From assembly GCA_031370005.1 (NCBI GenBank), contig JANMPT010000025.1, positions 64,001 through 128,000 on the forward strand: a DNA stretch of 64,000 nucleotides. Reading direction: 5' to 3'. Shown piece by piece: positions 1 to 64,000 of the stretch; position 1 is the first letter of the stretch; each line of letters starts with the position of its first letter. The translations under genes and the position numbers were made by a program. The DNA comes from Bdellovibrionales bacterium. Lineage in GTDB: Bacteria > Bdellovibrionota > Bdellovibrionia > Bdellovibrionales > Bdellovibrionaceae. Below the pieces are notes generated by a model. It saw nothing but the letters and a program-made list of their open reading frames with translations, searched no databases and was not told where the DNA came from.

Positions 1-927
1 TTCTGCAACCCAAAAGGTGGGAGCCTTGGTATTGCGGAAACTGCGCCAATTCCAACCATCTTTTGACCAGAACTTGGATTCTCGGTAACCACCGTCATTT
101 ACGAATTCAAGATATTGTAAGTTGGTCGTCAGTGTTTGCGCGGCTTTAAAAGCGGCCACGTTCAATTCGTGATGACCATATTCATTGTCCCAGCCAAAAG
201 TTGGAAAATCGTTAGGTTTTCCAATCTTGCAGAGGCCTTTTTCTAGGCTTACAAAACCCATTTCTGATGAATTTTTGATCTCTTTCGAGATTTCCGAGCT
301 CGGCCATTGAGAGGGTTTTGACAAGTACTTCAACGGAAGTTCGCGTATTAAAACAGAAGAGGTTTCGAGGTGAACTTTTTCATGTTCGAAGGCCATTACC
401 AAAGCCCAAGACTTGGTTAATTGAGAAATCGGCAGGGTCTTAGGATCTAATTGTGGATCCTCCATAATTAGATTTTTTACCAAATTGTAAACTGTACGGC
501 GATATTCAGTTATTTCGCGAATCGCGGGCCAACGCATTTCGTTTTTGGACATATCATCCCAAGACATCTCATCAACACCGACTTCGAACAAGCTTTCAAA
601 GTGGGGGTTGACCGGTTCATTTAGCAAACCAGCAACACGCAGTTTATTAACGTAAAGGACAGCAGGGTGTCCATAATAGAAAACCAGTGGATGGCGGAGT
701 TGATGAATCGGGGCTCTGGTAAAAGCCTGTTCACCTTGAAGTGCTGAAAACAAAATCTCGGTCATGGTCCAAACATTATCGAAATAGTTTAGTAAATCTT
801 GACGTGTAATATCGTTAAAATTGAGCTGAGGCAGGGAGTGATAAAAACCTGGAGAGGGTTTTTTGCCAGTCCACCACATGTTAGGACGCGGCCCCATGAG
901 CCAGTCTTGTGAAGAGATTTTTTCCAT
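1..927 (-). CDS. ovoA: 5-histidylcysteine sulfoxide synthase OvoA (ovothiol biosynthesis), partial; C-terminus runs off the window
   Basis: Absent from the ORF track. Manual translation from ATG 927 gives MEKISSQDWLMGPRPNMWWTG...LRHPLVFYYGHPAVLYVNKL...FEVGVDEMSWDDM...MAFEHEKVHLETSSVLIRELPL...FGWDNEYG. This has the HxxxHxE iron motif, the OvoA-type GVDEMSWDD segment and the start of an FGE-sulfatase domain. Confidence 0.88.
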   Translation of the reverse strand, partial: MEKISSQDWLMGPRPNMWWTGKKPSPGFYHSLPQLNFNDITRQDLLNYFDNVWTMTEILFSALQGEQAFTRAPIHQLRHPLVFYYGHPAVLYVNKLRVAGLLNEPVNPHFESLFEVGVDEMSWDDMSKNEMRWPAIREITEYRRTVYNLVKNLIMEDPQLDPKTLPISQLTKSWALVMAFEHEKVHLETSSVLIRELPLKYLSKPSQWPSSEISKEIKNSSEMGFVSLEKGLCKIGKPNDFPTFGWDNEYGHHELNVAAFKAAQTLTTNLQYLEFVNDGGYRESKFWSKDGWNWRSFRNTKAPTFWVAE

Positions 928-972
928 AAGGATCACTTACACCGAGGATCCAGTGTTGGCAAGAAAGCAGTG

Positions 973-1605
973 CTAAGGAGGGCGAGCTTCTATTTTTTTT
1001 TCATCCTGTACTAAGTATCTGAGTCCCAAGAGGAATCCATACTGATCTGACTTTTCATTTGGTTTACTCGTTGCGGAAAGAGAGTATCGACCTTCGAAAA
1101 TAATCGCTATTTTATCATAACTCCAAAGATCCCCTTGGATTGACCAATCAAGTCCATACTCAGTGATATCTCGAGCAGATGTGTCGATTTCTGAGCCGAC
1201 TGGAAGATCGCTATAGACAACTTGAGGCACTCCCATGGAGTAGGAAGAAAAAAAGGAAAGTGAAGTGGAAAAATAAGGGTTGATCCAGCGACGGTAGCCC
1301 ATCGAGATATGCATTACTTGGGTTTTCTCTGCAAGAAGTTGTGCTCCTTGCTCACGGAAAAACATCTGGGGCACATAAAACATTCCGATTTCAAGACTGC
1401 CGTTTTGGTTGATGTCGCCAACAGCTATTAACCCGATGCCACCCAAATATGATGAATTAATATCTGAATTGATACCAGCATAATTGGTTTTGGCGTAATA
1501 AGGGCCTAAAGTGGCGGTCACCTGGCCTTCCACAGGGTCATAAGAAAAGCTCTTCTCAGTATGGAATAGCAAAATAACCAAAAAAACCCATATAATGTTT
1601 CTCAT
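973..1605 (-). CDS. Putative outer-membrane beta-barrel protein
   Basis: Likely start is MRNIIW (ATG 1605), followed by a signal peptide. Alternating amphipathic strands end in GFLLGLRYLV. Confidence 0.55.
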   Translation of the reverse strand: MRNIIWVFLVILLFHTEKSFSYDPVEGQVTATLGPYYAKTNYAGINSDINSSYLGGIGLIAVGDINQNGSLEIGMFYVPQMFFREQGAQLLAEKTQVMHISMGYRRWINPYFSTSLSFFSSYSMGVPQVVYSDLPVGSEIDTSARDITEYGLDWSIQGDLWSYDKIAIIFEGRYSLSATSKPNEKSDQYGFLLGLRYLVQDEKKIEARPP

Positions 1606-1640
1606 AAGTGAAGAGTAAGATTGATAGTACAGAAAATCCA

Positions 1641-2609
1641 ATGAAAATCGTTTTAGCGAGAGCTTTGTTCAAGCTTCTTTTCTTAGTCGTATTTTTTGTC
1701 TCATGTCAGGTTTTGGCCCAACAAGAGAATCCGCAGGATCCACCGTCTGGATTGAAGGAGGAGCGAAGTTGGGAGCAACGCTTTATTGACAGCAATATTG
1801 CGATTTCAAGGTGGTTTGACGGTATTGCTGAAGGACTTGATTTATTTTTAGTTGGCAAAAGAGTCACGAGCCGACCAAATCAAAGCAATGTTAGGATTGA
1901 AAACAGCACGGTTTCTACCGAAGGACATCAGGTAACAAATGCTATAGGAATAAGTGCGAATCCCAGGCTGCCGAACCTTGAGGAGTATTGGCATTTAAAA
2001 TTTGCGACATATGATGAACGCGAAGAAAGCCGAAAAGCGAAAAATGTTTATTTAAAACAAAGCCCTCGGGAACAAAACTATGGAGCCACTGTTGGAGTCT
2101 TCAAGAAACTTGGAAACATCCGCACTGCGTTTCAGCCTCGTATCGAATTGCAGGACCCGCTCCGAGTGTCTCACTCGCTGAGCTTTGAGAGTGTTGCAAC
2201 TTTAAAAAATTATGAGATCAATCCAAAGCTAGAGTTCTATGCAACTCCAGATAAAGGAGTTGGAGCATTCCAGGCATTGAACTTTAACTTTCAGCTGACT
2301 AAAGTCTTTTCACTAACGCTAGTAAATCAAGGGGACTATGGAGAAAAACTTCATCTTTACCTGGTAACCAATGGTATTTCCATCGGTCAAACGCTGACCC
2401 CGAAGTCGGCTTTTTCTTACAGTTTATTTTTCGGTTCCAATAATCACCCAAGTTATCATTTAGAAAGTTACAACTTTTCAGTTGCTTATAGCCAGGTATT
2501 GTACAAGCGCATTCTCGACTATCAAGTGATTCCCAATTTAGACTTTCAAAATGCAGTCTCATTTAAAGGCGTGGTTGGCATAACTTTCAATATAAATCTG
2601 AATTTCTGA
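1641..2609 (+). CDS. Putative outer-membrane beta-barrel protein
   Basis: Signal peptide ending VLA-QQE, beta-rich sequence, and a C-terminal BAM beta-signal-like FNINLNF. Start uncertain (1608 or 1641). Confidence 0.6.
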   Translation: MKIVLARALFKLLFLVVFFVSCQVLAQQENPQDPPSGLKEERSWEQRFIDSNIAISRWFDGIAEGLDLFLVGKRVTSRPNQSNVRIENSTVSTEGHQVTNAIGISANPRLPNLEEYWHLKFATYDEREESRKAKNVYLKQSPREQNYGATVGVFKKLGNIRTAFQPRIELQDPLRVSHSLSFESVATLKNYEINPKLEFYATPDKGVGAFQALNFNFQLTKVFSLTLVNQGDYGEKLHLYLVTNGISIGQTLTPKSAFSYSLFFGSNNHPSYHLESYNFSVAYSQVLYKRILDYQVIPNLDFQNAVSFKGVVGITFNINLNF

Positions 2610-2662
2610 TTTAAATGTAAAAAAGCTCCTTATAATTAAAGATTTATGATAGCTTTCAACTT

Positions 2663-3154
2663 ATGGAAACTTTAGTTTGTTGTGTCTGCCAAAAACCCAA
2701 GGCCACTCTTGAGTGTGGAATTTGCAAAAGTTCTATCTGTAAGAAGTGTGCGCAATTTCTTGATAGGGATACCTTTTCTTTCCTGCCTGAAGTTCCAGCG
2801 GAATTTGTAACCGGAACTTTTTGCGGCCCATGTTTTGATTTCAAAGTTAGTCCCGAGGCAGAGGTTTACAATCAGACAATGGAAGCGGCCAAAGAAGTTG
2901 CCGTGTTCTTCAATGACCAGGGGAAGGAAACACGCTTGGTGAAGCGTCTTGCTGATCCCGTTCAGGTTTTTGAATGCGCTGACCGCGATGAAACAGTTTT
3001 GCGCCTTGCCTTTTTTGCGGCCCAAGGAAATTACAACGGGATCGTAGATGTTGACGTAAAATCTGAAAAAATTAGAAGCGGATCCTACCAAACACTTCGC
3101 TGGAGAGGTACCGCAATTCCAGCGCATATCGATCCAAAGAAATTGAATAAGTAA
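2663..3154 (+). CDS. Hypothetical protein with an N-terminal multi-CxxC zinc finger and a YbjQ-like C-terminal domain
   Basis: Four CxxC pairs (CCVC, CGIC, CKKC, CGPC). The C-terminal LAFFAAQGNYNGIVDVDV...GTAI resembles the YbjQ/heavy-metal-binding family. Confidence 0.55.
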   Translation: METLVCCVCQKPKATLECGICKSSICKKCAQFLDRDTFSFLPEVPAEFVTGTFCGPCFDFKVSPEAEVYNQTMEAAKEVAVFFNDQGKETRLVKRLADPVQVFECADRDETVLRLAFFAAQGNYNGIVDVDVKSEKIRSGSYQTLRWRGTAIPAHIDPKKLNK

Positions 3155-3186
3155 AGATTGCGACTGTGCCCTATGGGGCATAGCGG

Positions 3187-3429
3187 TCATTCATTCCAAG
3201 TGTAGTAAGCATATCCACAAAGAACAAAGCCAGCTCCCCAGGTACGGAATGCACCACTTACAAAATAGGGATATATCATTAGGATAAGGCCGATAACGAC
3301 GTTGCGGTTATTGGCGTTTCTTTTTCCATGGCGAAAAACCCAAAGGCCAATTGTTCCGAAAACTAAACCAGCGATCAAAGAACTAAGGTCAAATGAAGAT
3401 AAAAGAGGCCCAACGGGAATGTCTTCCAT
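3187..3429 (-). CDS. Small membrane protein (about 3 TM segments)
   Basis: 80 aa with hydrophobic helices and a GLILMIYPYFV motif. Confidence 0.6.
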   Translation of the reverse strand: MEDIPVGPLLSSFDLSSLIAGLVFGTIGLWVFRHGKRNANNRNVVIGLILMIYPYFVSGAFRTWGAGFVLCGYAYYTWNE

Positions 3430-3558
3430 AAAGCTAGCCTACACTCAAAAAAATGCGGCGTCTTGGTTTGTTCACTGAAATGATATTCTTTAAGACCTTG
3501 CAAGAATCCCAGACTAAAGTCTGTTGATGTAAGTCTATTTTATAACGATAAGTAACTA

Positions 3559-4287
3559 ATGAAAGCTTTGAGTCTGTTTTTATTTTTTATCGTTTTTGCT
3601 GCGGAGATTGATCTCGGAGAAATAAAAAATGGTTTTGCATCTAATAAAAAAGACCCCAGAATTCTCAAAATATCTGTGGTCGACAGCGAAGAATCGGCGC
3701 ATCTATTTAACAAATTTTCAGGAGACAAGAGCATTCCTTTTAGATTTCCTTTAGATGGTTGTTATGCCCGGGCTACGGAAATGGTACGGATTGCTGAAAA
3801 GGAAAAAGTTATTATGGGAAAGATTTATATTTCCGGAAGACTTATTGTAAAAACTGATAGTGCAAAGTACCCACTTATTATTTGGGGTTGGCACGTGGCC
3901 CCTTTGGTTTTTGTAAAACAGCAGGATGAAAGCATTAATCTAATGGTTTTTGATCCCTCAATTTTTAAAAAACCTGTGACTATAAAAGAGTGGAAGAAAA
4001 AGATGATGGGCCAAGTTGACGGACTAAGACCCCGAATTGACGAAGTTTATTATGGCTCAAGATACCAATACTTTCCGAGCTCATATGAGGAAAATAAGAC
4101 TAAATGGGCTAAGAAGGATTTGGACAATGCAAAAACCACTTCAGAAAAGTACAGGGCTTTGCAAGACATGGGAGCTCCCGTAGATAATAGCAACGTCCAA
4201 TACGAGAATTTTAACCAGCAAGACTCAACCAAAGAAAAGCAGTCGTATCAAGGCTGGCAAAGACAGCAAAGGCAGGGACAGCAATAA
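3559..4287 (+). CDS. Secreted protein-glutaminase (protein-glutamine deamidase) family enzyme
   Basis: Signal peptide. The motifs IPFRFPLDGCYARA (Cys), WGWHVAP (His) and VFDPS (Asp) match the Cys-His-Asp triad of Chryseobacterium protein-glutaminase. Confidence 0.85.
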   Translation: MKALSLFLFFIVFAAEIDLGEIKNGFASNKKDPRILKISVVDSEESAHLFNKFSGDKSIPFRFPLDGCYARATEMVRIAEKEKVIMGKIYISGRLIVKTDSAKYPLIIWGWHVAPLVFVKQQDESINLMVFDPSIFKKPVTIKEWKKKMMGQVDGLRPRIDEVYYGSRYQYFPSSYEENKTKWAKKDLDNAKTTSEKYRALQDMGAPVDNSNVQYENFNQQDSTKEKQSYQGWQRQQRQGQQ

Positions 4288-4616
4288 TGGAGCGCTTTGG
4301 ACGTATAGTTTTTATTATGCTTACAACGGTGGTGTGCTGCATGAGTGCCCAGGCAGCAAAATTTAAGGGATACCGAAAAGGCGCGAGTGAGGAGACTATG
4401 ACCTTAAAAGAATCATTGGATCGCTTTGAGGAGACTCCGAAGGATTTTCTGATCCTCTTGCAGCGTCATTCTGGGTTCTACCTATTTCCAAAGAAGCCTG
4501 AGTATTCCTCGCAGGTTCGTGAGTTTTTAAATAGTCGTATGAAAAGTAAAAAAACAATTCAACTTCAAATAATTCCGACGACATCTCAAATTCTGAATCT
4601 CAGTGACCTGGAATAA
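4287..4616 (+). CDS. Small secreted protein, probable stand-alone protein-glutaminase pro-domain-like partner
   Basis: TAATG overlap with the glutaminase stop, a signal peptide ending AQA, and a pattern resembling the glutaminase pro-region (see findings). Confidence 0.55.
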   Translation: MERFGRIVFIMLTTVVCCMSAQAAKFKGYRKGASEETMTLKESLDRFEETPKDFLILLQRHSGFYLFPKKPEYSSQVREFLNSRMKSKKTIQLQIIPTTSQILNLSDLE

Positions 4617-4617
4617 G

Positions 4618-6216
4618 CTAAATCTTGCTCCGGTTTTTAAAATTTAAATACTCTTCGTAAGAGATATGATTATCGTAAACGACACCTTGATCGATTTCGA
4701 TAATGCGATTGGCAACAGTTTGGATTAGCTCATGGTCATGGGATGTGAAGATCACGGCCCCCTTGAATCGACTTAAGCCTTCGTTCACGGCGGTGATGCT
4801 TTCAAGGTCTAAGTGGTTCGTTGGTCCATCGAGGATCAAAATATTTGCTCCAGAGAGCATCATTCGCGAGAACATGCAGCGTACTTTTTCGCCTCCCGAA
4901 AGCACACTTGGTTTTTTCATTGCGTCACTGCCACTAAAGAGCATTTTTCCTAGGAAACCGCGTAAGAAAGTTTCGTCTTTTTCTTTAGAGTAAGGGCGAA
5001 GCCAGTCCACCAAGGTTTCCTCAGTGCCTTTGAAGTATTTTGAGTTGTCGGTGGGGAAGTAGTTAATCGAAGTCGTGATGCCCCAAGTACAAGCCCCAGA
5101 GTCTGGGGCTAATTCGCCTGCAAGAATTTCTAATAGTAAGGTTTTTGCTAAGTCGTTACGACCAAGGATGGCAACCTTGTCGCCTTTCTTAAGAGTGAAG
5201 TTTATATTTTTAAGTGGAGTTTCACTCTCCCAATTTTTGGTGATCTTATCAACAGTGACAACGTCACTACCTAGTTCACGGGTGATATCAAAGCCAATGA
5301 AGGGCCGCTTACGTGAAGAGGCCGGCAGCTCATTGAACTCGAGTTTTTCGAGTTGCTTTTGACGAGAAGAGGCCTGGGCAGACTTTGATGCATTGGCGCT
5401 GAATCGGGCGATAAAGGCCTTAAGCTCTTCGGCTTTGTCAGAACTTTTTTTGTTTTGGTCAGAGAGGAGCCTTTGTTTGAGTTCACTGGCCTCTCTCCAG
5501 AAATCATAGTTCCCCGTATAAGTGGTGACCTTGCCGTAATCGATGTCTGCTATATGAGTACAGACTTTATTCAAGAAATGGCGATCATGGGAGATCACAA
5601 TAACTGTGTTTTGAAAGTTCAAAAGAAAGTTTTCAAGCCACTGGATAGCATAAATATCTAAGTGATTCGTTGGCTCATCTAGAAGAAGAATATCAGGCTG
5701 ACCAAAAAGGGCCTGTGCTAAAAGGACCTTGACCTTTTCCCCGCCATTGAGCTCCTTCATCAGTTTACCATGGACGGATTCAGGGATAGCGAGAGCTGCC
5801 AGCATAACAGATGCTTCGGATTCGGCCTCCCAGCCATTTAACTCGGCAAACTCTGTTTCTAGTTCAGAGGCCCTAATGCCATCTTCTTCAGAGAATTCAG
5901 GCTTTGCATAAATTAGATTTTTTTCCTCCATGACGGCGAAAAGGCGTTCGTTTCCCATTAGCACGGTTTTTAAAACAGGGTATTCGTCATAGACATAGTG
6001 GTCTTGCTTTAAAACTGAAAGCCGCAGATCCGGTGAAATAATAACTTCGCCAGTATTGGGTTCGATTTCCTTAGAAAGAACTTTAAGAAAAGTGGTCTTG
6101 CCGGCCCCATTAGCGCCGATCAACCCATAGCAGTTGCCAGGGGTGAATTTAACGTTCACTTCTTCAAAAAGCTTTTTGCTACCAAAACGTAAACTAACAT
6201 TACTTGTACTAATCAC
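4618..6216 (-). CDS. ABC-F family ATPase (YbiT/YkpA-like)
   Basis: Two ABC cassettes (GANGAGKT, LLLDEPTNHLD, LSGGEK, LDGPTNHLD) and no TM segments. Confidence 0.92.
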   Translation of the reverse strand: MISTSNVSLRFGSKKLFEEVNVKFTPGNCYGLIGANGAGKTTFLKVLSKEIEPNTGEVIISPDLRLSVLKQDHYVYDEYPVLKTVLMGNERLFAVMEEKNLIYAKPEFSEEDGIRASELETEFAELNGWEAESEASVMLAALAIPESVHGKLMKELNGGEKVKVLLAQALFGQPDILLLDEPTNHLDIYAIQWLENFLLNFQNTVIVISHDRHFLNKVCTHIADIDYGKVTTYTGNYDFWREASELKQRLLSDQNKKSSDKAEELKAFIARFSANASKSAQASSRQKQLEKLEFNELPASSRKRPFIGFDITRELGSDVVTVDKITKNWESETPLKNINFTLKKGDKVAILGRNDLAKTLLLEILAGELAPDSGACTWGITTSINYFPTDNSKYFKGTEETLVDWLRPYSKEKDETFLRGFLGKMLFSGSDAMKKPSVLSGGEKVRCMFSRMMLSGANILILDGPTNHLDLESITAVNEGLSRFKGAVIFTSHDHELIQTVANRIIEIDQGVVYDNHISYEEYLNFKNRSKI

Positions 6217-6317
6217 GTGAAAATCCTTTGGGGAATTTGCTTTATACTCTGTAAAGTCATTGAAGTCTATCTGGGATCGACTATCATAAAAAAAGTCTAT
6301 AGAAAAAGGAGACTTGC

Positions 6318-6563
6318 ATGTCCGATGATTTAAAAGCCGAAATTGAGCGCCTTAAGGCGGAAAATGATGCTCTCAAAAGCACAAAAAATAACAAAGGGAC
6401 TCTTTCAATGAAGGTCAGCGAAAAAGGAGCCTTATCTGTTTACGGCATGGGGCGTTTTCCTGTGACGCTTTACAAAGAGCAATGGCTTAAGCTTTTAGGT
6501 ATAGCCGAAGAAATAAAAGCGTTCATTGCTGAGAATGAAGGAAGACTTAAAACCAAAGAGTAG
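6318..6563 (+). CDS. Small conserved hypothetical protein
   Basis: AAGGAG SD, an N-terminal coiled coil, and KVSEKGALSVYGMGRFPVTLYKEQW. Confidence 0.75.
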   Translation: MSDDLKAEIERLKAENDALKSTKNNKGTLSMKVSEKGALSVYGMGRFPVTLYKEQWLKLLGIAEEIKAFIAENEGRLKTKE

Positions 6564-6581
6564 CTTTTTGATGAGGCTTAT

Positions 6582-7103
6582 ATGCGTTTTTTACTATTCG
6601 GGCTGCTTTGGATACTCATGGTTGCGTGTACCACAGCGCCTACAGGTATAGTGCCAGTAAAAAACGATGAGACCGCCATTGATTATGTTGGACTCCAAAG
6701 AGCGTTGGGGATGGATATTCCTATTTATAAGCTTGGCTATAGAGAAAAAACTTTCGATACCTGCCAAGCGGGCTACGGCTATTCAGGTACAAAAAACTGC
6801 CATCGTGAGTTCATGGTGGTAATCAATATTCGACTGCAATGCCGCGACACAGAGGGAACGGTATCTGAAGGTGTAACCAATGCAGATCTGACCCCTATTG
6901 CGAGTCGTTCTGTGAAGTGGAAGTTAAGGGGCGCCCAAGGCGCCACCCAAACTGATAGTGAGGGCTTTGCTCAAATTAGGGCTGTTTCGGCCCGGTCTCA
7001 AAAAACAGAACGTCTCAAACTCGCGGTCGACAATGAATTTCTTTATATGCGCGCAAATGAGATAACCCGCGTTGTTACACCACGTCCATGGTGCAACCCA
7101 TAA
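6582..7103 (+). CDS. Hypothetical lipoprotein
   Basis: Lipobox LMVAC and several additional Cys. Confidence 0.65.
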   Translation: MRFLLFGLLWILMVACTTAPTGIVPVKNDETAIDYVGLQRALGMDIPIYKLGYREKTFDTCQAGYGYSGTKNCHREFMVVINIRLQCRDTEGTVSEGVTNADLTPIASRSVKWKLRGAQGATQTDSEGFAQIRAVSARSQKTERLKLAVDNEFLYMRANEITRVVTPRPWCNP

Positions 7104-7200
7104 GAATCAAATTGAGACAGCATAAAGCATTCTGGCGTCCCTTTTGTCTACCTCTTGAGTGTGAATAGCAGGAGGGGGATAATAAGAGGAGGTGGTACAT

Positions 7201-7950
7201 ATGGCACGTAATCAAGAGAAGAGTGTGTTTCTCATTGTAAGTGGCAATAGCAGTCGCATCACCGCGATGTCAGAGATTCTCAATAGGAATTTCTCAAACT
7301 GCTCTATATTTCATGCGTCCAATTGGTTTGATACAAAATATAAGATAGATAATGTTTTTCCTAAGATTGTCTTTGTCGACGAATACTTGCCAAAAGGCTC
7401 AGGCCTAGACGTCGTTGCCAAAGTCTATAAAGAGAAAAACAATAATAATGTCCATATTGTTATTATGTCGCTAGTTGAGGACCTTGATCTTTATCCTCCG
7501 AACGGTCGAATTCATTATCTGACCGAACCTGAAAGAGAAGCTTCTGTGATTGAGTGTGTTTCGAAAGTTGTGGCTCCGAAAGTGCAAGCCCAGGCGGCAG
7601 AGTACACATTAAAACACTTAGAGCCTGGTGAGCTTCTATTTAAAGAGGGTGATATAACAAAAACTGTTTATATTGTGAAGAATGGCACTCTGAAAGCCTA
7701 TTCTGACGCCTTGGCAGGTGGCCAGGTGACGCTTGGTGAAATAGGCGCCGGAGAGTTCGTCGGAGAGATGGGGCACTTTAATCATGAGCCCCGATCGGCG
7801 ACGATTGAAGCGGTGACAGAGGTTGATTTAGTGGAAATTCCAATGAGCTCCTTAGATAGTGTGATTTTCTCAAAGCCGTCTTGGGCAAGGGCCTTGGTGA
7901 AAACACTTTCTCAAAGGCTTAAAAGAGCTAATAAAGTTCTTACTGGGTAA
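7201..7950 (+). CDS. Atypical receiver domain plus cyclic-nucleotide-binding domain protein
   Basis: GAGGAGG SD before ATG 7201. The N-terminal CheY-like region has FVDEYLPKGSG; the cNMP domain has GEFVGEM...PRSATIEA. Confidence 0.8.
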   Translation: MARNQEKSVFLIVSGNSSRITAMSEILNRNFSNCSIFHASNWFDTKYKIDNVFPKIVFVDEYLPKGSGLDVVAKVYKEKNNNNVHIVIMSLVEDLDLYPPNGRIHYLTEPEREASVIECVSKVVAPKVQAQAAEYTLKHLEPGELLFKEGDITKTVYIVKNGTLKAYSDALAGGQVTLGEIGAGEFVGEMGHFNHEPRSATIEAVTEVDLVEIPMSSLDSVIFSKPSWARALVKTLSQRLKRANKVLTG

Positions 7951-7968
7951 ATGTAAATCTTTAGTGAC

Positions 7969-8751
7969 CTATCGAGTGATAATCTCTGATCTTTGTGAGC
8001 TATCTTGATCACTGGCGAATTTCAGAAGCTCCTTTTGATTAGCGACCATTTGTTCATAGATGCTAGTATAGTTTTTCATCACGCGCATCGCATAATCGCG
8101 TCTTATGATTTTTCCGTCTATAGAAATACTTCCAATGGTACGACTAACCTTACGCATATTTTTTGGTCCCATATTATACGCCGGGAGATAGTGGTACGCA
8201 CGGCTTTCAAACTCGGCTCTTAAATGAGCAAAATAAGTGATGCCAATTTTAATATTCGTAACAGGATCATAAAGAGAGCTCGAGCCCTTCCAAGGCATTT
8301 TGTACTTTTTAGAAATCCATTCGGCAGTTTTTGGCAGAATCTGCATCAGACCGATCTCACCAGCGTTTCCACGAGCCTCGGCATTAAAGTTACTTTCGGT
8401 TTGAATTACCGCCAAAATAAAAATGGGATCGAGCTCCTGCTTCTGGCTTTCTGTAATCAAAGCTTTGGTAATTTCTGGCAGGCGGCTTTTCCATTGCCCT
8501 GTCATGGAGGCCTCAATCTTCCTATAGACCAGATAGTTTAAAGACTGTTCCCCTTCGAACCTTTGAGCAAGACTACCTTTATAGTAGCTTCCTAGAAGCT
8601 CACGGGCCTGGTCCTGGCGTGAGTCTTCATCAACCAGGGGTAGTCTCAGGGTTGAAAACTCGATGAGCGTCATATTTTGAAACAACAAGATGAGGACCGC
8701 CCATCCTGTCAGAATTGTGAAAACTCCGATACGCTTATTTAATGTCGTCAT
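7969..8751 (-). CDS. Lytic transglycosylase (SLT domain)
   Basis: AVIQTESNF, GEIGLMQI and AYNMG motifs, plus an N-terminal LFQN-type signal/anchor. Start chosen at MTTLNK. Confidence 0.88.
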   Translation of the reverse strand: MTTLNKRIGVFTILTGWAVLILLFQNMTLIEFSTLRLPLVDEDSRQDQARELLGSYYKGSLAQRFEGEQSLNYLVYRKIEASMTGQWKSRLPEITKALITESQKQELDPIFILAVIQTESNFNAEARGNAGEIGLMQILPKTAEWISKKYKMPWKGSSSLYDPVTNIKIGITYFAHLRAEFESRAYHYLPAYNMGPKNMRKVSRTIGSISIDGKIIRRDYAMRVMKNYTSIYEQMVANQKELLKFASDQDSSQRSEIITR

Positions 8752-8758
8752 GATTAAC

Positions 8759-8785
8759 GTATCGGCATTTTTTTGAATATTTTCG
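8759..8785 (-). promoter_or_regulatory. Putative sigma28 (FliA) promoter of the SLT gene
   Basis: CGAA-N15-GCCGATAC, ending 7 nt before ATG 8751. Confidence 0.5.
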
Positions 8786-9074
8786 AGAGCCAAGATGACG
8801 CACTTTATGACTCATAATGGATCTTTTTTCTAAATAGTTTGCAAAAATAATTTTGAATGAGAACAGATTAATCGCACGTCAATATTTTTGTTTCCAAGAA
8901 TTGTAGTCGCCGAAACTCCAAGCTCTGATTCATGCTAAACATTGTGTTTCAAGATAGCTCAACACGGGGCTCTCGCCATTTTAATGTACAAATAGTCGAC
9001 AATTTATCTTAGAAAAATCTAGAAAAAATCTGGTATTTGTTCATTTTACCTCGACCTATTTTGAGACTAGGCAT

Positions 9075-9101
9075 TCAGCTAGCTAGTTTTAAGTCCGATA
9101 A
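9075..9101 (+). promoter_or_regulatory. Putative sigma28 (FliA) promoter of the metallopeptidase gene
   Basis: TCAG-N15-TCCGATAA, ending 7 nt before ATG 9109. Confidence 0.5.
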
Positions 9102-9108
9102 TTATAGT

Positions 9109-11007
9109 ATGGACTTAAGAAGTGGTGCGGCCCAGGTCGGCGGGCGCTTTATTATATTTTCTCTCCTCCTAACGGGTTGCCAAAACTCGTTTGAAGCTCC
9201 TAGCAGTGCTCCTGTTCAAAGTCCAGAGAGTGCATATTGTGGGGCGGCACAGGCAACAACTTATAGCACAGCAACCACAGTTGTTTCTGGTACGGCAACG
9301 TTCAAATATAGACCTCTACAAACAGCAAGCAATTGTGGGCTTTGTGGTGATCCTGTCGCTCTTGGGACTACCTATGCTGAGGTCCATGTTGTTGATGGCT
9401 CAGGCAATATCATACAATGCGGAGAAACGGATCAGCTCGGTGCTTTTAGTTTAGTTGTTCCTCGCGTGGCCGGGTCTTACAAAGTTCAAGTGCTCTCCCG
9501 CTCCTTTACAAACAAGGTTAAAGCAAGTGTGCTCAAAGATATATATTCATCTGCACCGTATGTTGTCGAGTCCGCATTTAGCATAAGTAGTTCGCAAACA
9601 ACGGCTCCAGGGATTTTGGTCACTGCGCCAGCTCGTGCAAGTGAAGGCGATGGCTCAATTCCTGGGGGAGCCTTTAATATTTTAGCGGATATTTTTTGGG
9701 CGAATGAGTTCTTACGTGCCAACACATCTAGCTCCAGCTTCGTTGCAGATAAAGTGGCGGTTTTCTGGAAGGCGGGTTTCAATCCATACTCTTATTTTAA
9801 CGCACCAAATGCCCTTGCCTCTTTTTATGTAAGCTCAGAGGATCGACTCTATATTTTAGGCGGAACAAATAATGACGTTAAAAATTCTGATACCGATCAC
9901 TTTGATGACTCCGTGGTTTTACATGAGTATGGTCATTTCCTCGAGGCACACTATGGCCACTCGGATACTCCGGGTGGCTCTCATAATGGAAACTTTATTA
10001 TTGATCCACGTCTTGCCTGGAGTGAGGGTTGGGCCAATTATTTTCAAGGCGCTGTACAAAATGGTATTCTCTATAATGGTTCTTACTCGGGCCCACGCAA
10101 AGGCACAGGTGGTTTTTCTATTTATGTTGATACCGTTGGCTTTGCAGGCGACTCGGTCGAAGGTACAGGCTCTTCGCATAACATTCAAATACTTCGCAGT
10201 CTAAGTGAATTAAACTCTTCAGCTGTCTATGATAAGTCTGCTACGAATGAAGGCGTTTTCCGTGAGTTCTCTATTTCTCGCACTCTTTTTAAATCAATGG
10301 CGGCGGTAACTGCTGGAGGATTGCCATTTTCTGCAATTTGGGATGCGTTTAAAGAGCTTCGAAATAGTCATTCGCCTGCTTATAAATTTGTGAACTTTGG
10401 TCTCTATAACTCGATACTTCAAACAATTTTAAATGCAAATTATTCAAGCCAAAGCCAAACAACTTGGAACTCCGTACTCGGCGAGGAATACCAAGTGAAG
10501 AACATAGACCTCTATGGTAAGAATCTTGGCGGCACACAAGCTCCCTCTGGTGGAACTCCGGCGTGCCCTGAAATTACCATGTCACCAGTTATGGATGCTA
10601 CTTACGGCTATGATCGCTCCAATCAACTAATGTCCAATGATTTTTATACTTTTTATCACGATGGCACGAGCAAACAAATGGGTTTAAAATCTAGATCCAC
10701 TGGCAACATTATTGATATGAATCTTTATCTCTATGCAGATGCCTACTATTATTCGGAAGAAATTCAAGAGGCCCAGGCCGGCTTTAGCAACTCAACTATG
10801 CTTCGAAAAAGCAAGACTGTGAATACGGCAAGTAGCTCAGAGACCGAGGTCATTGATCTTACGGGGCTTCCTGCCGGTTACTATATGGTGAATGTAAAAG
10901 CCTCAACACTAAATAAATCTTCGTCTTACTTATCAGGTGGAACTGCAAATTATTATTTATACTTTGGCAACAGCTCAACGGTGACAACATGTTTAATACC
11001 AAATTAA
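9109..11007 (+). CDS. Lipoprotein zinc metallopeptidase (gluzincin-type) with a C-terminal beta domain
   Basis: Lipobox LTGC, VVLHEYGHFLE, and downstream AWSEGWA supplying the third-ligand Glu. The C-terminus is PPC-like. Confidence 0.75.
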   Translation: MDLRSGAAQVGGRFIIFSLLLTGCQNSFEAPSSAPVQSPESAYCGAAQATTYSTATTVVSGTATFKYRPLQTASNCGLCGDPVALGTTYAEVHVVDGSGNIIQCGETDQLGAFSLVVPRVAGSYKVQVLSRSFTNKVKASVLKDIYSSAPYVVESAFSISSSQTTAPGILVTAPARASEGDGSIPGGAFNILADIFWANEFLRANTSSSSFVADKVAVFWKAGFNPYSYFNAPNALASFYVSSEDRLYILGGTNNDVKNSDTDHFDDSVVLHEYGHFLEAHYGHSDTPGGSHNGNFIIDPRLAWSEGWANYFQGAVQNGILYNGSYSGPRKGTGGFSIYVDTVGFAGDSVEGTGSSHNIQILRSLSELNSSAVYDKSATNEGVFREFSISRTLFKSMAAVTAGGLPFSAIWDAFKELRNSHSPAYKFVNFGLYNSILQTILNANYSSQSQTTWNSVLGEEYQVKNIDLYGKNLGGTQAPSGGTPACPEITMSPVMDATYGYDRSNQLMSNDFYTFYHDGTSKQMGLKSRSTGNIIDMNLYLYADAYYYSEEIQEAQAGFSNSTMLRKSKTVNTASSSETEVIDLTGLPAGYYMVNVKASTLNKSSSYLSGGTANYYLYFGNSSTVTTCLIPN

Positions 11008-11546
11008 AGACGAAATTAAAGTCAGAGACACTTATCAGATTCTTTCTCTTAGGAGTCATGGGATTCGTCCTTGGCGGAGCGGGCATGTACTTCTATCAAA
11101 AACAGCAAGGGGTTCACCGTTCGATAGCAAGCATCAAACTCTATCGACCCCACGGTTTGATGATAGGAAAGCAGGCCGCAGCTATGACTGTTGAAATTGT
11201 TGGCCCTGAGAGTTACCCAGATGATAATACGGAGATTGTCGAGTTAGTGGGTTATGTCACTCAACATCTTTCTGCGGAAAGTTGGGTTGAGTACGAATGG
11301 GTTTTACCAGAAGATGTCGAATTAGTGCGAGGACCTCTGTCGAATAATTTAGGAAATTTAAAGATGGGGAGTCCCTATCAAGTGTCAATTTTAGTTAAAG
11401 GCTTTTCACGTGAAAAACAAAAGTTAATCGTATTAAAATCACATTTGCTAAACACACAAAATCCGCTTATGGCTTCTGCAGTGGTCGTCAGCCGTCCCGA
11501 AGACACCATGGAATCCAAAGTCATGAACGTACGGCCTTCTTTTTAG
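10989..11546 (+). CDS. Membrane-anchored hypothetical protein; 3' end formed by an inverted repeat
   Basis: One N-terminal TM helix and a beta-rich periplasmic part. Overlaps the peptidase gene by 19 nt. Confidence 0.65.
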   Translation: MFNTKLKTKLKSETLIRFFLLGVMGFVLGGAGMYFYQKQQGVHRSIASIKLYRPHGLMIGKQAAAMTVEIVGPESYPDDNTEIVELVGYVTQHLSAESWVEYEWVLPEDVELVRGPLSNNLGNLKMGSPYQVSILVKGFSREKQKLIVLKSHLLNTQNPLMASAVVVSRPEDTMESKVMNVRPSF

Positions 11547-11579
11547 TATTGCGATGCAATACTAAAAAGAAGGCCGTAC
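11529..11579. repeat. Perfect 24-bp inverted repeat with a 3-nt loop (REP/REPIN-like or bidirectional terminator)
   Basis: GTACGGCCTTCTTTTTAGTATTGC-gat-GCAATACTAAAAAGAAGGCCGTAC between convergent genes. Confidence 0.9.
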
Positions 11580-12140
11580 CTAAAGAGGAATTACTTCAAT
11601 TTGTGGGTTGAATTCGTCGCGGAGGATTCCTTCGATTGCCATCAGGGTTCCCGTCGTCGCGCTTGGGCATGTTCCGCAAGCTCCTTGATAGAATACAGTG
11701 AGCTTATTGTCCTCGTAGCTCACGATATCTAAGTCTCCGCCGTCGCCTTGAAGACCTGGTCGCACAGTACGATCCAAGATTTCTTCGATCTGCTGTACCT
11801 CTGGAGATTGGCTTTGGCGACGAAGCTTTTTCTCGTCGATAGGAGTTTGATTTGGGTTATGAACTGCAATGCGCGCTTGAATTACTGCACAGGCAGCTTT
11901 TTGGATTTCGTCAGGGTCTGCGTCAAAACTATGGGTTATCGTGATCACATTTTGAAAAAAGTGGGCCTGTTTAACTCCAGGTATTTCAAAAAGACCTGTG
12001 GCTAAGTGATTCTGTGCGGCCTCTTCAATACTGGAATAAGTCGCTTTACCCTCGGTTAAAACAGCACGGTCTAATACAAATTTCCAGGCTGCAGGATTGG
12101 GTGTCGCCTGAGTTCTAATTAATACGTCTTGTGTGCTCAT
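11580..12140 (-). CDS. Nfu/NifU-type Fe-S carrier protein
   Basis: Nfu_N motif TPNP..KF and NifU-C motif DGGD...YQGACGTCPS. Confidence 0.9.
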   Translation of the reverse strand: MSTQDVLIRTQATPNPAAWKFVLDRAVLTEGKATYSSIEEAAQNHLATGLFEIPGVKQAHFFQNVITITHSFDADPDEIQKAACAVIQARIAVHNPNQTPIDEKKLRRQSQSPEVQQIEEILDRTVRPGLQGDGGDLDIVSYEDNKLTVFYQGACGTCPSATTGTLMAIEGILRDEFNPQIEVIPL

Positions 12141-13363
12141 TAAAATAACTCCTGAGCTTTTTTAACGGCTTTTAAAAAGCTCTCAATATCTTGTAAATTG
12201 TTATAAACCGAAAAAGAAGCACGTACGGTCCCCGAAATGCCAAAACGTTTCATCAATGGCTGACAGCAATGGTGTCCCGCACGGACAGCAATTCCTTGCT
12301 GGTCAAGAATTTGGCCGACATCCGAGTGGTGGACGCCTTCAAGGTTGAAGCTTAACACGGGTCCCTTATTTGCTGCGACGCCAACAAGCCTTACTCGTGG
12401 GATTTTTAGAAGGCCTTCCGTAGCCGCAGCAAGTAGCTCTTTTTTGTGGGCATTGATTTTATCGAAGCCAATGCTGTTTACAAAATCAATGGCCGTGTGC
12501 AAGGCAACTGCGCCCTCCACATTCGGAGTACCGGCTTCAAAGCGGTAAGGAACTTCATTGTAGGTTGTTTTTTCAAATGAAACATTTGAAATCATGCTGC
12601 CACCGCCTTGGTAAGGAGGCATTTGCTCCAGCAGTTCTTTTTTGCCAAAAAGAATGCCAATGCCAAAGGGAGCAAACAGCTTGTGTCCAGAGAACACAAA
12701 AAAATCACAACCCAAGGCTTGAATGTCGATGAGCTCTTGAGACACTAACTGGGCTCCATCAACCAGTACCTTTGCTCCCACTTTATGAGCGGCCTCGGTC
12801 AAAAATCGAATATCGTTCACAGTACCCAAGGTGTTTGAACACGCCGTGAACGCAAATATTTTTGTTTTTGTCGAAAGTTTTTCCTTAAAATCCGCCAGAT
12901 CCAATTCGCCATTGTCTTTCACGGCGACAGCTAAAACTTTAGCTTTCTTTTCTTCAGCAACCATTTGCCAGGGAACTATGTTTGCGTGATGTTCCATTTC
13001 TGTGAGCAGGATCTCGTCACCCTCTTTAAGAAGGGAACGCGCATATGTTTGGGCAGCAAGATTAATAGACTCCGTGGTTCCGCGAGTAAAAACAATCTCA
13101 TCTGCGGACTTCGCATTGAGAAACTTTGCTACCGCTGCTCGCGCATCCTCGAAATTCACCGTCGCCTTATCAGCTAAGAAGTGTGCCCCTCGATGTACAT
13201 TGGAAATTTCATACTGGTTAAACTCGTAAATGCGCTTTGCCACAAGTTCAGGCTTCAGGGTTGTTGCCGCACTGTCTAGGTAAACCAAGTTTGTACCATG
13301 CACTTTTTGAGTGAGGGCAGGGAACTGGGATCTTACTTTTTCAAAAAACATATCATGGTTCAT
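12140..13363 (-). CDS. sufS: Cysteine desulfurase SufS
   Basis: YLDSAAT, FSGHK (PLP lysine) and RAGHHC. Confidence 0.95.
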   Translation of the reverse strand: MNHDMFFEKVRSQFPALTQKVHGTNLVYLDSAATTLKPELVAKRIYEFNQYEISNVHRGAHFLADKATVNFEDARAAVAKFLNAKSADEIVFTRGTTESINLAAQTYARSLLKEGDEILLTEMEHHANIVPWQMVAEEKKAKVLAVAVKDNGELDLADFKEKLSTKTKIFAFTACSNTLGTVNDIRFLTEAAHKVGAKVLVDGAQLVSQELIDIQALGCDFFVFSGHKLFAPFGIGILFGKKELLEQMPPYQGGGSMISNVSFEKTTYNEVPYRFEAGTPNVEGAVALHTAIDFVNSIGFDKINAHKKELLAAATEGLLKIPRVRLVGVAANKGPVLSFNLEGVHHSDVGQILDQQGIAVRAGHHCCQPLMKRFGISGTVRASFSVYNNLQDIESFLKAVKKAQELF

Positions 13364-13364
13364 A

Positions 13365-14639
13365 TTATTGTATTGCAACGTGAAGCCCTTTAAAGGCCTC
13401 ACGGAGCTCGCCGCTTAAATAATTTTTTAGATCTTCATTTTCAAGCTTATAAATCAACTCAGATGCATAACCGAGACTCATCATTGAAATAGCAATCTCA
13501 GGCGAAATCGCACGGCTTTCTAGATAAAATAACTCTTCGCGATCTAACTGACCTACGGTCGAGCCATGGCTGGCCTTTACGTCGTCGGCATAAACTTCTA
13601 GCTGTGGTTTACTGTCTGCCTCTGCCTCTCGACTGAGCAATAAGTTATTATTAAGTTGCTCAGAGGTGGCCCTCATGGCGCCGTGACGAATGCAAACTTT
13701 GCCATTAAATACACCGCGGGAATTCTCCGCCAAAATGCCTTTGTAGTGCTGAGTGCTATTGCAGGCACCGACCTGATGATCAATTGTTGTCGTATTGTCG
13801 ACATGTTGATGGTCTTTAGCTATATAAACGCCATCTACAATTGCAAAGGCCTCTGTTGCATTCAAAGCTAACTCTAGATCATGTCTAGACAACAGGGAAC
13901 CGCTTGAAAAAACTAAATTGTGTAATTGCGAGGCTTTACCAAGCGTAAATATGGTGCGCCCCACATTCACTGCTTGCGAGCCCTCGGCTTGAATGCGTAT
14001 TGCGACAAGCTTTGCTGATTCCTGTACCTCGACTCGCACTTGAGAGTTAACAAAGTATCGTGCATCTTTTTGACCAAAATATGATTCTACAAATTTAAGG
14101 GAAGAGTGCGTGCCTACTTTTAAAGTGATCTGCGTATTTACCATCACCGCAGGTCCGTCCTCAGCCGAGCAATAAAACAGGAAGTTAACAACTTTATCTA
14201 CAGATGTATTTGGCAAGATTTCTAGGCTGTAGTTCTTAGTGAAATACGCTGCATTCAGTGCCACAAAAGAATCTTTGAAGCCCTCAGCATTGTGGAAGTC
14301 TTTGTTTTCGGTAAATCTTGCACCAGCAGGCAGCTCGTCCATCGCTGAAAGTGATTTATTCAGCTGGCCGTTGAAGAAAACAAGATTGATAAATGCCGGG
14401 TTCAATTTCTCTTGGATCACTTTTATCGTTTTAAGAGAGGGACTTAGTTTAACGATTTCTGCTGGCAAGAAGGCATTGTCGTTCAGAATCTTTACGCTGG
14501 TATACTTCCAGTCCTCGTCTTTGCGAGTCGGAAGGCCTTTTGCATTCAAAAAAGCAAAGGCCTTTTCACGAAGAGTTTTGACTCGCGCTTCTGTCGGGAT
14601 TTGTGACGAGAATTCGTTAAAGTGTGTAAGTAAATTCAT
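13365..14639 (-). CDS. sufD: Fe-S assembly protein SufD
   Basis: EDWKYT and KPQLEVYADDVKASHG; position in the suf operon. Confidence 0.93.
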   Translation of the reverse strand: MNLLTHFNEFSSQIPTEARVKTLREKAFAFLNAKGLPTRKDEDWKYTSVKILNDNAFLPAEIVKLSPSLKTIKVIQEKLNPAFINLVFFNGQLNKSLSAMDELPAGARFTENKDFHNAEGFKDSFVALNAAYFTKNYSLEILPNTSVDKVVNFLFYCSAEDGPAVMVNTQITLKVGTHSSLKFVESYFGQKDARYFVNSQVRVEVQESAKLVAIRIQAEGSQAVNVGRTIFTLGKASQLHNLVFSSGSLLSRHDLELALNATEAFAIVDGVYIAKDHQHVDNTTTIDHQVGACNSTQHYKGILAENSRGVFNGKVCIRHGAMRATSEQLNNNLLLSREAEADSKPQLEVYADDVKASHGSTVGQLDREELFYLESRAISPEIAISMMSLGYASELIYKLENEDLKNYLSGELREAFKGLHVAIQ

Positions 14640-14641
14640 TT

Positions 14642-15397
14642 TTATACGCCTACCAACCAATCGTAACCGCGCTCCTCAAGTTTCTCGGCCAACTTGTAAT
14701 CGCCGGTTTCAATTATTTTGCCATTAGCTAGAACGTGGACAAAATCAGGTTTAATATAATGAAGAAGTCTTTGATAATGTGTTACTAAAACAATTGTATT
14801 GTCCTTGCGGCGAAGCTTATTTACTCCTTCCGCGACAACACGAAGAGCATCGATATCAAGACCGGAATCAGTTTCATCCAGCAAAGATAAACGTGGCGAC
14901 AAAACCGCCATCTGTAAAATTTCGTTGCGTTTTTTTTCGCCTCCAGAAAATCCGACATTTACTGGGCGCTCTAGAAAATCTTTTTTCATCGAGACCAATT
15001 TCATTTTTGCTTCAACGTAGACACGGAAGTCTGTTTCGCTCATTGGTTCAGAGCCTTGATGTGTCAAAACGGTGTTATACGCCGTATGTAAGAAATTGAA
15101 ATTACTGATTCCTGGAACCTCTACTGGATACTGAAAAGCTAAAAAGATCCCTTCTTTGGCTCTTTCGTCTGGGGCTAAACTCAAAAGGTTAACCATATTG
15201 AAGTTGATCTCGTACTTCACTTCGCCTTGGGTCACTGTATAAGCAGGATGACCTGCTAAGACTTTAGAAAGCGTAGATTTCCCAGAGCCGTTAGGCCCCA
15301 TGATAGCGTGGACTTCCCCGGCGTTCACTGTGAGGCTTAAGCCTTTGAGAATTTCTTTTTCCTCTACGTTTGCATGCAAATTCTTAATTTCTAACAT
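14642..15397 (-). CDS. sufC: Fe-S assembly ATPase SufC
   Basis: GPNGSGKST, FSGGEKKRNE and LDETDSGLD. Confidence 0.96.
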   Translation of the reverse strand: MLEIKNLHANVEEKEILKGLSLTVNAGEVHAIMGPNGSGKSTLSKVLAGHPAYTVTQGEVKYEINFNMVNLLSLAPDERAKEGIFLAFQYPVEVPGISNFNFLHTAYNTVLTHQGSEPMSETDFRVYVEAKMKLVSMKKDFLERPVNVGFSGGEKKRNEILQMAVLSPRLSLLDETDSGLDIDALRVVAEGVNKLRRKDNTIVLVTHYQRLLHYIKPDFVHVLANGKIIETGDYKLAEKLEERGYDWLVGV

Positions 15398-15401
15398 TTT
15401 A

Positions 15402-16850
15402 TTACCCGACCGAGTTTTCTAGTTTCATTTCAATTAATTTCACAGCCTCAACGGAGAACTCCAAAGGCAATTCCTTGAAGACCTCCTTACAAAATCCATT
15501 AACCAACATAGAAATTGTTTGTTCCTTATTTAAACCCCGGGATTGAAGATAGAAAATTTGATCTTCACTGATACGCGAGGTGGAGGCCTCATGCTCTAAG
15601 GTTGCGGTTTTATTTTTTACTTCTATATACGGATAGGTGTGCGCGCTGCACTCTGCACCGACAAGCATTGAGTCGCACTGAGAATAGTTGCGTGCGTTTT
15701 CGGCAGAGGCCATCACCTTCACTTGGCCACGGTATGCGTTGGAAGAATGCCCTGTTGAAATCCCTTTCGAGATAATCGTACTCTTAGTGTTTTTACCAAT
15801 GTGTATCATTTTTGTGCCCGTGTCGGCTTGCATATAGTCATGAGTCAAGGCCACGGAGTAGAAGGCGCCTTCCGAAGAGTCGCCCTGTAGTATTACAGAA
15901 GGATATTTCCAAGTAATGGCAGAGCCAGACTCAACTTGAGTCCACGAAATTTTAGAATGCTTTCCTGCGGCTTTGCCACGTTTTGTGACGAAGTTATAAA
16001 TACCGCCTTTGCCATCTTTATCGCCGGAGTACCAGTTTTGCACTGTAGAGTATTTTATTTCTGCTTTTTCCAGTGCGATAAGCTCGACAACCGCAGCGTG
16101 TAGCTGGTTTGCATCGCGCTGAGGCGCTGTACAGCCCTCAAGATAGTTCACATACCCGCCATCATCACAGATCAAGAGGGTGCGCTCAAATTGGCCAGTA
16201 TCTTTTGCATTGATGCGAAAGTAAGTCGACAAATCAATCGGGCAACAAACGTTTTTTGGAATGTAACAGAAGGAGCCATCCGTAAAGACGGCGGCATTTA
16301 AGGCGGCATAGTAATTATCAGTGAAGGGGACGACGGTGCCTAAATATTTTTTTACAAGATCGGGGTGTTTGTGAACGGCTTCAGAGATGGAGCAGAAAAT
16401 AACCCCGGAATCCTCTAATGCCTGATCATGGGTTGTACCTACAGATACTGAGTCAAAGATGACGTCCATGGCGATGCCTGAAATGCGTTTTTGTTCGGTT
16501 AATGGAATGCCGAGTTTTTCGAATGTCTTAATAAGCTCAGGATCCAAGTCGCTCATGGATTTGGGACCGTCCGAAGTCTTCTTGGGGGCCGAATAGTAGC
16601 AAATATCTTGGAAGTCAATTTTCGGATATTTTACATGAGCCCAAGTGGGCTCGGTCATCGTTAGCCAGTAACGGAAGGCTTTCAAACGATACTCAAGCAT
16701 CCAGTCGGGCTCATTTTTTTTACTAGAAATTAGCCGAATCACATCCTCGTTAAGCCCCTTAGCTACGGTGTCGGTTTCGATGTCAGTTGTAAAGCCCCAC
16801 TTGTATTCTGTGTCCGGAAGCGTTTGGGCCGTTTTAGAGGTGTTATTCAC
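15402..16850 (-). CDS. sufB: Fe-S assembly protein SufB
   Basis: [21 protein letters not shown] and C-terminal LENSVG. Confidence 0.96.
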
Positions 16851-17310
16851 TGAAGACCTCCTCTGTGATCGCTTTGCGCCTTGGAGCTTTGGCAGTACTT
16901 AGTGGAGCTTCAATCAAGAGCTCTTTTAAAGTAATATTTCCATAAAACTCATTTAGTTTGCTTTGTAGAAGCTGTACGGGAGGCAAAATATTGCAGGTTC
17001 CATGAATTTCGCAGGGATTTTCCTTATGCATACATTTCACCATTGTGGTAGGCCCCTCAATGATTTCAAGAAGTTGCAACATAGTTACTTTGCCAAGGTC
17101 CTTGGTGATTTGATAACCGCCGGAGGCACCATACTCAGCCCGTAATAAAGCATTTTGAGCCATAGCTTGCATCACCCGGGCAGTGGCATCAAACGGCGCT
17201 TGCAAGCTTTCTGAAACTTCCTTTGCAGAAGTTAGCTCCCCTGGAGTTTTGTGGCTCATGTATTTTAAGGCCATCAGAGCATATTCAAGTTTGCGATTAA
17301 GCTTGTTCAT
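16843..17310 (-). CDS. Rrf2-family (IscR-like) transcriptional regulator
   Basis: wHTH with GASGGYQ and three C-terminal Cys; first gene of the suf operon. Confidence 0.9.
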
Positions 17311-17369
17311 AGGTTTTTCCCCAAGTATTGCTGCAAACTAAACGAAAGGGTCCTAAAACTCAAGAGTAA

Positions 17370-17390
17370 ATACGCCTTTTTTTAGCGTAT
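17370..17390. promoter_or_regulatory. Candidate Rrf2 operator
   Basis: Palindrome ATACGC-N9-GCGTAT upstream of rrf2-suf. Confidence 0.35.
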
Positions 17391-17438
17391 ATTATGAGGA
17401 TGCTTCAATTGGAGCTTTGTGATAGAGCTATAAACATT

Positions 17439-18263
17439 ATGAGAGTTTTATTTATTAGCGCGATTTCAATTTTGGTTTTGTTTATTGTCCTCTTGATTTC
17501 CAGACTTTGGGGGATGGGGCAACAATACCCTGATTTTCAACATCCTTTTTTTGAGGGTTCAAGTTCACCGCTAATCATTGTCAAAGGGGAGTCTGAAAAA
17601 GACCTACAAGAAATTCAACGACAAAAGCCTGACGCCGCAGTTTGGTTAGATGTTGCGACAACGAGTGATCAGAAAATTATCGTTTTTACTCGTGATCTCA
17701 AGGCTAAAGAAATGTCGATCGAAACCTACCGCGGACCAAAATCCTTAGCGTATTCTTTTGAACAGCTGAGAAGTATGCACCCTGAGGTTCGTGAGCTCAG
17801 AGGTATCGTCGCTGAGTTCCCAACGCGAAAATTTGTATTGAACATTTTGGATAACGTCACGGGGATTCATATAGGACTAGTTGAAGCACTTAAGGGGCTC
17901 TCGCCGGAGAAACGGATTTTGCTGCAGTCGAATTACAATGTTATCTTAAGCAGCATAAAAGAACTTGAGCCTTTTTGGCTGTATGGTTGTAGCCAGGCGG
18001 ACCTGATGAGATTTTTGACCTTTGAGTCCATGTGGGTACTTCCAGCGACACCGTTTAAAGGCGACGTTTATATAGCGCCATTTATTTTAATTGGAAGACC
18101 GGCCTTTCATGAGAGCACTTTGGAAGAAGTCCGTCGCCGCCATAAAAAAATAATATTAGGGCCGGCGCTAGATAAAAAAGAATTTGATGATGCCATACGT
18201 CTGAAGGCAGATGGGATTCTTGTTGAAAATCTCAGCGATTATTTGAAGTGGTCTAGACCATAG
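17439..18263 (+). CDS. Glycerophosphodiester phosphodiesterase-like protein, degenerate
   Basis: N-terminal TM, GDPD-like LDV..TSD..IIVF and C-terminal ADGIL. The HRG motif is absent. Confidence 0.6.
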   Translation: MRVLFISAISILVLFIVLLISRLWGMGQQYPDFQHPFFEGSSSPLIIVKGESEKDLQEIQRQKPDAAVWLDVATTSDQKIIVFTRDLKAKEMSIETYRGPKSLAYSFEQLRSMHPEVRELRGIVAEFPTRKFVLNILDNVTGIHIGLVEALKGLSPEKRILLQSNYNVILSSIKELEPFWLYGCSQADLMRFLTFESMWVLPATPFKGDVYIAPFILIGRPAFHESTLEEVRRRHKKIILGPALDKKEFDDAIRLKADGILVENLSDYLKWSRP

Positions 18264-18314
18264 TCTTGTATTCTGGGTTGCGGACAAGACGTTTTGGTCT
18301 TAGCCTAGTTACCT

Positions 18315-19058
18315 ATGAATATACCGATCATAAATATTGCCAATGCCGCCGCCAATACACAAGTTGCAATTAATACCAACAGCATGGATGCGCTGACTCA
18401 AGCCAGTGCCGTTGTCCAATTGACCTTGTTGATCTTAGTTGGTCTGTCTATTTTTTGCTGGGCTATTGCCTACACTAAGTATGGACAACTCAAGAAGGTC
18501 CGTGAAGCCAATGAGCAGTTCACTAACAAATTCTGGAAAGTAAACTCCCTTGATACTCTTTATGGAGACATTGATGAGTTTCCCATGAGCAATATGGCCC
18601 ATATCTTTAAGTCAGCGTATATTGAAATGAAAAAGCTGGCGGAGTCTCCATTGGTAACAAAAAGCGAAGACGAGAAGCCTCAGCTTTTGGGTCTTGATAA
18701 TCTTGAGCGGACAATTCGCAAGTCCACAGATAATGAAATTGCCAAGCTAGAAACTCGCCTGACGGTCCTCGCAACTACCGGGAGCACGGGGCCCTTTATC
18801 GGTCTTTTCGGAACAGTTTGGGGGATTATGGGGTCTTTCCATAAAATTGGCGCCACTGGAAACGCCAGTCTTGCCGTAGTGGCCCCGGGTATTTCTGAGG
18901 CATTGATTTCAACGGCGATTGGTTTGGCTGCGGCAATTCCGGCGGTGATTTTATATAATAACTTTGTGGCTCGGATTCGTCGCGAAGAAATTGAGCTCAA
19001 CAATTTCGGTGCGGATTTCCTTAATATTGTTAAGCGCAACTTCTTCAAAGGTGATTAA
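18315..19058 (+). CDS. tolQ: TolQ (MotA/TolQ/ExbB family)
   Basis: PFIGLFGTVWGIM and VAPGISEAL. Confidence 0.93.
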   Translation: MNIPIINIANAAANTQVAINTNSMDALTQASAVVQLTLLILVGLSIFCWAIAYTKYGQLKKVREANEQFTNKFWKVNSLDTLYGDIDEFPMSNMAHIFKSAYIEMKKLAESPLVTKSEDEKPQLLGLDNLERTIRKSTDNEIAKLETRLTVLATTGSTGPFIGLFGTVWGIMGSFHKIGATGNASLAVVAPGISEALISTAIGLAAAIPAVILYNNFVARIRREEIELNNFGADFLNIVKRNFFKGD

Positions 19059-19060
19059 TT

Positions 19061-19480
19061 ATGGGAATGAGTAATGGCGGCTCCTCAAAGAGTCGCGCAA
19101 CTCTAAGCGAAATCAATGTAACTCCCTTGGTTGACGTCGTGCTTGTGCTTCTTATTATGTTCATGGTGACAACGCCACTTATGCAACAGGGAATTGAAGT
19201 TGATCTGCCGAAGACCTCTTCATCTGGTATAGAACTTAACGACGAACCTTTCGTTTTGGTGATTGATGCAACTCAAAAGATGACGGCGGGGAAGCAGAAT
19301 ATTAACATGGCGGACTTGCGTTCAAAACTGAAAGCCATCTTTCAACATCGCAAGAATAAACAAATATACATACAAGCAGATCGGAAGGTGGACTATGGTT
19401 TCGTGGCTGAAGCTATGGGCGAAATTCGAGCCGCAGGGGTTTTTAATATCGGCTTGATCACAGTTCCGAAGGACAAGTGA
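19061..19480 (+). CDS. tolR: TolR
   Basis: EINVTPLVDVVLVLLIMFMVT. Confidence 0.92.
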   Translation: MGMSNGGSSKSRATLSEINVTPLVDVVLVLLIMFMVTTPLMQQGIEVDLPKTSSSGIELNDEPFVLVIDATQKMTAGKQNINMADLRSKLKAIFQHRKNKQIYIQADRKVDYGFVAEAMGEIRAAGVFNIGLITVPKDK

Positions 19481-19487
19481 TAACAAC

Positions 19488-20282
19488 GTGAGTTTTAAAC
19501 AAAACCCACTTACTCAAGATGATAATCTCTCGACCGGCCTGAAGGTTTCTATTGGTCTTCATATTGCTTTGGTTGCAGTATTTTCGATTCGTGCCACTTT
19601 TTTTGAACCACAACAAATTAATTATGCCGCTGCCGTGCGTGTGGATATCGTCGCACTTCCAGATAAAATAACTGCACAACAACTTCCTCCAAAACAAGAA
19701 AAAACATCTAAGTCCGAGCCTAAGACTATACCTAAAAGCCCTCCAAAAGAGATGCCGGCAGAAAAGCCGCTCAAGGTCGTGAGGAAAGACCCTGAGGAGA
19801 TCAAGCTTAATAAAGAAAAAGTTAAGCAAAAAGAGGCGCTTGAAAAACTCAAAACCATGGCTGCCATTGAGGAAATAAAAAAAGAGGCTGAAAAAGAGCA
19901 ATCTAAAAAAATGGCTGGTATTGGCGATACAAAGCCCCCGCTTAGCAAAATCAAAGGAAATGTTATTTCCCCGGGTACTGCACTCACGGGGCTGAGCAGG
20001 CTTCAGCACGATAGCTATTTGGCGAGTCTAGACCAGCAGATTAAGCAAAACTGGGTTTTGCCCGAGTGGTTAGCGAAAAAATCTCTGCGCGCGCAGGCTC
20101 GCTTGAAAATAGACGAAAAGGGTCGCGTTCTTTCGCGCGAAATTACTTTATCTAGTGGCAATAGCAGTTATGATGAATTGGCTTTGGAGACGATTGATAA
20201 ATCGGCGCCTTTTGCGCCCCCGCCAGAAAAGTTTGTATCTCTTGTGGCCGTGAGCGGTTTACTGATCGGCTTTCCTGAGTAA
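19488..20282 (+). CDS. tolA: TolA/TonB-family energy transducer
   Basis: TM helix with SxxxH, a K/E/P-rich stalk, and a TonB_C-like SSGN..YD motif. Confidence 0.85.
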
Positions 20283-20299
20283 AACGGAAGGAGTATTCT

Positions 20300-21694
20300 A
20301 TGCTTAAATTTCTTGTGGTACTTATCGCGATGTTTTCTTTTTGCAGTGTCTTTGCGCAAGAGGAGTCTGCCCGAGTACCTGCGTCGACATCTGATATTAA
20401 ACTTGGCGAAGCTCGCACGAAGAAAAGTCTTTTAGCGTTTCCTCCGCTCAACTATCAAGGAAGTCCAGGTGGTTCTTACCAGACGGTTGGAGCGGAACTC
20501 TATAGCACGATTAGTAATGATTTAAATGTCTCGTCGTACTTTCAGATTATTCCGCAAAAAGCTTATTTGGAAGACACTTCGAAAACAGGTCTGCGCCCTG
20601 CTCCAGGAGAGGCGAATGGTTTTAAGTTTCAAAGTTGGACTCCAGTGGGTGCTGAGTTTCTCATTCGCGCGGGCTATTTTTTGGCCGGTGGCGAGGTGAA
20701 CATGGAGGCCTACGTCTACCATGTCGGCAAATCGCAGCTTGTTATGGGGAAAAAGTATAAGGGGCCGATTTCTAGCGTTCGTAAGATTGCTCACACATTT
20801 TCAAATGATATTTTAGAAGCCTTGACTGGTAAACGGGGCATGTTTCTTTCTAAAGTCGTCGTCTCTAGTAACAAGGGCGTGGGAGACTACAAAGAGATTT
20901 ACACAATGGATTGGGATGGGGCGAATTCTGAAAAAATCACAAATCATCGCTCTATTTCTTTGTCTCCGGCGTGGTCTCCTGACGGAAAGAAAATTGCTTA
21001 TACTTCTTACGTCGTTCGGTCGAAAACAAAAATGCGCAATGCCGATATGTTTCTCTATGATTTAGCTACGGGAAAGCGCGATTTGATTTCTTTTCGACAA
21101 GGCTTGAACTCGGGCGCTTGCTTTGCTCCTGATAATAAAACGATTTACTTGACGATTTCTCAACAAGGAGCTCCGGATCTTTACAAAATGAGTTTTGATG
21201 GAACTCTTCAGGCTAAAATCACCAACGGACCGAACAACGCAATGAACGTAGAGCCTGCGGCCAGTCCGGATGGCACCAAGGTGGCGTTCTCTTCAGATCG
21301 CAGCGGTCGTCCGATGATTTACACAATGAATTCGGATGGTTCGAATGTGAAGCGCATCACGTTCGCAGGAGTTTATAACTCCACACCGTCGTGGTCTCCG
21401 GACGGAAAGAAAATTGCCTTTGCCGGGCAAAGTGAAGACCACTTCGATATATTTATTATGAATGTGGATGGCACAAGCATGATTCGTCTGACCTCTGCGC
21501 GAAAACCGAACGGCAAATGGTCGACGAATGAAGACCCAAGCTTTTCTCCGGATGGACGCTTCGTTATATACACAAGTAATCGCACGGGGAAAAACCAAAT
21601 CTTTATCTCAACGGTTGACGGCACGGAAGAGCGTCGGGTGACTTTGGATAGTGCAAATTACTTTAAGCCGAAGTGGTCTAATAATTTTGAATAG
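20300..21694 (+). CDS. tolB: TolB
   Basis: Signal peptide, TolB_N and PD40 repeats (WSPDGKKIA). Confidence 0.93.
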
Positions 21695-24080
21695 TTTAAA
21701 GGATTTTTCTTCATATGCGGCCTCTGAGATCTCTGAGGCCGCAAGCTTTTCTCCGGCACTTTCTCACTATCTCGGGTTTTCATTTTCTTCAATATCTACG
21801 ACACACCATGAATCCAGGTCAAAGGCTTGGATTCAGTCAGCGTTGGCCACAATTCTAAATTTAGAAAAGCCGAATCAGGTTTGCAAGGTTTGGAGTCAGG
21901 TCGCAAGCGGGATTCTTCAGTCTGTCTTTTATGAATGCTTTAAAGACTCTAAAGTAGCCTTGTTTGCGTTGGGAAAACTCGGAGCATCTGAGCTGAATTT
22001 AAGTTCTGATGTGGACCTGCTCATTGTCTCTCAAGAAGCGGAGGTCAATCACTTAAAGGCGCTTCGCCGGTTTCAAAAGATATTGAGTGAAAAAACCCCT
22101 TGGGGATTTCTTTTCAGAGTCGACTTTGATCTTCGACCGGGTGGACGACATGGCCCTATGATTCCCACCCTGGATCAGTTCATGGATTACTATGGAACCT
22201 ACGGGGAGACCTGGGAAAGGCTTGCCTTTGTTCGCTTATCTCATATTGCTGGCGACAGCGGCCTCATTACGCAGGTTATAGATTTTGCGAATAAATTCAC
22301 TTATCGTAGACATCTTGATTACACCCTTTTGGATGATTTAAAATCGATGCGAACAAAAATTCGTCAGCATTACTCTCCAAATTCCACAGATTCAGTCTGG
22401 GACCTGAAGCTCGGAGTTGGTGGAATTCGCGATGTGGAGCTGTTTGTTCACGCCATGCAGGTCATTCATGGTGGAAAGAGCCCAAAGCTGCAGGTTCACT
22501 CCACAGCAGCGGCCTTGTCACTTCTTGAGGAAGCAAAGGTTCTTCCTTCGGAAGAGGCGCTATTTCTTAAAAATCATTATTGGCAACTTCGTCAGCTGGA
22601 AAATTTTGTTCAAGCACAAAACGACGAACAAACCCATCTTTTAGAAAAAACCGCCGGAATGCCTTCTTGGGCAAGTCAGATTCTTACTCATCTTGATCAG
22701 GATCTTAATCATTGTGATCACGTTGTCAGTTCGCTCTTGGGCAAGGCCCCTGGGGAAATTCCTTCTGTAAGTTTTCAAAGTGCAATGTCTCAGGAGGTTT
22801 GGCAGGAAATTCTTCAAATCGAAGTCCTTTCCCGAAATAAAGAACGCGATGAGCAGGCGCGGTTACAGTTTCTAAATGAGTTTTTTGAAACGCTACAAAA
22901 ACAAAAGGGAAACGTCGATAAGGCGCTTCAACACTTAAAAGAGTTCATTAAATCGACACGGGCAAAAGCGAGTTTTTTTAGCTTGCTGGTTAGAAATAAA
23001 AATTTGATGGATGAGCTTGCGTGGCTTTTTGGTCACTCTCCCTATCTTTCACAAATACTATGTTCGCGCCCTGAGTTGATTGACAGCTATGTTTATCGTT
23101 CTCAAGAATTACAAACGGATGATCTGCCCATCCTTTTAGAACAGCTGGTGGAAAAACGTCTTTTGGGCGAGGTCATCAATGGCTCTCACTATTTAGAAGA
23201 TCGGAATGTTGAGGTGTTACAGACAAACCTTAGCGCTGCGGCAGATGAGATTGCCTCAACATTGTTGGAAAAACTTAAACTGGAATATCCTTCGGAGCTC
23301 GAAATACTCTGCCTTGGAAAGTGGGGGGGCAAAGAGCTTGGGTTTCGCTCGGATCTAGATTTCATTTTCGTCACGCCCGAGGCTCCTTCGGAAAATGATG
23401 GCAAGCTCGCAAGACGTTTTATCAATCGCCTAACTGAGACCCGTAAAGGCGGTGCAATCTATAGCATCGATACAAGGCTAAAACCCTCTGGCAGGGCTGG
23501 GCCCTACGTTATTTCGGAAACACAACTTGCGGAGTATCTTGGCAACGAAGCCCAGGCCTGGGAGCGACAGGCCTATTTGAAAAGTCGGAGTTTGAGTTCG
23601 AACCGAATGCGGTTTCAGGACTTTTTTGCGAGCAGAAAACTTACCCACACTGAGTTGGGAGAGCTTGAAAAAATTCGCAGGGACCTGATCCGCCATGATC
23701 AAGGTTTTTTAGACCTGAAATATACCGAGGGGGGAATGCTTGATATTGAGCTCTTTTCCCAGGCGGAAGTATTGGCCAAAGGCCTTCAGGTAAACGGACC
23801 TAGTACTTTTGACTTTCTCGCTGTAATCGGTGGCAGCGAGGTGCTTCGGCATAATTATTTGCGGTTGCGTCAGGTGGAGCAAATGTTACAGCTTGTGTCG
23901 ACTGAGGGCGGCGCAAAAGTGACTTTAAATCATGAATCATTTCAACAGCTTGCTACGGCGCTTCAGCAGCCCTCCGAAGCATTGGAAAAAGAACTCGGTT
24001 TCATAATCTCTGAGAATATACAGATACTTAATCAACTTGACCCCCGTCGACGGTCAAAGATACTTGAGTCTAGCTCATAA
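21687..24080 (+). CDS. glnE: Glutamine synthetase adenylyltransferase/adenylyl-removing enzyme (compact GlnE)
   Basis: Two nucleotidyltransferase domains ([16 protein letters not shown] and [16 protein letters not shown]), plus WER and GGIRDVE. A TTG start overlapping the tolB stop is assumed. Confidence 0.88.
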
Positions 24081-24098
24081 GATTTTTAAGGAGTTTAT

Positions 24099-24740
24099 GT
24101 GATTAATCGCATCCGTTTTGACGTAAATACGAAGAAGGTTTTGTGGATTTATCTTTTGGCGTTCATTCTAACGGCCTTTAGTTTCCACTCAAAAGCCGCA
24201 GACAAAAAGACTAAAGTAAGAAAAGGAAAAGACATGATCGCAGTGTTCGAAACTAATAAAGGTACATTTAAAGTTAAACTTTTCACTGAAAAGGCTCCAA
24301 AGACAGTGGAAACATTTGTTGGCTTAGCAGAGGGCACTAAAGAGTGGACTGATCCTAAAACTGGCAACAAAGTCAAAAAGCCTTTTTACGATGGTTTGAA
24401 ATTTCATCGCGTTATTCCAAACTTCATGATCCAAGGCGGAGACCCGCTTGGAACTGGAACTGGCGGTCCTGGTTTTCGTTTTGAAGATGAGTTCCCAGCT
24501 GGTGCTCCGAAGCACGATAAGCCGGGCATACTTTCCATGGCAAACTCAGGCCCGAACACAAACGGGTCTCAGTTCTTTGTGACTGTTGCCGCAACTCCAT
24601 GGCTGGATGGCAAGCACACCGTCTTTGGCGAGGTGATTGAGGGAATGGACGTAGTTTACGATATTTCCAAAGCAAAAACAGGCTCCATGGATCGTCCTAC
24701 AGAAGACATAATAATCAAGCACCTCAAAATCGAAAAATAA
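24099..24740 (+). CDS. Cyclophilin-type peptidyl-prolyl isomerase
   Basis: [20 protein letters not shown] and [10 protein letters not shown]. Confidence 0.95.
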
Positions 24741-24760
24741 AAGGTACGCCGTACCTTTTT
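24739..24760 (+). terminator. Hairpin after the cyclophilin gene (terminator or REP-like unit)
   Basis: AAAAGGTAC-gcc-GTACCTTTTT. Confidence 0.55.
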
Positions 24761-24833
24761 CGGATGCGGTGAGTAATGTCATCTTTTACTCACCTGTCAG
24801 GTCTCTAACAGTTTTCTGACAAATTTTGGCGAA

Positions 24834-24848
24834 GTCTCGTTTTGAGAC
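24834..24848. promoter_or_regulatory. Best copy of the recurrent GTCTCA-N3-TGAGAC palindrome
   Basis: GTCTCG-TTT-TGAGAC; related copies occur in several other intergenic regions. Confidence 0.5.
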
Positions 24849-24922
24849 GCCTCACGTCGAATATACCCAGGCCCATGGATTGCTCTCTCTATATTTAAGC
24901 ACTTTGCGTGCTTGGGAGAGTT

Positions 24923-27643
24923 ATGGGTTGGTCCAAAATTATTGCCACATATCTTGTGATTGCGCAGTTAGTGCTGGCGCCGGTTTTGAGTCATGCCCAA
25001 GATCTTGAGCTTGAAGGCAATAAGCTCACAAAGACCGGTAAGGAAAACTTCGAAGCCTATGCCAAATACGCAAATGGCCTTGGCTATGACAGCCGTTTGG
25101 ATCTTCCCAACAAGAGAATGCTGCTTATTGATCGCAATACTAAAAAGGTGAGCGTTGAAATCCCCCTTCGTGATGAAAAGTCGCTTTTAGAATACTCGCC
25201 AAAAACATTGAACCAAAAACTAGCAACAGAGTTCATAAAGGTAAGAACGGCAAACGCGGCCGCATGGTCTCACACTGTAAAATCGTTTCCCACCGAAAGC
25301 ACACTGTTCTTTCTTGCTTTAGGAGGGATGGTCGCTGTTCAGCTCTTCACTGATTACGCAAACAATCCTGTTGGAATGAAACAGCATATTGAACATCAAC
25401 TTTCTCCAGTGGGGCAGCTTGGTTTCTTTATGTTTATGTATTCTCAAGGTGTTACGTCCAATGCTTTAAACCTGTGGCTTAAAAATCCAAAACTCAAGAT
25501 GCCTATTGGCATGCTTGGTATGACAGTCGGCCTTGCAGTTCAAACTTATTTCTCTCAGGTGGTTTCAGATCCTCATATCCGTAATTGCGCAGCTTCTGTT
25601 TTTAAAGGAGAAAAAATTGCGGGCAATGATCATCCATGTGAGGGAGCTTACAAATACTTTGTTCTTGATAAAAAAATTCTTGAGGGCCCTGGAGTTGCCT
25701 CACTTCTCGGCGCTTTTCTTATCACGACAGGCGCACGCATTGCCGTAGGGTCAGTTTTGAGACTTGTTGGATTTGAAATTGGAATGTGGATAGTTCCTGG
25801 CGGCATGGTCATGCGCTTTGGTCGCCTTCTCGTAAATGCAACCAACATTGCGGCCTTCACTCTTATTCAAATGAAATTAGAACACTATGTCTCCTATGCT
25901 TGGAAGAACTACTTTGATGGCAAGAAGTTCATAGAATTCAATGACGCTCTTGTTGCCAACATTGAAAATCAAAAAAAATCCGCCTGGCAGTCTGAGACCA
26001 AAGACTTTAATAAAGATATTCAAAATTTCTCTAAAAAAATGAGTGAATGGCGCGTGAATAATCTTTCCGAAGCCTATGCAGCTAATCAGGCCTGGTCAGA
26101 ATTTTTGAACAATTTGACCTCAATGTACAGCGCTTCATACAATTTCTATAGCCTGTATCTAGATAGTCTTAACAGCAAAAACTCTCTGATTGACCGTTCG
26201 TATCCCCTTTTTGGAGTCATACCAAAAGGATTAGCCATCGGTCATGAGGATCTTTATTTTTTGCGTCCCGACAGGATTGAACGTTTACAGGTCGAAACAA
26301 CAAACGATGTGGCGGCATGGATTGGACAAAATCTTCAAAGTGGCTACTACGAAAATTTAGGTTTTATTAAATATCAAATGGACATCATCGCTAAAATCCA
26401 AGCAGGACTTGCAAGCGAAAATATTCAAACCAAAGGCTCGGCCATTTTAGAGCTCAATGCCGCCATTACAAAAAGCTCCATGTCGTCCGTCGGCCCTATG
26501 GGTCTGAGTAGCGAGCTTCGTAAGATCTATTCTATGCTTGGCACACCGAATCCGATCTATGAAGTGGGCCGCGGCTTTGGCGAGAGCATGTTACTTTCTC
26601 CAAATACAATGTCTGCATTTAAAGATCTGACATTTGAAAAACACAACGGCCGCTTTAATACTCCAAATATAACTGATTACTTTGTAATTCAAATGATGTG
26701 CGGGCCCGATACATCTAAGGGAGAAAAGGTCATTAGTATTGCAAAAGGATATCCTGCAAAGTTCAACGCTCCGACAGTGACTTTACCTGATGAGGCCAAA
26801 GAAAGTCTTTGTTATGGCGCTGCAAGCGAAGCCCTCAGCAACAAGCGTATTTATAATCTGCCATTTTCAAAGTATCGTACGGTTCCTGAATTTCTCAGAG
26901 CTAATATGAATCCAGAGGTATCACAGAACTTTATAGCATGGTGGGAAAAAGGCACAGAGTCTCAGATGAGAGAGGCCTTTAAGGGGTTTTCCTCTCTTTA
27001 CAAGAGTATTATTAATAAACTTTACGCTGGTTTGAATCAAACGAACAATAGCAGATGGAATCGCGGATTTATTTCCAACGGAGCTTTGGTGGCAGCTTTT
27101 CAAGAAATCAGACTTTATTCTCTGATTCTGGGAGAGATGCTTAAGGACTCATATAAAGAACAAAACAAGAAAAGCCTTCCTTCGGAGTATTACAGCGCGC
27201 AGTTAGATCCCAAAATTACCATATCTGCTGCTGACTATATGATGAGCAAAAAACCTCTTCTAGGACTTCTAGCTCGAGGCAGCCGTTATGATTTCAATAC
27301 TCTTGTGGGGTCTTTGCCTAATGCAGACGTGCATAGCTTAAAGGTTCAAAATGATCTTGAGCTTTCCTTTGTCCAAATGAATAACTTAATACAAAAAGCA
27401 GGCGCTCGTGGCGTAAAGGCGGAAGAGTTTCAAAATCAAATGAAAGCCATTGAAGCTCAACTGAGCCAGTTTAGTTTATTGTTAGGTGTTAGTAAGGGCG
27501 GCCCAAGGCCAGGGTTAGTAACTTTGGGCATAGATCAAAAGGCACTTGCAGTTACATGTTTGGAACTTCTGCAGTCAGTAAGTCAGGAGCTAGCAATGTA
27601 TGGAAATATGGCGGGGACAGCCCGCTATCAAGATGGAAATTAG
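24923..27643 (+). CDS. Large exported hypothetical protein with an internal hydrophobic helical cluster
   Basis: Signal peptide ending SHA-QD and 4-5 hydrophobic Gly-rich segments in the N-terminal third. No recognised catalytic motif. Confidence 0.75.
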   Translation: MGWSKIIATYLVIAQLVLAPVLSHAQDLELEGNKLTKTGKENFEAYAKYANGLGYDSRLDLPNKRMLLIDRNTKKVSVEIPLRDEKSLLEYSPKTLNQKLATEFIKVRTANAAAWSHTVKSFPTESTLFFLALGGMVAVQLFTDYANNPVGMKQHIEHQLSPVGQLGFFMFMYSQGVTSNALNLWLKNPKLKMPIGMLGMTVGLAVQTYFSQVVSDPHIRNCAASVFKGEKIAGNDHPCEGAYKYFVLDKKILEGPGVASLLGAFLITTGARIAVGSVLRLVGFEIGMWIVPGGMVMRFGRLLVNATNIAAFTLIQMKLEHYVSYAWKNYFDGKKFIEFNDALVANIENQKKSAWQSETKDFNKDIQNFSKKMSEWRVNNLSEAYAANQAWSEFLNNLTSMYSASYNFYSLYLDSLNSKNSLIDRSYPLFGVIPKGLAIGHEDLYFLRPDRIERLQVETTNDVAAWIGQNLQSGYYENLGFIKYQMDIIAKIQAGLASENIQTKGSAILELNAAITKSSMSSVGPMGLSSELRKIYSMLGTPNPIYEVGRGFGESMLLSPNTMSAFKDLTFEKHNGRFNTPNITDYFVIQMMCGPDTSKGEKVISIAKGYPAKFNAPTVTLPDEAKESLCYGAASEALSNKRIYNLPFSKYRTVPEFLRANMNPEVSQNFIAWWEKGTESQMREAFKGFSSLYKSIINKLYAGLNQTNNSRWNRGFISNGALVAAFQEIRLYSLILGEMLKDSYKEQNKKSLPSEYYSAQLDPKITISAADYMMSKKPLLGLLARGSRYDFNTLVGSLPNADVHSLKVQNDLELSFVQMNNLIQKAGARGVKAEEFQNQMKAIEAQLSQFSLLLGVSKGGPRPGLVTLGIDQKALAVTCLELLQSVSQELAMYGNMAGTARYQDGN

Positions 27644-27695
27644 TTATGAATAATTCGCTAATGTATAAAGATTGCAAAAACAAAGGAGCTCTCAA

Positions 27696-28376
27696 ATGAA
27701 AAAACAGTTTATCATAGGAATGGTGTTTATTACTGGCGGGTTCTCTTTCTCTGCCCATGCCGGTGGTTTAGGCGGCGCGCGGTCAGTTAGAGAAGTTTTA
27801 ACTGACTATGTAAAAGACATCCAAAAATACACTGCTGAAAGAATATCCGCTGCCGATAAAAATGGATCTGGCCAAAGGCTTAAAGCCGATGATATTTTAC
27901 TGGCGAATCTTAAGCTTTCGCCGGGTGAAAAAACATCGATTAAAACAGTTATTGCAAGCGCGCATGACAAAAAAGCAATGACGAACAGTTTAGCGACAAT
28001 TCTAGCTGCTAAAAATATGGCTGCTGGTAAAACAGACGCCGAATCTGTTTCAATCAATAATGCAGCAGATGCATCTTTGAAATTAATTGCAAATGCTCCG
28101 TTGATTGGCGAAAGAAATTCTTCAACTTTTTTGAGTGTCGCCGAATTGAAAGACACTCGTGAGGCTCTAACTAAATTAGTAGCGATGCCGGAAAAATTTA
28201 TCGTCTTTGAGGCTAAAGAGCGCGACTCCTATACTAAGGCAATCGTAAAGTCTGATGAGAAAAGCGTAGGAGCGGAAAGCTTTGAAGAGGCATTTGTAAA
28301 AGCAATCATGGAGTCTCAAGGTGTTTCTAAAGTAAAAGCCTTGGAAATCGTTCGCAAGCTTAAGGACTGTGTATAG
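27696..28376 (+). CDS. Secreted helical hypothetical protein
   Basis: AAGGAG SD, signal peptide ending AHA, and an Ala/Lys-rich sequence ending KLKDCV. Confidence 0.75.
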   Translation: MKKQFIIGMVFITGGFSFSAHAGGLGGARSVREVLTDYVKDIQKYTAERISAADKNGSGQRLKADDILLANLKLSPGEKTSIKTVIASAHDKKAMTNSLATILAAKNMAAGKTDAESVSINNAADASLKLIANAPLIGERNSSTFLSVAELKDTREALTKLVAMPEKFIVFEAKERDSYTKAIVKSDEKSVGAESFEEAFVKAIMESQGVSKVKALEIVRKLKDCV

Positions 28377-28378
28377 TT

Positions 28379-29122
28379 TTATTTTGCATTGTCAGCAGCG
28401 ATGAGGATTTCTATGCGGCGATTTTTTGCGCGATTCTCTGGAGTGTCGTTTGGCGCAATGGGCTTTTGGTCGGCATAGGAAATTGCCGCTAGTCTTTTGG
28501 GATCTATGTTTTGGTATTTGATTAAATAACGTACAACGCTTGTAGCACGGAGGCTAGCGAGCTCCCAGTTGCTGGCTACCGTTTGTGACTTGATCGGCTG
28601 ATTATCCGTGTGGCCCTCGATGATAATTTTTCTATTTGTCTGGCTGAGCAACTCGCCGATTTGATTTAAAACCTTTAATGAAGCGCGCTTCATTTTATAC
28701 TCACCCTCCGGGAAAACCGAAGAAGCCGCGAGAGAAACGTGAACACCAACTGTATCGTGGCGAACTTCTAAGTTGAGCTCGTTTTTTGTCGTAGCATCCA
28801 TCTGCTTACTTAAATAACGCGAGACATAGTCTGCCACCTCTGCTTTGCTTCCTTTTTGAGGAAAGCTTTCTGGTCCACCGTCTTTACCTTGAATATATTC
28901 TGCGATGATTTCACCTGCATTTGGGGCAGCACTGACGGGCTTCTCGGCGGCACCTAACTTGAGATTGACTCTGACGGAGTTCTCAAACTCTTTTTGTTTG
29001 TCGATATTATTTGTCGAAGTTGCATACATAACCACAAAAAAAGCAAAAAGCAGAGTGATAAAGTCAGCATAAGAGACCAGCCATCTTTCATGATTTTCAT
29101 GCTCTTCACGAGACCTCCTCAT
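28379..29122 (-). CDS. motB: Flagellar stator MotB
   Basis: WLVSYADFITLLFAFF and an OmpA-like domain (GHTD, NWELASLRA, NRRIEI). Confidence 0.93.
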   Translation of the reverse strand: MRRSREEHENHERWLVSYADFITLLFAFFVVMYATSTNNIDKQKEFENSVRVNLKLGAAEKPVSAAPNAGEIIAEYIQGKDGGPESFPQKGSKAEVADYVSRYLSKQMDATTKNELNLEVRHDTVGVHVSLAASSVFPEGEYKMKRASLKVLNQIGELLSQTNRKIIIEGHTDNQPIKSQTVASNWELASLRATSVVRYLIKYQNIDPKRLAAISYADQKPIAPNDTPENRAKNRRIEILIAADNAK

Positions 29123-29877
29123 TCTGCCAACTTTAGCTCGTGGGATAAAGCTCTGAGCTTTTGATCGATAAGAATTGTGCTTAAAGAAGATGTGATAAGT
29201 AAGCCTCCTTCAAGCAAAGTTCTTTTTTCTTTCATTCTGAAAGCAATTTTCTTTTTAATTTTATTCGCAAGCGGAATAAATACCAGATTGGCAAAGCCCA
29301 CACCATATATAGTCGCCACAAAGGCCACGGCAATCCCTGCGCCGAGTTTGCTTGTATCAGAAAGATTGCCCATAACATGAATTAAGCCCAGAACAGCGCC
29401 AAGGATTCCAATTGTCGGGGAGAAGCCGCCGGCGTCACTCCAAATTTTCGCGGCGGATAGAAGCTCATCTTCTTCGGCGTTTAGTTTGTTTTCAAAGATT
29501 TCTTTGATACTTGCCGGATCTGTACCGTCCACGACAGCGCGAAGCATTTCTTTTATAAATGGATCTGATGCCTTAGGGATTTTCGCTTCGAGCGCCATCA
29601 GACTTTCCTTGCGAACAGTCCTGGCATAGTCCACCATCTCATTAATTTTGTAGTCGATGTCGCTTTCTTTTTCTTTGAATGCATGACTGGCTAATTCAAA
29701 GCCAATTTTGATGTCTCTAGAGCTGTTTGAAACCATTACGGCGCCAAGTGTTCCAGTAATAACAATTATTGCGGCGGTCCCCTGAATCAATGAACCAAAC
29801 TGTCCACCATCTAAGGTATTCGCCAAAAGAATTCCACCAACACCAATAAGCAATCCGAACCAAGTCGCTTTATCCAT
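29119..29877 (-). CDS. motA: Flagellar stator MotA
   Basis: PTIGILGAVLGLI and GIAVAFVATIYG; adjacent to motB. Confidence 0.93.
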   Translation of the reverse strand: MDKATWFGLLIGVGGILLANTLDGGQFGSLIQGTAAIIVITGTLGAVMVSNSSRDIKIGFELASHAFKEKESDIDYKINEMVDYARTVRKESLMALEAKIPKASDPFIKEMLRAVVDGTDPASIKEIFENKLNAEEDELLSAAKIWSDAGGFSPTIGILGAVLGLIHVMGNLSDTSKLGAGIAVAFVATIYGVGFANLVFIPLANKIKKKIAFRMKEKRTLLEGGLLITSSLSTILIDQKLRALSHELKLAE

Positions 29878-29969
29878 AGTTCTTAATATGGTGCCATAGG
29901 GGCCCAGGAATGACACGGACCCCGCTTTGTTCCTAGACTTTCTTAAGAGGTGAATTTATTTTAGAAAAT

Positions 29970-30542
29970 ATGGATTTTTTATATGAGCTAGACAAAAGCC
30001 TTCTTTTAAAAATTAACCGTGAGTGGACGGCTCCCTGGGCGGATGCATTTTTTCCGGCCATTACCGATCTTCACAAGAGCCCGTGGTTTTTTGTGTGTCT
30101 TGTTCCTTTGATTCTCGGTCTTTTTATCTGGAAATATAAAAAGTCAGGAGTCGCCCTTTTTGTTGTGTTACTGCTGGCGCTGGGAAGCTCCGACTTGATC
30201 GGCAATCAACTTTTTAAAAAAACAGTGGCACGCGCCCGTCCTGGCGACACAACACTCAGCACGGTACTGATTATTCGCTCACCTTATGGGGGCTATAGCT
30301 TTACCTCGAATCATGCAGCAAATATGTTTTGCCTAGCAAAATACATGAGCGAGTTCATTCCTCAAGCCACGTTGATAGTATATTCTGCCGCTATCTTAGT
30401 CTCCTATAGCAGAGTGTATAATGGAGTCCATTATCCTTCAGATGTTTTTGGCGGAGGACTGCTTGGTTGGCTTGTTGGATGGATGTATAGTATTCTCGGC
30501 AAAGAAGTCTACAACAGATTGAGAAAAAGAGTTACATTATGA
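29970..30542 (+). CDS. PAP2-family membrane phosphatase
   Basis: K-x6-RP, SFTSNH and SRVYNGVHYPSD. Confidence 0.9.
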   Translation: MDFLYELDKSLLLKINREWTAPWADAFFPAITDLHKSPWFFVCLVPLILGLFIWKYKKSGVALFVVLLLALGSSDLIGNQLFKKTVARARPGDTTLSTVLIIRSPYGGYSFTSNHAANMFCLAKYMSEFIPQATLIVYSAAILVSYSRVYNGVHYPSDVFGGGLLGWLVGWMYSILGKEVYNRLRKRVTL

Positions 30543-31528
30543 AAGTTTTGGTCACAGGAGCAAATGGTTTTTTAGGGAGCTGGCTCACTCGGGCCCTGGT
30601 CAAGGAAGGTCATGAGGTTTTTGCTTTAGTACGTGCACAAAGCGATTTGTCCGAACTTGAGGGTGTCCCTTGCAATTATGTTTATGGTGATATTACGGAC
30701 CTTGAGAGTCTTTATAAATCTTTTGCTGAAATCGATACTGTATTTCATCTCGCGGGGCTCATAGCGTATAAGAAAAAAGATCGTACTGAAATGGAAAAGA
30801 TTAATGTCTTTGGTACTGAGAACGTAATTGAGGCATGTTTAACAAAAAAAATCAGAAAGCTTGTCTATGTTTCTTCAGTTGTGGCGGTTGGCGCTGGTTT
30901 TAATTCTCAGCAGATTCTCAACGAAGACTCGCACTATAATGTTGCGCATTTGAATCTAGGCTATTTTGAAACCAAAAGATCCGCGGAGGGACTTGTTGTC
31001 GACGCGTATAAGAACAAAAATCTGGACTGTGTCATTATTAATCCAAGTACGATATATGGCGAAGGCGATGCTAAAAAAAGCAGCCGCAAAACTCAAGTCA
31101 AAGTCGCTCAGGGGCATTTCAATTTTTATACCTGTGGTGGAGTTAGCGTTGTTTCTGTCGAAGATGTTGTGAGCGCCATTATCACTGCCTGGAAGAGCGG
31201 ACGCAGCGGTGAACGCTACATTTTATCCGGTGAGAATCTTACTATCAAAGATCTTTTTAAATTGATCGCTGAAGAGGCAGGTGCGCGCCCACCGCAGTAC
31301 AAGATTCCAAACTGGGTCCTGTTCGTGCTGGGACGTACTGGCGACTTAATGGAGGCTCTAGGCATGAAGGGCTCGCTCAGTACAGAGAATGCCTGGACGG
31401 CAACCTTATATCATTGGTTTGATAATAGTAAGGCACAAAAAGAGCTAGGATTTAAGCCCCGTCCTGCTCGCGAAGCGATTCGAAGTAGTGTATCGTGGAT
31501 GAAAAAAAATGGGTTACTGAGTTCATAA
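30539..31528 (+). CDS. NAD-dependent epimerase/dehydratase (HpnA/dihydroflavonol reductase-like)
   Basis: TGANGFLG, YFETK and GERYILSGEN. Confidence 0.88.
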   Translation: MKVLVTGANGFLGSWLTRALVKEGHEVFALVRAQSDLSELEGVPCNYVYGDITDLESLYKSFAEIDTVFHLAGLIAYKKKDRTEMEKINVFGTENVIEACLTKKIRKLVYVSSVVAVGAGFNSQQILNEDSHYNVAHLNLGYFETKRSAEGLVVDAYKNKNLDCVIINPSTIYGEGDAKKSSRKTQVKVAQGHFNFYTCGGVSVVSVEDVVSAIITAWKSGRSGERYILSGENLTIKDLFKLIAEEAGARPPQYKIPNWVLFVLGRTGDLMEALGMKGSLSTENAWTATLYHWFDNSKAQKELGFKPRPAREAIRSSVSWMKKNGLLSS

Positions 31529-32328
31529 TGACAAAACTGTTTAAAATTTCAGGAGTCATCAGTCTATTTATTTTAATAAGTGCGGGATCCTTCGCAGGCT
31601 ATGTTTTTTACAAAATTCCATCTGAAAAAAAAATTAAAGGTTGCTTGGTGACGACGATGTATCAGGTACACCTTTGTCCAGGATCCAAAGATTATGCGCC
31701 ACTGAAGTCAATTTCAGCTTATTTGCAAAAAACAGTGGTGCTAACGGAAGACTCGACATTCTTTCAGCACGATGGCTTTGATTGGAGATCTATAGAGGAA
31801 AATGCGAAAAAGAATTTAGAAAAAGGTCAATATGCCAAAGGTGGATCTACAATTTCACAGCAGCTCGCAAAAAATATGTTTTTGTATAGGGATAAAACAC
31901 TGTTTAGGAAGGGCCTTGAGGCTCTGATTACACAAAAAATTGAGAAAACGCTGACAAAAAATGAAATACTAGAGCGGTACTTAAATGTGGTTGAGTTCGG
32001 TAAAAACATTTATGGCGTGAAGCAGGCCGCAAATTTTTATTTCAAAAAGACTCCAGCACAGCTAGATGTCGTAGAGTCCGCTTTTTTGGCGATGATTTTA
32101 CCCAGCCCTATTAAGTACTCACAATCGTATTTCCGAAAAGATCTCACCCCGTTTGCGCAAAAAAGGCTGCGACGGATTGTGAACGATATGTATCAATATA
32201 GCCGTATCACAGAAGCGGAATATGCTGTGGCCATTGCTGAGGTAAACGGGCTTTTTTCTTCAAACCCAATGCCGGACTTCTTGGACGAACTCGAACAAAA
32301 CAAAAACGAAGACGACTCGTTTTTCTGA
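31528..32328 (+). CDS. mtgA: Monofunctional peptidoglycan glycosyltransferase
   Basis: GT51 motifs ED..FFQHDG, GGSTISQQLAKN, RKGLE and YLN; no transpeptidase domain. Confidence 0.88.
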   Translation: MTKLFKISGVISLFILISAGSFAGYVFYKIPSEKKIKGCLVTTMYQVHLCPGSKDYAPLKSISAYLQKTVVLTEDSTFFQHDGFDWRSIEENAKKNLEKGQYAKGGSTISQQLAKNMFLYRDKTLFRKGLEALITQKIEKTLTKNEILERYLNVVEFGKNIYGVKQAANFYFKKTPAQLDVVESAFLAMILPSPIKYSQSYFRKDLTPFAQKRLRRIVNDMYQYSRITEAEYAVAIAEVNGLFSSNPMPDFLDELEQNKNEDDSFF

Positions 32329-32331
32329 TTT

Positions 32332-33120
32332 TTATTTCAGCAGTTTATTGCGAATTCTGTATATTGCAATATTCATAGCTAGGTAAGCCAGCATGAATAA
32401 AATGAACACGTGGATACCCACGGTTGCTGAAAAGCCGTCTTGAAGAATCCCGCGAACCGCCTGAACCGCATGAGTCAGTGGGAATAAATATGCAAAATAT
32501 TTAAGACCGCCTGGTAGCTGGTCAATGGGGAAATAAGTTCCGCTTAACAAGGACATAGGCACAATAAATCCAGATGTCGAATAAATAAAAGAATCATAAT
32601 TTCGCGCATATGAAGTCATAATCATCGCAAGGGAGGCGAATAACCAACATAGAATCATTAAAACTATCAAGGCAGGGAAAACTCTCCAGGTGTCGATAAG
32701 ACCAAAGAAAGCTGCAACAAAAGCAACCCCGCAAACGCTGATATAACCTTTTGTTCCTGCCCAAAGGAGCTCACCAAGGGCGATTTCCTCAGGGCCAATT
32801 CGTGTTAGCATAATGGTCGAGTAGGTTCTTTGGTGAGTAAGCTTTGTAAAACCGCCGTAGGTGCCTTCGAAAAAAGTCACCATCATCCCTGTTGAGCATA
32901 AAAGGCCGGGGAAAAAAAAGTCGACATAGGAGTGCCCATGGATGTTACTTACAAAAGCTCCAAGGCCAAAACCAATGGCTCCTAAATACATTAATGGCTC
33001 AAGAAAAACCCAGAATAAAGAAACGGTCCATGTTTTGCGGAAGTATAAAAAGTTACGAGCCCAAACACGTAGGAAGCCACTATTCATCTTGGGAGTGCGA
33101 AGTATCTCGGTAAATTTCAT
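32332..33120 (-). CDS. ABC-2 exporter permease (NodJ-like)
   Basis: Six TM segments, SGTYFP and PLTHAV. Confidence 0.88.
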   Translation of the reverse strand: MKFTEILRTPKMNSGFLRVWARNFLYFRKTWTVSLFWVFLEPLMYLGAIGFGLGAFVSNIHGHSYVDFFFPGLLCSTGMMVTFFEGTYGGFTKLTHQRTYSTIMLTRIGPEEIALGELLWAGTKGYISVCGVAFVAAFFGLIDTWRVFPALIVLMILCWLFASLAMIMTSYARNYDSFIYSTSGFIVPMSLLSGTYFPIDQLPGGLKYFAYLFPLTHAVQAVRGILQDGFSATVGIHVFILFMLAYLAMNIAIYRIRNKLLK

Positions 33121-34046
33121 TACTCGTCCCTCAAGGTATGTCCTGCTAACTTCAAAAAGACATCATTCAATGTGGGTTTTCGGATAAGAATTTTATCGCT
33201 AGCTATTAACTCAATTGCCTTACGTCCCTCTTGTGTGGGGCTTATGAGAATCATTACGGTGTTTTGAATAACTTGATAATTATAAGCGCCCTCGCGCAAT
33301 CGCCCGGCATAGTAATTTAAATCTGCGGGGTTAGTTTCAAACTCCACGACTTCGATTCCGATATGCTCAAGGATCAAATCAGAAGGTTTTCCCATTGCTA
33401 GAATGCGACCATGATCCATGATTGCAACGCGGTCACATAAGCGCTCGGCCTCTTCCATATAATGGGTTGTTAAAACCACCGTGGCACTTTTCGTTTTCAA
33501 CCGTTTGATAAAATCCCAAATCCATAAGCGTGCCTGAGGATCTAACCCAGTCGTGGGCTCATCCATAAAGAGAAGTTCAGGTTTATTCACGAGTGCGCGA
33601 GCAATCGCTAAACGGCGCTTCATCCCGCCACTGAGTGTGTCTACGGAGCGATCTGCGTATTCCTCCAGGCGCATCTCGCGCAATAATGATTGAGCTTTGA
33701 TCGATGCTGTCTGAGCGGGAATTTCGTGGTAGCTGGCATAAACTAGCAGATTCTCAAGCACGTTGAGATCGGGGTCCAGACCATCTTCTTGTGGAATCAC
33801 GCCGATGCGAGCTTTAATTTCGCGATAATTTTTTTTAACATTTAAGCCCAAAACATAGAGCTCGCCACTGGTTACAAGGGCACTACAATACATCATTTTC
33901 ATCGTAGTAGATTTGCCAGCGCCGTTCGGACCCAGCAAACCAAAGCACTCCCCTTTGGGAATTTCTAAATTGATGCCATTGACGACAAAGTTCTCGCCAT
34001 ATTTTTTTTTGAGATCTTTGAGCTCAACGGCAACTTTTTGACTCAT
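33120..34046 (-). CDS. ABC exporter ATPase (NodI-like)
   Basis: GPNGAGKST, LSGGMKRR and DEPTTGLDPQAR. Confidence 0.9.
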   Translation of the reverse strand: MSQKVAVELKDLKKKYGENFVVNGINLEIPKGECFGLLGPNGAGKSTTMKMMYCSALVTSGELYVLGLNVKKNYREIKARIGVIPQEDGLDPDLNVLENLLVYASYHEIPAQTASIKAQSLLREMRLEEYADRSVDTLSGGMKRRLAIARALVNKPELLFMDEPTTGLDPQARLWIWDFIKRLKTKSATVVLTTHYMEEAERLCDRVAIMDHGRILAMGKPSDLILEHIGIEVVEFETNPADLNYYAGRLREGAYNYQVIQNTVMILISPTQEGRKAIELIASDKILIRKPTLNDVFLKLAGHTLRDE

Positions 34047-35860
34047 TAGTCTCTCGATGCTTTTCCGCGGCGGCTTGAATCAAGATCGCGACAACGAATA
34101 CGAATTGTCTTCGGAGTTACCTCAATCAATTCTGAATCCTTAATCCACTCCATGGCTTTTTCTAAGGTCATGGGACGAACTGGTACAATGCGAACGGCCT
34201 CATCGGTCCCTGAAGCACGAACGTTAGTCAGTTTTTTCTCGCGAGTTATATTTACAACAAGATCATTTTCTTTGGCGTGTTCGCCCACAATCATGCCTTC
34301 GAAGACTTCATCACCATGATTAACGTACATCACGCCGCGCTCTTGTAGGTTCCAGATTGCGTAAGCAACAGCCATGCCTTTACGGTCAGATACCATTGCG
34401 CCGTTCATACGATGCTCAATCTCACCTTTGAAGGCTTCATAGCCATCAAACTGTGTGTTCAAAAGACCCGTTCCACGAGTGTCTGTCAAAAAGGTGGATC
34501 TATAGCCAATCAATCCGCGAGAAGGAATGCGAAACTCAAGACGAGTTCGTCCGGTGCCTTTTTGTACCATATTGGTCATGATGCCTTTGCGCTTGCCAAG
34601 TTTTTCTGTCACTGCGCCCACGTAGGCATCTTCGATATCAATAACCGCTATTTCCATGGGCTCTGTTCGCTGACCATTTTCTTCCTTGAAGATAACCGTT
34701 GGTTTAGAAACCAGAAGTTCGAAGTTTTCACGGCGCATTTGTTCAATCAAAACCGCCAATTGCAATTCGCCACGCCCGATAACCTTGAACGAATCTGTCA
34801 GTTCGGTTTTTTCAACCCGAATAGCCACATTGTAGAGAAGTTCTCTCTCAAGGCGTTCAAGAATTTTACGGGAGGTTACGTTTTTCCCCTCCATGCCTGC
34901 GAAGGGCCCATTATTCACTGAAAAGATCATACCGACGGTGGGCTCATCAACCCGAATTCGCGGAAGTGGAGTTGGCTCAAGGGCAGAGGTAATGGTGTCG
35001 CCGATGGTGAAGTCTTCCATGCCGGCAATGACAACGATATCCCCTGCGCCAACTTCTTGAGCCGGTACCAGTGAGTTTACTTTATATTGGAATAGGGCAG
35101 TAACTTTTACTTTCCTTTGTGAATGCTCCATCACGCAAAGAACGTCATCACCGACTTTAATAGTGCCGGCTCTCATTCGACCGATAGCTAAACGACCGAC
35201 GTAGTCATTATAGGAAATGTTAGAAACCATCACTTGCAGTGGTGCATTCTCAACAATTTTTGGTGGCGGAACAAGATTTACGATTGCATCGTATAGAACC
35301 TCAAGAGTACCCGTGTTCACGCTTGGATCCAAAGTCGCCATACCCTCGCGGGCAATCGCGTAGATGGTGTGGAAATCGCACTGTTCTTCATTGGCTTCTA
35401 GATCAATAAATAAATCGAAAAGTTCATTGTGAACCTCTTGAATACGAGCATCTGAGCGGTCAATTTTATTGATACAAACAATGACTTTTAAATTTTGCTC
35501 AAGCGCTTTTTTTAAAACGAAACGAGTTTGTGGAAGTGGACCTTCCGAGGCGTCGCATAGAAGGATGCAACCATCAACCATGTTGAGGATACGCTCAACT
35601 TCTCCACCAAAATCACTATGTCCCGGCGTATCGACTATATTTACTTTTATGTCTTTGTATGTGAACGAAGCGTTCTTGGCCGCAATAGTAATACCACGTT
35701 CTTTTTCAAGATCCATAGAGTCCATTAGTCGTTCTTCCACGTGCTCATTGTCACGGAAGGTGCCCGCCTGCCTGATCAAGTGATCAACGAGAGTTGTCTT
35801 ACCATGATCGACGTGAGCAATAATGGCGATATTTCGAATTTTCTTTGGATCCTGAGTCAT
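34046..35860 (-). CDS. typA: Translational GTPase TypA/BipA
   Basis: RNIAIIAHVDHGKTT, ERGITI, GRGEL and RGLIGYR. Confidence 0.96.
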   Translation of the reverse strand: MTQDPKKIRNIAIIAHVDHGKTTLVDHLIRQAGTFRDNEHVEERLMDSMDLEKERGITIAAKNASFTYKDIKVNIVDTPGHSDFGGEVERILNMVDGCILLCDASEGPLPQTRFVLKKALEQNLKVIVCINKIDRSDARIQEVHNELFDLFIDLEANEEQCDFHTIYAIAREGMATLDPSVNTGTLEVLYDAIVNLVPPPKIVENAPLQVMVSNISYNDYVGRLAIGRMRAGTIKVGDDVLCVMEHSQRKVKVTALFQYKVNSLVPAQEVGAGDIVVIAGMEDFTIGDTITSALEPTPLPRIRVDEPTVGMIFSVNNGPFAGMEGKNVTSRKILERLERELLYNVAIRVEKTELTDSFKVIGRGELQLAVLIEQMRRENFELLVSKPTVIFKEENGQRTEPMEIAVIDIEDAYVGAVTEKLGKRKGIMTNMVQKGTGRTRLEFRIPSRGLIGYRSTFLTDTRGTGLLNTQFDGYEAFKGEIEHRMNGAMVSDRKGMAVAYAIWNLQERGVMYVNHGDEVFEGMIVGEHAKENDLVVNITREKKLTNVRASGTDEAVRIVPVRPMTLEKAMEWIKDSELIEVTPKTIRIRCRDLDSSRRGKASRD

Positions 35861-35879
35861 CTGTTTTCCTTGTGTTTCT

Positions 35880-36896
35880 TTAGCCGTGTCCACCCATGAG
35901 GAACTCTTCATGGCTAGTGTCTTCTTGTTTTATTGTTCCAATACTTTTAAAAAATTCCATAACTATTCCCATAAGTTCATCATTGGTTTTCGTTTGGAAT
36001 AGATTTTTACGGAATTGGGAGGCCCCAGGGTATCCTGTTGCGAACCAAGCTGCAAACTTTCGCAGCTGAATCCCGGTGATATGCTCATCACAATGCGCCA
36101 CGAGGGCTTCGCGTAGATCCATAAATAAGCTCATAAAGTCGCGGGAGAACTCCTGAGGAGCCTCTTTTCCCCCCCACAAGCTCAAAGCATCCATAAAAAT
36201 ATGTGGATTTTTTAAGCAGCCACGCCCGATAAGAACACCGTCACAACCAGACTCCTTCATCCTCATAACAGCTTGTTTGGCAGTCAAAATGTCGCCATTT
36301 CCAAGGATCGGCAAGCGAGCTTTTGCTTTAATCTCTGCAATATGCTCCCAATCTGCCTGACCCGAATATGCTTGCGCGCGGGTTCTGCCGTGAATGGCAA
36401 CCCAGGTGATTCCCTCATTATACGCAATATTGCAGACATCATGGGCATTGAGAGAACTTGAATCCCAGCCCGTACGGATTTTAATGGTCACAGGGATTTT
36501 CACGGCCTTTACTACTGCGCCAAGGACCTTCTCCATCAAGGGTAGGTCGCGGAGCATCCCAGAGCCAGCGCCCTTTTTAACAACCTTTGGAACAGGACAA
36601 CCGAAGTTGAGGTCAACAAAATCGCAACCGCTTTCTTCAGCCACCTGAGCACCCCGGGCCAAAAGTCCCGGATCTTCGCCAAAAAGCTGAATGCCAATTG
36701 GCCGTTGGGTCCCATCAAAACTCATTAACTTCAGCGTGCGCTCGCTTTTGTACTCGATTCCCGCCGCGCTCACAAGTTCAGAGACAACAATGCTCGCACC
36801 ACGCTTTTTCATAAAAGTACGAAAAGCATGGTCGGTGATTCCCGCCATAGGGGCTAAGACAAAAGGATTTTGTTTTAAAGCATTTAATGGATGCAT
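35880..36896 (-). CDS. dusB: tRNA-dihydrouridine synthase DusB
   Basis: LAPMAG, NFGCP, KIRTG, HGRT and GNGDI. Confidence 0.92.
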   Translation of the reverse strand: MHPLNALKQNPFVLAPMAGITDHAFRTFMKKRGASIVVSELVSAAGIEYKSERTLKLMSFDGTQRPIGIQLFGEDPGLLARGAQVAEESGCDFVDLNFGCPVPKVVKKGAGSGMLRDLPLMEKVLGAVVKAVKIPVTIKIRTGWDSSSLNAHDVCNIAYNEGITWVAIHGRTRAQAYSGQADWEHIAEIKAKARLPILGNGDILTAKQAVMRMKESGCDGVLIGRGCLKNPHIFMDALSLWGGKEAPQEFSRDFMSLFMDLREALVAHCDEHITGIQLRKFAAWFATGYPGASQFRKNLFQTKTNDELMGIVMEFFKSIGTIKQEDTSHEEFLMGGHG

Positions 36897-37020
36897 ACGA
36901 AGTGACAGGGTATAGCAAAAGACGGTCATTGGTGCCAGCGGAATCATGTTAAGTTATTATTTGATTGGACTCTTTAGCCTCAAACTCATTATAAGCCTTT
37001 TAGCAATATTTGGAGGATTT

Positions 37021-37788
37021 ATGTCAGATAGTGTTTTCGAAAAACCCGTAGAGACTCAGTATTTAGAACCCGCTATTGAGTGCGACTTTGAAGCTTTTGC
37101 CAAAGTCGCTCAAAGCCGGCGATCTGTCAGGGTATTTACTGAGGATATTATTCCGGATTCTGTTGTGGAAAAGTGTCTGGATATGGCCCTACTTGCGCCG
37201 AACTCTTCAAATCTTCAACCTTGGGATTTTTACTGGGTAAAGTCGACTGAGAAAACTCAAAAACTAAAGGAGTATTGCCTCTATCAGCCAGCAGCAAAAA
37301 CTGCCCCGACTTTAATTGTGGCAGTGGCAAGGCCAGACAACTGGAAGCGAGGGCAAAAAATCAACCTCGACTATCTCGCTGGACAAAAAAAACCACACGC
37401 AAGCATGATATGTTACTACGAAAAATTAGTCCCCTTTGTCTACGGCAATGGGCCCCTAAATTTGCTTGGACCTATAAAAAGTCTTTTATATGCAGTTATT
37501 GGGCTCTTCAAAGTCATTCCTCGTGGGCCTGTTGGAAAATCTGGCAATCGTTTATGGGCAACAAAGACGACGGCATTGGCTTGTGAAAACCTGATGTTGG
37601 CCTTTAGAGCCGCTGGCTATGACTCTTGCCCCATGGAGGGCTTTGATGAAGTCCGAGTAAAAAAACTTTTGCGACTTACGCGCGGAGCCTCTGTCGCCAT
37701 GGTAATTGGTGCCGGAAAGCGCGCAGCACATGGAGTTTACAACGAGCGTATCCGTGGTCCCAAGGATATGTTTGTAAAGGTCCTTTAG
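37021..37788 (+). CDS. Nitroreductase family protein
   Basis: GGAGG SD; RRSVR, APNSSNLQPW and SCPMEGFD. Confidence 0.9.
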   Translation: MSDSVFEKPVETQYLEPAIECDFEAFAKVAQSRRSVRVFTEDIIPDSVVEKCLDMALLAPNSSNLQPWDFYWVKSTEKTQKLKEYCLYQPAAKTAPTLIVAVARPDNWKRGQKINLDYLAGQKKPHASMICYYEKLVPFVYGNGPLNLLGPIKSLLYAVIGLFKVIPRGPVGKSGNRLWATKTTALACENLMLAFRAAGYDSCPMEGFDEVRVKKLLRLTRGASVAMVIGAGKRAAHGVYNERIRGPKDMFVKVL

Positions 37789-37793
37789 AAAGA

Positions 37794-38402
37794 CTACTCC
37801 AGCCAAGTCACGCGACCCTCAAGTTGGCGAGGCGCTTTTGGTGGCTGGTGATCGGGGTATCCAATCACCATGGCGCAGAGCAATTCCAATTCGCCTCTTT
37901 GATACTCAGGAAGCTGATCTACTCCAAGAAAGCGATCCACCTCTTCTTTGATTTCTAGTGGTGCCCCCATGGTGCAACAGCCAAGACCTTCAACAAAACA
38001 GGCAAGATTCATGTTTTCCACAGCCATATACACACTGCCGATGCTGGTATGATAACGTTCTTCGGCATCGTTGTGGGAATAGGCAAAAACAAGAACTGGG
38101 GCATCGCCAAGGGTGAAGAAAAATCTTTCTGTGAAATCATAAAGTGAGGGTTTTAGGCGCAGACGAAGAAGATCTTTGATGCCGAGCCAAGACTTCTGAG
38201 AGTACTTGAGATACTCTTCACGCTTTGCTCTTTGAACAACAAAAAATCGCCAATTTTGTCTGTTTTTTCCAGACGGAGCCTCTACCGCAGCAGCAAGAAT
38301 ACGCTCTAAAATCTCCTTGGGAACGGGAATATTTTTATATTTGCGTACGGACCTGCGGGACTTTAATAAATCGTAAAACTCTTCTTTATTCATCGTTTTC
38401 AT
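37794..38402 (-). CDS. Nitroreductase family protein
   Basis: RRSVRKY, APSGKNRQNW and GLGCC. Confidence 0.88.
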   Translation of the reverse strand: MKTMNKEEFYDLLKSRRSVRKYKNIPVPKEILERILAAAVEAPSGKNRQNWRFFVVQRAKREEYLKYSQKSWLGIKDLLRLRLKPSLYDFTERFFFTLGDAPVLVFAYSHNDAEERYHTSIGSVYMAVENMNLACFVEGLGCCTMGAPLEIKEEVDRFLGVDQLPEYQRGELELLCAMVIGYPDHQPPKAPRQLEGRVTWLE

Positions 38403-38430
38403 TCTAGCAAAGTTATGGCAGACTTCACCC

Positions 38431-38919
38431 ATGGATGTAAAAAAAAAACCATTCTATGCTGAAGGTCTATTCATCGGCGGCCTACTTGTTCTGGCTCTCC
38501 TTGTCACGGCTGTCGCAATAACGCCCCCTTGGCGCCAAGGCTTTAGAGATTTTTTTAATCCTGAGCAGCGCAATATTCTGGCAAAAATATCTGGAGATCT
38601 CACTGGTCGGGGTCTTTTTGTTACTGTTTTTAAAATACAAATACGGGACCGTCTGGTTTTAGAAGTTTACAACACCGAGAATCCAGAAGCGGTTACTTTG
38701 ATGGCTCGAATTGTATTGCCTGAAAAAAGAGACGCGTACTTTCAATTAAAGGGAAATGCGACGAATTTAGGACTAGCGGATGTGGACAACGACGGGATAT
38801 TAGAAATCATTGCCCCAGCTTTTGATGATCAAATGCAAGCAAGGTTGAACATTTATAAGTTCAACCTTGCCACTCGAAGTTTTGACCGGATGAATACACC
38901 ACCAGGAGTCGAATTCTGA
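38431..38919 (+). CDS. Membrane-anchored hypothetical protein with FG-GAP/DxDxDG-like loops
   Basis: N-terminal TM, GDLTG and DVDNDGILEI. Confidence 0.7.
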   Translation: MDVKKKPFYAEGLFIGGLLVLALLVTAVAITPPWRQGFRDFFNPEQRNILAKISGDLTGRGLFVTVFKIQIRDRLVLEVYNTENPEAVTLMARIVLPEKRDAYFQLKGNATNLGLADVDNDGILEIIAPAFDDQMQARLNIYKFNLATRSFDRMNTPPGVEF

Positions 38920-40581
38920 TTAAAATCCTGAAACGTCGCCGACCTTGCCTCGTCCATTAGAACTTACTTCGTCTTCATCAAATGGAATTGCATCTTGGCC
39001 GCTGCTTTTGTTTTTAGAAGCTATTTTTTTGGGCGTGAACTTTACAACACTGTGCTTTGGTTTGCCATTTGCTTTTTTAGCTATGGAAGCCCCTGCTCTT
39101 GGGGCACCCATGATGTCATCGGCGCCGGGTTCAGTACCCAGGACAACTTCATTTAGTTTTTCTGTTAACTGGCGCATTTGTATTGCTTGGGAAGCAATTT
39201 CTTCAGAAGTTGATGCGATCTCTTCGGAAGAGGCAGCATTGCTCTGAGCACCTTGATCCAATTGATTCATCGCTTTGCTAATTTGCTGAATACCGCTTGT
39301 TTGCTCTGAAGAGGCTGAAGCAATTTCATTGGCCAGATCTGCCACTTTTTTCACAGAAGAAACAATGTCTTGCATAACTACGCCCGACTTATCAGCGACA
39401 ACCGTACCTTTTTCAATTTTTTCTACAGAATCCTTGATAAGTGTTGTGATGTCTTTTGCTGCGTCCGCACTTTTTTGCGCCAAAGTTCGAACCGCATCTG
39501 CTACAACTGCAAAGCCCTTACCTTGTTCCCCTGCACGAGCGGCCTCAACTGCCGCGTTGAGTGCCAATAAATTCGTTTGAAAGGCAATGTCATCAATAAC
39601 GTGAATGATTTCTTCAATTTTCCTAGAGGCCTGAGAAATTCCTTGCATTGATTCCACAAGGGTTTTGATTTCTTTTTCGCCTTTTTCCGCTGAATCACGT
39701 GAAGTCTGTGCCAAAGCCGCAGCTTCCCGGGCATGGTCAGAATTCATTTGCACCATAGAACTCATCTCTTCAAGGGAAGCCACGGTTTCCTCTAGTGAGG
39801 CTGCGGATTCTGTTGAAGACTCTGAAAGTGCGTGGCCAGCAGCAGAAAGTTGTTCAATAGCTTGAGTCACTTGACCCGTAGAATCTGACAGATTGCTAGC
39901 AACATCACCCACTGAGTTTGAAATTCGGTAAGCAATCCACATAAGAGTAGAGAAGGTTGCAAAGATAGCAAACAAACCCCCAAAAATAAGAATGTTCCGA
40001 CTAAAGGCGCGGAGCTCTGCCTGGTCCTTATCATGTGTCTTTGCGCTTGCTAAATAAATCTTAGTTAATTCGCTAGAAGTAACCCTCATTTTAGCAAGAG
40101 CAGTCCTCCATTCACCTGTTGTAAGTTGGTCCTGAACAATTTTTAAAGACTCAGGATCGCCCTTTTCAATAAGACCAATAAGTTTCTCATTTAAAATAAA
40201 GAAAGCATCAATGCCTGCCTTTAGGTCAGAGGACAATTGACTTGTCCCTTCTAAATGGGGGATCGCATCGTATGCTTTTAGGCTTTCTTTGAGCTCGCCC
40301 AAAGTCACAGTTGCTTTTTCAAGATACTCTTTGGAGGCTTTTGGGTCAGTGGTTTTTGTGCTGTAGCTTGCCCAAAGATAATAAGCGAGCCCCACCCTTG
40401 ATCGTGCCATAGGAGTAAAGGTTTCAAGGCCGGGAACTAGGATTGTGAATGACCCATCTAACATCGCGCCGAGCTTGTTAGCTGTATTGACAGAAGCTCC
40501 CACGACAGCTAGCAAAGCTACAACCGGCAAAAATGCTGTCATTAATAATTGTCCGCGAATACCTTTAAACCACTGTTTCAT
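38920..40581 (-). CDS. Methyl-accepting chemotaxis protein
   Basis: Two TM helices, a periplasmic four-helix sensor, and [30 protein letters not shown]. Confidence 0.95.
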
Positions 40582-40756
40582 TATTGTCTCTCCTTCACTT
40601 TAAGTGACTACACATCCTTTCGTGCAAAATGGACTTTTTCTAAAGGCTGAGGCGGTTTTTTATCTGAAATTTAACTTTTTGTGTGCTCCGGAAAAGGAGC
40701 AGCCAGTCGAACGTCTCAGTTTAAGGCCGAATTAAGGCTAATACTTATTTGTTTGT

Positions 40757-41821
40757 CTACTGGCGGTTGTTTAAATTTCGCCAAGACTTTCCAATACGCT
40801 CTTTGGGGCTAATTTGAAACCTCTGAACCGCTTTGTTATGCCTGCCAAGATCTTCTGAAAACACCGTGGTGCCATCATTGCGACTTACGAAAAATAAATA
40901 CGTCGTAGTTGCTGGCCTTAGCACTGCTAATAAAGACTCTTTTCCAGGATTAGATATGGGCCCTGGCGGAAGTGCGCTAATCACATAGGTATTATAGCGC
41001 GTTGGTTTTAGAATATCTTCTTTATGAATATTATTCGGCATGACTCCGGTGGTGTCCGCAATCCCATAGAGAATTGTTGGATCCGTTTGTAACTTCATGT
41101 GTTTGCCCAGGCGATTATGAAAAACAGAGGCGATCAGGGGCCGGTCCCCTTTGGCTCCGGTTTCTTTTTCAACAATACTGGCAAGAGTAACAACTTGATT
41201 TCGACCCCAGCCTGGAAGGGCCTGACTTGCATCGAGGGTCTTGTAAACTGCGAGGAATCTTCTCACCATGGAGCTTATTAGATCACGTGTGCTATCAAAT
41301 TTTGTGATTTGATAGGTTTCAGGAAAAAGATATCCTTCAAGGCTTTCGACGGGCTCACCCAAAAGATGTTGGGCAAGAGCTTTATCTTTCGCCGCTGCCA
41401 AAAACGCTGTTTTCGTACCAAATCCTTGTTGTTCATAGAGATCCGCGATCTCATAAATATTTAAGCCCTCAGCTATTGTGAAGGGCTTTGCAATGCTTTT
41501 TCCTGAGGTGATAACTGTGAGGACTTCCCTTGGCACCATGTTTGGCCGAAGACCGTACTCACCGCGCTTCATTTGTTGGCGTTGATTTGTGATCCGAGCG
41601 TATAGTGAAAACGCAAAGGCGTTTTTAACAAGACCCTTGGTTTCTAAATCCTTAGCCACGGCATTGAAGCTCTGGCCGGGCTTTACTTCATAGATCATCG
41701 TTCTGTTCTCTGAGCTTGGAGAGGTGCTTGTAAATTCATGCGCTAAGTAGCCGACAGTTGCTGCGAAGGCGACAAAAAGACTTCCAAATGCAATCAGACC
41801 AATTAAAGTCACTCGCTTCAT
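40757..41821 (-). CDS. mltG: Endolytic transglycosylase MltG
   Basis: EGYLFPETY, LASIVEKE, LQTDPT and YNTY..LPPGPI. Confidence 0.93.
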   Translation of the reverse strand: MKRVTLIGLIAFGSLFVAFAATVGYLAHEFTSTSPSSENRTMIYEVKPGQSFNAVAKDLETKGLVKNAFAFSLYARITNQRQQMKRGEYGLRPNMVPREVLTVITSGKSIAKPFTIAEGLNIYEIADLYEQQGFGTKTAFLAAAKDKALAQHLLGEPVESLEGYLFPETYQITKFDSTRDLISSMVRRFLAVYKTLDASQALPGWGRNQVVTLASIVEKETGAKGDRPLIASVFHNRLGKHMKLQTDPTILYGIADTTGVMPNNIHKEDILKPTRYNTYVISALPPGPISNPGKESLLAVLRPATTTYLFFVSRNDGTTVFSEDLGRHNKAVQRFQISPKERIGKSWRNLNNRQ

Positions 41822-43320
41822 AAGCCAATACCTGGAAGCATTTTTGTTTTATCAAAAGGTGTAGGATCCTCAAGGCTTGCAACTGGGACCGTGCAGTATT
41901 GAATTGCATAATCGGCAGAAGGTCTATCATTGCCGGACTTACCCATGCCGCCAAATGGAAGGCGGGAACTGGCTCCATTTGTTGTCCGATTCCAGTTGAG
42001 AAGCCCCACGCGGGCTTCAATCAGTGCTTCTTCATAAAGAGCTTTGTTTTTTGTAAAAAGAGCCATTACTAAGCCATAGCCTGTTGAGTTCACAATATTT
42101 AAAGCCTGATTAAAGTCAGAGCTCTTATAGATTGCTACATTCGGCCCAAAGATTTCACTTTTTTGATAAACGGAGTTTAGATCAAATTTATTTACCAAAT
42201 GAATACTTGGTGTGACGTAATGACCTTTGTGTTTTAAATCCAAAGCCTTCCCACGCATCATAGACTCGCAGCCCTCGCGATTGGCGATTTCTTGAAAGCG
42301 AATGTATTTTTCAACTGCGGCCACATTGATCAAGGGACCCATAAATGGATTCTCACCCCAGTGGCCGATACTTAGTTTTTTAGCCGCCTGATAGAACTTT
42401 TCGGTGAACTCGTCGGCGATCTTGTCATGTACAATAATTCGGCTCGTTCCGGAGCAGCGTTGACCCGTACTTAAATAAGCGCCAATTAAAGTTTCGTAAA
42501 CGGCCTTGTCCATGTCGGCGTCATCCCAGACGACAGTCGCATTTTTACCGCCCATTTCTAAAGCCAAGATCTTCCAATAGTGATTCATGGTCTCTTGTTT
42601 TATTTTTAGACCGACCTCATATGAGCCCGTGAAAAGAACACCATCGACGTTTTCATTAGCCGCTAAACGACGACCGGATTCGCCGTCGCCTTGAACTAAA
42701 TTGAAAACGCCTGGTGGAAGCTCGGCTTTTTCAATCAATTGCGCCATAAACTGACCGACAGCTGGAGTCTGCTCTGACGGCTTAAAGACCACCGTGTTGC
42801 CGGCAATCAATGCGGGAATAAGGTGGCCGTTCGGCAAGTGCGCAGGAAAGTTAAAAGGGCCCAGAATAGCCATTACACCACGGGCTTTATGACGAACAAC
42901 CCCTTCGACTCCCGGAAGAGCATTTGGAATATGGGTTTCACTAACAAGTCTTAAGGAGTGATTGATGGTAATATCAATTTTATTGCCAAGGTTTTTTGCC
43001 TCAGTCAGAGAGTCCCATAAAGCTTTTCCTGTATCTCTAGAAATCATCTGGGCCATTTGGTCCGTGTGCGCATCAAAAACTTCTTTAATACGAAGAAGAT
43101 AAGTTTTTCTTTGATCTAATGAAAGGCGTGCCCAAGAAGAAAAGGCTTTTTTAGCGGCCAGGCAGGCCTCGTCGACATGATCATACTTGAATTTCACTGA
43201 CATGATTTGGTCATTCAAGTCGCCGGGGCTGACATCTTTAAATTCGCCATCTCCCTTTTCTACAGATACAAAATGGCCAGCAATAAAGTCCCCTTGATAT
43301 TTAATCGGATAGATTTCCAT
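41818..43320 (-). CDS. astD: Succinylglutamate-semialdehyde dehydrogenase
   Basis: ALDH motifs GPFNFPAHLPNGH, LEMGGKN and GQRC; adjacent to astA. Confidence 0.85.
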   Translation of the reverse strand: MEIYPIKYQGDFIAGHFVSVEKGDGEFKDVSPGDLNDQIMSVKFKYDHVDEACLAAKKAFSSWARLSLDQRKTYLLRIKEVFDAHTDQMAQMISRDTGKALWDSLTEAKNLGNKIDITINHSLRLVSETHIPNALPGVEGVVRHKARGVMAILGPFNFPAHLPNGHLIPALIAGNTVVFKPSEQTPAVGQFMAQLIEKAELPPGVFNLVQGDGESGRRLAANENVDGVLFTGSYEVGLKIKQETMNHYWKILALEMGGKNATVVWDDADMDKAVYETLIGAYLSTGQRCSGTSRIIVHDKIADEFTEKFYQAAKKLSIGHWGENPFMGPLINVAAVEKYIRFQEIANREGCESMMRGKALDLKHKGHYVTPSIHLVNKFDLNSVYQKSEIFGPNVAIYKSSDFNQALNIVNSTGYGLVMALFTKNKALYEEALIEARVGLLNWNRTTNGASSRLPFGGMGKSGNDRPSADYAIQYCTVPVASLEDPTPFDKTKMLPGIGL

Positions 43321-44357
43321 TATGTCTGCTCCTTTCTTTTTGTATAGCTAAGCGGCGAAATAAATACATGATCTCCGATTTCAGCATCCAGGGCCTCGCG
43401 TATTTTTCTTGGAATTGCCACTTCATTACCTCGAAGATCATAAGAAACCTGGGCCGCGCGGAAGGTATCGCCATCTATCCCGAGCAAACCTTGTTCTTTA
43501 AAAGTTGGATCTTTAAAATCTTGTAATTTAGCACGTATTCCTAACTTAATTGGTAAAATATCTTCCACATTGGCCCCGTAGTGAGGGCCGCCATCGAAGG
43601 GGTCGACCTCGTCAAGGTATTCAAAGCCAATGCTTTCTAATAGATGTTGAGCGGGCTTGGTGGCTTCGCCAACACGTCCCAAAACCAAACGGGCCTTTCC
43701 ATCGAGAAGGCATAAATAAATATCATCTTTTGGGAAAAGACTTTCAATAAACTCTTTATGGCTTTGGCTAAGCATGTCGGCTTCCTGATATGGAAGGCCG
43801 GTAAAGCGGCGCCCTAAGGACTCCCAGAATTCACTGCGGCCTTCTTCTGTCAAGGGCGGCGTCAGCTCACAAAGCACACGGTCTTCAAATTTTTCAGGAT
43901 AGAGTCCCATATAGGAAAATCGTGCCAGGCTGATTTGCTTTCCTAACTTTTCCGGACGACGACGATAAGCTTTATCAATTAACAGGCCACCGATTTCTGT
44001 TGGGCCATCGTTATCCAATTGAAAGCGCAAAACCTGATGGATAAATCCCACGCCTAAATCTTGGCTAAACATGTCCCGTTTCAAAATTTTAAAAAAACAA
44101 TGGGGAGTTTCGTCGGAGCCATGCTTTGCAATCACTAAAGAACTTCCAACAATTAGCTTTTCTTCGATGTTTTCTAAAACAAATAAATACTCGGCCTGAT
44201 TTTTCGAAAGTTTTCCGGCAAAAGATTGTTCGCTGCGATCAATCTTTTGGCTGAGAACTTTACGATCGCCCGGAAGGTTTAATAAGGTGAACTGTTTTGC
44301 CAGATCGACTACCTGGGTTAGATCGTCGTGTTGGGCGGCTCTGATAATAAAACTCAT
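43320..44357 (-). CDS. astA: Arginine N-succinyltransferase
   Basis: TEIGGL, FWESLGRRF and DPFDGGP. Confidence 0.88.
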   Translation of the reverse strand: MSFIIRAAQHDDLTQVVDLAKQFTLLNLPGDRKVLSQKIDRSEQSFAGKLSKNQAEYLFVLENIEEKLIVGSSLVIAKHGSDETPHCFFKILKRDMFSQDLGVGFIHQVLRFQLDNDGPTEIGGLLIDKAYRRRPEKLGKQISLARFSYMGLYPEKFEDRVLCELTPPLTEEGRSEFWESLGRRFTGLPYQEADMLSQSHKEFIESLFPKDDIYLCLLDGKARLVLGRVGEATKPAQHLLESIGFEYLDEVDPFDGGPHYGANVEDILPIKLGIRAKLQDFKDPTFKEQGLLGIDGDTFRAAQVSYDLRGNEVAIPRKIREALDAEIGDHVFISPLSYTKRKEQT

Positions 44358-45700
44358 AAACAAAACCTTTCAATGACACGTTTATAGAAATCTACCGCTT
44401 TGTGCAGATCTTCAACTGCAACATGCTCAGTGGGAGTATGGGAGTTTCCCTCGCGCATTCCTGGGCCGAAACACAGACAGTCCATACCTATGCGAGAGAA
44501 AATACTTGCCTCATTCGTTGACGACTGAGTCGTTAAATCTTCTGGAAGCCCCATGCTACGAAGTTCATCGCGGCAGCCTTTGACAAAATCAGAGGCCTCA
44601 TTTGTTCGATATGGTTTTTTATAGTCCGTCACTCGAAACTGCGAGCTATTGGCTTCACAGATTTGTCGTAATTTTTCCATCCAAGACTCATATACTTCAT
44701 TCGATATAATCGGCGGAATATGACATGAGCCGGCCATTAAAACATGATCTGGAAAGGTTCGGATTAGCCCAATATTTAAAGTCGGCTCCGGTGGATAAAA
44801 GTCTTTATCCAAATAGTTTCCAAGCTCTTTTTCAAGGGAAATAATAGACTCATAAATTTTCACGATTTTCGTAACAATAGGCTTTTCAGAATTGGAAACG
44901 ATATCAATCTCCAGTAAAGCATGACTTGGCACGGAGTTGTAATTTACGCCACCATCGACTTCCATCATGCTTACTGAATTCGGCAGTTGCTGCAAATACT
45001 GTAAAAGCTTAATAACGGCATTGTCACCCAAATGCGGAGCTGAGGAATGCGCAGCTTTTCCAACAAAGAGCTTACTTTGAGTTGAGGCGCTTTCAAGGAG
45101 ATTGTGTTCTTGGCGATAGGCCATTTCTTCAGCGGAAAATGGAATGCGGATCTCTACGGCGGCGAAGCCCTTTGCTGCACTGATTAGTTTTAAATTGCTG
45201 GGCTCCCCGATCAAGGCAATCTTTGCTGAAATTTTATTTTTTCGGATAAGCCGGAGGGCCCCTTGCATTCCCAGCTCCCCACCATAGGTTCCCACCAATA
45301 CTGGCGAAAGCTTCCACTTTCTGCCTGTTCCAAACGAAGAGAGTGCCTCGAGTTTGCAGAGAAAATCCAATTTCACATTGGCCGTACCCAGGCCATAAAT
45401 TTTTCCATCAATGATAGTGGCATCAAAAGGATTGCATTCCGTGTGCGTCCAAAGTGGAAAGGGATCGGGGTCGACCGTGTCTAAATGGGTTTGCAATAAG
45501 AATTCTAGCGAAGACGCTTCGGTTTGCGGGCGGGCAACCACATTCACGTGCTCTACATCACGCACGAAATCGCTCTGTAATTCGACATGCAGGCCGTGAT
45601 CCTGACAAAGCACAGCTGCATACTCGGCAACTTCTTTGTTGCCATGAGCAGGGGTGCTGTCGATGGAAATAAATTTACGGCAAGCCTCAATAAAGTTCAA
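44354..45700 (-). CDS. M20-family amidohydrolase (ArgE/DapE-like), possibly degenerate
   Basis: HLDTV, GEPS, a dimerisation domain and HTPTE. Confidence 0.82.
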   Translation of the reverse strand: MNFIEACRKFISIDSTPAHGNKEVAEYAAVLCQDHGLHVELQSDFVRDVEHVNVVARPQTEASSLEFLLQTHLDTVDPDPFPLWTHTECNPFDATIIDGKIYGLGTANVKLDFLCKLEALSSFGTGRKWKLSPVLVGTYGGELGMQGALRLIRKNKISAKIALIGEPSNLKLISAAKGFAAVEIRIPFSAEEMAYRQEHNLLESASTQSKLFVGKAAHSSAPHLGDNAVIKLLQYLQQLPNSVSMMEVDGGVNYNSVPSHALLEIDIVSNSEKPIVTKIVKIYESIISLEKELGNYLDKDFYPPEPTLNIGLIRTFPDHVLMAGSCHIPPIISNEVYESWMEKLRQICEANSSQFRVTDYKKPYRTNEASDFVKGCRDELRSMGLPEDLTTQSSTNEASIFSRIGMDCLCFGPGMREGNSHTPTEHVAVEDLHKAVDFYKRVIERFCL

Positions 45701-45710
45701 TCAGGCTCCC

Positions 45711-47087
45711 TTAAATGCCTTCAAGGATAGTTTTTTCGACAATCTTAATCGCAAGATCAATTTCTTCGTCTTTGATGATCGCAGGAACAAGAAAGCGTAT
45801 ACGCACGGGATCTTTGCCGCAGGTAAAGCAGATCAAGCCGTTATTGAATAATTTCTTAGTCAAAGAGTCCACTTGTTCCTTTTTTCCATCAAATGGTGTA
45901 AAGGCAATCATTAACCCCATGCCGCCAGCATCTTGAACTTTCCCTTTGCAAGTCGTCGCGCCAAGTTCATTTAATTTAGATATAAAATACCGGTGAATTT
46001 GCATTATGCGCCCCTCAGCGCCCAAAAAACCTTCTTGTAACATATCCAAAATTTCCGAACCTACGCTCAAAGAAACCGAGGAGCCCGAAAAGGTTCCCGC
46101 GATCAAACCTGGTTTGGGATTATATTCTTCAGTATAGAGAGTAGCACCGACTTGTGCTGTTTTTGCAATGGTACAGATGTCGATGTATTGGCCAAGGGCC
46201 AGGGTTTCAAAAGCAAAGAGCTCTCCGGTGCGAGTGAAGGTTTGCACTTCATCCGCCCAAACAGCAATGCCTTGGGATTTACAGAACTCTAGAAGTGGAA
46301 CAAAGAATTCCCGTGGCGCGGCTTGATAGCCCCCTTCGCCAAGCATCGGCTCAAATGCGAAAGCTGAAATGTTCTTTGTATGCTTCGCGACGTGCTCTTT
46401 AAGTGCACTCAAGGCTTTTTCCCCACTTTTTGGATCGCGTTTATCATAAAATGGAACGCGTAAAACCTCATTATACTCAGGTAAGCCTACCTTGTATGCG
46501 GGGTTATCCGTGACTTCCGCCATCATCGTGGAGCGTCCGGCAAAAGCATTTTGAAAACTTAGCACAAAGCGAGCCGGGCTATTTTTCTGACGGGAAATTT
46601 TCAAAGCGTTTTCATTGGCCATTGTTCCGCAGGTTGAAAGCCATGCATATTTCAAACGACTGTTTTTACCAGCAAGCTTTACTAGTTTTTCAGTGAGTTG
46701 TTGGTATTCTCTGTTCGGCTGCAGGTTCCCTTGGGTTACAATATCAGAAAGGGCACCGCGAACGGCCGCCTTCATTATACGAGGATGACTGTGTCCCATT
46801 AGGTGAATGCCAATGCCGTTAATTAGATCAAGCTTGATACTTCCATCTTCAAGTTCTACGAAAGGGCCACGGCCGGCACCGGTTCCTACATAAGCATAAT
46901 GCAAGGGTCGACCTCGGAATTGTCCTGTTTTGTCAACCCAGCCTTTACCTATATCCATAAACTCTGGTTGAGCTGCCTGAACAGATTTAACTTGGCCGTT
47001 AATAGCTGTAACCTCTTGAACTAATTCCGTAATTAAGTCCTCTATTTTTGAGGATTGATCAATTTTTTGGCCTACGAGAGAATTCAT
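45711..47087 (-). CDS. Class III aminotransferase (AstC/ArgD-like)
   Basis: FEPMLGEGG, ADEVQT, AK and GTF; first gene of the ast-type operon. Confidence 0.88.
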   Translation of the reverse strand: MNSLVGQKIDQSSKIEDLITELVQEVTAINGQVKSVQAAQPEFMDIGKGWVDKTGQFRGRPLHYAYVGTGAGRGPFVELEDGSIKLDLINGIGIHLMGHSHPRIMKAAVRGALSDIVTQGNLQPNREYQQLTEKLVKLAGKNSRLKYAWLSTCGTMANENALKISRQKNSPARFVLSFQNAFAGRSTMMAEVTDNPAYKVGLPEYNEVLRVPFYDKRDPKSGEKALSALKEHVAKHTKNISAFAFEPMLGEGGYQAAPREFFVPLLEFCKSQGIAVWADEVQTFTRTGELFAFETLALGQYIDICTIAKTAQVGATLYTEEYNPKPGLIAGTFSGSSVSLSVGSEILDMLQEGFLGAEGRIMQIHRYFISKLNELGATTCKGKVQDAGGMGLMIAFTPFDGKKEQVDSLTKKLFNNGLICFTCGKDPVRIRFLVPAIIKDEEIDLAIKIVEKTILEGI

Positions 47088-47144
47088 ATCTAACCTTCCA
47101 TTGGTAATTGACTGATTTTCGCAGTTTAGTACAATTTATTAATC

Positions 47145-48011
47145 ATGTCTTGGTTATTAAAAGTCTTCTCCATATTCCTATGCTTCGCTTCACTGGTTCA
47201 CGCAGAACCGCTGGTGACGATGCCGACTACGGCCGAAAGCCCAGAGATTCACCAGAATAATGCTTTGGTTCCTGTCGAGAAGTTAAGCTTCGAGGAGTAT
47301 TTTGGTCGTGGCACAAAGAGTTATCAGGACAAGAAGTTCGAAAACGCGATATTTAATTTTGAAAAGGCTCTAGAACTTCACCCTGAAAGTGTCACTGTCC
47401 TTACGGATTTAGGGCTCAGTTATTTTCAGATTCAAAAAAAGGGCTTGTCGATTGCCATGTTCCGTCGAGCACTTTACCTGGATCCATCCCAAACAGTGGC
47501 GGAAGCCGCATTGCGGTTCGTTCTATCGCAGCTTGAGATAAAAGAGATTCCCCACCAAATAGAAACCTACGAGCGCCTTCGCTCCTCAGTTTTGAATGCA
47601 GTTTCTGTTAATAGCTTCCAGCTTTTAACTGTACTCTTGCTTTTTACAAGCGGCTTTATTTGGCTGCGCCATTTGGGGCGTCGTCGCAAAGCGTTTGAGC
47701 TTGAGCTCTCTCCACCAAGTGCTCCGCTTATTGGTTGGCTGCTGCCAATTGCCCTGGCTTTATCATTTTTTGCCACCATTTTGAAGATTTATGACCTTTC
47801 AGTCCCGCGAGCGACGATTATTGCTGATAAAGTAAGCGCCCAAACGGCCCCAGGGGACGGTCAAAGTGGCCTTTTTGAACTCTATGCCGGCTTTGAGGTC
47901 ATTGTAAGAAACGCCTCAAATGATTGGATTCAGGTCAGCTACCCAGGCGGCCTTACTGGTTGGGTCAAAAAAGACAGCCTCATGAGCACTTCTAGCAAAA
48001 ATGCCTTTTGA
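47145..48011 (+). CDS. TPR + TM + SH3 domain protein (BatE-like)
   Basis: Signal peptide, TPRs, two TM helices, and an SH3b-like W..V...GWV. Confidence 0.75.
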   Translation: MSWLLKVFSIFLCFASLVHAEPLVTMPTTAESPEIHQNNALVPVEKLSFEEYFGRGTKSYQDKKFENAIFNFEKALELHPESVTVLTDLGLSYFQIQKKGLSIAMFRRALYLDPSQTVAEAALRFVLSQLEIKEIPHQIETYERLRSSVLNAVSVNSFQLLTVLLLFTSGFIWLRHLGRRRKAFELELSPPSAPLIGWLLPIALALSFFATILKIYDLSVPRATIIADKVSAQTAPGDGQSGLFELYAGFEVIVRNASNDWIQVSYPGGLTGWVKKDSLMSTSSKNAF

Positions 48012-48045
48012 CTCGACCAAAGGCCCCTAGTTAAACTGCAGGTCT

Positions 48046-48798
48046 ATGTTTCAAACACTTAAATCACTTTCATTTTTATATATTATTCCAGCGGTGTTTT
48101 TAAGCCTAATGGCTTGCTCAACCATGGACAAAAAAAGCGACACTCCTGATGGAGCCTTTTCAATTGCTGAAGAGTTCGATAAGGATGAGCGCTATGAAGA
48201 GGCTATTCGCCGTTACACGGAAGTAAAAAATAAATTTCCATACAGCAAGTTTGCAACAAAAGCAGAGCTCGCTATTGCTGATGTCTATTACAAACAAGAG
48301 TCTTATCCTGAGGCGCAGGTAAGCTATCAGGCGTTCCGTGAGCTTCACCCAAAGCATCCGCAAATTGATTACGTCCTTTTTCGTATTGGAATGAGTTACT
48401 ACAACCAACTGCCTTCAAGTCTTGATCGCGATCTCAGTGTTGCACAAGATGTTGTAACGAGCTTTGATGATTTGATGAAGCGCTTTCCGAACTCCCAATA
48501 TATCAATGAGGCCGCTGAAAAAAAACTTGCAACTTTAAAGATGCTTGCTGGCAAAGAAGAATACATTGCTAACTTTTATTTTAAACGCGAGATGTTTGAC
48601 AGCGCACTGTCACGCTATGAATTGATCATTTCTAAGTATCAAAAACTTGGTTTTGACGAAACGGCTTACTATGGCGCGGCTGTCTCCGCGAGCAAGATTG
48701 GTGACGCCTTCAAGGCGAATAAATATCTCTCTGAGCTTGTGGCAAAATATCCGAAATCTGCTGAAGCGGAACGCGCAAAAAAGGAAGTCAAACTATGA
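48046..48798 (+). CDS. bamD: Outer membrane protein assembly factor BamD
   Basis: Lipobox LMAC, FPYS, HPKHP..DY, DRD and FPNSQY. Confidence 0.9.
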   Translation: MFQTLKSLSFLYIIPAVFLSLMACSTMDKKSDTPDGAFSIAEEFDKDERYEEAIRRYTEVKNKFPYSKFATKAELAIADVYYKQESYPEAQVSYQAFRELHPKHPQIDYVLFRIGMSYYNQLPSSLDRDLSVAQDVVTSFDDLMKRFPNSQYINEAAEKKLATLKMLAGKEEYIANFYFKREMFDSALSRYELIISKYQKLGFDETAYYGAAVSASKIGDAFKANKYLSELVAKYPKSAEAERAKKEVKL

Positions 48799-49517
48799 AA
48801 TCATTGAATGATGACATGCTTTCAAGTGCGCGGGAATCCTTTGTCGATGGCAACTACAAAATGGCAGAGCCTATTTTACAGCAAATGCTTTTACAAAACA
48901 CACGTAATCCTGAAGTCTATCAAATGTTAGCGACCATCTATTATGACAAGGGCCAATTCAGTAAAGCGATTAAGACTTTTAAACGCGCACTAGAAATTGA
49001 TCCTGCCTATACAGATGCGAGTGTCGGACTTTCTATTATACTAAACGACCTTGGTAAGTATGACGAGGGCAAGCAAGTTTTCGTGGAGGCCCAGGCTCAG
49101 CTAGAAAAGAAAACTGGAAAGAACGATCCTTTCATTGATGAAAAACTTTCCTCGAAGCACGAGGAGCTCGCCGACCTCTATTTTCAATACAAAAGGTATT
49201 CCGAAGCCCTTGATCAGCTTTTGAAGGCGCAAGCGCTGTCCACTCGCAAAGCTGAGATCACCATGCGCATTGCAGAGGTCTATGTTCAAGTCGGCCAATT
49301 CGAGCGTGCAATTAAAGACCTTCGGGCCTTGATTCGTGAGTATCCCCACTTTACTCCAGCTCGGCTAAAGCTCGGAGTTATCTACTACAACTCAAACGAT
49401 ATTGCTGAGGCAACGGAGCAGTGGGAGAATATCTTGATGCGAGACCCACAACACCCCGAGGCTTTACGTTATTTAAAAATGGCACAGGCAGTCGGCATTA
49501 CTTCCATCGAACTATAA
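48795..49517 (+). CDS. Tetratricopeptide repeat protein
   Basis: Multiple TPR units; cytoplasmic. Confidence 0.85.
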   Translation: MKSLNDDMLSSARESFVDGNYKMAEPILQQMLLQNTRNPEVYQMLATIYYDKGQFSKAIKTFKRALEIDPAYTDASVGLSIILNDLGKYDEGKQVFVEAQAQLEKKTGKNDPFIDEKLSSKHEELADLYFQYKRYSEALDQLLKAQALSTRKAEITMRIAEVYVQVGQFERAIKDLRALIREYPHFTPARLKLGVIYYNSNDIAEATEQWENILMRDPQHPEALRYLKMAQAVGITSIEL

Positions 49518-49529
49518 AGGCAGCAAATT

Positions 49530-50048
49530 ATGGGACAAATTAAAAACGAAATGGTTCCCTTCATCACTCGATCCGAAATTGACGAGCTTGTAGACCAACT
49601 TGCAAAGCAAATCGAGTACGATTATGAAGGCAAAGAAATTATCTTTATCTGTCCGCTTCGCGGTTCGTTGCATTTGACCGCTGATTTAATGAGGAAAATC
49701 GATCTTCCTCAGCAGGTAGATTTCGTTTATGTAAAAGCTGTTGAAAAGGGTGGGACAATCAAGATTGTGAAGGACATTTCTCTGAATATCGCTGGGAAAC
49801 ATGTGATTATCGTGGAAGAGATCATTGATACAGGCCGTACTTTGAGTTTTTTGCGAAATCGATTGTTCGCCTCGGTTCCGGCTTCTTTGAAAATAGTCAC
49901 TCTTTTAGATAAGCCCGCACGTCGTGAGCTACCTATTAAAGCCGATTATATTGGTAAAACTATTGATGACCGTTACGTCGTGGGATACGGAATGGATACA
50001 GATGAAATAGGGCGTAATTATCCGGACATTTACCATCTCAAGAACTAA
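49530..50048 (+). CDS. hpt: Hypoxanthine phosphoribosyltransferase-like protein
   Basis: VIIVEEIIDTGRTL, LLDKP.RR and VVGYGMD. Confidence 0.8.
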   Translation: MGQIKNEMVPFITRSEIDELVDQLAKQIEYDYEGKEIIFICPLRGSLHLTADLMRKIDLPQQVDFVYVKAVEKGGTIKIVKDISLNIAGKHVIIVEEIIDTGRTLSFLRNRLFASVPASLKIVTLLDKPARRELPIKADYIGKTIDDRYVVGYGMDTDEIGRNYPDIYHLKN

Positions 50049-50078
50049 AAGTCCATTTTTCGCAAATGAGAGTACTGA

Positions 50079-50153
50079 CTAGCTAACAGCAACATTTACT
50101 AAAAACAAAGCAATGACACAGACAACGTAAAGTATGATGAGTTGCTTAGACAT
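50079..50153 (-). CDS. Putative 24-aa single-TM micro-protein
   Basis: MSKQLIILYVVCVIALFLVNVAVS* with GGAGGAG upstream; below the ORF-track length cutoff. Confidence 0.45.
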   Translation of the reverse strand: MSKQLIILYVVCVIALFLVNVAVS

Positions 50154-50303
50154 TTATTTACGATCTCCTCCGGCCTGACTAAATTGGCTTAAATAAATAT
50201 CTGATTATTCTAGCGCGACTTTCTTTTACCGTCAATGGTCTGTATTTGAAAGCACAGTCTGGTTGCAATTGATTATTTTCTCCTGTGGACTATATTTCTA
50301 AAT

Positions 50304-51026
50304 ATGCGCTCAGTGACCTCTGCATTCCTTATTTTTATCTTTTCGTTATTCTCATGGGGACGTGAAGCCAAACCTATTGCGCTTATTTATCAAGGGCCTG
50401 GTACGTGTAAAGGATGTTCTGAAGCTGTCGGGGATATATTTAAAACAATGGGCTTAAGCTTTGCTTACATTAAGCCTGGAGAATTAAGTCCAGAAAATTT
50501 TAAAAAATCTTGGATTTATGTTCAACCTGGCGGGACAGATCGTATTGAAGATACTCTGGAGGCTCTTTCAAAAAATGAAATTCAAAACCTTAAAAATTTC
50601 GTAGGCGATGGCGGGCGCTTCCTGGGGATTTGTGCCGGAGGCTATTTAGCTGGTGCCTGGACAGATACGACTAAGAAAAGGGCGGCGTTTGGCTTAATTC
50701 CAAGCATTGTTGAGGAAGAATCAAAAGACTCAAAAGCAAAGCTAGAGCCTATTATTTGGAGAGGCGTTAGTTATTGGGTCTATTTTCAAGGCGGCCCGCA
50801 ATTTAAAATGAATGAAATTCCAAGGGCTGAGTCGTGGGCAGTCTATAAAAACACAGGGCATTCAGCGGGCCTAATTACTCAATTTAAAAAGGGATTTGTG
50901 GGGCTACTCGGACCACATTTTGAAGCCCAAGAGGACTGGTATAAAGACGATCAACTTAATTCCCCGGATGGATACCATACTGATTTGGCCAGGGAGTTTA
51001 TAGAGGCCCTGCACTCGAAACAATAG
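50304..51026 (+). CDS. Exported BPL_N / class I glutamine-amidotransferase-like protein
   Basis: Signal peptide, VQPGG, FLGICAGGY (nucleophile elbow) and GPHFE. Confidence 0.82.
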   Translation: MRSVTSAFLIFIFSLFSWGREAKPIALIYQGPGTCKGCSEAVGDIFKTMGLSFAYIKPGELSPENFKKSWIYVQPGGTDRIEDTLEALSKNEIQNLKNFVGDGGRFLGICAGGYLAGAWTDTTKKRAAFGLIPSIVEEESKDSKAKLEPIIWRGVSYWVYFQGGPQFKMNEIPRAESWAVYKNTGHSAGLITQFKKGFVGLLGPHFEAQEDWYKDDQLNSPDGYHTDLAREFIEALHSKQ

Positions 51027-51260
51027 AGGATGCTCCGAGCGCTCCATTTATTGAATAGTGATCCCTAGCATTATGTATTTAAAACTAGAGCCTAGAACTG
51101 TCTTATCTATGTTGTTATGTTATATTTATTCGAGGGGTATATATGACTAGTGGGATTTATGCCGCGTAGCTTAGAGGCTTAGTTATCTCGCCTCAAATCT
51201 GACATTGAATCTCTATGAGAACGAAATTTTTAAAGCATAGAATTTTTTTAAGGGAGATTT

Positions 51261-51728
51261 GTGAATAAAGATTTCATGAAAAAAGCCATCCAACTATCTT
51301 TAGAAAATATGCGCAAAGGTGCCGGGGGGCCCTTTGGTGCTGTGGTTGTAAAGGAAGGAAAAATTATCGGTTCTGGTTGGAATAAGGTGACGTCAACCAA
51401 CGACCCCACAGCCCATGCTGAAGTGATTGCGATTCGTGATGCTTGTCACGTCCTTAATAATTATGACCTTTCTGGTTGTGAAATCTATACAAGTTGTGAG
51501 CCTTGCCCAATGTGCTTGTCGGCAATCTATTGGGCCCGCATCGATATGATCTATTACGCAAATACTCGTCAAGATGCCGCCAATATAGATTTTGATGATG
51601 ACTTCCTCTATCAGGAGATTCCTAAAAATATCGAAGACCGCAAAGTACCCATGGTTCAGTGTTGTCACAATGATGCCATTGCGGTTTTTAAAGAGTGGCA
51701 AGAAAAACAAGATAAGATCGAATACTAA
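51261..51728 (+). CDS. guaD: Guanine/nucleoside deaminase (cytidine deaminase fold)
   Basis: GGPFGA, DPTAHAE, CEPCPMC, FDD..LY and a C-terminal Tyr. Confidence 0.85.
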   Translation: MNKDFMKKAIQLSLENMRKGAGGPFGAVVVKEGKIIGSGWNKVTSTNDPTAHAEVIAIRDACHVLNNYDLSGCEIYTSCEPCPMCLSAIYWARIDMIYYANTRQDAANIDFDDDFLYQEIPKNIEDRKVPMVQCCHNDAIAVFKEWQEKQDKIEY

Positions 51729-51940
51729 GCTGCAAAATAGCTGAGTAACTTATCAGACGTGAAGGTCAACGGTGTCTTACGCTCATTACCCTGTTCAAGC
51801 TCCATTTTTTTTACTTTTTGAGTTCCCAGGTTTTCAAACTTTCCTTGTTTCATTTTCTCGCCCAAAGGACCATCACATTTGTAGGTAGAGACATTCCCGT
51901 CTTTGTCTTGCACAGGAATGCAATTGACGTCCCTAAGCAT
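51725..51940 (-). pseudogene. Possible gene remnant or small hypothetical protein
   Basis: 71-aa ORF directly downstream of higA with no clear SD; reads like an internal fragment. Confidence 0.25.
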
Positions 51941-51957
51941 TTGAGAAAGGTTCTTTC

Positions 51958-52254
51958 TTAACTCGCCTTAATGAGTGGTTTTGGGAGCTGCTTTGAGCGT
52001 TGGCGTACTTTTGAAATATCAACAGAATGTTGAAGATTTAGCCAAAATTCAGCACTCATGGAAAATGCGGCTGCAAACTTAACCGCTAGCTCTGGTGTGA
52101 CGGCTGTGTGCCCCTTAACAACACGATTTATCGTTTTAGTATCAACATTGATATGAGTAGCGAAGGCTTTTTGCGTCAGGTTCAAGGGTCGCAAAAATTC
52201 CTCGCTGAGCATTTCTCCAGGGGTCACTGGGTTTTTAATTATACGCTTATTCAT
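51958..52254 (-). CDS. higA: HigA antitoxin (XRE HTH)
   Basis: PGEMLSEEFL, VTPELA and SAEFWLNLQ. Confidence 0.92.
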   Translation of the reverse strand: MNKRIIKNPVTPGEMLSEEFLRPLNLTQKAFATHINVDTKTINRVVKGHTAVTPELAVKFAAAFSMSAEFWLNLQHSVDISKVRQRSKQLPKPLIKAS

Positions 52255-52272
52255 AAACTTTTCCTCGTCTTG

Positions 52273-52566
52273 TTAGTGGTAATCAACAACAGCTACTGCA
52301 GATGGGCCTTGGGCACTTGAGGGCCACTTAAAAAGGACTCGCCATTGATCATTCACACGAATGCTATGGTAACCTAAAAGATCATCTTTCAAGGCCTCCA
52401 GCTGATTTCCAGGCGGCGCTTTTAAATCCGCAATTCTATGAGCGGCGTCAAGCGCTGCTAATTTTCGTCTTACGACCTTGTGAGTATTTGCCCATCCAAC
52501 GCCTCGCGGAATCTTCTCATTTAGAAAAAATTTTTCTAGTTCTTTATCCGCAAACGACTGGATCAT
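52273..52566 (-). CDS. higB: HigB toxin (RelE/ParE superfamily)
   Basis: MIQSFADK, PPGNQLEAL, SIRVNDQWR and C-terminal DYH. GGAG SD; toxin-first gene order. Confidence 0.92.
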   Translation of the reverse strand: MIQSFADKELEKFFLNEKIPRGVGWANTHKVVRRKLAALDAAHRIADLKAPPGNQLEALKDDLLGYHSIRVNDQWRVLFKWPSSAQGPSAVAVVDYH

Positions 52567-52585
52567 CTGAACTCCATACATATAT

Positions 52586-52615
52586 TACCACATAGTGGGA
52601 TACCACGCAATGGTA
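52586..52615. promoter_or_regulatory. Tandem palindromic operator, likely HigA sites
   Basis: Two abutting 15-mers, TACCAC-ATA-GTGGGA and TACCAC-GCA-ATGGTA, just upstream of higB. Confidence 0.6.
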
Positions 52616-52742
52616 ATAATATAAAACCTTACGGGCAATGTAATTCGCTAATTTTTTTAATGAATTTGAAGCATTCGGACCCACAACCCACCCGGCGGTA
52701 ACTGTTTCAGAATGAGTCGTTTGGAAGCACGAATTTAAAAGC

Positions 52743-52770
52743 TAAAGTCCTGATAAAAACACTCCGACAA
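52743..52770 (+). promoter_or_regulatory. Putative sigma28 promoter of the GNAT-PilZ gene
   Basis: TAAA-N16-TCCGACAA. Confidence 0.45.
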
Positions 52771-52828
52771 GAACTAAGTCTAGTCCTGATGTGATTTAGC
52801 ACTGTATAATAGTACCTAAGGGGTTTCC

Positions 52829-54157
52829 GTGGGAATGAAGCGTTATTTAAATTATGTTATAAGGTATTGTTTTAATTTATTGCCGCAATCTTTTCGCGTC
52901 CGTTTGATTCGTAATAAATTCTGGATCCCGGAGACAACCTGGGATCAGAGGTACACGATTAAAATCGCTGACACTCAAGAGGAATTGGAAGAGGCATACA
53001 GGCTCTTGCATGATTCTTATGTGAGTATGAAGTTAATGGATAAGCAGCCGCATGGCTTGCGCTGTAACATCTATACCTTTTTACCGTACACGACAACCTT
53101 GATAGCAAAGTATGGCCGTGAAATAGTTGGGACAGTCACATTGATTAAAGACTCACAGATCGGCTTACCATCGGATCATGATTATAAAAAGGAAAATGAC
53201 GTCTATCGATGTCAAAACTTTAAACTCGTCGAGGTTTCTGCTCTGGCGATTTCGGAAAAGTTTCGCAATAAAGGACACTCCGCGAGCCTGTTGTTGATGA
53301 AATACTTATATAACTATTCGGGTTACTACATGGACGCAAGTATGCTGATTTGCGCTGTTCATCCGCGTGCAGAAGACTTTTATAAGGCGCTTTTCGGTTT
53401 TGAAAAAAACGGCAAAGTAATTAAGTATGATTTTGCCAAGGGAGCATTGGCGATCCACTTAAGTCTTGGCTTCAAAGATAAAAAATTACACGAAGAAATG
53501 GTAGCTGAATTTTTTAGAAACAACCCAAAATATAGTCAGCCATCGGATCCATTTCCCGAGCGAAGTCTTAAGCTTTTTTGGATGGCAACGGACAAGCGAT
53601 TTGTATACCCATCCCGTCGCGAAGAACAAGTTGTTGACCCAATATGGAATCCGCAATTATTAGAATATTTTTTATTTGAAAAAACACAAGTTTACAAAGA
53701 CTTTGATGACGAATCAAAAATTACGTTTATACAAATCTATCGACATATTTTTGATGTAAGCGCCTTAAGCCGTATTTTTAAAATTGATGATTTATGTCGC
53801 TATCGCGAGTTTCGATTTCCCATATCATTGACCGCCGCGATGTCAGTTAACGGCAATGTAATGATTGGCAAACTTATCGATATAACAAGCGAAGGTTGTT
53901 TTTTTGAATTTAATGCGGACATTAGTGCCGAAGAAAAAATTGAGCTTTTATTCCGGTTGGATGGGAAGTTGCACAAAGCTGTCGCCAGTATTGTTTGGAG
54001 AAATGAAAACAAACAAAATTCCCGTTATCCATTTGGTTATGGTATGAAATTTAACAAGTCCATTGATGAAATTTCGACTTTACAAAAATCATGGTTAAGT
54101 GCGGACTCTGCTTCTGGTCATGACAGCGTGGCAAAGCCCTTAGTTCGAAAAGCCTGA
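52829..54157 (+). CDS. FeeM-like GNAT N-acyltransferase fused to a C-terminal PilZ domain
   Basis: GNAT part: ELEEAYRLLHDSY, GTVTLIKDS..GLP, EVSALAI, VHPR..FY. PilZ part: REFRFP, DITSEG, IVW, YGMKF. Confidence 0.75.
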   Translation: MGMKRYLNYVIRYCFNLLPQSFRVRLIRNKFWIPETTWDQRYTIKIADTQEELEEAYRLLHDSYVSMKLMDKQPHGLRCNIYTFLPYTTTLIAKYGREIVGTVTLIKDSQIGLPSDHDYKKENDVYRCQNFKLVEVSALAISEKFRNKGHSASLLLMKYLYNYSGYYMDASMLICAVHPRAEDFYKALFGFEKNGKVIKYDFAKGALAIHLSLGFKDKKLHEEMVAEFFRNNPKYSQPSDPFPERSLKLFWMATDKRFVYPSRREEQVVDPIWNPQLLEYFLFEKTQVYKDFDDESKITFIQIYRHIFDVSALSRIFKIDDLCRYREFRFPISLTAAMSVNGNVMIGKLIDITSEGCFFEFNADISAEEKIELLFRLDGKLHKAVASIVWRNENKQNSRYPFGYGMKFNKSIDEISTLQKSWLSADSASGHDSVAKPLVRKA

Positions 54158-54226
54158 TATTAAGTTATTTCGAAATCTACACAAAAAATCTACATTGCAA
54201 ACTTGTAGATCATGATAACTTAGTAC

Positions 54227-55675
54227 GTGGCAAAAAAAACGACTCTGACCCTCTTACAACTGAATGATTTGCATGGGTATATAGAGCCTCACTGGGAGAT
54301 GGTGCGTAAAACGGGAAGCTGGTCCTTCGAAAAATTGGGTGGCCTGGCCCGGATCGCAACTCTTTTCCGCAAAACGAGAGAGCATGCGCCAGACTCCGTA
54401 CTCACTCTTGATAACGGCGACACATTTCATGGAACACAAGTGGCCGTTTTTAGCCGAGGACAGGCCTTAGTTCCACTTCTGAATGCGCTCAAAATTGATG
54501 CAATGACTGTTCACTGGGAGTTCGCCTACGGTCCTGAGGGCGTTCGTCAATTAGCAAGTAAGCTCAACTATCCCATGCTCGCTATCAATTGCTATCGCAA
54601 TGATGATGGTTCATTGTTTTTAAAGCCCTATGAAATGATTGAACGCGCTGGAGTTAGAATTGCGATCATTGGACTTGCCTGTCCCATCGTGGATAAAACA
54701 ATGCCAGCTTCATTTTCTGTAGGGCTGCGGTTTTCAATCGGAAACGAAGAGCTTCCATTTTGGATCCGAACAGCTAAAGAAAAAGATGGGGCGCAGCTGA
54801 TTGTGGTGCTTTCGCACCTTGGGTTTCCTCAAGACGTACAGCTGGCCAAAGAGACTTCTGATATTGATATTTTAGTTAGTGGGCATACTCACAATCGAAT
54901 GGACCATGCCATTGTTGTAAATGGCACGGTGATTTTTCAGTCTGGTTGCCATGGTTCCTTTGTGGGAAGACTTGATATTGATCTCGCCGACGGAAAGATA
55001 GAGACCTTCCGCCACACTCTCATTCCTATAGATGATTCGCTGGAAGAGGATCCGGAAATACGTCAACTCGTAAGTCTTGCCTTGGCTCCGCATAAGGAAG
55101 AAATGAATGCCATAGTTGGAGAAACCACTGCTCCCTTGCACCGATACTCAATGTTGAGCTCTCCCATGGATGACGTGCTTTTGCAGGCTATCGCTGAAAC
55201 TGCAAAAACGGAAATTGCATTCTCCAATGCCTGGCGATATGGGGCTCCGATTCCCGCAGGACAGGTAACAGCGCAAGATCTGTGGAATATTATTCCTATG
55301 AATCCTATTATACAGACAGTAGAACTAACTGGATTTGAAATTTATCAGATGCTCGAGGAGAGTTTAGAGCGGACTTTTGCGGCAAACCCTTACGAACAAA
55401 TGGGCGGCTATGTGAAAAGGATGCGAGGTCTTGTCCTTTATTTTAAGGCAGAAAACCCCAGCGGTCATAGGATTGATCGTCTTTTTGTGAAAGACGGGCC
55501 CATTGTAGTGAAGCGCACTTACAAAGTAGCTTTTGTCACCTCACAAGGGGTGCCGAGTAAGTTCGGAAGTGCCCGTCAAAAACTTGATGTTGATGCAGTC
55601 ACATCTCTTCGACAATTTTTCAAAAAAAACTCCCCAGTGACTCCATCGATTATTCAGACCGTCTATGAGATTTGA
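54227..55675 (+). CDS. Metallophosphatase/5'-nucleotidase family protein (SoxB-like), no signal peptide
   Basis: NDLHG, DNGDTFHG, HWEF, LSHLG, GHTH and a 5'-nucleotidase C-terminal domain. Confidence 0.88.
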   Translation: MAKKTTLTLLQLNDLHGYIEPHWEMVRKTGSWSFEKLGGLARIATLFRKTREHAPDSVLTLDNGDTFHGTQVAVFSRGQALVPLLNALKIDAMTVHWEFAYGPEGVRQLASKLNYPMLAINCYRNDDGSLFLKPYEMIERAGVRIAIIGLACPIVDKTMPASFSVGLRFSIGNEELPFWIRTAKEKDGAQLIVVLSHLGFPQDVQLAKETSDIDILVSGHTHNRMDHAIVVNGTVIFQSGCHGSFVGRLDIDLADGKIETFRHTLIPIDDSLEEDPEIRQLVSLALAPHKEEMNAIVGETTAPLHRYSMLSSPMDDVLLQAIAETAKTEIAFSNAWRYGAPIPAGQVTAQDLWNIIPMNPIIQTVELTGFEIYQMLEESLERTFAANPYEQMGGYVKRMRGLVLYFKAENPSGHRIDRLFVKDGPIVVKRTYKVAFVTSQGVPSKFGSARQKLDVDAVTSLRQFFKKNSPVTPSIIQTVYEI

Positions 55676-55778
55676 GTACATAATGTCCACCAAGGCTGTC
55701 TTACTGACTCATATTGAGAAAATTGAAAGACTTTGTGGACATCTATTATTTAAAATAAGTCTTTTTGTCCTTCGCTAT

Positions 55779-55805
55779 TAACCTTTGGTCGAGTTTGGCC
55801 GATGA
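55779..55805 (+). promoter_or_regulatory. Putative sigma28 promoter of the PilZ gene
   Basis: TAAC-N15-GCCGATGA. Confidence 0.55.
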
Positions 55806-55844
55806 GTCTAGTATAAGTAGAACTGATTTTCAGAAAGGCGTACA

Positions 55845-56249
55845 ATGAGTGACTCTAAAACCAAGACCACACCAAACAGACGGCTTGCACCACGGAAGGA
55901 AGTCAGTCCAATCAATGTTTCCTATATAACGGCGCTTTCTGATTTCACAAAAATTGCGAAAAATTGTGAAATTATTGAGGCGTCCGCCACAGGACTTTTG
56001 TTGCTGATTAGGCGAGAGGATCTTCTACCAGCATCCCTCAGGAAAAACCTGAGTTTGGAGCTCTTGCTTGGTGAAAATATTTTTATGCATCTTGAAGACA
56101 TGAACCTTGAAATATCGGGCTCTATCGCCAGAACACAGCTGATAGGTAAAAAGGGATTTCACGTGGCCGTTGACTACAGTGAAGATGCCCCTGAATACTG
56201 GCGGGAGTGTTTGATGGATTTACTTCCTGCTCCGGGGGAGTTTGAATAG
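55845..56249 (+). CDS. Stand-alone PilZ-domain protein
   Basis: RLAPR (RxxxR) and EASATG, a variant of [D/N]xSxxG. Confidence 0.75.
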   Translation: MSDSKTKTTPNRRLAPRKEVSPINVSYITALSDFTKIAKNCEIIEASATGLLLLIRREDLLPASLRKNLSLELLLGENIFMHLEDMNLEISGSIARTQLIGKKGFHVAVDYSEDAPEYWRECLMDLLPAPGEFE

Positions 56250-56252
56250 CAA

Positions 56253-56888
56253 TTAAAGACTTATAAAAGCTGGGAGCCCTTTTTCGCTAACCAATACAAT
56301 GGAGTAGTGCGGGGGCAGGAACCAGCTGATTGCTTCGGCGATTCCCTGATGTTCCTTTACTGGCGGGTTGCCGAGGGACTCTAATGAAAATGCCAAATCA
56401 TAATTTACGCGATCACTGCTAATTACCAAAATCTTGGGTGAATAAACGCTTTGATCTAAGAAGAACTGCTTTAAAATATGACGTACGTACTGAGGCAAAT
56501 ATTGAAGAGTGGGTTCACCGGCGTGGAGTTTGGCACCACCGTCGAGCTCAAAGGAACCAATTGAAACCTCGGGCTTTGCTCTAAAGAACAGCCCAGTTTC
56601 TTTAAAATGCCAAACCATTCCGTAAGAGAAAACATAATCGGGATATTCTTTTTGAGGGTTTATAACAAGGCCCATGCCTTTAGTTGCAAGCCACTGAAGT
56701 ATCTTTTGAGCAGGCTCATCGGCCTCTGGAGTGGCCTCTGTTAACAAATAAGGCCAGCCATCGGGACCGATTTGTGGATCCTGCGAAAGCAGCTTTAGAT
56801 TGCTTTGGGAAAGCTGCATAAAAAAATCAGTTTCCCATTGTGAATCACGGTTTTCATCAGAAACGCTAGTGAGCGCAATAATACTCAT
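56253..56888 (-). CDS. Conserved hypothetical protein
   Basis: 211-aa ORF with GPDGWPY, PDYVF and WFLP; co-oriented with the L,D-transpeptidase gene. Confidence 0.7.
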   Translation of the reverse strand: MSIIALTSVSDENRDSQWETDFFMQLSQSNLKLLSQDPQIGPDGWPYLLTEATPEADEPAQKILQWLATKGMGLVINPQKEYPDYVFSYGMVWHFKETGLFFRAKPEVSIGSFELDGGAKLHAGEPTLQYLPQYVRHILKQFFLDQSVYSPKILVISSDRVNYDLAFSLESLGNPPVKEHQGIAEAISWFLPPHYSIVLVSEKGLPAFISL

Positions 56889-56894
56889 AAATAA

Positions 56895-57647
56895 TTAATA
56901 CTCTTCCACGATAACGAGGGTTTTATAGCCCTTTTCATAAATCATTTTACCGCCAGCATCAAGTATTGGCTGCCCGGTGCGGGTGTCCAAAACAGGGATT
57001 AGGCCTCGATCTGCAGCAACAACAGCGCCGTGGATTTCTTGGATTACATTTTTGTGTACGCGGACGCATCCGCTGGAGGCTCTGTTGCCCAAGGCGTTCT
57101 CACCTGCGGCCTCGCCGCCCTTAAGATCTGGTGGAACCTGGTGCACGGCCAAACCACGTTTTTCATTAAAAAACATCGCGTAGGGCATGTGGAATTTGTT
57201 TTCGCCAGAGCGGTAATCCACATTTTCCACACGCTTAATAACATAGAAGCCGCGAGTTGTATGACGCCAATGAGACTCCATTGCGCCACGATAAAATCGG
57301 CGAAGGAAGCCAGCTATTGGAGTTACATATTCAAGATCTTCACGGCCCGTTGAAACCTTGGTTTCCAAAATGAACTGGCGATTGGTGTAAAGGCGAAGCG
57401 TTTGAGCTTTGGCGGCTTTGTTGATAACAATCACATTTACGTATTGGCTCTGTGCAGTTTCATTTTTGAAATAAGCGTCTTCATTAAAAAGCACGCCTGG
57501 GGGCGCCTCATAAGAATCCTCAATCATAAGTCTTTGCTCAGCCTCGGAGCGGCTTTCTGCACGGGCAACGGGGATCATGGCAATTAATGTGAGAACGATT
57601 GTAATTAACGCCAATAGGAATTTCACGGGTAAAGCCTCCAAAGACAA
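56895..57647 (-). CDS. L,D-transpeptidase (YkuD family)
   Basis: Signal peptide, VSTG, MPYAMFF and AVH...ASSGCVRV. Start uncertain. Confidence 0.85.
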   Translation of the reverse strand: MSLEALPVKFLLALITIVLTLIAMIPVARAESRSEAEQRLMIEDSYEAPPGVLFNEDAYFKNETAQSQYVNVIVINKAAKAQTLRLYTNRQFILETKVSTGREDLEYVTPIAGFLRRFYRGAMESHWRHTTRGFYVIKRVENVDYRSGENKFHMPYAMFFNEKRGLAVHQVPPDLKGGEAAGENALGNRASSGCVRVHKNVIQEIHGAVVAADRGLIPVLDTRTGQPILDAGGKMIYEKGYKTLVIVEEY

Positions 57648-57886
57648 ACGCGATCGGAGACAGACTCTATCAGAGATATCAGCAAGCGTTGAGAAGTATT
57701 ATGAAAAATGTAAATCCTCCATTTTTCACTGAACTTTGTAGACTGCTTAGACAGAGAGTCAGGCTAAAAACGAAATAAACGGCTTTTAGCGCGATTAGCC
57801 TGTCTAACTAACTAACACAAACTTGACAACATTGTTTCTAAGCATGAGTTAGAAGTATTCAGCTTAAAACTTTTAGAGGAGATTTT

Positions 57887-58321
57887 ATGAAGTTTGCACG
57901 CGTACGCTTAGTCCTTGGTTTGACTTTTTTTACTGCAATAACTGCTACGGTTTCTGCCCATGCATCGCCTCATCGCGAGCAGACGGCCAACATCAAGATT
58001 CAATGCTTGAGCGCTGCCGGCGATCTTGTCCTTACACAGGAATTCGGTCAATATGGCCAGTGGCGCCGCAATAATACGGTACTTCATTCTGGTTATTACA
58101 AATTTGACTTTGAAAAAACACTTTCAGAGTTGCCAGTGGATCTTTCGAAAAGCACTGAGTATGGCGTTCCTTATTCTCAGCAGGATTTGATCTCAATTAC
58201 TGACCGCAGCTTTGAAGCGGATGTCACCCTTTTTGGGAAAGCTGATGATGAAGTCATTGGCAAGGATCATGTTCAATGCCAATCCCTGTTTGTTACTTAC
58301 TGGGAGACTGTGATCGACTAA
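57887..58321 (+). CDS. Secreted hypothetical protein
   Basis: GAGGAG SD, signal peptide ending AHA, and two Cys. Confidence 0.7.
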   Translation: MKFARVRLVLGLTFFTAITATVSAHASPHREQTANIKIQCLSAAGDLVLTQEFGQYGQWRRNNTVLHSGYYKFDFEKTLSELPVDLSKSTEYGVPYSQQDLISITDRSFEADVTLFGKADDEVIGKDHVQCQSLFVTYWETVID

Positions 58322-58325
58322 GACA

Positions 58326-61007
58326 TTAATTAGACAAGTCGTCCTTCAAAAAGTCAGTGGCTTCTTCTGATTTATTTGAGGCGCTTGTTGGTTCCGTGCC
58401 TTCGACAAAAGCTTGCCTCAGAACACTTTTGGTGGTCGCTGTGGCAAGCTTCCCGGTATCACTATCAATATTTGCAAAGACGATACCTTCGGGTACTGGG
58501 AAGGTCATCTGCGGAAGCCCCTCGTGAGCGGCCTTCATATACTCAACCCAAATTGGAAGGGCTGCGTGGCCTCCGACCTCACCCTTACCAAGACTGTGTT
58601 CCTTATCAAAGCCCACCCACACGCCGGTTACAATTTGAGGTGTATAGCCGACAAACCAAGCATCAAAATAGCCGTTTGTAGTGCCGGTTTTTCCGGCAAC
58701 TTCGCGTCCAATTGCACGAGCGCGTCCCCCTGTTCCGTATTTATCTTCTACGACTCCTTTTAATAAAGTGGTCATGATGTACGCGGTTTGAGGTTTGATT
58801 AGCTGTTCTTTGTCTTCAAAGAAAAAATTGTAATCCGCTTTTTTCTTTTTATCTTCAACGAGCTGTTCTGGCGTCATGTTTTTAACTCTTTCTGCCAGGG
58901 CCTCTCGGCGCTCGTCAAATTGCTTATCAAGCTCGAGGATTTCTTTGTTAAAGCGAAGATCTAGGCTGACATCATCAAGAATTTTTTGGCCATTTTGATT
59001 TAGAACTTTGTGAATAATGATAGGTCTCAGCCTTTTTCCTAGTCGGCCGAATTGCCCAAAAACTTTCGTCATTTCGTACAAGGTGACACTGCTAGATCCG
59101 AGGACTAAAGTGAAATCTGGATTCAGAGGGCTAAAAATCCCGAGGCGTTTTGCATAATCTGTGGCCCATGGAACACCGAGGTCTTCTATAACTTTGACGG
59201 AGGGGACATTCAGTGATTTCACCAAAGCATTACGGAATATCGTATCACCGCCGAAACTTTTAGAGTGATTCGCGGGTCTCCAAGTCTTTGTGTCTTCCTG
59301 GCCTTCGCTGTCTTCTTTGTTTGGATCGGATTCTTCAAACACGATCGGCGAATCCATAATTGGTGTTGCTGGAGTAAAGCCTTTATCCAAAGCCGAGGCA
59401 TAAACAATAGATTTAAATAAAGATCCAGTTTGTCGGGCAGCCTGCAGCGCACGATTGAACTCAGTGCGAGCAAAGCTGTAGCCGCCGACCATAGCAAGGA
59501 CATCGGCAGTTTGCTCATCAAAGGAAAGTAAAGAGCCCTCAACAATTGGTTCTTGATCAAGCTCCATGCCAAGGAATTTTCCAAAATCAGGAAGGCTGCT
59601 AGTTATAATATTTTTTTTATTTTTTACCGGGGCTGTTAAGCGTGAAGAGGTGAAGGCTTCACTAGTGATTTTGACATAGACAATATCGCCGGCTTTGATT
59701 GCCTCTGAAGGTTTTTTAAGCGTATCTAAGTCCCAGCGCTTTTCAGTATTTGGCTTACGCGCCCAAGTCATGTCCGCAAAGTCGATCAGACCACGGGCAT
59801 CTGCTACGCGAATGTAGACAAGGCCATCTTGATCATCAACTTTTTCTACAAGCCCCTCTACAGTTTGTCCTATCTTCATGTAAGAAGGTAAATTTTTAGA
59901 GACCTGTTTAGTGTTTTCACTGCTAGCTGGGTTAATGTCCGCAAATTTTCCGTCAAGCATGATTGTGCGCTCAGGAGTGGACTCTGCAATAAGTTTCTTA
60001 TGGCCATCGATCAGAAACTTTTCAATTTCTTCTTTAGTTGAAAGCCGTCTTAAGGCTCCGCGAAAACCCTGCCTTTTATCTAACTCTTTAAGGCCATTTA
60101 CCACAGAATCTTGAGCTGCGATTTGTTTTTCCAGATCAATACTGGTGTAAATGCGGAGGCCCTTGTCTAGGACTTGTTCTTCTCCTAACTGAGCCACTAG
60201 CTGTTGGCGAACTGTTTCGAGGAAGAAAGGAGCATATTGCTCATAGTTTTCACGAACGTAAACTTTCACAGGTTGCTTAACAGCTTCATCCGCTTCTGCT
60301 TTTGATATAAACCCCACGTCAGCCATGCGATGTAGAACATAAGTTTGTCTTTCTTTCGCACGCAGAGGGTTGGTCAGTGGGGAGTAACGAGTTGGCGCTT
60401 GGGGAAGTCCCGCCAAAATAGCCATCTCTGGCAGAATAAGTTTCTCAACAGTTTTGTGAAAGTAGGTTTGAGCGGCCGCTTCGACGCCATAAGCGCCTTG
60501 GCCGAAGTAGATTTGGTTCAGGTACAAATAGAGGATATCCTCTTTTTTTAAATTTTCTTCCATTTGCTGTGCAAGAATAGCCTCACGGATTTTTCTGAGA
60601 AGTGTTTTTTCAGTATCGCGCAAAAGCAAGGTCTTTGCGACTTGTTGTGTGATAGTAGAGCCACCTTGAACAGAGCGTCCGGCGCGCAGATTAGCAAAGG
60701 TCGCACGTAAAATGGCAAGATAGTTGATCCCACCGTGCTGGAAGAACTGATCATCCTCGGCTGCCAGGAACGAGTTCACTAGATTTTTTGGAATTTTCTC
60801 GTAAGGAACCAAAGTCCGACGTTGACGAAAGAACTCGCCAATTTTTTTATTATTACGATCAAAAACTTCAGAAACCAAAAGTGGCTGATAATCTTTCACT
60901 GTGATTAATTGAGGCAAATCTGCCCTGATGGAGCGAAAAACAAGATAAGCACTAGTAGCGCCCACAATAGCCAGGGCAAGGCCTGCAAGAATAAGTTTTT
61001 TTAGCAC
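58326..61007 (-). CDS. mrcA: Class A penicillin-binding protein 1A
   Basis: GT51 motifs (EDDQF, GGSTITQQVAK), an OB insert, and transpeptidase motifs SLFK, SLN and KTG. Confidence 0.93.
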   Translation of the reverse strand: MLKKLILAGLALAIVGATSAYLVFRSIRADLPQLITVKDYQPLLVSEVFDRNNKKIGEFFRQRRTLVPYEKIPKNLVNSFLAAEDDQFFQHGGINYLAILRATFANLRAGRSVQGGSTITQQVAKTLLLRDTEKTLLRKIREAILAQQMEENLKKEDILYLYLNQIYFGQGAYGVEAAAQTYFHKTVEKLILPEMAILAGLPQAPTRYSPLTNPLRAKERQTYVLHRMADVGFISKAEADEAVKQPVKVYVRENYEQYAPFFLETVRQQLVAQLGEEQVLDKGLRIYTSIDLEKQIAAQDSVVNGLKELDKRQGFRGALRRLSTKEEIEKFLIDGHKKLIAESTPERTIMLDGKFADINPASSENTKQVSKNLPSYMKIGQTVEGLVEKVDDQDGLVYIRVADARGLIDFADMTWARKPNTEKRWDLDTLKKPSEAIKAGDIVYVKITSEAFTSSRLTAPVKNKKNIITSSLPDFGKFLGMELDQEPIVEGSLLSFDEQTADVLAMVGGYSFARTEFNRALQAARQTGSLFKSIVYASALDKGFTPATPIMDSPIVFEESDPNKEDSEGQEDTKTWRPANHSKSFGGDTIFRNALVKSLNVPSVKVIEDLGVPWATDYAKRLGIFSPLNPDFTLVLGSSSVTLYEMTKVFGQFGRLGKRLRPIIIHKVLNQNGQKILDDVSLDLRFNKEILELDKQFDERREALAERVKNMTPEQLVEDKKKKADYNFFFEDKEQLIKPQTAYIMTTLLKGVVEDKYGTGGRARAIGREVAGKTGTTNGYFDAWFVGYTPQIVTGVWVGFDKEHSLGKGEVGGHAALPIWVEYMKAAHEGLPQMTFPVPEGIVFANIDSDTGKLATATTKSVLRQAFVEGTEPTSASNKSEEATDFLKDDLSN

Positions 61008-61147
61008 GGAGGTGGCTCCTTAAGCATATTAAATTCAGCCACCATTTTAACAGCGTGATGAGGGAGGGTCTAGCAATGAAAAAAAAGCCATCGAGAGGTC
61101 GAGCTAGTCCGATGACGAGGTAAAATTACTAGGGAACAAATAAATAT

Positions 61148-62590
61148 TTATTTTTTCCCACCAGGTCTTGCAGAGCCCGCTCTGCTGCTGGGTGAACTCT
61201 CTATAAAGAATGCATCACCCGCATACTCGCCCTTGCAAGCTTGAGTCGCCTCGTGGTCGGCAGCCTTGAAGGCATCGTAGGTATTGGTGACTTCACTTGT
61301 TGTCCCCCGACTAGTTTCGTCAGTTGGCACCGCGCCCAAAGCCAAAATAGAGTTGGATGCGCTCTTGGATCTCGTTGAGAGGTAAGCCTGTTCATCGGTT
61401 AAGGCTTTGTTCTTTGTCTGGGTGGTTTGCTGCAAGCTTTGCAGCTCCGTAGTTGCTCGTTGGATTTTTTGTTGAAGTGCGGTTTGGGCATTGGTTAAAG
61501 TTGTTGCTTCGGCCTGCTTGGCTTGGTCTTCAGTTGCGTTCATTTGGCTGAGCTGAGTCGTTATGTTGTCAAGATCTGATTGCGCATTTCCGATTTCGTT
61601 TTGCGTGGTTTGAATTTTATTATCGGACTCCTGAATAATCTTCATGCGCCCCTGATCAAACTTAACCATACATTCTTGAAAAAGATCGTTCAGCTGTTTC
61701 TTTTTGATAGAAGCACTTTGGAATTGAGATTGAACATTGCCAGCTACGATAGCGTCGTATTTTTTTCGTTCATCACGAACTTGGGCCATGCACGTTCTAT
61801 TGGCTGCGGCTTCGGTAATTTGCGCAAGTGAGTTGTTCTTATCCATGTAAATGGTATTTATATCCTGACGTTTGCTCAATATTATTGTTTGTAATTCGCG
61901 GACTTTTTTTGCCAAATCAGAGGCTGTTTTTGCATTTTCAGTGGCGCGGTTTCGCTGATCTTCACCTGTTTTTGTTTGCAACTCTTGATAGTCTTTTTGT
62001 GCTGTAGCAATATCTTCTTGGATTTTTTTCACATCCTCAGTGAAGCTTTTATTGAGATCGGCGATATCAGTTTTATTTGTTTTAAGGTCTCTATTAATAT
62101 CTTTAAGATCGGCTTCATATTTGTCTTTTCTTTCAAAATAACCTTGGCCTGAGTATTTAGGACAGCTGCTACCAACTTTATCTTGGGGAACGCCAAGGGC
62201 TCGACTGAAGGCTCCCAATAGATCGCTATTATTCGCATATTCTTCATCTCCGCCAACATCAGCGCAGGTTTTTGCTAAAGTTTTACATGTCAAGGTCCCT
62301 TTGCCAGCACTTGTGCAGGCTTTATAAAAGTCATCCTTTTTTGACAGCGCGGTTCCTTTTGCTGAGCTGCACGAATCAGTGCTGCTTGAAGCTTGGCATT
62401 TGGTATTTACATTATTGCAGTCGCCCCAGTGATCTGTGTTAAATTTTTCATCTTTACACCTTGTAATTAAGGCTTTGTCTGCCTGGCTACAATCGGCAAA
62501 AGAGTATGAGGCAGCGCTTAAAAGCAAAAGGCTCAAAATGAATGAATTCTGGGCAAATGAACGGAGTCTAAACACTCTATTCCAATCCAT
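61148..62590 (-). CDS. Secreted Cys-rich / long coiled-coil hypothetical protein
   Basis: AGGAGG SD before ATG 62590, signal peptide ending SFA-DC, a Cys-rich head and a Q/K/T-rich coiled coil. Confidence 0.75.
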   Translation of the reverse strand: MDWNRVFRLRSFAQNSFILSLLLLSAASYSFADCSQADKALITRCKDEKFNTDHWGDCNNVNTKCQASSSTDSCSSAKGTALSKKDDFYKACTSAGKGTLTCKTLAKTCADVGGDEEYANNSDLLGAFSRALGVPQDKVGSSCPKYSGQGYFERKDKYEADLKDINRDLKTNKTDIADLNKSFTEDVKKIQEDIATAQKDYQELQTKTGEDQRNRATENAKTASDLAKKVRELQTIILSKRQDINTIYMDKNNSLAQITEAAANRTCMAQVRDERKKYDAIVAGNVQSQFQSASIKKKQLNDLFQECMVKFDQGRMKIIQESDNKIQTTQNEIGNAQSDLDNITTQLSQMNATEDQAKQAEATTLTNAQTALQQKIQRATTELQSLQQTTQTKNKALTDEQAYLSTRSKSASNSILALGAVPTDETSRGTTSEVTNTYDAFKAADHEATQACKGEYAGDAFFIESSPSSRAGSARPGGKK

Positions 62591-62766
62591 AAGAGATCCT
62601 CCTGGGTAAACTAACAAGATGCAAAATTGATTCCTTATTATGTCGGGATTTTTACTAAGATAAAAGGCTCGTCTCAATTCGATACGACCTTAGTCGAGAA
62701 GTTGATATGCTAGGACATGTTTTGTCTTTTTGATTTCTGTAGCGATAATATGCTAGGGTTTGCAAT

Positions 62767-63021
62767 ATGCAAAAAGGCTTTAATTCTGACATAACCGTTC
62801 GCGGTCAAAAGTTCCATGTACAGACTGAAGATTGGGGTATGAGAAACCCTTTTTTAGTCAGTAGAATTTTTTGTAATGGTGCGGTCATTAAAACCGTGAA
62901 AACTTCTTATGAAATCGCCCTCAAGGCTGAGACAATTCGCGAGGAAGAAGCCATCAAAATGGCACTTCGACGCCAACATACAGATATTCTCGATGTCTTA
63001 ATGGCCGGCAAAATGCCCTAA
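62767..63021 (+). CDS. Small conserved hypothetical protein
   Basis: GFNSDI...FHVQTEDWG...QH pattern. Confidence 0.7.
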   Translation: MQKGFNSDITVRGQKFHVQTEDWGMRNPFLVSRIFCNGAVIKTVKTSYEIALKAETIREEEAIKMALRRQHTDILDVLMAGKMP

Positions 63022-63092
63022 GTACTAGCCTCTTGTCGAGACTAGACCTGAGTACTCTAGGAAACAAAGCTATACTTCCCTAGAATAAAAAG

Positions 63093-63752
63093 ATGATTGA
63101 ATTTTCTCACGTTTACAAAACATATCCTGGGCCTGTCCACGCACTCAAAAATATAGATTTGCAAATTGGTAAGGGAGACTTTGTATTTCTCACGGGCCCA
63201 AGTGGCGCGGGGAAAACTTCATTGTTCAAGATGATTTCAGCCTTTGACACGTCGACCTCTGGCCTGGTGCAAGTGGCTGGCTTTGATATCAATAATTTGA
63301 GTAAAAATAAAATTGCTGAATATCGCCGTAAGATCGGTGTGGTTTTCCAAGACTTTCGCCTTCTCAAAGATCGCACAGTTTTTGAAAATGTGGCATTGCC
63401 TTTACAAATTCGTGGGGACCGCCCCTCTGTGATTCAGAGAAGAGTTCAAGAGGTTCTAGAGCAAGTAGGGCTAGTTCAAAAATACGATCAATTTCCTGAA
63501 TTCATCTCTGGAGGAGAGCAGCAAAGAACTGCTATTGCCAGAGCCATTGTTCATCAGCCCGGAGTTTTGATCGCAGATGAGCCCACCGGAAATCTCGATT
63601 TGCAACTCAGTGAGGAAATTATGGATCTATTAGAGCGAGTCTGCTCGCAAGGGACGACGGTGCTTGTCGCAACCCATGATCATGAAATGGTGAAAAGAAG
63701 AAGCAAACGAGAGGTTCAACTCAAGGATGGTCTTATTGTGGGTGATCAGTAA
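63093..63752 (+). CDS. ftsE: Cell division ATPase FtsE
   Basis: GPSGAGKT, IGVVFQDFRLL, SGGEQQR and ADEPTGNLD; followed by ftsX. Confidence 0.92.
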   Translation: MIEFSHVYKTYPGPVHALKNIDLQIGKGDFVFLTGPSGAGKTSLFKMISAFDTSTSGLVQVAGFDINNLSKNKIAEYRRKIGVVFQDFRLLKDRTVFENVALPLQIRGDRPSVIQRRVQEVLEQVGLVQKYDQFPEFISGGEQQRTAIARAIVHQPGVLIADEPTGNLDLQLSEEIMDLLERVCSQGTTVLVATHDHEMVKRRSKREVQLKDGLIVGDQ

Positions 63753-64000
63753 TGGTGCGCTCATTATTTCAGCAACGAGTTGGCAGCCTTAAAAGAAATT
63801 GGACTTTGCAATTTTCAACGCTAGTCGTAGTTACTGCGTGTTACCTTGTCGTTTGCATATCAATGTTGCTGTCACAAAATCTTCGTAAGATCCTTACCGT
63901 GTGGGGTGAAGAACTGCAAATGACGGTTTATCTTTCTGAGAACACCGAAGTAGCGGATGTCGAGTCGTTAAAAAAAACAATTGAAGCAAATCCGAATGTT
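63752..64000 (+). CDS. ftsX: Cell division permease FtsX, partial
   Basis: TAATG overlap with ftsE. Translation gives MVRSLFQQ..., a TM helix, then NLRKILTVWGEELQMTVYL; runs off the window. Confidence 0.85.
   Translation, partial: MVRSLFQQRVGSLKRNWTLQFSTLVVVTACYLVVCISMLLSQNLRKILTVWGEELQMTVYLSENTEVADVESLKKTIEANPNV

Follow-up and report, generated by a model that had tools for sequence, protein, structure and literature searches.

A protein-glutaminase homolog without a pro-region and a freely encoded pro-domain homolog form a conserved two-gene module in Bdellovibrionota

Protein-glutaminase (PG) is known as a zymogen. In the nearest known system, that of Chryseobacterium proteolyticum (EC 3.5.1.44; families PF18626 and NF040782; structures 3a54-3a56 and 2zk9, with 8z3i from Flavobacterium), the enzyme is made as one chain in which a signal of 21 aa and a pro-region of 114 aa precede a mature part of 185 aa (PMC6132073, partial text), and it is activated by proteolysis. 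A Bdellovibrionales locus presents these parts in another form. In the window, by which we mean the whole 64,000-nucleotide stretch of contig JANMPT010000025.1 analysed here, a gene for a PG-like catalytic domain runs directly into a second, small gene, and a sequence-only reading proposed that the first product lacks a pro-region and that the second supplies it as a separate secreted protein. Is this partner a true relative of the PG pro-domain and, if it is, what would such a domain do when it is encoded apart from the enzyme?

The enzyme gene and the gene that overlaps it

Both open reading frames are present on the plus strand at the positions and lengths given in the sequence-only reading, and the DGCYARA, WGWHVAP and VFDPS motifs that it picked out are found in the first product (Table 1). 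PF18626 is the sole domain detected there by a Pfam scan (95.7 bits against a cut-off of 25, residues 49-149), and PDB entries match the catalytic part only (8z3i, E 1.6e-12; 2zk9, E 6e-10), with query residues 56-151 aligning to residues 30-123 of mature PG. The Cys-His-Asp triad is complete, with spacings of 44 and 20 residues versus 41 and 20 in PG (C156-H197-D217; PMC13298967, partial text), and deamidation of protein-bound Gln is the putative activity. The score against NF040782, the Chryseobacterium-type equivalog, is 63.7 bits, under the cut-off of 250, which places the enzyme outside that family; query residues 22-148 cover positions 128-257 of the 321 in the profile and none before 128. 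The absence of a pro-region is thereby borne out: only about 11 residues separate the apparent signal peptide (~15 aa) from the equivalent of the mature-PG N-terminus, and the ~114-aa cis pro-region that is a feature of NF040782 cannot fit in this space. The catalytic Cys lies correspondingly early in the chain, at residue 68, and at residues 60-79 in most of the close clade. The enzyme has a Sec-type signal only, and none of the delivery domains PAAR, VgrG, WXG100 or RHS was found on it by the Pfam scan.

Table 1. Features of the two-gene locus, with window positions, strand and the evidence on which each assignment is based.
Feature	Position	Strand	Basis
Pro-less protein-glutaminase (PG) homolog, 242 aa: signal peptide, catalytic domain and low-complexity Q-rich tail	3559..4287	+	PF18626, PDB matches
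Probable Sec signal peptide of enzyme, ~residues 1-15	3559..3603	+	By eye; homologs with hydrophobic N-termini
Catalytic Cys68 (DGCYARA)	3760..3762	+	Invariant in 34/34 aligned homologs; aligns to PG DGCYARA
Catalytic His112 (WHVAP)	3892..3894	+	At least 90% conserved among 34 aligned homologs
Catalytic Asp132 (FDPS)	3952..3954	+	Invariant in 34 aligned homologs
SD-like AGGGA and TAATG stop/start overlap	4274..4289	+	Sequence
Free-standing PG pro-domain homolog (partner), 109 aa, OB-fold; proposed cognate inhibitor	4287..4616	+	Profile, AF2, Foldseek, VIA
Probable Sec signal peptide of partner, residues 1-23, ending AQA	4287..4355	+	By eye
HSGFY loop; Ser62 in the pro-PG Ala47 column, Tyr65 in that of Tyr50	4467..4481	+	Alignment to 3a56, 3a54

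The two genes share a TAATG at 4285-4289, as had been claimed; the translational coupling that was claimed with it we infer from this overlap and from the SD-like AGGGA at 4274-4278, 8 nt before the partner ATG. Of 43 homologous pairs with a downstream partner, 28 have the stop/start overlap too, with many of the pairs showing GGAG-like elements ahead of it, and an assembly artefact at the junction was rejected because so many homologs have the same overlap. A Gly two to four residues from the enzyme C-terminus, seen in 21 of 34 homologs (alignment A1), matches the GGAG-type ribosome-binding site of an overlapping downstream gene, not a sorting signal. The partner is a real gene under purifying selection, with dN below dS in 9/9 homolog pairs and dN/dS of ~0.04-0.34. 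The signal peptides of both proteins were judged by eye from the sequence; that of the partner, which the earlier reading had also recognized, is probable, and close homologs show A-x-A followed by xKFKG at its end.

Promoter and terminator scans gave results at chance level (4 vs 2.9 and 2 vs 1.2, respectively). Converging on the partner is a gene for an ABC-F-like ATPase, named from motifs (window 4618-6216, minus strand), whose end is 1 nt from the partner stop and leaves no room for a terminator between them. Further to the right (9037-11007, plus strand) is a gene for a 656-aa secreted-looking protein with an HExxH motif and sub-threshold Pfam matches only, possibly an uncharacterised metalloprotease.

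Relationship of the partner to the PG pro-domain

Homology of the partner to the PG pro-domain, which the sequence-only reading had suggested from a strand-FY-helix-strand-hairpin pattern, emerges from a profile, a reciprocal profile and the predicted fold, and we hold it with high confidence. A profile of 47 stand-alone partners ranked residues 32-91 of pro-PG 3a56 first of 177,635 PDB sequences, weakly (E 0.02); the A47Q mutant 3a54 scores below 3a56 because the changed residue lies in the conserved motif. The best-conserved stretch of the partner is the loop equivalent to Ala47-Tyr50 of pro-PG, in which the Ala47 column holds small residues (Ala in 32, Ser in 9, Pro in 4 and Asn in 2 of the 47 partners) and the Tyr65 column holds Tyr in 47/47. 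His61 is found in 38/47; this residue, conserved in Bdellovibrionota partners, is Thr in pro-PG. A 2011 study by Hashizume is said to have placed Ala47 of pro-PG over the active site.

The structure comparison that had been proposed as a check gave the same relationship. With an alignment-based AF2 model of the partner (pLDDT 96), Foldseek places pro-PG in the top three rows (E 3.3e-3, TM 0.66, rmsd 2.1), and VIA ranks 3a54 first over residues 20-93 (Z 9.3, rmsd 2.5, 74 aligned) and also matches residues 35-110 of 8z3i (Z 7.1). Two other OB-fold entries lie within 1 Z of the top VIA match, pertussis toxin chain F scores Z 8.4, and a common OB-fold in a model would not by itself settle homology. 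Matches to AB5-toxin B-subunit, SilF and SSB were taken as shared OB-fold only and rejected as relatives. A single-sequence AF2 model (pLDDT 59), with another topology and no meaningful fold match, was discarded for the alignment-based one.

The reciprocal profile was built from 53 N-terminal segments of full-length PG-like ORFs, picked without the partner model, and it matches 30 of the 47 partners at E<10, 20 of them at E<0.05, and none of the 47 when reversed; the window's own partner is absent from the 30. An hhalign comparison of partners with fused N-terminal pro-regions gives 93.7% (E 1.9e-7), and the partner profile matches the cis pro-region in 30/30 Chryseobacterium-type PGs (E 1.1e-8 to 6.9e-3). 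The partner family scores over threshold with no Pfam or NCBIfam model; one of the NCBIfam families that its members match most often is NF040782, weakly and in 4/47. As a single-sequence query the window's partner has no PDB match and finds only itself among 5.8 billion proteins, with a sub-threshold match to DUF2286 and ESM Atlas matches all <0.9. The five members of the family that turned up in public records go under the names hypothetical or uncharacterized, and one also carries an automatic AMIN label. Bacteriovorax stolpii, Bdellovibrio svalbardensis and a B. bacteriovorus strain are among the cultured bacteria that carry the partner.

Like the PG zymogen, the locus has the same Cys-His-Asp motifs and a partner with the pro-domain fold and an Ala47-equivalent loop, and its products are apparently secreted. 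Unlike the zymogen, it encodes its pro-domain in a gene apart, with a signal peptide of its own and downstream of an enzyme that scores under the NF040782 cut-off.

Paired, fused and solitary copies among relatives

The enzyme loci used were the top 30 from every genome search, together with the best 80 of the 371 in named genomes and the best 80 of the 373 in metagenomes, a sample weighted toward close relatives. Beside the closest enzymes lie small ORFs that look secreted and carry an H-A-A-x-Y motif, and in a held-out test a profile from 17 partners finds partners at 32 of 43 enzymes, with 0 matches in 9,197 reversed ORFs. With the iterated profile, a partner is adjacent or fused in 49 of 60 non-redundant enzymes of at least 135 bits, lying downstream in 42, upstream in 5, on both sides in 1 and fused C-terminally in 1; of the 11 enzymes without an adjacent partner, 2 lie where the contig ends, 1 is the upstream member of a tandem pair and 8 are true local absences. 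Conservation of the neighborhood and co-occurrence with pro-less enzymes, on both of which the sequence-only reading depended, are supported by the locus counts and the held-out test. In a quick tree of the enzymes, from which 2 of 181 rows were dropped as frameshifted, the window enzyme falls in a 23-row clade (SH-aLRT 97) with 16 partners downstream, 2 upstream, 1 fused, 1 truncated and 3 members without; these three are long branches, two with an altered Cys motif. Enzyme and partner trees share subgroups, which would also follow from shared descent alone. The nearest loci and the family labels in the enzyme tree suggest that the window's genome falls in the Pseudobdellovibrionaceae.

Among 96 more distant enzymes, the pro-domain is fused N-terminally in 54, present as a separate gene only in 10 and missing in 32, many of which sit on short contigs. 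Outside Bdellovibrionota, some calls of an upstream 'split' may be frameshifts, as L123 and L200 seem to be, and these calls were not relied on. One permuted single chain, with the catalytic domain first and the pro-domain C-terminal, was also seen (L065:2983-3924, plus strand; also L035). It nests among split loci (SH-aLRT 99, quick tree) and its linker looks like a decayed signal peptide, so that this fusion appears to be secondary; it is one sequence and could be an assembly effect. At a further locus (L251:1495-2505, minus strand) the enzyme gene is frameshifted and the partner intact.

Within the phylum the enzyme clade and the partner are widespread but patchy, with enzyme-clade matches in 65/401 sampled genomes at E<=1e-30 and partner-profile matches in 61/401. 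A role in predation, which had been part of the original proposal, was not borne out by this patchy distribution, the clade being found at the same threshold in 13/53 genomes of the same family and 0/2 of the same genus.

Free pro-domain genes are also found beside enzymes that have a pro-region of their own. In a genus sample, NF040782 is over its cut-off in 43/81 genomes, and at the best 30 Chryseobacterium-type loci from these the gene right behind intact pro-PG is a second, free pro-domain homolog in 30/30 (L254:1117-1428, minus strand, and L264-L292). This copy is ~103 aa long with a lipoprotein-like signal, is recovered at E 2.2e-7 to 1.3e-3 among 659 ORFs, and is annotated as hypothetical in the one Chryseobacterium case noted in public records; its product is a candidate for a natural inhibitor of the food enzyme PG. 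By hhalign the Bdellovibrionota partners score 92.7% to the free versus 74.3% to the cis Chryseobacterium-type copies, from shallow profiles, and a pro-domain tree (95 rows, 72 columns, quick method) groups them clearly with neither. Among 10 Bacteroidota loci (7/301 genomes) a downstream pro-domain gene is present in 5 (L254, L256, L257, L258, L261) and absent in 5. At one distant locus (L122:602-4026, plus strand) a VgrG-like gene is followed by a PAAR-PF18626 gene and then by a pro-domain homolog, apparently two domains in tandem and lacking a signal peptide, an order that makes it a candidate T6SS deamidase effector-immunity pair. A pro-domain homolog is also downstream in L120, L136 and L177.

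Other PF18626 genes stand without the partner. PF18626 matches occur in 178/301 genomes of the class, and a second, common Bdellovibrio-type subfamily (L002, L004-L021, L024-L026, L029, L031), with an N-terminal extension of its own of ~100 aa, has no pro-domain homolog nearby in 23/23 loci. Chloroflexota genes (L105, L111, L115, L117, L137, L141, L164; ~2400-4200, plus strand) combine an N-terminal WXG100-like region, confirmed by Pfam in L117 and L164, with a C-terminal PF18626; most are followed by related genes for a probable lipoprotein of 190-230 aa, of a family other than the partner and likely a second immunity family.

Partner homologs also occur as orphans. Two are in the window's own genome (L223:1459-1824 and L224:1435-1884, both minus strand; E 4.5e-8 and 1.7e-6), with no PG gene within 1.5 kb, and that genome has one PF18626 gene only. 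Four others (L246, L247, L248, L250; 1498-1815, minus strand) occupy a conserved site in same-family genomes, behind a gene that we take to be 3-dehydroquinate-synthase-like. L227 and L237 lie near a TadA/CpaF-like ATPase gene and are closely related to paired partners.

Possible function and history of the pair

The most likely reading of these gene arrangements is that the partner is a co-exported cognate inhibitor, as in SpeB-Spi, rather than simply a displaced pro-region, and we put the probability that the locus is a two-gene enzyme-inhibitor module of this kind at roughly 0.7. Enzyme and partner would be made in matched amounts and both exported by Sec to the periplasm, where the partner would take up the position on the catalytic domain that the pro-domain has in pro-PG, placing the H-[AS]-x-x-Y loop (Ser62 for Ala47) over Cys68 and blocking it. 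The producer's own envelope proteins would thereby be spared deamidation. With no linker to cut, the enzyme would become active once parted from the partner, whether by export past the outer membrane, dilution or partner degradation, and help in folding is a possible second role. The fact that a free copy follows both intact pro-PG genes and the T6SS PAAR-PG gene suggests that the partner is a family-wide self-protection (immunity-like) gene. Inhibition may be partial, given that the pro-PG of Bacteroides helcogenes keeps some activity, 17-fold lower, when uncleaved.

The alternative that the partner is mainly a folding chaperone in trans, with the catalytic domain folding in the periplasm, the partner then shed and any inhibition incidental, is in our view unlikely. 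Propeptides typically aid folding, at least in proteases (PMC3462683, partial text), and stop/start coupling with co-export would suit a stoichiometric chaperone, but enzymes with a pro-region of their own in cis retain a free copy next to them (30/30), and the PF18626 genes with no pro-domain homolog nearby (the 23/23 of one subfamily and those of the Chloroflexota WXG100 type) suggest that the domain can fold unaided. The copies beside cis pro-region enzymes, together with the one in an immunity slot, are the reason for favoring inhibition over folding help. A stable accessory subunit of an active heterodimer, whose OB-fold recruits substrates or tethers the enzyme with no blocking, is improbable: the best-conserved part of the partner is the very loop that matches Ala47-Tyr50, and pro-PG is described as inactive with a shielded pocket (PMC13298967, partial text), even though OB-folds commonly serve for binding, one fusion at the C-terminus was seen (L035/L065) and uncleaved B. 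helcogenes pro-PG is active on gluten. The orphan homologs at conserved sites without PG (L246-L248, L250; L227, L237; L223, L224) would suit a periplasmic function apart from the enzyme, with linkage as inherited synteny, but this too is improbable, since the pair is kept while flanking genes and gene order vary (up, down, both, fused) and since it is found again in loci whose titles name Bacteroidota, Acidobacteriota, Nitrospirota and Alphaproteobacteria.

The proposed inhibitor pair has parallels in other families. In Streptococcus pyogenes the gene for the C10 protease SpeB is transcriptionally coupled to that of Spi, a small 'propeptide analogue' inhibitor that protects the producer and is thought to be cytoplasmic (PMC2873492, PMC3462683; partial texts). 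The window likewise has a papain-fold enzyme and an adjacent, small, overlapping and presumably co-expressed gene homologous to the propeptide of the enzyme family, and a Chryseobacterium-type zymogen with its free pro-domain follows the same logic. The window enzyme differs in belonging to the deamidase family PF18626 and not to C10, and the partner differs from Spi in being apparently exported. SpeB keeps its own propeptide, unlike the window's enzyme, which has none. Enzyme and inhibitor genes are also adjacent in the staphopain-staphostatin and Bacteroides Bfp/Bfi and Btp/Bti systems; Bfi and Bti are described as having leader peptides and as predicted periplasmic or lipoprotein, and inhibitors of the staphostatin/Bfi/Bti type as lipocalin-like and unrelated to propeptides, whereas the window's partner is the pro-domain itself. 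A small gene directly downstream is likewise typical of polymorphic toxin and T6SS effector-immunity pairs, and PF18626 is found C-terminal to PAAR (L122) and WXG100 (L117, L164) as in delivered toxins, such delivery domains being seen only in these distant relatives.

Our literature search, with subscription journals and patents outside its scope, found no account of a free-standing PG pro-domain, of the gene that follows PG or of PG homologs in Bdellovibrionota; a good deal of the work on PG appears in such journals and patents, and the Chryseobacterium downstream gene may have been noticed before. A sentence on PF18626, about Dot/Icm neighborhoods, appears in a classification of papain-like families (PMC10318531), and the terms looked for are absent from a comparative-genomics paper on Bdellovibrionota (PMC11656739).

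As to history, the earlier idea of a split system stands as far as the free downstream pro-domain goes; descent from a split zymogen was not established, given the free copy behind 30/30 intact pro-PG genes. The window would be accounted for just as well by loss of the N-terminal copy, because intact Chryseobacterium-type pro-PG also has a free downstream copy, and the arrangement could come from fission, from such a loss or from an ancestral state. A more speculative scenario, tentative and on balance doubtful, is that the PG pro-region is a domesticated immunity protein. PG domains would then have been interbacterial toxins with an OB-fold immunity gene, from which zymogens arose by fusion; the Bdellovibrionota would keep the unfused state and use the enzyme on envelope proteins of prey or competitors, and orphans would protect against the enzymes of other strains.

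The locus is a real, conserved two-gene module and probably a new form of the theme of an enzyme with a propeptide-analogue inhibitor; it belongs neither to the NF040782 PGs nor to the C10 pairs. With it, a protein family that had no annotation can be recognized as the pro-domain of PG in free form, and for Chryseobacterium-type loci a natural inhibitor of a food enzyme in commercial use is predicted, its gene lying directly after that of the enzyme. Proteolytic activation is a routine step in PG production, and the Bdellovibrionota proteins are PG homologs that may need none. The gene order and homologies described here point to an overlooked enzyme-inhibitor pair, which would be a case where a zymogen pro-domain and an immunity-type gene are the same module and which may offer a handle on the natural role of PG.
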